DNA from: Trichoplax adhaerens
Taxonomy: Eukaryota > Animalia > Placozoa
Assembly: GCF_000150275.1 (NCBI RefSeq)
Contig: NW_002060947.1
Span: 7,983,880-8,047,879, forward strand
Direction: 5' to 3'
Length of the DNA: 64,000 nucleotides
The position numbers were made by a program, and so were the translations under genes. Shown here piece by piece: positions 1 through 64,000 of the stretch (its first letter is position 1; every line of letters starts with the position of its first letter). Below the pieces are notes generated by a model. It saw nothing but the letters and a program-made list of their open reading frames with translations, did no database searches and was not told the origin of the DNA.

Positions 1-359
1 TATGTTTCTCCATTTTATAGCTGTCGTATAGACAACAATGGACTAAAATTTCTGTTGAAGATGCATTTAACTTGCATGAATGGAGCTCTCAATTGTTCCC
101 ATTCTACAGCAATATACCCCGTTTGCATAAGCTTTGACTTGAAGGTCAATAAGATGCAGTAATGATGGAAGATTTCGACTATAGACTATTGACCTTGCTA
201 CTGTTGCTATAATAGCATTGAAATGCTAAAAAACAGTAGGTTTGCCAATGTTTTTATAGGCTAAAAAGGATAAAACCTCAACCTGTGTTCAAATTTGCCC
301 AAGACTGTCTCCCCTATTGGATGATATTGATGTGGACTAGCTGCTTCTTTTTCAATCAT
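1..359 (-). CDS. Possible first coding exons of a minus-strand gene running off the window start (unidentified)
   Basis: ATG at 359 opens MIEKEAASPHQYHPIGETVLGKFEH, followed by donor GTTGAG at 282. An AG acceptor at 180-179 continues in frame (RNLPSLLHLIDLQVKAYANG). No recognisable motif. Confidence 0.25.
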
Positions 360-2086
360 GATTTATTGAACGGTTCCAAGCTACGTCTAGACAGTGATGG
401 GTGGTTTTCTACCTACTGACAGAATTCAGTAATACAACTTGTATTGGTAACTGATAGTTTACTGTCGAATTAACCTGTAAATAATTTATATAGTAGGGTT
501 TGATCGCCTAAATGAATTCATTAAATAAGAATGACTTGATTGTTGCTGCGCCATTGAAATCCGATCAGGTCTAAGGTGCGTTGTCTCAAGGTGCTCGAAG
601 AAACGCTGCTATTCTACAGTACTCGGTACTGTACTACCACAGTGGCCATGTGCAATGCGCATGCCTTGTAGTGGATGACCTGGCGACACTGTACTGTACG
701 TAATGTACAGTAGATGGTTGTAGTTGGGCATCCTACAGTATACTGTGTACAGTACACACATACTGGAGAAGTGGGCATTTGATAGAGAGACTGTAGAAGT
801 TGTTCAGATACGTATGAATTTCATCAAGAGACTGTAGCGTAGAAGTTCTCGTAAGGCCCCCTTGCAAGTCTCACTGCAGCCAAAGGGGAGCAACTCGAAG
901 CGCTGACCTGAGAGACCTAGAGAGCAAGTCCAGTCTCCCGGTGGTTGTATCGTTGGTGGGTGAGACGTCACATTTGCGTCAACCGTGCCCGTACCCTGAC
1001 ACTCCATACAGTACGTACAGCAAACTAGGCTGAGGTCTGACTTCAACCTGGCCTGACTGCCTTGACTCTGGTCACATTAGTAAGACAGTGCCAGTGCACG
1101 ATGTGCGCACGCCATTTATGACGACCTCCATCTCCTTTTTCCATTCCTTGGTTTATTTAATTGGAATCTATATCTCAGCTGGTATTTATTGGATTATTAC
1201 TCATCCATTGACATCCTTGTTAGGTCTGGTCTTGTTTTTGATTATATGGAAACTTGGAAATTGGTTGACAGAACCCAATTGGAACATGATAGGCAAAAAA
1301 TTTGACGGTATGTAGGCTGCCAATGATTGATTGATTCATGCGACGCTAGTTATCGGACTTACTGATCCATGGAGATGGAGTAGAGAGATCGATCAATAAT
1401 TTCAATGCCAAAGAGAAACTCTCAATCCTCTCTATGTTTCGATGAATCACGGACTATTGCCTTAGTTTGATTGATTTGAGTAATAAAATTGCTTTAGGTA
1501 GAGTTTTTACATCGACATGAAAGGATCATTTCTAGCAGGTTCATGCTGAGTATTCTGTCTACACAAAATTTTGTACGCATTCACTGTCTTTTGTCAACTT
1601 CAATGGCAAAAGTCTTGCCAATAGTAAACATTGCAGCTACAGACTGTATCATCTTCTCAACCATCGTAGATTACACGCGATAATGAGAAATCATGCTATC
1701 AGTATTGAATAGTATGGATCGAGTTGATAAAAGGAAAGTAGCCATGGATAGCCAGGGATAAGCAGACTGCAATACTGTACTGTACTCTAGACCTAGAATA
1801 GTACTGCAGTCGTCACGTATGGAGGCTAGACGTTCATCTTGATCAATTCGCTTATTGTCACGTATAGAGCTTAAACAACCTCCAAGTGTTGTCATGAGGT
1901 TATCAATTGCTTCGCTCTTACAGTCAAATGGTTTCCTTCAGCATTAGATAGGGTGTTATTGATCCATTAATAAATACTTTCAAGGTGCTGCATGCCAATG
2001 GGAATGTAATATCAACTTAAAAACTTGGATTGGATTATTGTTTGTATAAGCTTATGTATCTTTTTTTTGTACTTCGTCTTCTATAG

Positions 2087-7663
<5,577 letters not shown>

Positions 7664-8879
7664 TAGTGTATAAATATGATTATGGCTACAATTAATGATA
7701 GATTGGTTATAAATACTCTACTATAGGATATGTATAATTATTGTATTCATGTTAGTGCTCTCTGTATACGGCGATACTGCAATGTGATTGGCGATTAATT
7801 TTATTAAATGCTAATGGTTCTGATTTCCTTCGATTTTGTTGCAATTTAGAACAGTAGAATGTTTTAATATCATTTACTACTAACAGCATTCCTGGCGTAA
7901 ATTTATTGCTGTACTACAGTTACACTATGTTGCAAATTCAATATGATTTCCTGATGACTCTATCATAATATCTTTGGTTGGAAGTTAATTCCTTATAATA
8001 GATTTGTATTCTTGTTTGTATATGTGTACATATAGAGACAGTATATCTCATATATATTGATATATTCGATATGAAAGCTTTGACAATAGAATAAGTTGAT
8101 ATCACCGTGGTAGATCACCCAAAGCTTATTTTGCTTCGATTGGCTTAAAATAGTGTAACGGTTTTTATGTAAGCTGTTATTGACTTCAATATGCCTTAAT
8201 AAAGATGACCATTGTAAGTAGAAAATGGTGGGTTAGTTTGAAAACAAGCTGCGAATTTTATCTTATTTTCAACTAATGAATACAATGAGCGTAATTACAT
8301 AGTGAAGAGCTATATATATCATTGAGGTAACGCATGGGCTGACCATAATTCGAGATCTTTATACTTCCAAAACACAAATGAGCCGTGATATAACAGTTGT
8401 GATTAATAATTTTTACAGTTAATCATCACTATCAAGTTGGAAGTATACTGAATTGCTGATTAATTAAATATATCGATCAATGTCACTGCTACCATTTTTT
8501 AAATTAAACTAACAATAAATTAAATATACTTGCTCGTAACGTAACGTTATTATTTCTAATGGGTAACAGCAGCAATGCACCAATAAAATAAATAAGAATT
8601 TACAAATAATTACACAATATAAGTGATGCTATTTGGTGATTAAGTATTGATGGAAAAAAAACAAAAATAAATAAAACTATTGCCTTCGTTGTAAGGATGG
8701 GAAAGGTAGACAACATCGATCATGAAAATTACAAGTACACATATTATAATAATTGATTACAATATATAGTAATATAGGTAATTTAGAATGCCTAGTTAGT
8801 AAACGTATGAAACGGGTAAGAATTTATTGATCAATAATGTAATTAGTGTGGTCTAAAAAACCATAGTGAAATTTTTTCG

Positions 8880-11170
8880 TTAAATAGCAGAATTTGAAAT
8901 GACGTATGTTGGTGATTGATTAGAAGTTATATAATCAGCTTCTGATGTGCCGTCGTCATAAATTACAGTATGCGATGCAACACGTAATTTAACGATGCCA
9001 ACTCCAAAAGCTGTTCCCTATGATTCAAGAAAGAGATTTTAAATAAGGAATCACTTTCAATAGTTTAATGAGGTAAAAGGAAATGATACGATAGCATAAT
9101 GGTTATCAGAACACTGCATGTTGAAGTGTAAATATCGTGAAGTAGATGTCTATAGGTGCTAGATAGAGTAATGCAAATTAAAAATTTTTTTCCATCCAAA
9201 ATATTTCATTGGTCCAGTACTTTCTTAGTCTTATTAATACTACTTACCCAGGATAAAATACAAAGAAAGCTAAAAGCAAGCCCAGCTTTGACATTATCGA
9301 TTACATAACCCGCTAGCAAAGTCCTATCGGATTCCGACCATCTACTAATTAGGTACCAAAAACCAATAAACCATAATAAGACAAAGACAAAGTCTACAAT
9401 GATATCGATCACCAGTAATTTTCTCTCCATATTAAAGTCTTGTAATCGTCCAAGGTAGATATCAAAGTACAGAAATAGTATTACGGCTAGGATGGCTACA
9501 ACACTTAATCCAAATTCGTAGTTGCATGTATTGGAATCGACATTACTAATTGGGCAGTCTCCATGGTTGGCTGCCTTAGCAGTTGCCACACAACCAATCA
9601 CAACCAGTGAAAATACCTAAATAAAATAAGAATAGAACAGAAATATACAATCTTTGTTAGGGTTATGGTGAATGTACAAATGCTAACTAGTTAATCAAAA
9701 TACGAGCTGGTTGGTAAATACTATACTAATCTGATATCTATTCCCGATAGTCTTTAATGACAGTGTGTGCCTTAAAAAACTGCAAGTATAAAATTTCAGT
9801 TATACCATTATGCAGAATTAAAATCAGGAGATGTTTTAAAGTCTTGGAAAAACTCCAAATATGAATCGCCTAGTAGTCAGATTTTGATAGAACGGTGTTA
9901 GCATTGATCTACAGTATCAACTTTGTAAAGTCCTTCCTATAAGCAACATAAAGAAGCTTAATTTTGTAGTGTAAATTACGTAATTGTAGGATAACAATTT
10001 CTAGTTGAGAGTAGCAATAAGCGGTAAGGTTGCGTAGAATTGGAGGATTACAAATCTTGACCGATCAGACATAAAGAAAGGAAACACACTCAGTTTGATG
10101 GCCATAATTATGATTTAAAATATCATAGCAATCAGTATAAATTCGACGGGTTATTAGATGTTACTACAAATGATCATCTAGTAGTCCAGTGAATAAATGA
10201 TACCCTTCCTCATAATTGCTATACATCACGGTTTCTCTCATAACTTTGTTAAAGTAATGTCGTAGCAGATCAGTAGACTAGCAATCGACTAGTTTCATAT
10301 CTATCCTACAAGTCGGAAAGGAAAAGATCATACTGAAGGTGATGGGATAATGGATCCAAAAAATTTGAAAAAATTACTTTCATTATAGTTTGATAGATAC
10401 TGTAAGTTAACTGTGGCTACTATTCCTTCACTTTTCCATCATTTTGACAGAATAATATTGTTTCGATGCAGTAGGATGAAATCGCCATTAACTGATTTGA
10501 TATTTACCCTAATGATGAGGGAAGATATACTGTAGATGTTATTGGGCTAATCAAGCTAGAAAATTTTGCTCAATGATGTCTAATAAATAATAAAGGAAAA
10601 CATGTGTTCACCATTGCTATTAATTACTCATTTTCTTATAGATTTGATAAAATGATATTATTTCAGTTCGATTGGATAATAGCACCGTTGTCTAATTTCA
10701 TATTGATCCTGACATTGGAGAGGGCATTGAAGTTGAAGATATTAATTAGAATGAGAATTTTCTAAAATGACAGTACCATCATATCAATATTTTGATACTA
10801 CTTGCATAATTTACATGGATTGTTGTAAAATTAAATCATTTCAATCTACTGGCATCGTGTAAGAACTGACCAAGTTCACATCTCTCGCGGAAGTTGCAAA
10901 TGGCGTGGATGTTGTTAGAACTGATCAGAGTATCGATATATCAACGAATATATGCTATCCAATGAAATATTGTGTCGAAGGGTTGACTAAGTCTATGAAT
11001 CATTTAGTGCCACATCTCTTGGACGAAATGGCATGGCTTCCAATTTGAAAAGTACAGTATAAATAGCTATGACTTACCAGACAAACAATTCGACAGGTAA
11101 CTTGTGGCTTCTTAGCGTACCAACTTAAACGAAAAGGTCTGATCGCTTGATCCCGGAAACAATTCATCAT
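8880..11170 (-). CDS. Synaptogyrin-like MARVEL-domain membrane protein; exons 11170-11078, 9616-9248, 9017-8880
   Basis: Exon 1 MMNCFRDQAIRPFRLSWYAKKPQVTCRIVCL (donor GTAAGT) joins VFSLVVIGCV...C...CNYEFGLSVVA...DIIVDFVFVLLWFIGFWYLISRW...KAGLAFSFLCILSW. This four-TM pattern matches synaptogyrins. The last exon ends in TAA at 8882-8880. Confidence 0.82.
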
Positions 11171-13542
11171 CAAGGATCCAATCAATGTGAAGGATGCTTC
11201 AACACCGATCTGCGATTTCAGTAACTGTGTTTACCTTCAAGACTTGTCACCTAATGTCCAACTACTTGGCTACCTTTACTCGCTCAAACTTATACCGTAT
11301 ACTGCAGTGTCTCCTCACTAATTCTATAATATTGAATCCAAATGGTCTGGAGATACGATATCCGTTGAGCGAAAACGATGACGTCGTGGAGATGTTCTGT
11401 TCTTATGTTCCCAATTAGATTTAGTTTTAATGGGAGATAATAGAATCTAAATAATCATAAAAACAAGAACAGATAATATCTGATTATATATCGATTAACT
11501 ATCTCGGAATCTTTTGTACAGTTATTTAATGAATTCTAAAATTTAGAAAGCTAAACAATGACCCTAGGGATTGGATTGCAGGCTTGGCAAAACGATGCCG
11601 TTGTGTAGTTATTCCTATTTTATCGATAAAAACAGTCCTATGGTTAGATAAGAGGGCAAATTGGGTGAAAATGATGGGGAAAATTTCGATATTGCTCATG
11701 GAGAAAATTAGTCATAGCGATTTGCTAACGTGATATACTGTATAACGATAACCAACAATCTTAGATAACCTTCTATTACTATCAAGAAGAATTCTCTCAT
11801 TTCATATTACTATTGAAGGGAAACACGGAAGAGATTGGGTTGCTATAGATGTAAAACGATCAATAATGCTATAGTAAACATTTCTCTATAGCCATTTAAT
11901 TTCAAATCAGTCCTAGAGTAGAAATAATTAAGAAGAACACAATAACGCTATTGGATATGATTACCAATGCGGTGAGGACGACTTGCTATCTAATGTTCTA
12001 CAAAATTAGGCAAGTCGTTGGCTTGCAGTCTGGTCAGAAACGATCAAGGATGACATTATGAAGATTATTGATATTCTATGTTTCAAATCACTTCTGGAGC
12101 AGTTGGATAACCCGATAATAATAATAATAAAAAAATAGCCGAACTCACAACAACAACCACAATATTGTCGTTACCTTTTAATGATGACTACTACGGCCAG
12201 AGCTAGCTTCAGCAAGGAGTAGGATGCGATTGACTACGGGTTATGCAGATGTCTAGGATGAAGTGGAGAGTTCTACTAGGCAAGAGTTCTTGGATCTAGT
12301 CGCATCAGAGCGGAATCGATTGGATTTGGTTGTTGAATGCACACTGCGTGTATAATTAATCACTTGTTAAGTTAGTTAGCACCTTACCCTTATTTATCGT
12401 CAACAGATTTGATTGATTAGAACAGTGCTAGTCCTACTGGCTAGTGCATGAGGGAAAATACTCTACGAACTGCTGTACAAAGCAGCCAAATCAAGTTGCA
12501 GTCTTGCTAGCAAACTGTTTTGTAGAAATGAATACGTGATCATACCTAGTACCAAGGACTACTGGATATTAGGCCTCGGCACAATGGATAATTACTGTAT
12601 CGAGGAGTTCATGCCATAGTAGAGCATAGGGCATTGGGCTACCATGACTACAAGTGTATTTTGAACAGCAGTAGTCCATGAGAATATAGAAAGTTATACA
12701 GTGTACTATGGATAAGGATAAGCCACTATATGACATTGCATATAGTATGCTTTATGTCCTATAGGAAGCTTTTAATGGCAAAACATTGTAGTTTGTTGAG
12801 GAAATTGGAGATACTGGCTGGCATACTAGTGGATGGATGAAAGGAGTGCAAAATTGTGCACAGTGCTAACGGTAGCAGGCATGAAATGTTTCCTTAGACG
12901 ATGTATACGAGCATATATCCAATGCAGAAGAGTTCGATAGCATGGTATTTCTAAATATTATAGCCGATGCTTTAAATTAGTCTACTATGGAAAGGAGAGG
13001 AGAGGATCATTGATAGCCAGAATGGGCATGCTGATCCATCCACGATGGATCAATGTAAAGTAGTCTAGAGAAGCAAGTGCAGTATAGGCAATGAATGATT
13101 TCCTTGCACAGTAGCTCATAATATGCAAAGTTGGATATTCCCATTTCAAAATACTGGCCAGCTACGTTAGCTTGCTAACTGCAGGTAGAGGTATGAAACA
13201 CTTCCGTAGACAGAGGTCACTGAATTGTAGATAATCGAACACGCTTTTCCTGGTTTAACCCTATATCTTGAACCCTAGATTCTTGACACTTGACCTTTGC
13301 TTACCTACAAAGAGATAAACACCAATCAAGCCTTAGATAACATTGTATACAAAAACTCCTCCAGCCGGCATCCTTGATTAGAGTCTGACTGATATCCAAT
13401 TTCTTCTCTGGCATTTTTGATAGGGTTGCGTCGCTCATTTTTATGATAATTTTGTATTAGCCAATGTTATCGAGCTTAGGCTAACATTATCGATAGAATT
13501 ATTGCAAGAGAGAGAGTGTAGAAATCAAGATCGATCCACGAC

Positions 13543-16455
13543 ATGATCGTATTACAAGCCATTAAATCTATTTCTCCATCATCCGTTTGTAAACAATTAT
13601 TGGGGTATACTTCATCGATAAAATGTTTATCTAATCATGGCCGATTATATCAGCGATATTGGATAACCAGTTGTAGGCTACAAACAACATCAGTCGAGAT
13701 TAATGAAAGTGTTAAACCTTACGAGGACATTCCTCAACCTAAACGTCTTCCTCTTATTGGTACTGCTCTAGATTATTTTCGCAATGGGCGTGAAGGATTA
13801 AAGTATATCTATAAAATCAATCGTCAACGATTTGAAGAGCTTGGGCCAATCTATCGTGAAGCTTTATTTGGCATCGATTTAGTTTATGTTTCCAAGCCTC
13901 AAGACGTCGCGGCAGTCTTTCGTAGTGAAGGCAAATATCCTGAAAGACCGTTAAATATATTTCAAAAATTAATTGATTATCGTTCACATCGCAAGATGCC
14001 TCTTGGCGTATTATTAGGGTAGGTCAGTAAAACGAACGAATAAAAATATAATGCAGATATAAATTACATTTCTATCGATAAAGACACTGGAATTATTTTA
14101 ACTTGAAGAAGATAGTGAAAATTTCCGTCAATTTCTTTGTATCGCATAATATTTTCAACATAAATTGGACAATAATAGCATAAGAATTAACCCTTACTCG
14201 TACAATCGGACATTTCATCTTTATAAACAAAATATAAAGTAGAGAAAATGGCAATCATCTATCGTTCGTAATAGTTATCGTTGCCATATTTTCAGCTACG
14301 CCTTACAATTATACAGCAATACAAAAACTACTTCAGCATGCTATAATCTCAAAATATTCTTTCTATCTTTAACACAATTTTAAAACTTTCATATCCGCGT
14401 AGCACATTAACAAGTGTAAAACCACCCGGTCCCATATTGTTGTTGTAAATAAGTAAAAAAAATTTTTAACTTTTGTCATACTAGGATGTTAAATACATTA
14501 AATAGATTTCAATCCAAAGAAATATTATTTTCGATAAAATTAATCGTTTTGCCAGATGAAAGTTATCTGCTAATAGTCTAGCAAGATATTTCAATCTGAT
14601 CTTATATCTTGCGTATAGTGGGGACGAAGCATGGCGACGAGCCAGAAGTGTTATGGATAAGAAAATGATGAGACCAAAAGAAGTGTTAGCATATACTGAA
14701 CGAGTCGATGGAGTCTCACAAGACTATGTCAAGAAATTACTTCGTCTCAGAGGCGAAAATGGTATCGTTCATGATATTGAAAATGAAATGTTTAAATGGT
14801 CCATGGAATGTAAGTTACACTTTATGGCGGTACATCATGCAAAATGCGACTAGATTATTAACTGAGGCAAAATATAAAGTAATCATTACATTACTAATGC
14901 ATACTTGAGCTTACAATAAGTACTAAGTAGATATGTGTAATAGGCGAATTAACTATAATTGATGGTTGAAAACTGAAGTAAACTAAAAGACGATTAGTTT
15001 ATTTATAAACGACGATATAATTTATCATAGTATGATAGTAATTCGATCATTGATAAGAATTTTATCTGTCTTATCCTATTTATATAGCTATAGCAACAGT
15101 ACTATTCGAAAAGCGATTAGGAATGTTTAACGATCCAGTTGATCCAGATGCTGAATATTTCTACCAATCTTTGGCCAAAATGTTTACAAGCTGTCATTCA
15201 TTAACCTTTGCACCGTACAACATTTTTAAAAAGAAGCAATGGTGGAATGAATTTTTACTTTATAGCGATCGAATTTTCAATTACGGAAGCCAAGTTATTA
15301 ATCAAAAATTGCAAGAAATTAATAATAAAGCCAAAGAGAATAAGGACGTACAAGATTCTGAGGAAACGGAATTCTTAGCTTATATTTTAAATACCAAAAA
15401 ATTAAGCTTAAACGAAATTAATGCTAACATGATGGACTTGTTTATAGCTGGTGTTGATACAGTAAGTTAAATCGATTATCCTCTTTCTATGCAGTATACG
15501 TATGAAAACAATTTTCGTTGTTTAGACTGCCAATACTGCTTTATGGTTATTGTATAATCTCGGAAAATTCCCTGAAGCTCAAGTAAAGGTGCGTGATGAA
15601 ATACGACAGGTTGTGCCAGATGGAGAAAAATTAACATCTGAAATGATTAATAAAATGCCGTTATTAAAAGGATGTGTTCGAGAAACATTACGGTAAGTTG
15701 TAGTATAACATGACAATATTTACAGGTATATCATGTATATCGGATACTGTATATAGAGAGATTCTATATCCTAGACAAGTATTTAAAATACCTCAGCTGT
15801 AATTCTATTTTGATCAACTCTCGGAAACTGTACATGTATATTGTATAGGCTATATCCGGTAGCTCCATCTGTTCCACGAAAGGTTAAGCAAGATACCGTT
15901 ATTGGTGGCTATCAAATTCCAGCAGGAGTATGATTTCAATTATTGACCGATATAGCTAGATGTAACGAACAGTCACTATATTCGTCATTTAAGTATTTGA
16001 GAATCTCCTGATGCAACTTATTACTGACACTAAAATCGATCTATTACTGTAGACTTTCGTAACGGCAGCATCCTATGCAATAGGCCGAGACTCGGAATTA
16101 TACAGTGATCCGGATAACTTTAAACCGGAGCGATGGCTTCGTGACAGCGAAGAAAGTGCAGGAGGTTATAAATTCACTCCATTTGGGTTTGGACCTAGAA
16201 TGTGTCTAGGGAGGCGTATTGCAGAATTAGAATTGGAAACATTGCTTGTGCAAGTAAGAATACGCCTATACTAGCGGTATTTTTATTTAGCATGCTGTAT
16301 ATATATTTATAAAAATTGCAATTTTTTATTCATAATCATAGCTGCTACCCAAATGCTCTATAGAGGTAAAGAATGAAATAGAGAATAGGCAGACAACTCG
16401 AATGATTTTAGTACCTGAAGATCCGATGCTATTCGAGTTAAAAGATTACCAATAA
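13543..16455 (+). CDS. Cytochrome P450, mitochondrial clan (CYP24/27-like), 7 exons
   Basis: Basic N-terminus without a TM anchor, [25 protein letters not shown]-helix WRRAR, I-helix AGVDT|T, ETLR|LYP, PERW and heme motif [10 protein letters not shown] (~16182-16211). Stop TAA at 16453-16455. Confidence 0.93.
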
Positions 16456-17244
16456 ATTAATCATAAATACCGTATAGTATAAGATTATAAGCGAATATGG
16501 AACTAACTTAATTTTCAGCTTGTCATAAATAGCGATGATAGCAAATACTTTATGTTTTACTCTCTTGCAATAAGTATTAGCACTAAGGAATCTTTAGTAG
16601 TAATTTGAATAGATTTGAAGATTATTTCATGACCTGTAACTGTTTAACAAATCACTTTGTGTTAGCCTTATTTATTCTGTTCTTTTTTAGTTTATCTTTA
16701 TATTTTTAGCAGTGTTTATGTCAATCACTTTGCTATAGCGTTATCGAGAAGAAATGCAATAAATAACTTCTATTTTGGTTGTGCTATGTGTTTACTGTCT
16801 ATCTCGCTAATTTCTACTTTTGATAAATGTTCATGCAATCTTTGAAAGAGCTTCTTCCATCTTGATTCTTATAAAAAGACATTGGACGCAGCTCTCACCT
16901 ACTTCTACTTCAACTAGATATAATTACTTGATTATTTGATTAGAAAAATAGAAATAGCGTACTGCAATCCTGTGTAGGTAGTCTTGCTCCTGTTTTAATA
17001 ATATAGTGTAGCTCTTGCGCTAGTTCAGCTAGCATATTTTTGTACGGATCAACAGAAGATGTAAATGAAGTATTTCAACATCGATGAATGAATTATGAAT
17101 AGCGTATAAATATATATATATCTATAGTTGATCTTCAATACTAATATCAATTATTTGCCAAAATAATGTAATATTAGCCAAAATACTGGAGTATAATAAA
17201 AATTGGAGATTCTATTATAAGGAAATAAGTGCCCAATCCTCCTA

Positions 17245-18106
17245 CCATAATTCGCTCAAAATCTGATAATGCAATTTTAATATTATCGAGCCTAGGATAA
17301 AAAAACTGCTCTCTAACTGCTTCTTAACTAACTCAGTAGTATAGCATGTATAATTAAATCGAATCTATTTCTAGGCTACATATAACATCATTTTACCGTC
17401 TTCAATGTTAGGGAAAGTCGTGAGAAAATCGCTGATAAGCAGCTCTGTAGCTGACTTATAACCTGCATTATATTCGTATTTATTTCCATCGCAATTTATC
17501 ATGACTTAGCACTAACTATCTACAGCTAATCTCTTGCCATAATTCGCTAATAATCTGGTAATGCAATTTGAACATTATCGAGCCTAGTATAAAAAACTGC
17601 TCGCTAACTGCTCTTTAACTAACTCAGTAGTATAGCATGTATAATTAAATCGAATCTATTTCTAGGCTACATATAATATCATTTTACTGTCTTCAATATT
17701 AGGAAAAGTCATGAGAAAATCGCTGACAAGCAGCTCCATAGCTGACTTATAACCTGCATTATATTCGTATTCATTTCCATCGCAATTTATCATGACTAAG
17801 CGCTAGCTATCTACAGCTAATCTCTTGCCATAATTCGCTAATAATCTGGTAATGCAATTTGAACATTATCGAACCTAGTATAAAAAAACTGCTCGCTGAC
17901 TGCTCCTTAATTAACTCAGTATAATTAAATCGAATCTATTTCTAGGCTACATATAACATCATTTTACCGTCTTCAATATTAGGGAAAGTCATGAGAAAAT
18001 TGCTGACAAGCAGCTCTATAGCTGACTTATAACCTGCTTTATATTCGTATTCATTTCCATCGCAATTTATCATGGCTTAGCGTTAGCTATCTACAGCTAA
18101 TCTCTT
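17245..18106. repeat. Tandem repeat, ~291 bp unit x3
   Basis: CCATAATTCGCT...CTACAGCTAATCTCTT units start at 17245, 17537 and 17828. The third copy has a small deletion. Confidence 0.92.
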
Positions 18107-18459
18107 CAACACTACTGAAAAGATTTAGGAGAAAATTGCTAAATAAAGTCTCCTAAGTTGGAATTATTGACGAATTCGTTAAGACTGTAGACCATCTTGG
18201 AAATGATATTTAGGCCATATTCATATTAAAGATAGGAATGGTACTAGAAAAGAGTTGATAAATGCAATATATCATATGGATCACAAAAATGGAATTGTAT
18301 TCCATAGAGTTAGCAGCTCTATCAGCGATGAATGATACACAAAGGTATGCTTTATATGGAACTGAATTTGCAGTGTTTGTCGTCTACTGTTTGTTTACGA
18401 CAGTATCCAGCAAAGGACAAGATGGATGGAAGAGGTTAGGAAAGAGCTTCAGATTTTAG

Positions 18460-21400
18460 CTTTGGATGACGAATAATTCTACAGATGAACAGATAATGAC
18501 GAGCCGAAGGCATCAACAATTGTATCTTCAACAGATCTGCCAATCTCCACGGAATTTCCCCGCTTTACTGGAGCTAATACCGACGCTAACTCCGGCGGAT
18601 TTGCATTGTATCCTAGCTGTGCTATCAAATCAAAACTTGCTGTAGTCGATCTTACATCGACTATTTTTGTAGATTAATGGTAAATTAAATGACTCACTAT
18701 CGCTCATTGGATAGAATTGTGTAATAGAGCATGTCGAAGGTCTTAATATGTCGAAAAAATCGTTTCATCATGATATCATTGCTGAGAATTTACTCTTAGG
18801 TCCTATCGAATCAAACTTGCTATGCGAGCTCGTATTTAATCTTGCATGGATTAGTTATTTTCGTATATTAATGCAGTAGTCGATCTTATATCCACTATTT
18901 TCGTAGATTAATGGTAAATTAAATGACTTGCTATCGCTCATGCCACAGAATCGTGTAATAGAGTATGTCGAAGAAATCGTTCCATCATGACGACATTGCT
19001 GAGAACTTACTCTTAGGTCCTATCAAATCAATCTTGCTATGCGAGCTCGTGTTAAATCTTGCATGGATTAATTATTTTCGTATGTTAATGCTGTAGTCGA
19101 TCTTACATCGACTATTTTCGTAGATTAATGGTAAATTAAATGACTTGCTATCGCTCATTGGATAGAATTGCGTAATAGAGCATATCTCAGGTCTTAATAC
19201 ATCGAAGACATCGTTTCATCATGACGACATTGCTGAGAACTTACTCTTAGGTCCTATCAAATCCAACTTGCTATGCGAGCTCGTATTTGATCTTGCATGG
19301 ATTAATTATTTTCGTATATTAAAGATAAAATTAATTTGCTTATAATTGTAATCGCTCATTGGATTGAATAGTTCAATAGAGCATGTCTTAAATCTTAATA
19401 CATCGAAGAAATTGTTTGATTCAGTAGATGGACTGATAGGTTAATGTCCATGTTAACTCTTGACAGCATCATCAGAATGTTATTCAAAGTTGATATTTAG
19501 GTTCTATCAAATTTGTTATCTTCAGTATTGCATCTATTCATTTCGTAGGTTAACCATAGATTAAATTGCCTACTATCACCAATTTCATTGATTCAAATCG
19601 TAACTGATCAAAAGGGTCTAAAGTGCTATAGATTGATAGATTATTGTCAATACTGATGATGATGTGAAATTGAAGATTATCCACTTAGATGATAATACCA
19701 ATCTCAGAATCGACAGTCTTGAGCTCATTGCAGAATAGGGTGTGATTAAAATTTTCAGATATGATTATTTATCCTTAACCTGTAGCACTATAGATGTTAC
19801 AGAGTGCATTTTAGCTAGTGCTAGCAAACATAATGATAAACCACCGCAACATGTCCTTCATCTTCTCTTTTCGCACGGTGAAGGAAGCTGCACTCAGGTC
19901 TTGGCTGTTGTTGATCAATGTGCTCTCCGTGCTAGGCAATGGCAGGTATCTTAATTAGATGTTTCTATGTAACTTAAAACGAATTTATTGCTTACATTCT
20001 ATTCTTACCATCTAACAGGAACTGATTTATAATGTGAATAAATTATAATATTCTCTTTTATATATCGGTTTAGTCCAATAGCTTTAACGAAAGTATTCTT
20101 TAGCTTATAGTAAATTCTATATCCTGCAAGAGGATACAAAAGTTTTCTAGTTGTTGTAACTCAATTGAATCATTTCAATTTTTAGGAATGCAAAACGTGC
20201 AATTGCTTGCTTAAACTATTGGTTAAATCGTTAGATAAAAAGCAAGAATGTCAAATTATAAATCAAATGTCATTTTCCACTTTAATGCGTTATTTTAATA
20301 TCGCTTATGCAAGCGCAGGTAAATCTACATATGTCATAACATGATTTGCAACACTTATCTTTATACATTGCCATATCAATGTTTACTTTTAATACAACTT
20401 CAACACTGAAATTTAGATACAAGTGAATGGAAGGAATTTTATCGTTGCTTGACATCGAAAAAGTTATATTGCCTGTTCATGCAATTGAGCTCAAGCCATG
20501 AATGCCAATTCTGCGCTGACTTTAGAAATCAATTTCCTAATGGTTTAGTTGAGCAAGCTTTAATTAACATTATGTATCAATATCCTAGCGTTGTTAATAT
20601 TACGAGTGATCCATGGTGGTTACTATTAACCAACGAGGAATCAAGCAATACTGGTGTTTCAGGTTGGATAGCAATGAGATGCACTTATATTATCGTTTAA
20701 TTAGCATCATTAAAGCTTATGCAATCATTTAGAATTGCGTTCTTACTACGTGTATGTAGAATTTACTTTTCCTGATGAAGATGGAACTTTGCTATTGTTT
20801 CTTCTTGACAGCTGTAAAGAAGAACATATACGTTTAGAGGTATATTAACCTTTTACATGAAAATTGATAGTCTGATACTGTAAATACGGTCCTAGTTAGT
20901 GCTAGATTACAGATACGCGTATGTTAATGACAAAGACTTCCTACATTTATCGTTAATAGGTTATAAAAATTATTCTAGCGACATCCAATCGCCAGATTCG
21001 AGAGGTGCAACCTAGTATGTGTGACAAGAACCAAAAATTGTGGATAATATTAAGATACATATTAAATGATCAAAACTCTTCATTGTGGTACCATTTCTGC
21101 GAAAGTTTTACTAAAGTTTGTGAGCAATATGACGAGGTAAACGGTAATTGGAAATGTAATGGTTATTTCCAAATGGTCGATATTTATTTACATGAAATAC
21201 AGTTAAGCAAGCAGGACTGCTCGCTAAATAACTTAAATGTAAAGAACATAATGAGATTGAAACGAAAATTACTGTCAGAGCTATATAAAAGCTATTTTAA
21301 TAACAAAGTAATCAATTACAACAGTGACGTTACCTCTCTCTTATTGGAATTACTTGAACATAATAAAGATACTTATTTATCAATTAATTTCATTCAATTT

Positions 21401-24400
21401 TGGGAAACTTTGGCTACCAATGACCATAATTATAGATTAATTTTACAAACTATCATACCGAAGCTGTTGTCCGAAGAATTACGAAATGTTGGCAGCAATT
21501 ATCAGCCACCTAAAAAAGCAATAAGTCTTAAAATGTCAAGAAAACGAAATTCTAATGCAGCAAGTGCTAACGAGAGTGGATGCACTAAAGATCAATATTG
21601 TACTAGCATTGTTCAGGCGATCATGAATCACGACAAGCTATGGTCCATAATTTATCGAGATGCGTTAAAGAAAGGAAATTATGAGATGTTGACTGATATT
21701 GCAACGTCAAAATCAGAAGTTATTTTACTTGTCACGGCAATGGCTAGATTATCTCTGGCTCAATATCATCAGTACCTCGATATTCAGAGTAGAACATGTT
21801 ATTACTGGAAGTTTAAAAGCCAACAGAATATTGTAACATTTATTGACGATAATCTAATCTTATGCCGTCGCTTTTTAAGGTAATTATTCGCGATAAATTT
21901 GTAGACAAAAATTATAAGCTCTGTTTTACCACAGTCATTTATATGGGTTTATTCTAAAATGTCTACCTGCTTTTATTGCTTATATATACTATAGATATGT
22001 CTCGGAAAGTTCAGAATTTTATTCTTCCTTCGCTTTGGTCTGTTTACTATTAATTAACGAGAAAGCAAATTTATTCTTTCATTACCTAGATAATGAATTA
22101 ATACGGAGTAACTACAGTAAGATGGAAATAACTTCTTCAAATTTACTATTACTTCATGCTTGGCTAATTCAATCTCGTAGTCAAATTATTCGCATAGATT
22201 CTACTGGACATCATTTACATTTTATTAAATGTGGTTCTGCTCATTGTAGGAAGGATATCGTCGAAAATTTATGTAATTTGTTGTTACGTTGTGTTAATAC
22301 TTTTTCATTATGTAGTTATATTGGCTTGATAGCTACTTTAGACAGCCAACACAACGATTTGATGTCTTATATAATCATAAATGTTGAACCGTTAACAGAT
22401 GATTCCACTGGCTTAGACAACTCATTCATAAACTATTTTCCTAGTTTGAGTTGTGATCAGTCAAATATAAAATACATCGATCGATTGAGATGTACAGAAG
22501 AAGACAAAGTCAAGTCAGAACCTTATTCTTTTGCTATCGTAAGGTCATGTTATTTGGCCTTAAATAACCTTACCCAAGAAATAATGCAAAGAGATCATCT
22601 CACGGAATCTGCTGACTCTAACCGACTAGCTTCAGATTCCTTTCAAATCGTAGATCAATGTCTTATCGTAAGCTGGAAAATTACTGCCAAATTTTGTGCA
22701 AAGTTTACTACTTGCGTTGAAATGGAACAAAATCAGATTCCTGAGAAAATCGCTACTAATCTTAAAATGTTAATTCTATCAATCCTTCTCGAATTTTTAA
22801 CTCTGGATGGTCTGTCGTGTAAAAAGTTTAAAAAATTATGTAAAAATGTCATTATTCAGGAGAGTAGCTCCTTGCAGGACTCAAGTCATGAAATAAGCTC
22901 AATATCAAAGTCTTTATTGGTTATTGCAAATTTTGTAACAAAGCGGTTTTTCAAAGATAGGCCAGGTGGAGGATTTTACTATTGAGCTAGATATAGGTAA
23001 GCTCTGTTTTACTACACAGGACGTAAAATTACAATTTCCATTACGTATAGGAAACCTACTGCATTTCTGTGATGGGCCAAAGTTGTGGAAATTGATTTAC
23101 AACCTATTAAGTATCTACATAGCAGCTGCAGATGAAAATAAATTGACCATGTTCCTTCATGCAGTGGCAAATGCGATCACTGGTAATTTTAATTCCTTTC
23201 TAATTAAAGCCAGCAGTGACTATTGATATTTTAATAAATATATTATTATACAAATTAACGGGTAACTTTAATATTGTTTCGTTAAGATGATGATTGCCTA
23301 TCCAAACTGGCCAGTAGTGCTGGAGGGAATGCATTAGTCTTCAATGACATTCGTCAATTTACGAAAACACTGTGCGAAATGGTAACGTCAAATTATAAAT
23401 CTAATGTTGTAAATGGAGGTCTACATATTGTAAGTAAGGCCTAAAGCTGTGCTTTTTATCTGCATATTTCTGATATATTTTTGGATATTGCTTCAATGGC
23501 TTCATTAACCACTCTCTTGTAGATTGGATCAATCTGTAAAAATATGCATGGATTAGAAATTCTTCTCCAACGGGAAAACTTTTCGGCTCTACTATCCCTT
23601 TTCACGGATTCCAAAGTTAAAACCTGCTCTAATGCGACTTTAGCAGTCCAGCTTGTTATTGAAGTGGTTAGTTAAATGATTGTATTATCTGTAATGTAGA
23701 ATAAATATTACATCGGTCCCTTAAAACTATTGCAAAAATCAACGTATCGCATCTTACAATGAACGTTATTTCATTTAGGCTTGCAATAGTGAGAAGCATG
23801 TAGAAATTGTTCTCGCGCTATGCCGTAATCTTGACATTATTGACTGTGTGGTCACTAATGGGCTTAACGTGTTTAGAAGTAAGATTTATCGTCAAAAATA
23901 AATTGTATATTTTTTGCCGGCAGAACATGATTTAATTGCTAAATTTCATATTAGCATCCAAGTTTTCCGCCTCCAACGAGGAAATGTGCCTAGCAATGGA
24001 AAATGCTATTCAGATACTAAGTGATATCATCCGCGCATCGCATGTTACAAATCCCCTATCAAGTCATTCAACTATGGTTACCGAAACTATTATCGCAATT
24101 TGTTCATCAAATCTTACCTCTGTATTAGAATTAATGAAATCAAGCGATTTTATATCTGATCTTGTTTTCGTCTTCTCCTCGTGTATTAAATTTCCCAATA
24201 ATATTCGCTTGTTGAGTAATAATCCAAATCTCCACAAGTTTATTGTTACCTTAATTACAGTACCATTAGCGGTTCTCGTCGAAATTGATCAACTACCATT
24301 TATGATTATAAATTGTATTATGCTGATTGCTGAAGATAGGCAGGCATGCTCTAAATTGAATACAGTTGATATTGCTCGCCACTTGGGCTGCTTTGAGCAG

Positions 24401-24505
24401 CGATTACTCGGCGAACTGCGTCGACATCAGCGATTGCAAGGTAATATTTCTCATCTCCAAGTCCGTCTCAAACTCCTGCGTCAAAAAATCAACGCCACAA
24501 CCTGA
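18460..24505 (+). CDS. Large multi-exon protein-coding gene, product unidentified (Leu/Cys-rich, probably alpha-helical); 5' end uncertain
   Basis: A series of same-strand ORFs (19742, 20449, 21005, 22035, 22966, 23936) is bounded by GT/AG sites, with smaller exons in between. Final stop TGA at 24503-24505. I do not recognise a family motif. Confidence 0.7.
18608..19793 (+). other. Candidate U12-type (minor spliceosome) GT-AG intron
   Basis: 5' site GTATCCTAG at 18608 and branch site TCCTTAAC at 19772-19779. The AG at 19792-19793 keeps the frame (...ADLH-Y-VTECIL). Confidence 0.7.
18630..19410. repeat. Intronic tandem repeat, ~217-235 bp unit, about 3.5 copies
   Basis: GTAGTCGATCTTA(C/T)ATC..CTATTTT..TAGATTAATGGTAAATTAAATGAC recurs at ~18642, 18876 and 19093, with a degenerate fourth copy near 19320. 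Confidence 0.9.
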
Positions 24506-25742
24506 ATAATACAGCTCTTTGCTCTGTATTGGATAAATACGAATGCAAGTAGCCAACATGGTATCTAGAATTAAGTTAAGCTATATTTCGACTTGCGCCA
24601 TATTTATATTCTAGGCATTGATTAAATCTAAAAATTTGATAGCCTTACGACATATTGCTATTTGCAAAACTTATATTCTTACAACAATGATGCATAAAAT
24701 GCAAGCCACAATTTCCAGTTCTTAACTTAGTATTAAGATTCATATATTTCGCTTTATTTCTTTCCATAGTCAGAGCTGAAAGTTCTTTGTAACGAAATAC
24801 CTACATTTAAAATAAATTTATAAATATGAACTAACATAAAGTCCTTGACAACGCAACTTGAATTATTTTTCTATAGACTAATAAACCCATCTTTTCATTC
24901 TTTCAATAATTTTGTATTCATGCGGATACTTGGATTTCCGCAGTAATTATTATGTTTTGATATGTTAATGGTACTGTACCGATATACCATAATTATCCCT
25001 GTAGGTTTGTAAAATTGGATTTCTAATTGTTTAGCTCCATAAAGATGAATTTAAGGAGTGAATTCATAGTAATACATAGTAGCATCCTGCTAAGGATAAA
25101 ATTTAATCGAAGTGAAGAGTTTACGAAAAAAAGTACAATTGGACTACAGGTGATTGCTTAAGAGTACGTAGTGATATACGATATAAAACTATGGACTGCA
25201 AAGCACTTTCCTACGCAGCCATACCATACATGAGTTATCAGAGTTTATTTTATCACAGGTATTTATTGATGTTATAGCATGCATATACAAAAATATATGA
25301 AAAGGGCAGACGCATTAAATCTCCTTTCGTTGTACAATTAAAAATTTATGCGAATTTTAGATTACATGGAATACCATACAACGATTCATAGATATTTAGA
25401 TATTCTTTAGTTTACATGCGTAAACGATTTAAAATTAATTTTTATGCATTACAGTAGTGACTATCCTTTCATACCAAGTAAACGCTATGACGAATTGTAG
25501 CATTTCTTTTTACATTTGAAATAAAATAAACCGACGTTACTATTGCCGAGCTATACAACATCGTTATTGCTGTGTCAATAAATGCACTTCGTACATTACA
25601 CGATTGATAAAACATTATCAAGTCAAAATTTCCATACACTTCAATAAATAAATGGAAACAAGCTTATAAATAGATCAATTTTCTTTGTGTATTAGTATTG
25701 ATTTATTGAGATCATTTTTCACTTTTGTTGAATAATTACGAC

Positions 25743-28700
25743 TTAGCCTTTAACAAATAAACGTTTATAGAATAGAATATAAGCTTGAGCTTTTAAGACC
25801 TGATTTTCAGAAGCTTTCGATACATGTAGATCGCTAACGTGGTACCAAGCACCTGGTTGACAACGAAGATCGGATTGCTTGAAAGTCATGCTGCATTCTT
25901 TTAACTTTTGTAATGCATCATGTAGTGCAGATTCCTTTAAATCATCTTGCTCTATGGATTCTGTAACTTCTGACATCAGATCTGATTGGCTTGTTCTAGC
26001 CTTAACATAAGCAGAATAATGGCCGCCGCCTAGTCGACCGATATGCACGACAACACCGAATAATTCGTATAATCCAGTAGAATTACTGCCACCTCGAACC
26101 TAGATAATTCATAATTAGGGTTAAGTTACATAATACCATGATAACTTGATGAAAGTGCAACTGTGGGTGAAGATAGATCAAGACATACCTTGCAATCATC
26201 GGTGCAAAAAGGCAACATGTCTAACTGTAACGGGAATGTAATGTGTTTTGCTAACTTTCTAAACGATGCTCCAACATGCTCAAAACGCTTCAGGTTTAGA
26301 ACTACTACTTTAGGCAATTCGCAAATAAGCATTTGGGCTGTTGATACCGTATACACTGGTGCAAATTTCTTATCCTCATCTAAATGATACAATCGTGTTA
26401 TAAATAATATTTGTTACATTAGTATTATACACTGTCAGAATAAAAATACGATAATTTAATCTATTAAAATGCTCTAAATTTTACTGACTGTGGACTTCTT
26501 GCTTAAACACATCGAGGAAAGGCTCATCTTGTGCTTCTTTGGTGCTGCTTTTACCAGTCGACTTATCTTCTATTGGTTTTCCTTGCTTTCTTGTACAAAA
26601 CTTGCAATGATATTTGTTTTCGCCAGTCATTAATTCAACGCAGCAAAATCGATCCAAGCATTTGTAGATTGTATATTGATCATGGACTTCTGTAAGTTTC
26701 GATAATCGGTCAGGACAGATGTAACGATTATGATCAATATGATCCGAAGATTCCTTGCCACTATCACTATCCTGACACAGACTATCCGTTTCAATGTTGT
26801 CTTGGCTGGCGTCTAAGGAAGTTTCCAGATTGTCTCGGCTTTTATCCAAGGAAATATCATCACTAGTTTTGTCCTCGTTATCGCTTTCCTGATCGTTATC
26901 AATTTCTTCGGTCATCATGTTAGTAGGAGTACTATTTCCGATGTTTTCTACAGTCATAATAACACTACCGCTAGCATGTATTGATTCTAATTCAGAATCC
27001 TTTGAACGGCAATCATTAGCAATGTTGAATTCGTTCTCAACTTGAATTCTATCATCGATTTCGATCTTGACATCACCAATGGAATTAATGTCGTCATCGG
27101 TATGGCTTTTTTCCTGCTTTGCATTACTATGTGTCCTCTTATGAATGACAACAGTATCTTTAAATTCTGTACAAATTTCTTCATCAATAATGACGTCGTC
27201 GTTATCACCATCATTCTTGACATTATCTTCATTATTGCCATCCGCAGTGTTAACATTGTCTTTATTTTCAACACCTGCTGGATTAACATTTTCATAGGAA
27301 TTTACAATCTCTTTCGTGTCTGGTGTTTCATTTTGATATAGAGTTTTTTTCTTATTTTTTTTGCCCTTATGATTTTTCCTCTTCATCTAATTCATGAGGG
27401 AAACCAAAGCATAACATTTGAATGTCAATATTATTCACTTGGGAGTCAGTCGCGCTAGGTTTTAATTTTGAATCAGTTACCTTACGTTCCTTCTTTCTTT
27501 GATAATTACTTTTCTTTAATTGACTCTGATTTTCAACGCTATACTTTTCTTCAACACTAACTTCTTTTTTCTTTTCAGCTTTAACTGGACTCTTTGCAGT
27601 ATACTTCCGTGGCGGCTATCATTGTAATATGAAGCAAGCATGATGTATTGCCCCAATTTAGTACTACAGACACCAACAGTTATAAGGATATTATGTACTT
27701 CTATGCTACTGTATGTAGGACGACTAGTCCTTGTATTAGGCAATGCATTTTCTAATTACGATGAAGATTAAAAAGCCACCAAAAACTACTAGCAATTATC
27801 ACCTTATACTCCGCTATTGGCAATGATAAATCTAGGAAGGTATCGAAGCGCTGTGAAGTCTATATTTAGAAGAAATAGCAACGTGTTGAAAGCGTTCTTT
27901 GAAGTTAAGCATGGAGAAGGCCCGATTAAATGATGGTCTCCGAGAAATTACTAACCTGATGACATTCTTGACAAGTGATGGTATTAACAATTTTTCCTCC
28001 AAAAATTCTATCTATAGTAGTATCTTGTACGAATTCTAAACAAGATGTAGTGGATCGAAGTAAGAAGCAATAGTCCAAGAATAGGCAGCAGACATCTACA
28101 GCAAAGCAAGCAATCGTATTCAAGTTGTCGAATGAACTAAATACCTCGTATGCGTTTCTTGTCGTCATCGGTTAACAATATTTTAATATCATTCGCTAGT
28201 CGGGCCTTGAGAGTACGCACGACCATCTTTTTTAGTCGCTACATTGAGAGTAATATTAATTAATTAATGGCGTCAGTAAAGCCAATCAACGAAGAAGAAT
28301 TGAATGCCACTTGATCCTTTCTACTACTTGGACAACAACGTACCTTCACTTCTTCGTCTCGTACTCCATCTAACAGGTAATGCATTACTTCTTGGCTATC
28401 TTGTTGCTGATAACTTCGAAATTGTGGAGCCCTATTATTGCATAAGCAGAAGGTTCAAATCAACAATCGATGATTGATAGAAATAATGTGCAGCATCATC
28501 CTTGGTATATATTACAACAAGATGGAGATTAGCGCACGCAATGGCAATTTCTGCTTCGATTATGGAACTAGATAAAAAGATTATTGGACGGTAGATTCAA
28601 ACCTTTTAATAATTTCGTTAAACAATAATTGTGGATTCGTATGACTGCCATTGCCGGCCATCGAGTTTAATAATGACTGCAAGGCATAAGTCATGGGGCC

Positions 28701-30483
28701 ACTTGGAGTGATTGAATCCATCACAAAATCATCCTATAAGTTGATCAAATGGGGGAAATAGATGTAAATGAAACGTGATGATAGAACTAGTATTGCCATT
28801 TCGATAACATCATGTATTGAATTGAATCAGACATTGACTGTATCACTTTGATTGCTAATTGCTAATATGATTTCATCATTACCATTTCATCCAACTGGAG
28901 TTGATATTGAAATTCTTTGGTCATTAGTACTTGCAAAGAATCATGGAGATGATAGGAGTGATGAAGGCACTACAGGAATAATATACAAAGAGCGTTTAGT
29001 ATAGCCGACGATTATTTGGCAGATAATCAAATTGATGCATGGATGAATCAGGTGGAATTGAGTGCGAGCATTAACTACTCCTTCATTCTGTTGTATACGA
29101 TTACTGCATAGAGTTTGTAATTATAATTATATTGGAAGCCATTCTGTCTCTGTGAGTAGCTGATGTATTTTTCAACATGGTCAGTAAAAATATCAAATCG
29201 ACTTCGATGAGAATACGATATACAGCATATAAATAACTTACTTACAATAAGGTACAACAGTACAATTTAGATTCGATTTGGACGATTAGCGCTACAATAT
29301 TGAAATAGCTGTTTTAATTTGACCGTGATGATCTATTGCTTGATCGATGTACTTTTAATTACTGTACCGACAATATTGCCTACTACTAAAAGTACGTCTT
29401 GATTGAAGGACTAAATGAATCCTTTCCACTCTGTGATACAGGCACAATTTAGAGTACATTTGTATATTCTCATTACCTGTAATAACGCATTAAAGAAACA
29501 TGTATTACCCAGATTGGATAAGCCCTAAAAGGTAAAATAGATAGAACATGGATATTGATTAGTTTGGTATGGATTGATTGAAAAAACTCTAGTTCTGCAC
29601 GAACGTTAAAGCCGTTACAATATAAAATAAAAACTACTAAGTTGATATTCATCCAGCATCATTAAGGAATCTATCAATCCTTTCTCGACACTCCTCTATG
29701 ACGAAATGGGGATTTGATGGGTGTACTATGGTGACTAGAATGAATGTCCAAAGCCTATCGATAAGGTTGTTTACTTTTTTTTACTGATGGTCTACTCTAC
29801 GCTCTCCTTTTCTAACTGTACTTCTTTCCATCAATCTATCTTGCATGGACTGACTATTTGACAAGCTATTACGCTATGAGCGTCTGGAAGGATTTATCCA
29901 TACGGGTTTCTCCTCCATTTCTAATTCTGATCACGTACAGTAGTGTTGCCACAATTTTTTTACATTCAGGAATACGAACCGATTATGACTACATACTTGC
30001 TATTTTATTCTATGTCAATCTGTTCATGCTACACTATCACCCTAGACATTATTTCCATGTTTCCTTGGACTCTTTACCACTTTATCAATTCAATGCACAC
30101 TCTCTTCAATCACTTGGCCTACTGCAATGACTAGTAAACATGCTTGCTTTGGATCGTCCATCACATTTAATGGACGTTCTCTATTTTTTTGGAGGGGGAG
30201 GGGGGGGGCGGCCAATCTGTTGTATCTCATTTCGTCTTAACACTATGATCATCAAGTCATTTCATCTCCTCTATCCAGTAGAGTAGCACTACTTAATGCG
30301 ACTCGATTGACTACTTTCATCTTCTACTTCGCGATCGAATAAGCTATTCAAGATGGCGGACTTTCCGACTACGCATCGGTGGCCTACTGGCTGATCCAAT
30401 CCTTCTTCTACAGTACTCCTGCTTACCACCACATGGCCTTCCTGATGGAATGTGGCCTTGTCTTTACTTTGCTTCGGTGACAT
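25743..30483 (-). CDS. USP16/USP45-like ubiquitin-specific protease, multi-exon; first exon (30483-30427) tentative
   Basis: Cys-box exon GLSNLGNTCFFNALLQ (29524-29477), QFRSYQQQDSQEVMHYLLDGVRDEE, IDRIFGG...TITCQECH, FLDLSLPI. A long acidic insert is followed by ELMTGENKYHCKFC, QMLICELPKVVVLNLKRF...KHITFPLQLDMLPFC, His box HIGRLGGGHYSAYVK and WYHVSD...AYILFYKR. Confidence 0.88.
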
Positions 30484-30856
30484 AATATTCAATCTTTGCT
30501 TTTGTAGTCAAGATCAGCTCTAGTCTAAGTGCATTAGCTTCAATATGGTGCATGCAAGATACTGCAAATCGATCATGTAGCCATGTCTGCTGTGGAATTG
30601 GACAACACCATCAGAAATGGGCAGCATCCATCGCCTGCCTAACCCTTGCAATGATTCTAAACGAGACGCGATTAGCCTTCTTATTAAAGGTACTAATGTC
30701 TGTAACTACCGCCAGGACGGTGGACTGTATGTCTTGCTGTAGCCAACCGTCCAATGTTCTACTCCAAGCTTGGTTTATGCACTGCCCCTTGAGCAATACT
30801 GTACAGTATACTCTGAATATTGACTAAGACAATCTTCTTCTTCCACTTAAATAGCT

Positions 30857-31710
30857 ATGGTGGCGTGATAAAAGCCATGATGGAAGCTAGTAGAAGCAGA
30901 CAATCAGTGGAGAGAATCTTTTGTCGACCTTAGGGCATGCAGCCATGATAAGGCATGACGGTGCATTGTCAGCTCATGACGCAGCATCCTCTTCCAATCC
31001 ATTTTGAAATGCGTTGTAAGACTAGAATCCAAATTTGTCATCTCTGTATGTTAACGAACCAATAATAAGCATGGCTAAGCAGTCTTATTCGACTTAATTG
31101 CTTATGGTGGCAAGATAAAAGACATGATGGAAGCTATTAGAAGCAGACAATCTCTTGTCGACCTTCAAGCATACAGCCATGATGAGGCATGATGGTGCAT
31201 TGTCAGCTCATGGCGTAGAATCCCCTTCTATCCGTCTTGAAATACGTTATAAGACTAGAATTCAAATTTGCCATTTCTGTATGTTGACGAACCAATAATA
31301 AGAATGGCTAAGCAGTCTTATTCGACTTCAGTGCTTATGGTGGCACGATAAAAGACATGATGGAAGCTATTGCAAGTAGACAATCAGTGGAGAGAATCTC
31401 TTGTCGACCTTAGGGCATGCAGCCATGATGAGGCATGACGGTACATTGTCAGCTCATGACGCAGCATCCTCTCCAATCCGTCTTGAAATGCGTTATAAGA
31501 CTACTGTAGAATCCAAATTTACGATCTCTGTACAGTATGTTGACTAATAAAGAATAAGAATGGTCAGCCAGTCTTATTCGACTTCAGTGCTCATGGTGGC
31601 ACGATAAAAGACATGATGAAAGTTATTGCAAGCAGACTATCAATCAAGAGAATCTCTGGTAGACCTTAAGCCATGACGGTGCATTGTCAGCTAATGGCGT
31701 AGCATCCTAG
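30857..31710. repeat. Tandem repeat, ~233-256 bp unit, about 3.5 copies
   Basis: ATGGTGGC..GATAAAAG.CATGATG unit starts at 30857, 31104, 31337 and 31593. Confidence 0.9.
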
Positions 31711-32329
31711 CCTGAGTCATCATGACACAGCACACGATGGCACAAATCGCTTGGCAAATAATCAACTTGTCTGCGTTAGCACGAGGTGGAAATGCAAGAT
31801 AGTTTATTGCTGTATCAAGGATATAATCAACACTTGATCTCTTGCAACATCTAGTGATGGACTACTAGAAATGATTACTAGTCACTTGGAGTAGTGTATT
31901 CATGATCATTCCATCCTCTATCAGGGTTGAAGAAATGTCTAAATGAAACCCAACTTCCCCTATCAAACAGTTAGTATTCGATGGGAAAATGAGCAAACTT
32001 TTTAGTGCTTGGAATGATCCGTAAAGCAACGCTTGATGCAAAAATGCAACCCAAGTTTTATCCTATTCTCTCAGACTAACACCATATAGCATCCATCGGC
32101 TGCGTAGCACAGCACTATACAGTCCTGTACCATAGCAATTCATTTCATTCGGTCATCTACTCGACTTAATAGAATATAGTAATCCTACGGAGACCTTTTA
32201 TCACATAGAGTTGTCTCCGAGAAAATTTTCTCATTTCCTCCTATACGCCATTTCCCATCAGATTAATAATAATAGAGCTTCTTTACCCTTCGTCCCTGGC
32301 CTGGCACTGTTGTGTAGTGTGCACCAATC

Positions 32330-34126
32330 GACCCAGACAGACCTCTGCAAAATTCATACAAATAAAAACAACCTGCATTTTTACCTTGATGGTAAAATCA
32401 TTAGTATTTTAGCTGCCACACTTTCTCAAAACGAATCGACCGCTTTTCAGCAAAGGGTATGACCATTCCCAACGTACAGTATAGTAGGAGTACTAGTACT
32501 ATTAGAGATGAGTAGATGCCAGACCTCTACAAAATCCATCCAGGTAAAAACAACCTCCTTTTTCACCTCGATGGTAAATCACTTCCATTTTGTCTGCCAC
32601 ACTTGCTCAAACGAATCGTCGGCTGTTCAGCAAAGAGTATGACAATTTCCAACGTATAGTTCGACTACTAATGCTATCACGGATGAGTAGATGCCAGACG
32701 TCTACAAAATCTATCCAAGTAAAAAACAACCTTCTTTTTACCTCGATAGTAAAATCATTAGCATTTTGTCTGCCACACTTGCTCAAACAAACCGATCGCT
32801 TTTCAGCAAAGGGTATGACCATTTCCAACGTCTATAGTAGTAAGAGTACTAGTGCTACCAGGGATGAGTAGATGCCAGACCTGTGCAAAATCCTTGCAGG
32901 TACAAATACAATCTCCTTTTAACCTCCATGGTAAAATCCCTTGCATTTTATCACCCACACTTGCTCAAACGAATCGTCAGCTTTTCAGCAAAGGGTATGA
33001 CTATTTTCAACGTCTACAGTAGTACTACCAGGGATGAGTCGATGCCAGACCTGTGCAAAATCCTTGCAGGTACAAATACAATCTCCTTTTAACCTCCATG
33101 GTAAAATCCCTTGCATTTTATCACCCACACTTGCTCAAACGAATCGACAGCTTTTCAGCAAAGGGTATGACTATTTCCAACGTCTACAGTAGTACTACCA
33201 GGGATGAGTAGATGCCAGACCTGTGCAAAATCCTTGCAGGTAAAAATACAACCTCCTTATTAACCTCCATGGTAAAATCCCTCGCATTTTATCACCCACA
33301 CTTGCTCAAACGAATCGACGGCTTTTCAGCAAAGGGTATGACTATTTTCAACGTCTACAGTAGTACCACCAGGGATGTGTAGATGCCAGACCTGTGCAAA
33401 ATCCTTGCAGGTACAAATACAACCTCCTTTTAACCTCCATGGTAAAATCCCTTGCATTTTATCACACACACTTGCTCAAACGAATCGACGGCTATTCAGC
33501 AAGGGTATGACTATTTTCAACGTCTACAGTAGTACTACCAGGGATGTGTAGATGCCAGACCTGTGCAAAATCCTTGCAGGTACAAATACAACCTCCTTTT
33601 AACCTCCATGGTAAAATCCCTTGCATTTTATCACACACACTTGCTCAAACGAATCGACGGCTATTCAGCAAAGGGTATGACTATTTTCAACGTCTACAGT
33701 AGTACTACCAGGGATGTGTAGATGCCAGACCTGTGCAAAATCCTTGCAGGTACAAATACAACCTCCTTTTAACCTCCATGGTAAAATCCCTTGCATTTTA
33801 TCACACACACTTGCTCAAACGAATCGACGGCTTTAACGTTTACAGTAGTACTACCAGGGATGAGTAGATGCTAGACCTGTAAAGGGTATGACCATTTCCA
33901 ACGTCTATAGTAGTAAGAGTACTTGTGCTACCAGGGATGAGTAGATGCCAGACCTGTGCAAAATCCTTGCAGGTAAAAATACAACCTCCTTATTAACCTC
34001 CACGGTAAAATCCCTCGCATTTTATCACCCACACTTGCTCAAACGAATCGATGCCTTTCAGCAAAGAGCTGGACAATATTCAAAATATAGTTAGAGTACT
34101 AGGGCTACTGGCGATGAGTCGATGCC
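32330..34126. repeat. Satellite-like tandem array, ~170 bp unit, about 10 copies
   Basis: GATGCCAGACCTGTGCAAAATCC at 32871, 33041, 33211, 33382, 33551, 33721 and 33944. More diverged, slightly longer copies lie at ~32335, 32515 and 32690. Confidence 0.95.
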
Positions 34127-34486
34127 ATGGACAAAGTCTTTACTAAAAATTATGTCACCTGTAGCCATGGTTTCCTACTACAACTTGCAATGTTAAATGG
34201 ATGCTACTGCAGACATTACTTTCGCAAGCCATTTTCATTTGTCGTTGGTCGTATTTTCATTTCATCTGTACAGTACACGAGTATACTAGGATGCCGATGG
34301 CATAATTGCGAGCCATTACTAAAGGTACTCTGTATCCTATGCAAAATAAATGTCGCTAATACGCGCATCCAGTCCTCCTATCAGGATGCAGTGATGAAGC
34401 ACCACACGTGACATCAGTTTAGATGGGGCGTCTATTTAAATCCAATCGACTTGCGCACTCCATCATTATTACGCGGGAAAATCAAA

Positions 34487-37400
34487 ATGGGGAGGTTGGG
34501 GAAAGCTCTTGCCTGCCAAGAAAATGAAGAAACACCGACTAAATCTAGTCCTTCTTCATCTCAGTCGCCAAAATGGAACAAACCCAACGATATTATTCGA
34601 CTACGATTGCAGAAGAGGAGGAAATCACGCAAGACTCCTTCAGCTAGCCATCAACGCCAAGTGTTGCAAGTCGTGGATACCAATGTCCAGGAGGATAGTC
34701 ATGGCGACCCTGGTAGCCATTCTTTTCCAGGAGATCAGCTTGAAAGTCATGAAATGAAAGTCAAGCAATCGGATCAACAGCCGTCGCTATTTGATGCTAT
34801 CGACCATTTTCAACAGGTTAGTTCTTGTAATATCACTTTTCTGATCGTGAGTACCACCAATGAACGATATTTGATCATTAGCCAATGGCTGTGCTCATGT
34901 TTATAATATCTAATTAATCGTTCCAATGACATTAGGAGAAAAAATTCAACATGGCTGCGGATCATGCGATCGAAAATGCCATTCCAAGTCGTCACTTTGT
35001 AAGTCAATCCTTAATAAAAGTTGTTACTAGTAGTGCCTAATGCTCAGTCTATCAAAGAAACAAGTCGATCCTCAATAAAAGTGATCACATAGACTTGCAA
35101 TACGGTAGTGCTTAATTTTCAGTTCATGACTTTCGCTATGGTAATACTGCACATAGAAGCCAATCTTCAATCATTGTGGTTACCAATAGTGCCTAGTTTT
35201 CAGTCCATGACTTTCACCATGATTTGCACTTTACACGTAAAGAAAGGAGTCGATCCGTAATGAAAGTTTCTGCCGATGCTGCCTAATTTCTGTCCATGAC
35301 TTTACAATGATAGTAGTGGACACGAAAAGAATAGAATTGTACACAACGGAATACTATGCTTTAAAAAGTCGTTCCGCTTGGTCCATAATATAATGCTCCT
35401 AGAATTCATTAAAAATAATCGTTAGCAATTCTCTCCTTTAGAATGATATGCAAGAATTGTCAAAGCTCAATTTTGGTACATCGTTGCCGGTAGATTGGTC
35501 TTTAAAGCTTAGCTGCAGATTTATTTGTCAAACTCCCTTGCAATGGTGTAATAATATCACTAGCAATGATGAAATTATGGCTGTAACTAATTTTGTACGC
35601 TGCTGTAATCAGTCAGAGGTAAGCTACATCAATTCTTTCACTGATAGCATAATGAAATAACATATAGTATAGTTATAAGTTTGGATATGAAATCATGTGA
35701 TTGCCATTTTTGAACACTAGCTGAATGGATGATGTTGTAAAAGCATTAGTGATCTTCAAATTGTTGGTTTAAAATTGTAACACAGATAATCATCAATAAC
35801 AGTATCTAATAACTAAAATGAAATAATTATGCTTTAGTTAAACAATCAACCAGATAATCTGGGAACTTTGCTAAAGCAATATTTATTGACCTGGTGCCAC
35901 CCTGTATTGCCTGGAATAGAATTATTTCCCAGAACAGGCAGAAAGCCTTCTAAACTCTCACAGTAAGGATCTCTGACTTTGAATTCGTTTTGCATCATCT
36001 ACTACCTTCTTTCTACTAATCAACTGATAAATCATACACAGGGCCGGTCCAATAGTTACGAATGAGCAAATGCTAAAAGCAATGATGTCTAACTGGTTAG
36101 GATATATTACTTCAACTGTCTGTCTTTAGATAGTGTATCATATACATCGATATTGTATCGTTATTGAATTGAAGCTGCCTAAATGCTGCATGATATTGAA
36201 ATAATATCAACACGTCTATTTTACTTTCATAGGAAAGAGAGCTTTTATTCTATATATCACATGACAAGGTGTCAGAAATGTCCGTACTTCTATTTATGCA
36301 CTCACCAATTTAGTATACTTTTTATTGCTGAGGGCATCAACGGCTCTCCCTCTATTACCGCCATCGTGAGTTCTACAACGTCAGGATTTCGTCAATTATT
36401 ATCTAATGAAGGTAGTCTTGTTTTCATAATCACACTATTTTACTTGGTAATAATACGCTATGATAGTTAGCTTATTAAGATTGACCGACTGTATTTGCTT
36501 TCAGGAATTCAGTTTCATGCAGTTGGTAGGAAAGGCAATGAGCAAGAAGCAACAGATGAATACAAAGACAATTTTGTAGTCAGCGATGATGAATTCGACG
36601 TCAACAGTGATTCAGATTCCCTTACTGGAAATGCTGAAGATGATGAAAGTCACTTAGACTGGTTAAAAAACAGAGGGATCGATAACACATTCATGAAAAT
36701 TGCCTATTCACCGACGTATCCTTTCGTAGAGTTATTCGAATAATGATAAAACTTTAATAAGGTAGAAGGTATACAGTAATTGATTGGATAAGAACAGATT
36801 GACATATATAGCTAATCATCCTTAACAACTTCATTTAGCCATAATGTAAATGATATTAACGATCGCCAAAAAGCTTCTGCTTTACGAATTGAAGGCAGCT
36901 CCCATGTTCATGCCTTTTATAACTTTCTTCTAAATTACAAGAACTTGGTTGCACCTATTGGTTGGCAAGCTGGAATTCCTCCCACAATTCTATCACCTGT
37001 CGCATTTTGCGGTGGCACTCTAAAACCTTTAACGGTAATTACTTTTGAAAGCTTTATTAATTTTGATAATTTATATGTTTTAAAAACAGTCAGTTATTGT
37101 ACACTTACCTAACTGAACGCATTGTATTCATCAATTTCTAGTTTAAATGTAATAAAATGAAGCAGCCAAATATTCTTGGTAAAACAGAAGAAAAATCCTA
37201 TTTAGAAATATCCGGGCCAGTTATTCCTTGCCAGTTTATTCGAATATGTAATCTTTTACGCTCTGCTCATGGAAATAATATGAAGGCCTCCATTAAATGC
37301 TTGGAATCTACTTCTGTTTTCAATACGAGTGGTCACTCAATGTTAGACGATAGTAATTCAAATCATCTACCCGATGAAGTGATGCCAGTAGCTAAATTGC

Positions 37401-37519
37401 AAAATTACAATTTATCTGAGGTAATGTTGAAACAATTAGCCAGTAAAAATAGCCTTGATGGAAAATCGATTAAAAGTGTACAATTGATAAACGGTAATTT
37501 TCACTGGTCAACAGCGTGA
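34487..37519 (+). CDS. DONSON: DONSON (downstream neighbour of Son; replisome/CMG assembly factor)
   Basis: LPVDWSLKLSCRF, WCHPVLPGIELFPR, CPYFYLCTHQFSILF...SSTTSGFRQLLSNEGIQF, acidic patch, FYNFLLN...GWQAGIPPTILSPVAFCGGTL and YLEISGPVIP. Stop TGA at 37517-37519. Confidence 0.9.
36716..36838 (+). other. U12-type GT-AG intron in DONSON
   Basis: Perfect GTATCCTTT donor at 36716 and TCCTTAAC branch site at 36819-36826. The AG at 36837-36838 gives a splice that restores the frame. Confidence 0.9.
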
Positions 37520-38130
37520 TGTATATATTTATATATATATGTAATTTATAACTGAGGATATATAATTTTTATTATACATACTAAACTATTGCGTAGAAAA
37601 TCAAATAAATTGAAAAATTTGTAGATTCTAATTAATCAGGAATTTTATCGAAATACTGTAACGAGGCAATTTGTTGTAACATAAAATAATGTAAACGATT
37701 AGTGGTTTCTGGCTTAATTGCTATCGTGGCCATCAAATTTCGACTAAATATGAATAATTACACTGCAATTTACTAGACATTGATTACTCGCATTTCTTGT
37801 TATGATCGATACTACTGGTTATATAATTGAAGCAGTATTCATGTCAATAATGAAAGTAATGTTTCATATTTTAAATTGTAAATTTTTTCTCTTGGACAAT
37901 TAATTAAAAAGTCGACGTATTAATTCGCATCACTTTTTCAAGAAAATTTCCAATGTGTATGTTCAACAAGCAAAATTTTGACTCCATACGGAAGCAGAAA
38001 ATATCAAATCGCCAATCTTAAAACATCAATGTTTTACAAAAACTGATAAATTTCCACTTCAAATGAACGGATTTACTTACACAAAGCAACACATTGAAAG
38101 AAAATTTGCAGCTCGATTCTCTTACTATGT

Positions 38131-39411
38131 ATGTTACACTTCCTGAGTTTGAGATAAACATTCATTCAAGACTCGAAAATAGTGTTGATCTTGATCGACT
38201 TCAACTATTTATGATGATTTAAAGTGGTCATTTATTGCTCGGCAATTAAAGTGAAACCCCAAGCGTTTTGTTATGATATAATTTTCCTAAATAATATATT
38301 TAACTAAGCATAAAATATAATATAACAAAGCACGTATAGCAATTTTAAACGAAAGTATTCCACCATATTCTAAAGTCGATATTTTTCCAGTCAAATTATG
38401 ATTTTAATCGACCGTTATTTTATTTTTTTCGTAAGTTAGTAGAAGCGCAATGATATTTTCAGTAGGTTGATTTATACCGTAAAACATATTGATGATGTCT
38501 TTAAGGAAACGTCTTCTGTTTAATAACTCAATGTCCGATTGTAGGCAACTTTGTTGCCGCGAATAGATTAATAAACAAACTGTATTTAAGAACTATAGAG
38601 ATGAGCTTGGAGTACCACTAGACTTTATTTCTTTTGCTGTTCTAGTCAATCATTGCTCCACTATTCTTTACTCTGTAATTAAAGCCTGCTTTCAATTTCT
38701 ATCTGCCTGAGACATTTATTTTGTGAGAACGAAACTAGATTAGACAGAATTGTTATGAGGCTCTTTCATTTCACGGCTAAATCTAGTTAATCTACTCGCA
38801 AAGTAGAACGCATTTCCATATATAAGATGATACTCAAAAATCAATTGTCGACTCCTGGCCACAATCATCATTAGGTTATAGCTTCGTATAACAGTATAGG
38901 AAATTTCTATCCTACCTAAAGTTAGCATGAAGAGCCTGCTGTGATGCATTGCAAATAAACGACTATCGATCCAACATGTGCTTGTTCCAATCTGAATTTT
39001 ATTGTACAAGTCCAGGAATTCTATCCGATGGCTTTGTGATATCATGTATCCATAATATTATATCAATGTCCTAACTATTATAACCAGTTTTCTCTCTCCA
39101 GCATACAGTCACTAGTACTTTTAAGTAAGCTCTGAATAATACAATTTATAATATTAGCTCTATTCCGTATTTACTCTATTACGGTCAAAGCCCAAATTTG
39201 GTCAATTATAGGATAGAGTAAAGGGCTAATTAATCCTAGATCGGATCAATGTTACACTTCCTGAGTTTGAGCTAAACATTCATTCAAGACTCGAAATAGT
39301 GTTGATCTTGATCGACTTCAACTATTTATGATGATTTAAAGTAGTCATTTATTGCTCGGCAATCAATGTGAAACCCCAAGCATTTTGTTATGATATAATC
39401 TCCCTAAATAA
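38131..39411. repeat. Pair of ~160 bp direct repeats (~38131-38292 and ~39249-39411)
   Basis: TGTTACACTTCCTGAGTTTGAG...GTGTTGATCTTGATCGACTTCAACTATTT...GTGAAACCCCAAGC...CCTAAATAA occurs twice, ~1.1 kb apart. Confidence 0.85.
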
Positions 39412-41676
39412 AGTCTTTAGGTAGATAACTTTGTGATATCATGTCAATTATAGGATAGACTAAAGGTCTAATCAATCCTAGATTGGATCAATTAATTCTA
39501 GGATTGATATATTCTGAAGAGGCCAAAGAAATATTTAAATTTCTTCTACTATGCCTCATTTAGATGGCGATTCAATTTTACGGCACTAGTTTGCATTATC
39601 AAATCGGATTAATTTTGGGATTTAATTTGCTAAAATTTAACATAGATATTTACTAGATTTGTGGTATCAAGTATTAGTATATTATAATCTTAATCTTAAA
39701 GATGGATTTCTATGCTGTCATGGCCTAACAGAGTAAAATTCAGTGTGATCACTTTGAAGTAGAACACTTTTGGCCTTTGGCAAGATCAAGTGCTGTAAGA
39801 CCATGCTCCATGATAGTATAGTAGTCACTATTTTTGATAACTAGAACATGGAGATTTGTAGCAATCTGCCATTGAACTTAATTTGAGAACTTGTCGCGAA
39901 TAATCATTAAAATATTGGTCAACCTCAAGATCCACCACAGAACCTATTAATATATTCGATTCTAGTATTTTTATACTGCAAAATCTGCAATAAAAATATA
40001 TCCAACGTGATCTACTTTTATCGATCTGCTATACATGAGTACTAAATACGAATAAAGATAAGTCAAGTGGATATCAATGTGAATTAATAATAAACTGCAT
40101 GAAATTTCGCGCAATAAAACCAAAGCTTGATTGAATTCAAGAAAGGGGATCAAGTCCAATGAGAAAATTCCTCCTAAAACAGGTTACCGGCCATCGAGGT
40201 AAGCAAACCCATCCTACCTCGATGACCATACAGCCAAACCTTGTAGAAGACTATTGCAGAGTTTTACGAATGGCAGCACTATGCCCAGCCAATACTCACT
40301 AGTTACTACTGAAAAATCGCGATCTGATAGCCATAATTTAACGGTTAGTGTTTACTTAGCAGGAGGCGAATTGGTGAGCCTAAGGGCAAACTTAATTGGC
40401 TCTCAAAAGTCAAAACAAGAGTCGGGCGGACGATAACCAGACATGGCTAGCGCCGACTAAAGCTTATAGTAGGATGTCAATAAAAGCTAGTTCCCGTATA
40501 GGAATTTTTGTGTTGGAGATTTGTTGACAAATAACTCAAACCCGAATAGGATAAAAAGGTCTTGGAGAGAGAGCTAAAGTAGCCTCTCCGCTTTGCTAAG
40601 TCAAGAGTACAAGACAACTGTCTACCATAGATTATAGTTTCTGTTATTGCTAATATCGAATAACCTTTTAACACTGTAATAAAGTTATTTTTTATTCTAC
40701 GATGTTGGCTATGGAAATTGCCGTGAGCGGTAGTTCAGATTAGTTCAGAAGTAACAATGATTATCATGATCAATTAAGAAAATATTAGCGTTGATCACGG
40801 AAGCAAATCTACTCTTACCTTGGATATTGCTATCGATTAGCACGATTAAAAAGAGGAAATAAACTTTTGAAAAGATAGAGCAAGGAAAGGTGCGGTCAAA
40901 TCCTCCAGAACTACTTGTCTACAGGTAAGATAGCTTACTCTTCACACGGCGTAGGCTTGTGCTAGAGGAGGAAAGAAATGGTCATTCGCTTCTTGTTTTT
41001 ACCTACAAGCAAAGTTTAGGCATAGACACTTAGCCAGTCCAACTACGAGTTGATCAGTTAACTGCAAGACCGACTCAAGGATTTGCCAACTCGCTGTTAA
41101 CTGCGATCTTGCATTTCAAAGTTAGCATCCTTACGGTACGTCAGGAGTACTTACTGTATAGCTTTCTTTTTCAAGTTACTATCAGGACATGTTGATTTTG
41201 TTAGTTCAATTTTAATAAACACAAGCTGGATAATGTGTGGTCAAAAATCATTGGATTAGTGTTGTTTATTGAAGATGGAATGCTAGGTAACCAAAATTGA
41301 TTGGATAATCTCCAGATACATTCGACAATTTGGGTCAGCTTTTGCACATTATTTTGTGATTTTAAAGTTGTTTTATTCTCCAATACTTTATCACGATGAG
41401 ATGGAATTGATACGATAGTGATCATAGCAGCTATCTAGGGCATTCTATTACAATCTATTCCCTGTGTAGATTCAAATTGGTTTTCATGTTGCTGTGCATA
41501 GATATCATTCGTCTTGTTATTCGCTGCTGTGTTGTGCATTGTCTACGGTAGTGGCACAGCCATTTTGACTCCTACTTTGATATTCAACATCATCTTATTT
41601 CTTATTACAGGACTATTGACAGAGATTGCCATAGTAAACAAGCAAATTAGGATCGAGGAGAAATACAATTCAAGTC

Positions 41677-44600
41677 ATGTTATCTCGCTTGCCAAGAAAA
41701 GTACTTTATCCTCTTGCAGCAAATAGCATACAAGGTAGGATAGCGATGCAATCGACGCCGCCTACTGCTGCCCAAAAGCTGGATGATGAAGAGAAAATAG
41801 CAAATGCTAAACCTTACACTCAAGTACCTGGACCTAAAGGTTATCCTATTATTGGTACCTTGTGGACTTTATTAAAAAATAATGGCTTCTATCAAAAAAG
41901 ACCCCACTTGCTATTTGCGGAGTACAAGAAAACATACGGACCCATTTTTAAAGACAAGATTGGTAATATGGAGTTAGTATTTATATCAACACCGGAAGAT
42001 GTTGCTACTATGTTTAGCGCTGAAGGAAAATATCCAAGTAAAGGACCAGTAAATCCATGGGTCATTTATCGTGAACAACGAAAAAAGCCCAAAGGTGTTT
42101 TAATCGGGTAATAGATCATTTAAGATATGATTGCTTTATGGTGCTGCTCATATTGAATGAAAGTTTTCCCTTCCTATACACGTATGCTCGTTATTGATCA
42201 CTCTGTAGTTACCTTTTATTCTATTCAGCATAAATATTCGTATACTGTAATAGCATGGCTAAGCTAGATAGAAAATTGAAATTGATTCATCATGTAAATC
42301 ACACTCTAAAAACGAGCAAAAAATGCCCAGATTAAGTCTAACACAATTGCTTGGAACTATGAATCAAACTATTCTCACATAGTTTAGTGCTGGAATCCAT
42401 TACAATTAAATAAAATAACTCAATTATCCAGATGCTAGAACGCGATCTGATGTTGTCTTTTCTTAACAGAGAAGGGGAAGACTGGCGGAGATCAAGAAGT
42501 GTAATGGATAAAAAGCTACTTAAATTGAAGGATGTCAGTGCATATAGCGAAAGGATAAATCAAGTCATCACCGATCTAATAGCACATATAAGACAGAAAC
42601 GGATAACAGATAATCGAAATGGAGAATTAGCTAATCTTAAGGATGCATTGTGCAAGTGGGCCTTTGAAAGTAAGAAACCCTAACAGTTGATCAATATACG
42701 TATATGCGATATATAGCTGTAATGTAAGAATTGAATACATAGTACCAATGAAATGCTTGTCATTTTAATCCTATTTCCTCTCGTAAACTCTTTACGATCC
42801 TAACTTGATTTCAATAATGTTAAAATATCGAAAGCTGTTATAACTGCAAATACAACCGGGTGTCTATAATTTAAAGTGTCCAATTCACTTTTTATTTGCT
42901 ACTGTATCCTCTGAAATAAGAATCCAATTTTGCTATCGCTTTAGGCAAGCATTTTCTATAGCGATATTAAAATCTGCATCCATCGGAAGAAATTTCATAG
43001 TCAATCGATTTTATAATCATTATTAGAACGATACATTACTAGCGTAGCAAAGAGAGAGAGCTTAAAGCAAACTACCGTATACATATATAGAAAAACTCTT
43101 TATTAACAAAAATACTGACCTTATATTTCCATTGGATTATTAGCCAATAATACCATTTTATTTAATAAACGGCTTGGAGCATTCAATGATCCTCCTACTC
43201 CAATCGCCAAGAGATTTTATGAGACTGTCTGTCAGATGCTAGAGGTTACTGGTCAATTTATGCTATTGCCACCATATTACAAATATATTAAAACCAAAGG
43301 ATGGAAAGCATATTGCAGCTATTGGGATACATTATTTGAGATTGGTGGCAAACTCATTGAAGAAGAGCGAAATCGATTATCATCTACTGAGATTAATCTT
43401 TTGAATAACCGACAGAATAAACAACGTACTGAAGATTTAGAATTTTTACCATATGTTTTATCGCGTGGGGAATTAAATGATGAAGAAATTGCTAGTAATA
43501 TGATCGAGCTGATGATGGCAGGCGTGGATACAGTAAGTTATCTTACTATAAATATTTCATTTTTAAATTAGATCTAGAAAATACATTATTTGCTCCAAGA
43601 GACGTACTGTAAATTTATAGAGGTTATTGTGATACATTAATATGGTAAAATGAAAGTCAGAGCCTACATGACTTTATCAACATTTACTATCATATTCATC
43701 CCGTAAGTGGTATGATTGTAATTATTCGTTGATAATTGTGTTCATATTTATTATGTGGACTAGACTGTAGGGTATGATGCAATCTCAAACCTACATTTGC
43801 AAAAATTACCTTAATCTAGTATACCCATTAATCAGCATAAATTTTATATCCAATCATAAAATGTATAGGAATATTCAGATTTATTTAAAATTTTCTACAA
43901 ATTGTTATAAGCTACAATTTTATTTCAGACCGCTACCACAATATTGTGGACGCTCTTTATCTTGGGCAAGAATCCTGATATTCAAGATAAGCTATATCAT
44001 GAAGTCAGCAGTGTATTAAAAGATGGAGAATTACCTGATAGTCAAACTTTACAGAAAATGCCTTACTTAAGAGGAGTTATCAAAGAAAGCCAACGGTATC
44101 TGATGATACTTTAATTTACAAAGCTGGATAGATGAACAACCATTACCTTATATTTTTAATTAGATTATATCCTGTAGTACATGCAACAGCGCGTATCCTT
44201 GACCAAGATGTTGTATTAAGTGGATATCATATTCCTGCAAAGGTATAATTGTAAATTTATGAAATGTAGGAGTTTAATTAAAGCCTGATATTTCTGAACA
44301 TTTATCTTGAGTTGATACCATTAACATCGGTGTATACGCGCTTACAGACAAGAGTTTTAGCATTGATGCATCTCATATCAAGAGATGAATCAATTTTTGA
44401 AGAAGCCACAAAGATTAAACCGGAACGATGGATACGATCATCAGCATCGTCACAGCACCAGCGCCTTCCATTTAGTATTATTTCATTTGGACTTGGACCA
44501 AGAATGTGTATTGGAAGACGCATAGCAGAACTGCAAATGGAATTAACTATTGCTAGAGTATGTTTTCTTTTAATTTTAAATTGATGATAATAAAATTTTA

Positions 44601-44774
44601 GTAATCATTATACAATCTATTTTATAACGGTATCTGATATTATTTATGTTTGCATGTTAGCTGATTTCGGAATTTCATGTTGACTGCCGTAATGAAAATG
44701 AAATCGGAGCAACATTTAGCTTAGTTGCATCTCCTGATCAAGATCTTCAAATTGCTTTTCAACCAAGAAATTGA
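41677..44774 (+). CDS. Cytochrome P450, mitochondrial clan, tandem copy A, 7 exons
   Basis: MLSRLPRK N-terminus, KPYTQVPGPKGYPIIG, WRRSR, AGVDT|T, ESQR|LYP, PERW and FGLGPRMCIG. Stop TGA at 44772-44774. Confidence 0.93.
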
Positions 44775-47014
44775 AACGGCGATTGGGAATCGAACTATGC
44801 TTGTGATTTTTATAATGGACTCTAGAAATTTCCGGTCTTGATAATACAGATAGATGTAAAGTCTTACCAGAAATTTATTGGAAATACGTTATATTAGGCT
44901 CGGAGTACTAGACTAGGAATAAATATTCATTAAAAACAGCCACACAAAGAATCTATTATATATTCATATTTCCTCGTTCGTATACATACTCACATTTATA
45001 TTTCTTAACCTGTAAGATCAATCTTTGTGTTGCAATTATCTAACATTTAGCACTATGATACGGTGGAAAAGGCACTCTTTCCAAGTATAACGTTCTCTTT
45101 CGAAGCACGTAATTACTTCTACCTATTTTACCTTTGTACTAAAATACTAGAATAATATGCACTGTACATTATATAAAGTGCATTAGCTAACAGGAGAAGC
45201 GATTTCGATATGTAAGCAGTCGCTTAAAATTTCATTGTCGGATCTTAATCATAGTCATTCTGATATTGCGATCTTGTCTGATAATTTTTTAACAAATTTA
45301 AAATAAATATGGGCTTGTTTAAGAATATATCTCATAACTTTATCGTATCATAGCTCGTCATATTGTATCAATGTCCTAACTGCCACAAGCAGCTCTCTAA
45401 CTGGGAAATCTTTACTGCTTTATGCTCTAAATAGTACAACTTATTATGTTGTCTTAACTCCATATTCACTATCAATATAACCTAAGCAGCATTTGTACAA
45501 TAGTTATCTACCATGTCTATATTCTGATGAGCTGACGGGAATATTCAAATGTTGTCTATTAAGCTTTATTAGTAAGATGGTTATTTGATCATATAAGACT
45601 AATTTCAAATTAGCCTTTCCTAATCGATTCATGTTTCTAATTTTATTCTCTAAAAGATTAGTATAGGTATTTACTCGGTTTATGTTGATATATTGTGATC
45701 ATCTAATAACAGATTGAGTAATGTTATTAAATTTATGTCTCTAATTCAGACTGTCAACCAGTAAGGCATTCTGTATAATTATTAACCGGTCAATCCGAAG
45801 GAAATGATATCAACTATTTGTATTAGCATTTGTATGTTAAAATGCTTTACTGTACTACTATACAAATTGTTTTCGACATCATTAGTATGAGGTTAGATCA
45901 TATCTTGATATTAGAAGATAGAAAGGTGATATCAAAGACTGTAATTCTATGTGATGATAGCAACTCAAAGTGTAAAATTTGTTAAGGAATTAAGTTATAA
46001 AAGTATGCTTCGTACATAGATACATTATAATTATAAATATGTGCTAACTTTTGTGACCATTTACGGAATATTAATATACAATTATTGTGTTTATTAACAG
46101 ATTTCTAGAGCTCTTACTGAGATGGTTTTGTTATTGCAAATGTTAACTAATTAATTCATCAAATGATTGAGAAAAACCCTCTATATAAGGGATTATTTAT
46201 AAATAAAAGCGCTTAAAATAGCCAACCGATTGGATGAGTGATACCGCATCGAGCTAAAATAGCAAATTGTTAGTAAAGCAGATTATATTATATTCTCTAT
46301 TGGTCTTTACTTGAACGATATAATCAAGTATCTCCTGTCTAAGTTGATCCTTGTGAAGTAAAATCTGACCCGTCTAACTTAAAGGACTCTAATCCAGGTA
46401 TAATCCAAATGCGATATTTTAGGTTCATAGAAGATCGGTTTTGATGCTCAGTCAGGGCTTACGAGGGTAAAATTTAGTATGATGACTACAACATCTCTCT
46501 GCAACACTCTAGGATTTTAGTAAGATCAAGTTATACCTTTACTCCAACGTGGCTCAGTAGACGTTAATTCAGTATAGCCAAGATGACATATCCCTGGTAA
46601 ATTATCGAGATTTGCTAGAAGTGCCATTCAAATAGCTTGAATCTACTATAAACTATCTCATACCTTTCAGAGGAAATAGCGACTTACTACTCTACTATAT
46701 AGTATCGTTATTTCCCGTATAGATTTGTCTAAAGTATATAAACATAAATTGAGAGTATTAATATACTTTATTAGATGTTTATTTTTCCGATCACCACCAA
46801 AATTGGCGTTGATCTTTGCAGTAAATCGTCTCTTACCGCGAATATTACTATCGATTAGCATCATTAAGAAGGGGAAGAAGAAAGAGTGAGAAAAATTCTG
46901 GTCAAGAATTCGAGACAACTTGCTTTAGAAGTAAGATAACAGCTAACTCTCATATGATCTACCCTTGATCTGGAAGGAAAAAGACTCCATAAACTCTATT
47001 TTTGAAAGGAATAA

Positions 47015-47485
47015 ATTATTTACTACGAAAATAGGCTATTCTGTTTTTCTTTCTGATCACTTATTTTAATTTTAGGTAATACGGTGGAATAATTGTGTTA
47101 TTACCCATCCAAATTGATCGGATAATTTAAGGTAAATGGTAAATGGTGTTTTACTAAATTTATACTTTTTGTACGCTATACATACGGGTATATATTATTA
47201 GATGAAAAGACATTCCATTTCTACGAGAACATGCTATCTTGTATTTCTTTCTGATTGTTTATTTTAATTTTATGTGATACTGTGCTATACGAGTTCTCAT
47301 AGTTGTGTCATAACCCTATACCATCCTAATTGATTCGATATTTCAAGATAAAATAGTGTTTTAATGGATGGTACTTTTGTCGTCGATTATACATACACGA
47401 ATATATTACCAAATGAAAAGCCGTTCCATTTCTACAAGAACAGGCTATCCTATATTCTTTCCGACTATTTATTTCGATTTTTAAT
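47015..47485. repeat. Diverged tandem duplication, ~200-210 bp unit, about 2.3 copies
   Basis: TTCCATTTCTAC.AGAACA.GCTATC at ~47213 and ~47424, with a related partial copy at ~47018. Confidence 0.7.
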
Positions 47486-47867
47486 GAATTAGTTAGATAC
47501 TTTAAGGTAAAATACGAGTAGTTGTTGAATTGAATATTTTATTTACAGTTAGAATGTTAGATAAAATGCTGCTTCCTTTCGCAACACAATGTTGCTATCG
47601 GAAATTATTCATACAGTACTTATTGTAGAAGACATCTAGGCTAACATGTTCTATAAATGAAGTGATTGGACTTTGTTAAATTACCTACATGCTGCTTGTT
47701 TTGCTGTATTCACTGTGAGTTATCTGTTCGAGCAAGCATCTTCACGAACAGTGGCATATTAAACCATATCCTATTTCTCGTATCGCTATTGTTAGAGATC
47801 GCCCTTAGTAAACTAACTGCTTTAATATCCATGTTAGCATCAAGGATAAATACGGTACCATTGGGCT

Positions 47868-50800
47868 ATGTTCTCACGCTTACCGAAAAATATACTTTAT
47901 CCTCTCGGAGCAAATAGCGTACGAGGTAGAATAGCATTGCAATCTACAACTACTGCTACAGCCGGAACGCACCATGGAGAAGAGAAAATAGCTAGTGCTA
48001 AACCTTACAGTCAAATTCCTGGGCCTAAAGGTTATCCTATCATTGGTAACTTGTGGAGTCTATTAAAAAATAATGGCTACTATCAAAAAAGACTCCATTT
48101 ATTACATGAGCAGCACCACAAAAAGTATGGGCCTATTTTCAAAGACAAGTATGGTAATATTGGAGATTGTCTGTGTATCGACAGCAGAAGATATTGCTGC
48201 CATTTTTAAAGCAGAAGGAAAGTATCCAAGTAGAGGACCAACAAACCCATGGATTGTTTATCGTGACCAACGAAAAAAATCTAAAGGTGTCTTAATCGGG
48301 TAATAGCTCGCTTGAGATATTAACGGTTTTGATCCTATATTTAATCAATGTCAGCCTATCGACCTGTAAGAAAACATTATTTCTTGTTGAGAATATTTAT
48401 CTATCTGTCTATAATTTTCTGTTTAATCTATTTAGTGTAAAGGCAACAGTAAATCCCAATTCGGTTGTAGTTAATTTCAATCGATTCATCTCATGAATCG
48501 GATTACAAAACGAGTTCAAATTTCCAGAATAAATCTCGCAGAATTACTCTACAATCATATATCCTATTAAATTGCTTTTACATAGTTTAACGTTAACTAA
48601 AATTTAAATATTAGTAAAAAACTAATAGATTACCGAATCTTGGAACATTATATAGTGATTGTAAAATTTCCTGTATAAATACAGACCGGTACCATTGGCT
48701 AGTTCATGGCCATATTAAATAAACCAATCTGATATTTTTTATTCTTAAATTTAAAACCTAACAGAGAAGGGGAAGAATGGCGGAAATCAAGAAGTGTCAT
48801 AGATAAGAAACTGCTTAAAATGAAAGATGTTAGCGAATATAGTGAAAGGATGAATCTAGTTATCTCCGATTTAATAACATACATAAAGCGGAAGCAGACA
48901 GTAGATAATTTGGATGGAGAATTAGGCAATCTCCGGGACGCATTATACAAGTGGTCCTTTGAAAGTAAGAAAACTAAACAGTTAACCAGTGTATAGCTTA
49001 GCAAGCTAGTAATTATAACTTACTGCAGAAGCATTCAAAGCTATTATCTACTGTCATGAAAGAGTGAGTATCTAGCAAATAACTCTATAATATGGACGAA
49101 AATCTTGTCACGTTAGTTCTAATTCTTTCAGTACTTTCATTAAACTGACAAAAATATCCAAAGCAATTATAACTGCATAGAACAGAACAGCTACAATTAG
49201 TGTACGCGTATTAGGCCTCTGTCGTTGGCTGCTACTGTATTATAAGAAATAATTATTCTATTCAGATGAATCCTGCCTTAACTTTAAGTCGTTATTTCTA
49301 TATTGATTCGACAGAATCCATAATCAATTGATTTATAGTTATCATTAATGCGGTACATCATCCAAAGTAGCTAAAATATCACTTAAGGCTAATCACTGCC
49401 ATAAGTACTTTTTTAAAAGGACTGATTTATTATTTTTATTCTACCCCTAGCCATTAATAGCGTTTTATTTAGTAAACGACTGGGGGCATTCAATGATCCT
49501 CCTACACCAATAGCAGAAGAATTTTATAGGAACGTCTGTGACATGCTAGAGACTACTGGTCATTTGCTGCTAGTACCGCCTTATTATAAATATATAAAGA
49601 CCAAGAAATGGAACCAATACTGTGGCTACTGGGATACATTATTTGACATTGGTGGTAAACTAATTGATGAAGAACGTAGACGATTATTATCTACTGGTAT
49701 GGATCTTTCCAATAAGTCTGAAGACAACCGGCGTACAGATGGCATCGAATTTTTACCTTATGTTTTATCCCGAGGAGAATTAAGTGACGAAGAAATTGCG
49801 GGTAATATTATTGAATTGATGACTGGAGGTGTGGATACAGTAAGTAATCTCCAATTTCTATTCTTAATTTTTATCTAGAAAATAAAATTTTTAATAGATA
49901 AGATGAAATAGTAACATGTATGAAAAAATGAAGACATAAGTTCAATCTGCAAGATTTTGCTAACATTGACTACTCTATTTATACGAGTAGTAAGTCTTAT
50001 GCTGCAAAGTATACTAGCAAAACTGGTTGTACAGTTGTTTATATACCGTTGCAAGTCTATATTTTCATTTCCAACTTGTAGCCGGTGAATGTTACTTTAA
50101 GCATTTGTTTTATTAATCTGCATCGACTATATTTTATGTTTAATGCTAGTACTGATGGCTTTAATTAGGCTTATTTCATATTATTAACAAGAATTATTGG
50201 AAATTATGTCTTTCGTTTTAGTCAGCTAACACGATGTTGTGGACACTGTATATCTTGGGTAAGAATCCTGATATTCAAGATAAGTTATATCGAGAAGTCA
50301 GTAGCGTACTGAAAGATGGAGAATTACCCGATAGCCAAGCCATACAGAAAATGCCTTACTTAAGAGGAGTTATTAAAGAAAGCCAAAGGTATCGTATGAA
50401 TCTGTAAATTTATATCGTTTGATTAATGAATAACTATTATTCAATATGGCTCGTTAGATTACACCCTGTATTGATTGCAACATCTCGTACTCTAGAGCAA
50501 GATGTTGTATTAAGTGGATATCATGTTCCTGCTAAGGTATAATAGTAAATTTGTATTATTAAAATTTCACTAGAACTTGGTTTCTTAAATATAGACTTGA
50601 AATTAATATCTATTTCAATTCTTGCATGCATTGTGTTATAGAAAAATGTTTTAGCATTGATGTATCTCTTGTCAAGAGATGAATCTGTCTTTGATGAAGC
50701 AACAAAGATTAAACCAGAACGATGGATCCGGACATCGTCATCATCCCAACGTCAACATAGTCCATTTAGCTTTGTTCCATTTGGCTTTGGACCAAGAATG

Positions 50801-51065
50801 TGCATTGGAAGACGCATAGCAGAATTAGAAATGGAATTATTAATTACTAGAGTAGGTTGATCTTTCATTCCTAATTAGTTAAGTTAAGGTAATTATTGTT
50901 ATTTCTTAATCTATTTTACATCTGATATTATTATTGACATGTACATATTAGTTGGTTTCGGAATTTCAAATTGACTGTCGCAACGATAAAGAAGTCGGAG
51001 TAACTTTTAGAATAGTAACATCTCCCGATCAGGATATTCGAATAGCGTTTCAGAAGCGAAATTAA
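47868..51065 (+). pseudogene. Cytochrome P450, mitochondrial clan, tandem copy B, with a +1 frameshift in exon 1 (young pseudogene or sequence error)
   Basis: Exon 1 is split over two frames (ORFs 47868 and 48073). GGTAATATTGGAG here versus GGTAATATGGAG in copy A indicates an extra T at ~48160. Downstream exons appear intact (GGVDT|[22 protein letters not shown] at 51063-51065). Confidence 0.75.
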
Positions 51066-51243
51066 AGTGATGGATGCTAACTAAGCTTGGTATTAGAATT
51101 CTATAGATAGCTTATGAAATTTGTAGACTAGACGATAGACATAAAACATTACCAGCTATTTACTAGAAATATACCTTTGTGTTGATAAGAATAAATAGAA
51201 CGTAGCAGTAAATTTCCTCTTTATTTATTGCTTTGTGTATAAT

Positions 51244-51277
51244 TACCCCGTTCATTTGAACAGGGTACTTTACTAGT
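51244..51277 (+). mobile_element. Helitron-like 3' terminus (hairpin followed by CTAG|T)
   Basis: TACCCCGTTCA-TT-TGAACAGGGTA forms a stem with one mismatch. It is followed by CTTTA and then CTAG (51273-51276), with T as the next base. Confidence 0.55.
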
Positions 51278-53296
51278 TGTAGTTACATTAATAATATTGA
51301 TAGGATATATTGTAAGTATTGAGGTACTACTGACTATCGGGTTCAATTAGATTAAAATGCAATAGAAGTATAGGTTAAAAGGCCTGTCAAAGATTGGACT
51401 GATGCTAATAGAACATCACAGATAGTTGGAGCATAGATACAAAATATACTAAATAACTAAGCTGGAAGGAAACAATAGAAAATAATACATAGCCTTTGAT
51501 AGATGAACATTAACATTTTATTCATGCCGTAAACGTAATTCATATTCTTCTATGTGATATAACATATATGAATCAGCTAGTCCTATAAAACGATGTGATA
51601 CTAATTCTAAACATTCTAAATGCGAAATTCTCATTCGAAACCGTAATCACTTCTACGCATTTTATATTAGTCATAAAAAATTGGAATAAAATGTGCTGTC
51701 CAGTAAGTAAAAACTCTAGCGAATAAAATACGTCTCCAATATATTCTTCGTATCAAGATTATGTTATTTTAGCTCGCAATTTATGCCTATTTATGATTTT
51801 AGATCGATTGATCAGATTTCAATTCTGCTGTACTAGAGCGCTATTTATCGTACTTACTCTATTTAATTCTAACTCTGTGACTAAAATATGTTACCTACTA
51901 TACCTATTTTGCACAGCAATACAGATAAAGCATTGCGAATAGTATTTATTGAATCCAATAGCTTAATTCTATTTAACAGCATTTTATGCTTATGTGCTAT
52001 TTTAGAAATTATAATATTTACGACACTTGCAGAATATAAAAAGAGAATATTCAAGGAAAAATTGACCTTACCGGGTAGAATGTCAAAATTTCTTCTTGAG
52101 CAATCTCTAATGAAACTGTTGAGTACTTTATAATATATAGTAAGATGGGAAGGTATTGATTATATAATCAAAGACTTCTATTTGGATATATAAATATTCA
52201 TTTACTATAATACTATACACTGCAGGCAACACCAATTCTGTTCTCTGTCATGACCTTATTGAGTAGAGTTTACTATGACCACTTGGACATGCCCTTACTT
52301 CAGGTTGAAAATGGATGGGACCAGTTGCATACTCAATCATGGCATGGCAAACTACCGGTATAACTTAGTACCGTTATTTCATTATATTTCCATAAAGTAG
52401 CAGTTCTATAGATTTTAAACACTCAGCCACACCTTGCTGTATAATACATTAGGAAAAAACAATAATATTCCGACTGAATTTATAGACTATCCTTGCACGA
52501 TTATTGTTTACTTTTCCGATCAAAATAAATTTACCCTGACCCCTACAGGAAATCCGCTCTTCTTCTGATGGTAATATCAATTAGGACAATCAAGAAGCAG
52601 AATATAAGGTAGTCAAGATTCGAGCGAGGCTCTGATGCTTTTCTTTTCGTGAGAAAGATAGTTTCTACCTTAGATTGCACTTTTGAGAATTAGGAAATAA
52701 TATTGTCTATAAGTTATCATAATCGTAAGTATATAAAAAATAAGCTATTGACCTGGGAAAGCGTTTCTTCCAATTTTTTCATTTTCTTTCCTTTTGGAAA
52801 TGCTGTTTTATCGCGCTTCTTAAATCATTCGAATAGTTAATTTAGAATACAGATAGTGTACGTTGTTTACGATAGTTAATAGTCTATTGGTCCTGTCCAG
52901 TAACACGTTTGTGATCCTATTTTAAATTACATTTATCTATTTTGGCGTTCAGTTTTATTTAGCCAATCTAACGTTTGCAAATAAATTTCATTTTAAATCG
53001 CTTCGATTTCAATATCATGACAAAAATGAACATATTTCACTCTTATTGTATGCGGTAAAAGACACGACTAGCTTTGGGCACCGTAGGAAATAAATGAAGT
53101 AGAACGCATTTAAGATTGCTACTGCTATCTTGAATTCGATTATTTTGAAATAAGCTATGGATAACTGTCAAACAACTAGATTATCGAATGATCGACGTAA
53201 TAATATTTCTCTTATTACCATTTACAGCTAACAATCCTAGTACATTGACTGTCAAATCACTTACAATTAACGATCAATACGATTCAGTAAATCAAA

Positions 53297-56200
53297 ATGT
53301 TGTCTCGCCTGCCCAAAAATACAATTTATTCTATTGGAGCAAATCGCTTACGAGGTAGGATAGCATTGCAATCCACAAGTGCTGCTACAACTGAAATGCA
53401 CGATGATAAAGAGAAAATAGCGAATGCTAAACCGTACAGTCAAGTACCTGGACCTAAAGGTTATCCTATCATTGGCACTCTATTGACTTTCTTAAAAAAT
53501 AATGGCTACTATCGAAAACGACCCCATTTATTATTTCATGAGTATAAGAAAAAATATGGACCCATTTATAAAGACAAATTCGCCAATCAAGAACTAATAT
53601 TTATATCAACACCAGCAGATGTTGCTGCTGTTTTTAAAGCAGAAGGAAAATATCCAGATAGAGGACCAAACATGCCATGGATCACTTATCGTGAACAACG
53701 AAAAAAATCTAAAGGTGTCTTAATCGGGTAATCTATCTTCTAAGATACTAAGACTTAACATTGATACTGATAGTTTGATATCTATTTACCTACGGGCTAG
53801 ATATCAATTTTCCTAGGAGTCTTTATTTCTTTACTTTTGCCTATTTATTCTTGTTTCAACATCAACATTTTACAATGATGTTAGCTCGATATGCACCAAA
53901 TAATTCGATGATGGTTAAAATCAACGAATTAATTACATGATTAAATGAATAGAAATATCTAGAAAAGTTTAGCAAAGCTAACTACCTGTATATATCGTTT
54001 TCGAATTGTTTTCCTACATTTGGGAGTTAGCAGAGTGTGATTACAGATCCATACAACGATGCCAAATGTGTTAGTTAAAAGCAATACTAAGAAGTGACTT
54101 TACATTTCCTAGTCTACATTAGATGTAAATCGAATATAGTCCATCTTTAATCTCGTGAAATGACGCCATTACAGCATAAGAAATTTTAAATCATTACTAC
54201 TTAAGCAGTGATACAGTCATGGTAGAATCTAGATTATTTACTGATAATCCCTTTTATTACTGCATTTACTTAACTACAATCACTTTATTTTCTTTTTTTT
54301 ATATCTATACAGCGAAGGAGAAGAATGGCGAAAGTCAAGAAGTGTCATGGATAAGAAACTGCTAAAAATGAAGGATGTTGGTGAATATTGCGAAAGAATG
54401 AATCAAGTCATTTCCGATCTAATTTCGTTCATAAAGCAAAAACAAATAACGGATAATCTAAACGGAGAATTAGGCAATCTACAGGATGCATTATACAAAT
54501 GGTCCTTTGAAAGTAAGAATAATTTATAGTTAGCAAATATATGATCGTGGTAGACTACCGTAATGAATATAGCTTTCCGCAGACGGTAGAAACTGAGCTT
54601 CAAACTGAACCGATAGACAGATTCAATATTATTTATAGTATTCATTCCACATTCCCAAGGACTTAATAGGACTAATCCTGGTACCTTATCAATAGTGGAA
54701 GTATTGATCACTATTAAAATTATGCAGGACTGAATCCCATAATTCATTTCCCAATTTTCAATTTTAGCTACGATCTTATAAAATTTTTAATGTGCTAACT
54801 ATAAAGATAGAGCTTGTTGTCGTTTGTGCTCAATGCTATACATGCATGATTGAGAATATTTATAGATAATCAATCTATAAGCATGAATATAATGTATCCT
54901 CTCCTTAGCAAATATGTCGTCCAATGAAAATTATAATCACTAAAATATTATTTTATTTTAATACTAGCCATCAACAGTGTTTTATTTAGTAAACGACTTG
55001 GATCATTTAATGATCCGCCTACTCCAATTGCTGAACAATTTTATAACAATGTTTGTGACATGATGGATGCAACTGGTCAGCTTGTGTTTTTACCACCATA
55101 TTATAAGTATATTAAGACTAAGCGATGGAAAAAATACTGTAGTTACTGGGATACATTATTTGAGATTGGTGGTAAATTAATTCAAGAAGAGCGCAATCGA
55201 TTACTATCAAATGGATTGGATCTTTCCCAAATGTCAGAAACTGGTCGTCGAACTGAAGAAATGGAGTTTTTACCCTATGTTTTATCGCGTGGGGAATTAA
55301 ATGATGAAGAGATCGCTGGCAATATTATAGAGTTGATGATGGCAGGTGTTGATACAGTAAGTTGCCATAGGTTTTAGTTTCTGCTTTGCAATGGGTTATC
55401 TGCTAAGTAGAACTTACGATGTATAAATAGAAGAGTGAATTCGAAATAGATTACATTGCAATGCATGTCGTTTCTCGGTCTAAAGAGAATATTCATATAG
55501 AATAATAAAATTGGATTATATTGTTCACAATTATTTCAATCAGTTTATAATTCGACTACTGTACTTTATGAATTGCTGTTAAGTTATACGAGTTTTCATT
55601 TTCAGTCGGCCAATACGATATTATGGACGTTATATATCTTGGGAAAGAATCCTGATATTCAAGAAAAGTTATACCAGGAAGTCAGTGGTATATTAAAAGA
55701 CGGACAATTTCCTGATAGCCAAACCGTACAGAAAATGCCTTACCTGCGAGGAGTCATTAAAGAAAGTCAAAGGTATTGGAGGATATTTTAGACTAGAAGC
55801 TTATGTATGATTAATTAATAAGTGTTATATCTTGTGGTCAATAGACTATATCCAGTATTAGTGGCAACGGCGCGTATTCTGGACAAAGATATTGTGCTAA
55901 GTGGATATCATGTTCCTGCTAAGGTATAATTTAAGGCAAATTATATAGTGATATGCATCGACTATATTCTAACTATATCATTTCGTTAAAGTCTCATATT
56001 TTGTTAAAATATGAATTTGGAATTACTTTATACTATTACTTTATACTAACATGAACACATAAATTTCCTTTACAGACTAGAATATCAGCAGTGATGTATC
56101 TGATGGCAATGGATGAATCAATTTTTGATGAACCAACAAAGATCATACCTGAACGATGGATACGATCATCGCCATCATCACAGCATCAGCGTAATCCATT

Positions 56201-56501
56201 TAGTTTTATCCCATTTGGTTTTGGACCAAGAATGTGTATTGGAAGACGCATAGCAGAATTAGAAATGGAATTATTAATTGCCAGAGTAAGATTTCTTTTT
56301 TAATTAAATTGATGATAGCTAATTAATAATTAGTGTAGGAATTGAAGATATTGTATCTGATGTTTATTATTTCTGTTTGAATATTAGTTGATTTTGCAAT
56401 TTCGAATTGACTGTCGCAATGAAACAGATGTTGGAATGACATTTAGATTTGTCGTATCGCCTGATCAAGATATTCGAATTGCGTTTCAACAAAGAGTTTA
56501 A
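53297..56501 (+). CDS. Cytochrome P450, mitochondrial clan, tandem copy C, 7 exons
   Basis: MLSRLPKN N-terminus, KPYSQVPGPKGYPIIG, WRKSR, AGVDT|S, ESQR|LYP, PERW and [10 protein letters not shown]. Stop TAA at 56499-56501. Confidence 0.93.
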
Positions 56502-59073
56502 AATTGATGATTGAGAGCAAGGCGAAGCGAAGCTTCTGCTAAAAATTGCTAAGTTATTTATTGGAAACAGACTTAACAATTTGTATCGGAAATGAAATTC
56601 ACGGATGAGTCTCTTAAGTATTAATAAAAAAATTTGAGGCTAATTTACTTAAATTTCACAGATTTGTAGTAGGAAATAGAAGCATAGTATGACTATAATG
56701 TGAAAAAGTTGATTGTTAAGTAGATCTAGAAAGCAACAAAAATATTTTATATCATCTTAATATACTATAGATGCTGTTAACATGGGATATATGTGTATAT
56801 GCTGTGGTATTGGAGTAATTTTATATTATTCACTTTGTAGTCTAATTCTGGATACTTTACTTATGAAAAATTAGTATCGACTGCATGATATGTTGCGTTG
56901 ATATATTAGTTCTATTACACTAAATGCATGATGCAATTGAGTTCAATAATAATTAAATGGTATAGTCGATCCATCAAAGAATTTTGCAATATTGTCCCAT
57001 TTAAAAGTTGAGAATTTGGTAATACTATTCAATCCTACTATAAAAGACCGAAACAGCCTTACAGTGAGCTCTGAACTTTATTCTCACTTGGAATGTAGAT
57101 AAAGTAACAGTGTATTATTTATAAGCGGTGCAATCTATACGATAACATATCAGAATGATATCGAAGCATAAATTTTCTGTGTTGAAATATTAGTTGTTAA
57201 CAAAAGTCTTCATAAGAAGTTTGTTGTATATACGTAACACACGGTAACACACACCATAACTATTTACAGTAGGGTTAAGCTAGATAGTAGTAGGATACTA
57301 TAAGACAGAAAGATCGTTACCAAAGACTTGGAAATAAGTCAAAGTGGACATTAAGTTCTATCTGCTGGCATGGTACCATCGACTTCATGTTCATTTACGG
57401 CCTAATGTGCATAACTTAGTACAGTATACCCTTCTATAATTCTTATATGATACCAAGGACTGCAGTCTGAAAGATTCATAGGTCATCTACTTTCCAGTAC
57501 ATTCAAAAAGAAACACTAATTATACTACAAAATAGATTAGCCACTATCCTACATAATAAACTATGCGAATCTGATTGATCATTCGTTTACTGTTACTTTG
57601 TGAAAAAGGACCTAAAAAATATTAAAGCCACTATAACTTTGAATAGTTCTACCAAGTACAATACCTTGATTAGGACAAGAAGGAATAAAACAGTGATATA
57701 ATAAGGGTATAGTTAGGTAAAAGCTTTGAGATCATTCCATTCACAAGCAAAAGACACAATACACAGGTAGGATCCTACTAGCACTGATGTAGCATTGATT
57801 TAGCATTGATTGGGCTCCCGCAAATACTCCCCTTTACTATATAATGTCGATTATATCATTTATCGTAGCCGTTTCCAACATTTTTATACTTCCTACCATG
57901 ATATCATACCGTATTTATGCGATTGTACGTATGCCACGCTGCAAAATAAACGGAAGAATGAGGCATTATCGACGACTGAATTAAGAATTCAGACTAATTA
58001 AGAAAATATTTGCACTTCGACGTAAAAACTTGCACAGATGCACTCACTTAATTTTTCGACTAGTACAGTATATTAGATTTCTTTATGTACATTATAATAT
58101 TACAAATAACCCAAAGGAATGTGCAATAATATATTGCATATTTGCTTCAATAAAATTGCAATAATATCATATTTACTTTGCACTTATTATGCCAATTCCT
58201 TTATATGACGTATATTTTGTTTAATTTACTATCCTGTTATTATACGATATGATTACTAAGCATTTATTAATATTCATTTCACTTCCTGCTGCTTACACAG
58301 TTAACGAACCAGTATACACGTATTGCAAGATCAAAGAATTTATGCCGCATATGATATTCAATCTTTCCTAAATGTGATATGCTTATCCAGTTTTTATGAA
58401 AACTGATTGCTGGTAATTTGTGCGGGTTTGCTGGTACTAATATAATTAAAAGGAGCTGATTCCTAATTCCTAGGATTTCCAAAGGCTTTTCTAATAGCGA
58501 TTTAATAATTAATCTACCTATAGATTTTGTATCTGGTAGTTTTTGAAATACACATTTATCAATAAATAACTAATCAGTCTATACCCAAAGTACAGTAGAT
58601 GCCGATTAGAATCTGGGTAGATAATGAGAATAGATTAGTACAATTTAATTTAGTCGTCTCTTTTGTGATTCCTCTATCCAATAGTAGCAATAAATCATGT
58701 AAGTTTACAGTGCAATAGATCACCTAATTACAAAGTGTTCAATTGTATTCATTGATAATTGTGTAACAAAAAACCTTCTTTACTTTTACATCAACAGTGT
58801 TTAATGTAGTATACGTTCCCACTCATTTGAACGGGTACTTGATTACTTATGAAGGAACTCTGGAATGGATAATACCCCATAACGTATAGATGGCGTGTAT
58901 TAGCACATAAGAGATTTTCTCTTACCTTGATAGGTTTAAAATCTAAGGCTATCCTTTAGTACAAGTTCTATACAGTTATTCTAGGGATACTGAGATTGGT
59001 TTTTTTCCGGGTTATTCGCTCAACTTCCTTCTGATTTCACCACTATACAACACACACAACATCAAGCACCAGT

Positions 59074-61932
59074 ATGGCTACCGAAAATCCTCTCGAAAAC
59101 CACCTTGAAAAGCCTGCAATTCATTTAATTTTTAAATCAGCAAAAATCGATAACGTTCGTGCGGACGAAAATGCTGAAAAATTTATCAGTAATCTTATTC
59201 AAAAGTATAATGAAGACAAGAAAAATATATACAAACGGGTAAGTTTACACACATCTCGTTGGAAGACTAAGTGGCATGACGAAATTCATATGGAAATTTA
59301 CTATTGTAAGACTAGTTTGGATAAATCAAATTCTATCGCTCTTGTTAAAAAGCTTTCTAATAAAGATTATACTGAAGAGTTTCAGGAACGCCGGGTCCAG
59401 TTTGCTTATTTTCTCTATTTCGAGACTAAAGGGTCAAACGAAAATAATTCAGAAACGAGATGGAATATTTTTGCTTTGACCACCCGATATGCGTTTCATC
59501 TCGTTCGTCCTTATTGCGATTACTATTTTCGTACCAAGATTGCTTATAGATTGGTTGATCCCAAATTTTATAAAGTAGAATCCAAACGATTAATTGGAGC
59601 TAAAGAAGGTGATATTAGTATGTATAGAAAGCCCTTTAACTTACGGCTCAATAGTTACTTTAGTTTGTGGATTTTGTATAAGAATTTTGATGGGACTGTT
59701 AAGCGAGGAAGTTCCCTTCATCGTGTCTTAGACCTTCCTGAAAATGAAAAGATTCATCTTCATGTTGGTGTGGGAATGGTCCGTATTGGAAGGGAGCTTA
59801 CACTTGCACAATACCTAGAAAATGTTCTTCCGCTTTTATTCCAAATCAGTCAGGGTGGGAGTACCGAAAAACTTGACGGAACCTGTGAAACAAACGATTC
59901 GGCTTTTGAGGTCTTTTCTAATATTCGTCGAATAAATGCGTCTGAGAAGCAAGAATTAGACCGCCACCTCATTGGAATGATCTGGGAAGCTGTTAAATCG
60001 GATTCCGTTTCTTCCATTCCCTTCTTATATCTATCCCATCGGCTTTACCATCAGTATTATGCATCTACACGTTTAAAACTTCAATTTAAACCCCCTGATA
60101 ATATTAGCAATCAGATTTGTAAGCGAATGTTCAAGTGTTATTGGGAATATCGCCCCACTTTAGAAGAACTCATCAAACAGCTTCGACATTGGAACCTGGA
60201 TAAAATTTCCGTAAAAGATTTTGAAATTGCTATCTGTTCTGTTTCCGTCAGCACTGATACTATACGACGTAAATGCCCTCTTCTTCAGTATATTCAAGGA
60301 CAAGCCCCTTTTCAGGGAAATATATACTATCGTATGGAAGGGTCCTGGCTAGAAGCTTCCAATCAACATTTAGCGGCAACTGAAAGAAGTTTTCTTAAAA
60401 TTTTAGATAATTGTTTGGCGACCGAAAACAATAAGAAGGGGCATCTCCTACCTTACCCTTGGATTTCAAAAGAAAAATGGGTTTCTTTTTCTTTTCTTGA
60501 CGTCCCTGAAGGAATTTCACGAAAGGACTTTGAATATGCTATTATTGATCTGACAAATATAGAAACAGCAATCATTGACGACAAAAAAGTAGTTCGGATG
60601 GCCTATCCTGTCCGAGCTTTACTCGACAATCAAACACAATCTACTTGTAAAAAATTAAAGAAACGATGGGAAGAGCTACGTGCATGGTTAAACGAATACC
60701 TTGATCAAAATGTCGAAGTCTCTACCTTAGAAACAGTATTTGAAGATGACACTGATAAATTTTTTAAATTACTTCAAAAACCTTTCCATATACTCGATCG
60801 TAATGAATCTGAAAAAGAGGAAAGAATCGCTCCAATTACAAATGATGGAATAGTTCAATATTCCGAATTATCAAAACTGGCTTTTTCAACGGCAGCACCG
60901 GAAACTATAAAGAAAAATATTGAAGATCTTTCAAAATTTCTTTCAGAAAATGAAAAAGTCACAAAGGATGACCTTGAAAAGGTAATTCCAAATATAAGAT
61001 ATCGAAATGTTGCCTACAAGTGGCTCCAAAGAAAGCATGAATTGTCCAAAAATGCCCCTAGCCGTTACCGATACCTCATGCGAGGGCCTGTTCCTGAAGA
61101 GCTATTAACGAAAGATAATGAGAAGGCTTTAAGAGCCTTTTTAGAAGACTGTCACCAAAAATATAGCCAAGTGATGGATGAAGAGCAATATAACCGCTGT
61201 TACCTTAATCATCCAGATTATTTAGTCTTCGATCAAATTTTCCCGGGAGGACGAGAACAAATAGAGCTTTTTGATCTCCTGTACAAAGGAGATGATGAAG
61301 AACTTCCGTACGCAGTTAAAGAAGAGTTTGGTAATAGCACTGGAATTGCCTGTAATCAAATTCGTGTCGCTATGAAAGCTTTAACTTCAGCTATCCAGAA
61401 TTCCGGGCATCAACTCTTGCATAATCTTTATAACAAAGTTGTGAATACTGAACCAAAAAGTGACTTTCGTGTCCGAGCAAAAGAGCGTCTTGAAGAAATG
61501 ACAGCTGAAGATTTTGTCAATCTTTTTATCGAACGGAAGATAGTTTTTGTGTATGCTTTTCTTGATACTAACGATGCCGATCGTCGTATGGAAAGCGATT
61601 TGGAACTTATCCAAGAGGTCACAGAGGAAGTGCTACAAAAAGCAGATATAGATAAACCTCAACAGGTTCTTCAAGATCTTCAAGTAAAGGGCTACCTTGA
61701 TGAAACGTCTAAGCTGACAGATAAATTTCTCAGGGAAAAGGAAGAAGACTTTAAAGGTACAATAAATGTCCCAGGGCTGTATAAAATATTAATGCGAAAC
61801 TGTTCCCTTTATAAATCTCTGATTGGAAAACTGGAAATCATTGAACTTTTTCATAGCTTTAAAAAGACAGAGTTTGAATTTCAGATTCAACAGCTTGATC
61901 GCCCTGGAAAGGTTGTAAAACGCGACATTTAG
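59074..61932 (+). CDS. Intronless 952-aa protein resembling the bacterial TIGR04141/DUF6119 family (putative PD-(D/E)xK-type nuclease C-terminus)
   Basis: Single uninterrupted 2859-bp ORF. The motif order IFALT, YYRMEGSW, LPYPW, EEQYN...YLVFD...IELFDLL...AVK...ACNQIRVA...IVFVYA recalls that family. The assignment is from remembered motifs, not from a search. Confidence 0.75.
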   Translation: MATENPLENHLEKPAIHLIFKSAKIDNVRADENAEKFISNLIQKYNEDKKNIYKRVSLHTSRWKTKWHDEIHMEIYYCKTSLDKSNSIALVKKLSNKDYTEEFQERRVQFAYFLYFETKGSNENNSETRWNIFALTTRYAFHLVRPYCDYYFRTKIAYRLVDPKFYKVESKRLIGAKEGDISMYRKPFNLRLNSYFSLWILYKNFDGTVKRGSSLHRVLDLPENEKIHLHVGVGMVRIGRELTLAQYLENVLPLLFQISQGGSTEKLDGTCETNDSAFEVFSNIRRINASEKQELDRHLIGMIWEAVKSDSVSSIPFLYLSHRLYHQYYASTRLKLQFKPPDNISNQICKRMFKCYWEYRPTLEELIKQLRHWNLDKISVKDFEIAICSVSVSTDTIRRKCPLLQYIQGQAPFQGNIYYRMEGSWLEASNQHLAATERSFLKILDNCLATENNKKGHLLPYPWISKEKWVSFSFLDVPEGISRKDFEYAIIDLTNIETAIIDDKKVVRMAYPVRALLDNQTQSTCKKLKKRWEELRAWLNEYLDQNVEVSTLETVFEDDTDKFFKLLQKPFHILDRNESEKEERIAPITNDGIVQYSELSKLAFSTAAPETIKKNIEDLSKFLSENEKVTKDDLEKVIPNIRYRNVAYKWLQRKHELSKNAPSRYRYLMRGPVPEELLTKDNEKALRAFLEDCHQKYSQVMDEEQYNRCYLNHPDYLVFDQIFPGGREQIELFDLLYKGDDEELPYAVKEEFGNSTGIACNQIRVAMKALTSAIQNSGHQLLHNLYNKVVNTEPKSDFRVRAKERLEEMTAEDFVNLFIERKIVFVYAFLDTNDADRRMESDLELIQEVTEEVLQKADIDKPQQVLQDLQVKGYLDETSKLTDKFLREKEEDFKGTINVPGLYKILMRNCSLYKSLIGKLEIIELFHSFKKTEFEFQIQQLDRPGKVVKRDI

Positions 61933-64000
61933 AAAGAATTCCTTAAGATTTTCCCCGAAGCAAAAAACGACAGAAATAACGTTTTTTTAAATGCTACTCT
62001 CCGGTTCAACCGTCGTAAAAATATTTCTTTACTATTTTAAATTATTTCAAGCTCTAAGAATGTGCAATGAAGGTTAATTTTTAGAATATTCCTTCAAGTT
62101 CTTGTATTATAATTATTTTAGCTTAGTTTTTGTATCATGATAAGTATTCTAGCTTTAAAAAAAGTATAATTTATTCGGTTGATTGCAAAGGTAGATTTTA
62201 CTTAGTATCTTAGTATATTGTAAACCCGACTGCTTTATTCGGACTAGAAGTTAAGATAATCCGTAGCATAATTTTTGTTAACAATCAGATAATATAATTT
62301 TGTAATTTAAGCGATGCATTTAGTTAATAGAATATATGTGTGTTAATTTTGATCATTAATTACAGTAGAAGTTAATGTTACTTTGTAATTTCATACAGTA
62401 TGAACCCAAAACATTTGATCTGGAATTGTTATTTTGTCTTAGTGTATACTGTAGAAATGTATAGTTTCAAGCTAAACTATACTTAGTATTAATTCAGTAG
62501 TTTTCGGGAATCTAGGGTATAATTTATCTTATCATGTATGTTTGATTGCTAGTTTAATTTGGAGTGCTTAGGAATGATAGTTGGATAGTCTAACACCACC
62601 AATTGCTCTACGTAGCATATAAAAGGTGGCGTAGTTCGGTAATTGAGAGTAATTGAAGTTAGAGAAGACGAGAAAAGTGCAGGATGATCGTGAGTTACCT
62701 CACTAATTGATAGTTTGGTTGGTTGGTTGGGGCAGTAGCTCTGCCCCATTTTGTTATCCATAGAAGTTTTGCTAAGATTGTTGTTAAAGCTATAATTAAG
62801 TGGTGTTCTTCCCCTAATTTGTTTTGTTAGGACTTCAGTTGTTGGTAGTTTAATTTAATATAGAAAGTTTTATTATTTTTGAATCTAATGCTACTAATGG
62901 ATTAACATAACGCGAGAAACTTTGGCAATCACTTCCCTTTATAGCCTTCGAAAAGGCTTTATTTCAAGATTTTGCCCTTCAGCATATATTAGATGCTGCA
63001 CATTTTATTCTTTCTTGCAAATATAATTACTATAAGATCCTCGCATTGATTATGTAAGATATAGATGTTGACATAGATAACATAATCATTAATGACATAA
63101 TTTTTTAGCGTCGCCTGGTCAAGAATTTGAATGATATTTCAACAGAGGGCTTAAGGTGACGATTAAAAGCTAAACTATGTTTTTACTTTTAAATTTATGA
63201 AAATTTATCAGGTTAACATACGTCTATGCGCGTTTGCTCTTAGAGGAGTATGTTGCGGCTTAAGTAGAGGGTTCATCTCTTCATATTTAGAGGTAAACGA
63301 ATAGCTCCGTTAGCAGTACAGCGTTGATAATATAGTTTATAGCGTTTTTATTACGAATCTATACGAGAATGTGTAGCAGTTTCGGCTAATTACAGTAGTA
63401 ATGGAAGTACGCTGGCATTAAGAAGTAGAATAGTCGACTATGCTTATAATGTAATTTCATTATTGCTCATGATGAAATAGTGGAGTTATACTATTGGTAC
63501 TATGCATGCATAAGGTCATAAGAGACAGCTATATAAGGTGATATTTTTGTGTAATGTCTTAATCTAACTGTTAGATAATATTGAATTGTTATCGAGGAGA
63601 TTAAGCCAATTATCCGGTTTATCTTAGCCACTTTCTGCTGTCATTATGAGTGTAGAAAAGTGGATTCTTCTCTTGTCAAGCTATCTATAGCATTAATAAA
63701 CGATACATTTAAGGTTAAACAAGGTGTACCTAATCTTGTGTCACGTTAGAGATTTACTCAATTTTAATAACTCAGATTTTGAGATAGGCATTTACGAACC
63801 TAATATGAAGATTTAACATCACTCAAGATGTAACTAATAATAACCATCTAACGTTTAAGGTTATTGTCTGCCAAAAGTCAGACACATAACAATCATTAAT
63901 GATCAATATGTTTGATCATACAACTCTGACTGTAACTTAATTCTAAACTAGAACGAGGAACAGAGCTTAGTAACAGCTAGGTACTTTAATAAATAACTAT

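Follow-up and report, generated by a model that had tools for sequence, protein, structure and literature searches.

Within the 64,000-nucleotide stretch of Trichoplax adhaerens DNA that we analyzed (the window), a single intron-free gene encoding a protein of 952 amino acids lies between an intron-split cytochrome P450 gene, which ends 2.8 kb upstream, and a dispersed host repeat, which begins 130 bp 3' of it (Table 1). Its open reading frame (ORF), starting with an ATG, is the sole ORF of at least 100 amino acids within positions 57000-64000, and it occurs as a single copy in the 105.6-Mb genome. The start codon aligns with the N-terminus of the bacterial homologues, and the frame is open for only 13 more codons upstream of it. 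Across the same stretch, the five alternative frames hold 42-109 stops, and as the flanking DNA carries ~0.07 stops per codon, i.e., one per ~14 codons, a 952-codon open frame lies far beyond chance. The original prediction, made from the letters of the DNA, had described an intact, intronless frame with ordinary AT-rich flanks, intron-broken neighbors, and no bacterial ORF nearby, and the ORF listing and the genomic context confirmed each of these points: GC content is 0.31-0.32 in the flanks compared to 0.367 in the ORF, the neighbor is split by introns, and no other long ORF lies near the gene. At third codon positions (GC3), the ORF stands at 0.30, compared to 0.31-0.32 in the host flanks and 0.34-0.40 in the bacterial homologues, and this host-level value indicates a long residence in the host genome.

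Table 1. Features of the locus and of the encoded protein, in window coordinates.
Feature	Position	Strand	Basis
Upstream neighbor, intron-split cytochrome P450 gene	53297..56303	+	Four exon-sized ORFs matching successive parts of PF00067
Intact intron-free ORF, 952 aa	59074..61932, stop codon included	+	ORF listing; genome search
RdgC-like (TBP-like) N-terminal domain, residues ~10-261, presumed nucleic-acid-binding	59101..59856	+	Model, Foldseek, VIA-align
Central DUF6119 region, residues 262-446, with beta-hairpin YYRMEGSW (418-425)	59857..60411	+	Pfam profile on homologues; hhalign
Insertion of ~240 residues, residues 447-690, mostly helical, with LPYPW (459-463)	60412..61143	+	hhalign gap; model secondary structure
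PD-(D/E)xK-like core, residues 701-830, with E703/D720/E731/D734/K749/Q762	61174..61563	+	Conservation; VIA-align; strand-helix order
C-terminal end of the DUF6119 module, helical part plus final strand, residues 831-946	61564..61911	+	Alignment; hhalign
Dispersed host repeat, directly downstream	62062..62800	.	At least 40 copies on many scaffolds, 76-91% identity

The gene is physically integrated into the animal genome. Because it adjoins a dispersed host repeat, over which the depth rises to 1000-1600 compared to ~70 for the ORF and its flanks, it sits in ordinary host DNA. In a separate study filed under another organism label (X16), contig 1 (57513-59618) runs from the flank into the ORF and contig 7 (61822-62063) crosses the stop codon, while the depth of 64.5 at the ORF equals that of the flanks. 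Two alleles at 59694-60053 each occur at half depth (33.8 and 33.9), and the indel in the second allele keeps the reading frame. Most of the 5-kb stretch holding the gene and its flanks was moreover present in 18 runs from 7 studies. The linkage to host DNA, which had been named as a point to check, was hence verified by independent contigs bridging both junctions at host copy depth, and together with the half-depth alleles this renders contamination or a chimeric join very unlikely. We found no further chlamydial-like coding scraps in the whole 64-kb window and no transposon-like terminal repeats, whether inverted or direct, on either side of the ORF.

The closest relatives of the encoded protein are chlamydial. 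It aligned end to end with Simkaniaceae/Chlamydiales proteins at 42-50% identity, the partner region being the first ~940 residues of chlamydial proteins of ~1360-1450 aa; the best identity to any known bacterium was 50%. Upon searching a one-genome-per-species collection of bacteria and archaea, we obtained 10 related loci, all of them in Chlamydiota. Every named homologue was chlamydial, the homologues P0002 and P0003 were located on compact bacterial contigs, and searches over 5.8 billion clusters and 1.84 billion representatives returned no eukaryotic homologue besides the window's own protein. A careful maximum-likelihood tree placed the ORF among Simkaniaceae-type sequences, the clades that contain it (5, 9, and 10 rows) all having a support of 100/100, and a quick tree likewise nested it inside the Simkaniaceae-type clade (support 100/100); the two open frames of a broken Simkaniaceae M30B1 gene were treated as separate rows and never joined. 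The loci, the named homologues, and the nested placement together bear out the proposed bacterial origin. In the maximum-likelihood tree, the branch of the ORF measures 0.60 compared to 0.10-0.27 in the sister sequences, which could mean relaxed constraint.

What the animal gene lacks is the second half of the donor-type architecture. The chlamydial fusions (e.g., Simkaniaceae M30B1 KFB93_02560/02555 and Chlamydiales MCP5506501.1; 38-50% identity over residues 1-946) form the sister clade of the animal ORF and share its large insertion and its residues A747 and G757, whereas they are longer by ~400 residues, which make up a linker and a USP/UCH deubiquitinase domain (PF00443, E down to 1e-34) that the animal ORF has lost. 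This domain is carried by 29 of the 36 homologues and was the only part matched when the PDB was searched with the sequence profile of the family. The likeness to the bacterial proteins stops at DRPGKV, five residues ahead of the stop codon, which puts the end of the ORF at the domain border. A tblastn search with the USP part found no remnant downstream of it. The fusions, with their C-terminal USP, also differ from SnUSP1-3 of Simkania negevensis, in which the catalytic fragments lie near the N-terminus (SnUSP1 167-529, SnUSP3 187-522; PMC10643670), and our literature searches found no description of a DUF6119-USP architecture. Elsewhere in the window, USP-like matches occur at 4087-4176 and at 29524-29471; the former belongs to a USP19-like gene (4081-5949) that is native to the animal, is split by introns, and encodes a MYND finger. 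This gene is unrelated to the transferred one, and we rejected the match as part of the transfer.

The ORF had also been assigned to the DUF6119 (PF19614)/TIGR04141 family on the strength of ordered motifs. All of these were found as described, namely YYRMEGSW (60325-60348), LPYPW (60448-60462), EEQYN (residues 703-707; 61180-61194), IELFD (residues 730-734; 61261-61275), and AVK (residues 747-749; 61312-61320) followed by Q762, and they coincide with family columns that are invariant or nearly so (W425, W463, E703, Y706, D720, E731, D734, K749, and Q762). Searches of the protein itself against Pfam and NCBIfam gave no match to PF19614 or TIGR04141 at E up to 1. The kinship is nonetheless supported indirectly: PF19614 matched 13 of the 36 homologues (best 4e-15) and TIGR04141 matched 12 of them (best 7.6e-9), Pfam profile positions ~206-394 matched the equivalent of the central region in P0002, P0004, and P0013, and the top 30 hits in a language-model atlas were all DUF6119 clusters. 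Two bona fide DUF6119 proteins, P0136 and P0146 (Pfam E-values for DUF6119 of 8e-27 and 5e-38), were direct phmmer matches over residues ~697-838 (E 8e-14 and 2e-11), and hhalign aligned our family (A4) with canonical DUF6119/TIGR04141 (A9) over 573 columns at a probability of 100% (E 3.5e-48; query 11-940, template 8-611), leaving the ~240-residue insertion unmatched.

The animal protein shares with DUF6119/TIGR04141 the ordered Y..W hairpin, E-x2-YN, V-x-D, E-x2-D, x-V-K, and Q motifs, while differing in size and host. Canonical members are compact (about 530-650 aa) and lack the insertion, which in the animal protein separates the hairpin from the nuclease-like core, contains a basic motif, KKLKKRW (526-532), and is also present in the chlamydial homologues. 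The family is otherwise bacterial, its canonical members being spread over Bacteroidota, Actinomycetota, and Bacillota, and the animal gene is the only eukaryotic member that our searches found. Literature on DUF6119/TIGR04141 consists of incidental mentions, with no functional study and no known nuclease activity for any DUF6119 protein. The suggestion of a defense-type role was not borne out, as neither the animal protein nor the canonical members matched a PADLOC family; PADLOC has no model for DUF6119, and its run on canonical members and homologues gave one chance-level GajA row. The genome context of canonical members was uninformative (contigs of ~2 kb), and no plasmid match was found.

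An AlphaFold2 model of the 952-aa protein (pLDDT 92.4) suggests an RdgC-like N-terminal domain joined to a PD-(D/E)xK-like C-terminal domain. For the whole model, Foldseek against the PDB gave nothing at E <= 0.001, the best row being E. coli RdgC (2owl; prob 0.98, E 5e-3), and phage RdgC proteins in BFVD scored prob 0.95-1.0, with E-values for the RdgC matches of only 1e-3 to 5e-3. With VIA-align, E. coli RdgC gave Z 6.7 (187 residues aligned, rmsd 4.8, model range 10-261), and the N-terminal domain of RnlA gave Z 7.2 against the N-terminal part of the model. The predicted fold of residues ~10-261/330 may resemble that of RdgC, at an identity of about 9% and with no Pfam RdgC match for the animal protein, in which, unlike in RdgC, this domain is fused to a nuclease-like one. 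For the C-terminal part, the predicted PD-(D/E)xK-type fold stands with moderate support. The top VIA-align matches were nearly all PD-(D/E)xK nucleases (NucS Z 7.2, SfsA 6.3, FokI 6.1, and further Upx, XisH-like, BspD6I, CdiA-CT, SduA, Can2, HamA, and McrC), whereas Z was at most 7.2 and Foldseek returned no significant match. The strand-helix order agrees with that of NucS, SfsA, the FokI cleavage domain, CdiA-CT, Shedu SduA, Can2/Card1, and HamA, including an Asp that precedes strand 2, a Lys closing strand 3, and a Gln in the helix that follows. The differences are a Z of only 5-7, an Ala or His in place of (D/E) two residues before the Lys, and additional conserved acids (E703, D720, and E731) in the family.

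Conservation singles out the same residues. E703, D720, E731, D734, K749, and Q762 were found in 56-58 of 58 aligned relatives, W425 of the hairpin is near-invariant, and Y706 and N707 are likewise kept, so that, as judged from the alignment, the animal protein retains every universally conserved residue of the family. The Ala noted before VK, in place of the His of bacterial members, is real, yet it does not set the animal protein apart: position 747 is Ala in the animal protein and its five nearest bacterial relatives, of the Simkaniaceae type, and His in 47 of 58 relatives, and position 757 is Gly in the same six proteins and Arg in 45 of 58. As Ala747 is common to the nearest bacterial relatives, the change is not animal-specific. 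With Ala where an acid would be expected two residues before the Lys, and Gly for Arg, the chemistry of this clade may differ, or catalysis may be lost.

The transferred gene appears to have been kept under selection. Of the family columns that are most conserved, 85% show the consensus residue in the animal protein, compared to 8-24% of the variable ones; where the four nearest bacterial proteins have one residue in common, the share is 81%. Among the variants listed for alleles and strains, 4 of 6 in the ORF change an amino acid. Transcription is only suggested: in two metatranscriptome runs, contigs occurred in patches inside the ORF and were absent from most flank bins, and these may stem from DNA carry-over.

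Several other readings of the locus have to be weighed. Placozoans, which count as some of the simplest animals, harbor intracellular bacteria. As these bacteria include Simkaniaceae, two clades of which were reported as putative placozoan endosymbionts (bioRxiv 10.1101/2025.02.27.640636), symbiont or contaminant DNA might have been misjoined into an animal scaffold, which would suit an intron-free ORF with bacterial relatives. This is hardly conceivable in view of the bridging contigs at host depth, the two half-depth alleles, and the recurrence of gene plus flanks in 7 studies, and it fits poorly with a host repeat 130 bp away, the lack of a further bacterial ORF nearby, an identity of only 50% to known bacteria, host-like GC3, and a missing USP domain. 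Transfer in the reverse direction, from an animal or other eukaryote into chlamydiae, is likewise extremely improbable. It could draw on the eukaryotic type of the USP domain in the bacterial fusions and on the frequent acquisition of host genes by chlamydiae (PMC10643670), but the DUF6119 module occurs widely across free-living bacterial phyla and turned up in no other eukaryote in our searches, the animal sequence is nested within chlamydial diversity rather than basal to it, and the only eukaryotic-type domain, the USP, is the very part missing from the animal copy.

If the transfer is real, the gene might still be a neutral insert, unexpressed or dispensable, with its decay yet to come. 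The long branch, the patchy RNA contigs, and the share of amino acid-changing variants point in that direction. We hold this to be very unlikely, as the frame has stayed open over 952 codons where stops come every ~14, substitutions strongly avoid the conserved family columns, the allelic indel is in frame, and GC3 has fallen to the host level. A loss of catalysis, with the module retained to bind DNA or to act as a decoy or scaffold after His747 and Arg757 were lost in the clade, deserves more weight, although we still deem it unlikely. An RdgC-like domain can bind DNA by itself, and both substitutions unite the animal protein with its five nearest bacterial relatives; by contrast, the probable metal-binding and catalytic set (E703, D720, E731, D734, K749, and Q762) is complete, and the same substitutions occur in several intact bacterial proteins and are hence compatible with the function in the donor.

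We consider it probable that the placozoan nuclear genome acquired the gene horizontally from a chlamydial bacterium resembling Simkaniaceae, and that it kept the DUF6119 module as a putative nuclease and lost the USP domain. The donor-type protein would have been a fusion of ~1360-1450 aa that combined a divergent DUF6119/TIGR04141 module with a C-terminal USP deubiquitinase, and the animal copy would represent the complete module alone, ending at the domain border. We infer from the predicted structure that the module could act as a DNA-binding, metal-dependent nuclease: the RdgC-like domain would hold nucleic acid, the PD-(D/E)xK-like domain would bind metal via D734 together with E731, D720, and E703, and K749 would serve as catalytic lysine, with Q762 in the helix after it lending support. 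In the animal, a cytosolic or nuclear nuclease acting against foreign or damaged nucleic acid would be the most plausible role. A more specific idea starts from a Simkaniaceae protein that may be active within host cells, of which the animal would have taken over the part without the deubiquitinase to use it against its chlamydial symbionts, either as a nuclease of innate immunity or as a decoy. This is quite doubtful; if true, the host would have domesticated a weapon of its own symbionts, and DUF6119 would gain a first functional handle.

Transfer from chlamydiae has been proposed before for this animal. Other Trichoplax genes of chlamydial origin were reported in 2013 (Driscoll et al.; PMC3641634), where a chlamydial source was proposed for some of its bacterial genes. 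Those genes (rsmE of chlamydial origin, dapF, murA, and others) are likewise intron-poor, bacterial, and embedded in nuclear DNA; the present one encodes a large uncharacterized nuclease-like protein rather than a metabolic or housekeeping enzyme. The main text of that paper does not contain the words "ubiquitin" or "Simkania," and its passages on chlamydiae do not name the 952-aa gene. With this gene, the few bacterial genes kept by an early-branching animal come to include one for a large non-metabolic protein, and as a retained gene of the Simkaniaceae lineage, it dates a past contact between host and chlamydiae. For the family, the predicted RdgC-like and PD-(D/E)xK-like domains provide a first structural reading of DUF6119/TIGR04141, and the homologues reveal its recurrent fusion, in chlamydiae, to a USP deubiquitinase of eukaryotic type. 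Should the animal protein prove to be an active nuclease, it would join the cases in which a eukaryote has put a prokaryotic conflict-type enzyme to new use.

We found the 952-aa protein of the animal ORF to be a complete, conserved DUF6119-type module (PF19614 in Pfam, TIGR04141 in NCBIfam) of chlamydial origin, without a deubiquitinase (USP, PF00443) domain. Such a long open frame is not a chance occurrence, as the same stretch contains 42-109 stops in each of the other five frames and the adjoining non-coding DNA carries ~0.07 stops per codon. The ORF is single copy in the assembly (105.6 Mb, 1414 pieces), in which the window occupies 7.98-8.05 Mb of a contig of ~8.57 Mb. The setting described in the original prediction, with intron-split neighbours, AT-rich flanks and no nearby bacterial ORF, was confirmed: pieces of a P450 gene lie upstream, GC content is 0.367 in the ORF versus 0.31-0.32 in the flanks, and no other ORF of more than 144 aa occurs between 40 and 64 kb of the window. 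Neither inverted nor direct repeats flank the ORF. A dispersed repeat beyond its stop reaches a sequencing depth of 1000-1600, versus ~70 for unique DNA, and as it contains no long ORF it is probably a non-autonomous mobile element. Elsewhere, a USP-like match in the window is explained by a native USP19-like gene, which is unrelated to the transferred ORF, and a second Cys-box match ~25 kb from it on the opposite strand is probably unrelated too.

Features of the window discussed in the text
Feature	Position	Strand	Description
Transferred ORF	59074-61932	+	ATG start, 952 aa; sole long ORF in the last 7 kb of the window
P450 gene pieces	53297-56303		four exon-sized ORFs matching successive parts of the P450 profile
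Dispersed repeat	62062-62800		739 bp, begins 130 bp past the ORF stop; 40 or more copies spread over many scaffolds, 76-91% identical
Basic motif KKLKKRW	60649-60669		residues 526-532; conserved between the animal protein and chlamydial relatives
USP19-like deubiquitinase gene	4081-5949	+	intron-split; UCH Cys box, further UCH exon, MYND zinc finger
Second Cys-box match	29524-29471	-	

While the curated models miss the window protein, with no direct match in Pfam, NCBIfam or PADLOC scans, its proposed kinship with TIGR04141/DUF6119 was borne out by further comparisons. Profile-profile alignment of the family with six canonical DUF6119 members yielded a probability of 100% and an E value of 3.5e-48 over 573 columns (query 11-940, template 8-611), with one large unmatched insertion at residues of about 447-690. 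Among 36 homologues, 13 match PF19614 (best 4e-15) and 12 match TIGR04141. Two bona fide DUF6119 proteins, P0146 (Pfam E 5e-38, whole profile) and P0136 (8e-27), are direct phmmer matches of window residues ~697-838 (E of 2e-11 and 8e-14, respectively), and a language-model atlas returned DUF6119 clusters exclusively (score 0.93, 202 shared features). We found no functional study of DUF6119 in the literature. Every motif that had been read from the ORF is present at its claimed position, and these motifs correspond to invariant or near-invariant family columns (W425, W463, E703, Y706, D720, E731, D734, K749 and Q762): D720, E731, D734, K749 and Q762 occur in 58/58 aligned relatives, and E703 in every one of the 56 that extend over it.

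Structure prediction with AlphaFold2 from a 67-row alignment (pLDDT 92.4, pTM 0.83) yielded a model in which the N-terminal ~260-330 residues resemble RdgC, with matches to E. coli RdgC (Foldseek probability 0.98), to RdgC by VIA (Z 6.7, 187 residues) and to five phage RdgC proteins in BFVD (probability 0.95-1.0); other TBP-like domains match this region too, for example the RnlA N-terminal domain (Z 7.2). For the C-terminal domain, modelled separately (pLDDT 88.5), the best structural matches were nearly all PD-(D/E)xK nucleases, including NucS (Z 7.2), SfsA (6.3), FokI (6.1) and Upx (6.0), with further matches to an XisH-like protein, BspD6I, CdiA-CT toxins, SduA, Can2/Card1, HamA, McrC and several type II restriction enzymes. 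In the model, D734 sits immediately ahead of strand 2, K749 where strand 3 ends, Q762 on the helix that follows and E703 on the one that precedes, an order that is the usual layout of the PD-(D/E)xK superfamily. The predicted PD-(D/E)xK type gained moderate support from the top matches, but as the Z scores are middling and a Foldseek search with the domain model returned nothing significant, the fold assignment is probable and not proven.

The sequence searches recovered 262 bacterial representatives (E <= 0.001) and no eukaryotic homologue beyond the window protein. The best relatives, 1360-1450 aa long and 38-50% identical across residues 1-946, come from metagenome-assembled genomes of Simkaniaceae, Chlamydiales and Parachlamydiales; two of them, P0002 and P0003, are encoded on compact bacterial contigs with housekeeping neighbours. 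In a collection with a single genome for each bacterial or archaeal species, all 10 loci found belong to Chlamydiota or unnamed metagenomic bins. These relatives extend beyond the end of the animal ORF through a linker into a USP/UCH deubiquitinase domain: PF00443 is found in 29 of 36 bacterial homologues, and PDB profile matches of the family include USP8, USP7 and similar enzymes. The animal ORF stops five residues past the last shared motif, DRPGKV, with no detectable USP remnant downstream. Among 251 sampled Chlamydiota genomes, ~19 contain the DUF6119-like part, mostly in single open frames of 1017-1607 codons of which most also match the USP part, and ~102 match USP domains. The donors are chlamydial DUF6119-USP fusions, whose deubiquitinase part has been lost in the animal copy. 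The characterised deubiquitinases of Simkania negevensis are laid out differently from these fusions (PMC10643670). The genome of Simkaniaceae bacterium M30B1 (CP073763.1), labelled complete, carries the closest named bacterial orthologue as two overlapping frames of 576 and 810 codons (locus L005, 6000-10082), the result of either a frameshift that made it a pseudogene or an error in the assembly. In a 982-aa relative, P0005 (locus L014, 339-3287), the part equivalent to window residues ~438-850 is absent, but the N-terminal domain, the final ~100 module residues and the USP domain are retained; this is either a naturally occurring internal deletion or a misassembly.

In a maximum-likelihood tree (35 rows, 903 columns, LG+G4, 1000 ultrafast bootstraps and SH-aLRT; long-branch rows L012, P0043, P0031 and P0039 left out, and the broken M30B1 gene entered as two separate rows), the ORF is sister to M30B1, P0002 and P0005 (100/100). 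P0003 joins next (90/87), and three more Simkaniaceae/Chlamydiales sequences complete a nine-row clade (100/100); a quick tree of all 39 rows gave the same placement. The ORF branch is 0.60 long, versus 0.10-0.27 for its sisters. The bacterial origin claimed initially is thereby upheld. As the ORF is nested within chlamydial diversity, the core DUF6119 family is common across free-living bacterial phyla, and the searches show it in no other eukaryote, the data point to transfer from bacterium to animal. In Trichoplax, Driscoll et al. 2013 reported a handful of genes of chlamydial origin (rsmE, cox3, fkpA-trmH), and their passages on chlamydial genes do not name the present one (PMC3641634); the words "ubiquitin" and "Simkania" are absent from its main text. 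According to a 2025-26 preprint, placozoans have putative endosymbionts from two Simkaniaceae clades (10.1101/2025.02.27.640636), which makes for a plausible transfer route.

We consider a chimeric join to symbiont DNA very unlikely. Most of the 5-kb stretch comprising the ORF and both flanks is present in 18 sequencing runs from seven studies, and contigs of four runs were aligned to 57300-63200. In X16, a run from another study with another organism label, a 2105-base contig leads from the upstream spacer (57513) into the ORF (59618), and another crosses the stop codon (61822-62063). The depth over the ORF (64.5) equals that of the flanks, and two variants of 59694-60053, with 0 and 25 differences, occur at depths of 33.8 and 33.9, as a diploid nuclear locus with two alleles would show. 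Together with the adjoining host repeat and the observation that translated ORFs surrounding eight chlamydial homologues match nothing else in the window, these findings argue for integration in the animal chromosome. In X5 and X16 the second allele gains 3 bases net at 61305-61307 without loss of frame, at the very position where the window allele lacks one residue relative to the bacterial homologues (..DEEL-PYAVKEEF).

Two runs labelled metatranscriptomic suggest that the ORF may be transcribed: X19 yielded contigs at 59071-59351, 59405-59651, 59694-60114 and 61501-61823, and X20 at 59352-59618, 59694-60053 (both alleles) and 61396-61603, while most flank bins had none (one upstream contig in X19, 58426-58849). 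Such contigs are also compatible with DNA carry-over and silent on transcript ends. A contig of low depth from an RNA run omits 77 bases (59736-59814, with ends CT..AC on the plus and GT..AG on the minus strand); splicing of an antisense RNA may account for this, or the divergence between the two alleles at 59694-60053 may have produced it artificially.

The consensus residue of the family is present in the window protein at 85% of the best-conserved columns versus 8-24% of the variable ones, a pattern that indicates purifying selection along the branch of the ORF, and at 81% of those columns in which the four nearest bacterial proteins share a residue. The GC3 of the ORF, 0.30, versus 0.34-0.40 in bacterial homologues, equals the host flank composition and fits a long residence in the host. 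The Ala predicted in place of His before VK is real. At position 747, 47 of 58 sequences have His, 5 have Gln and 6 have Ala. The Ala group consists of the window protein with its closest relatives of Simkaniaceae type, and it likewise has Gly at 757 (Arg in 45/58). Judging from this shared Ala, the change is inherited from the donor lineage and ancestral to the clade, and no animal novelty.

We suggest that the RdgC-like domain would hold nucleic acid and the PD-(D/E)xK-like domain would cut it, with the invariant acids as putative metal ligands and K749 as the candidate catalytic lysine. The most natural guess for the animal role is a cytosolic or nuclear nuclease against foreign nucleic acid; the protein sequence has no N-terminal hydrophobic signal, and KKLKKRW resembles a monopartite nuclear localisation signal and might act as one. 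The main rival is a non-catalytic DNA-binding role, favoured by A747 and G757 in place of the family His and Arg. The original interpretation is supported: bacterial origin and integration stand, and nuclease activity is predicted from the probable fold. Overall, the ORF is a sound new example of gene transfer from a bacterium to a placozoan, drawn from an uncharacterised nuclease-like family, of moderate interest as it stands and of greater interest if the activity or an immune role were shown.
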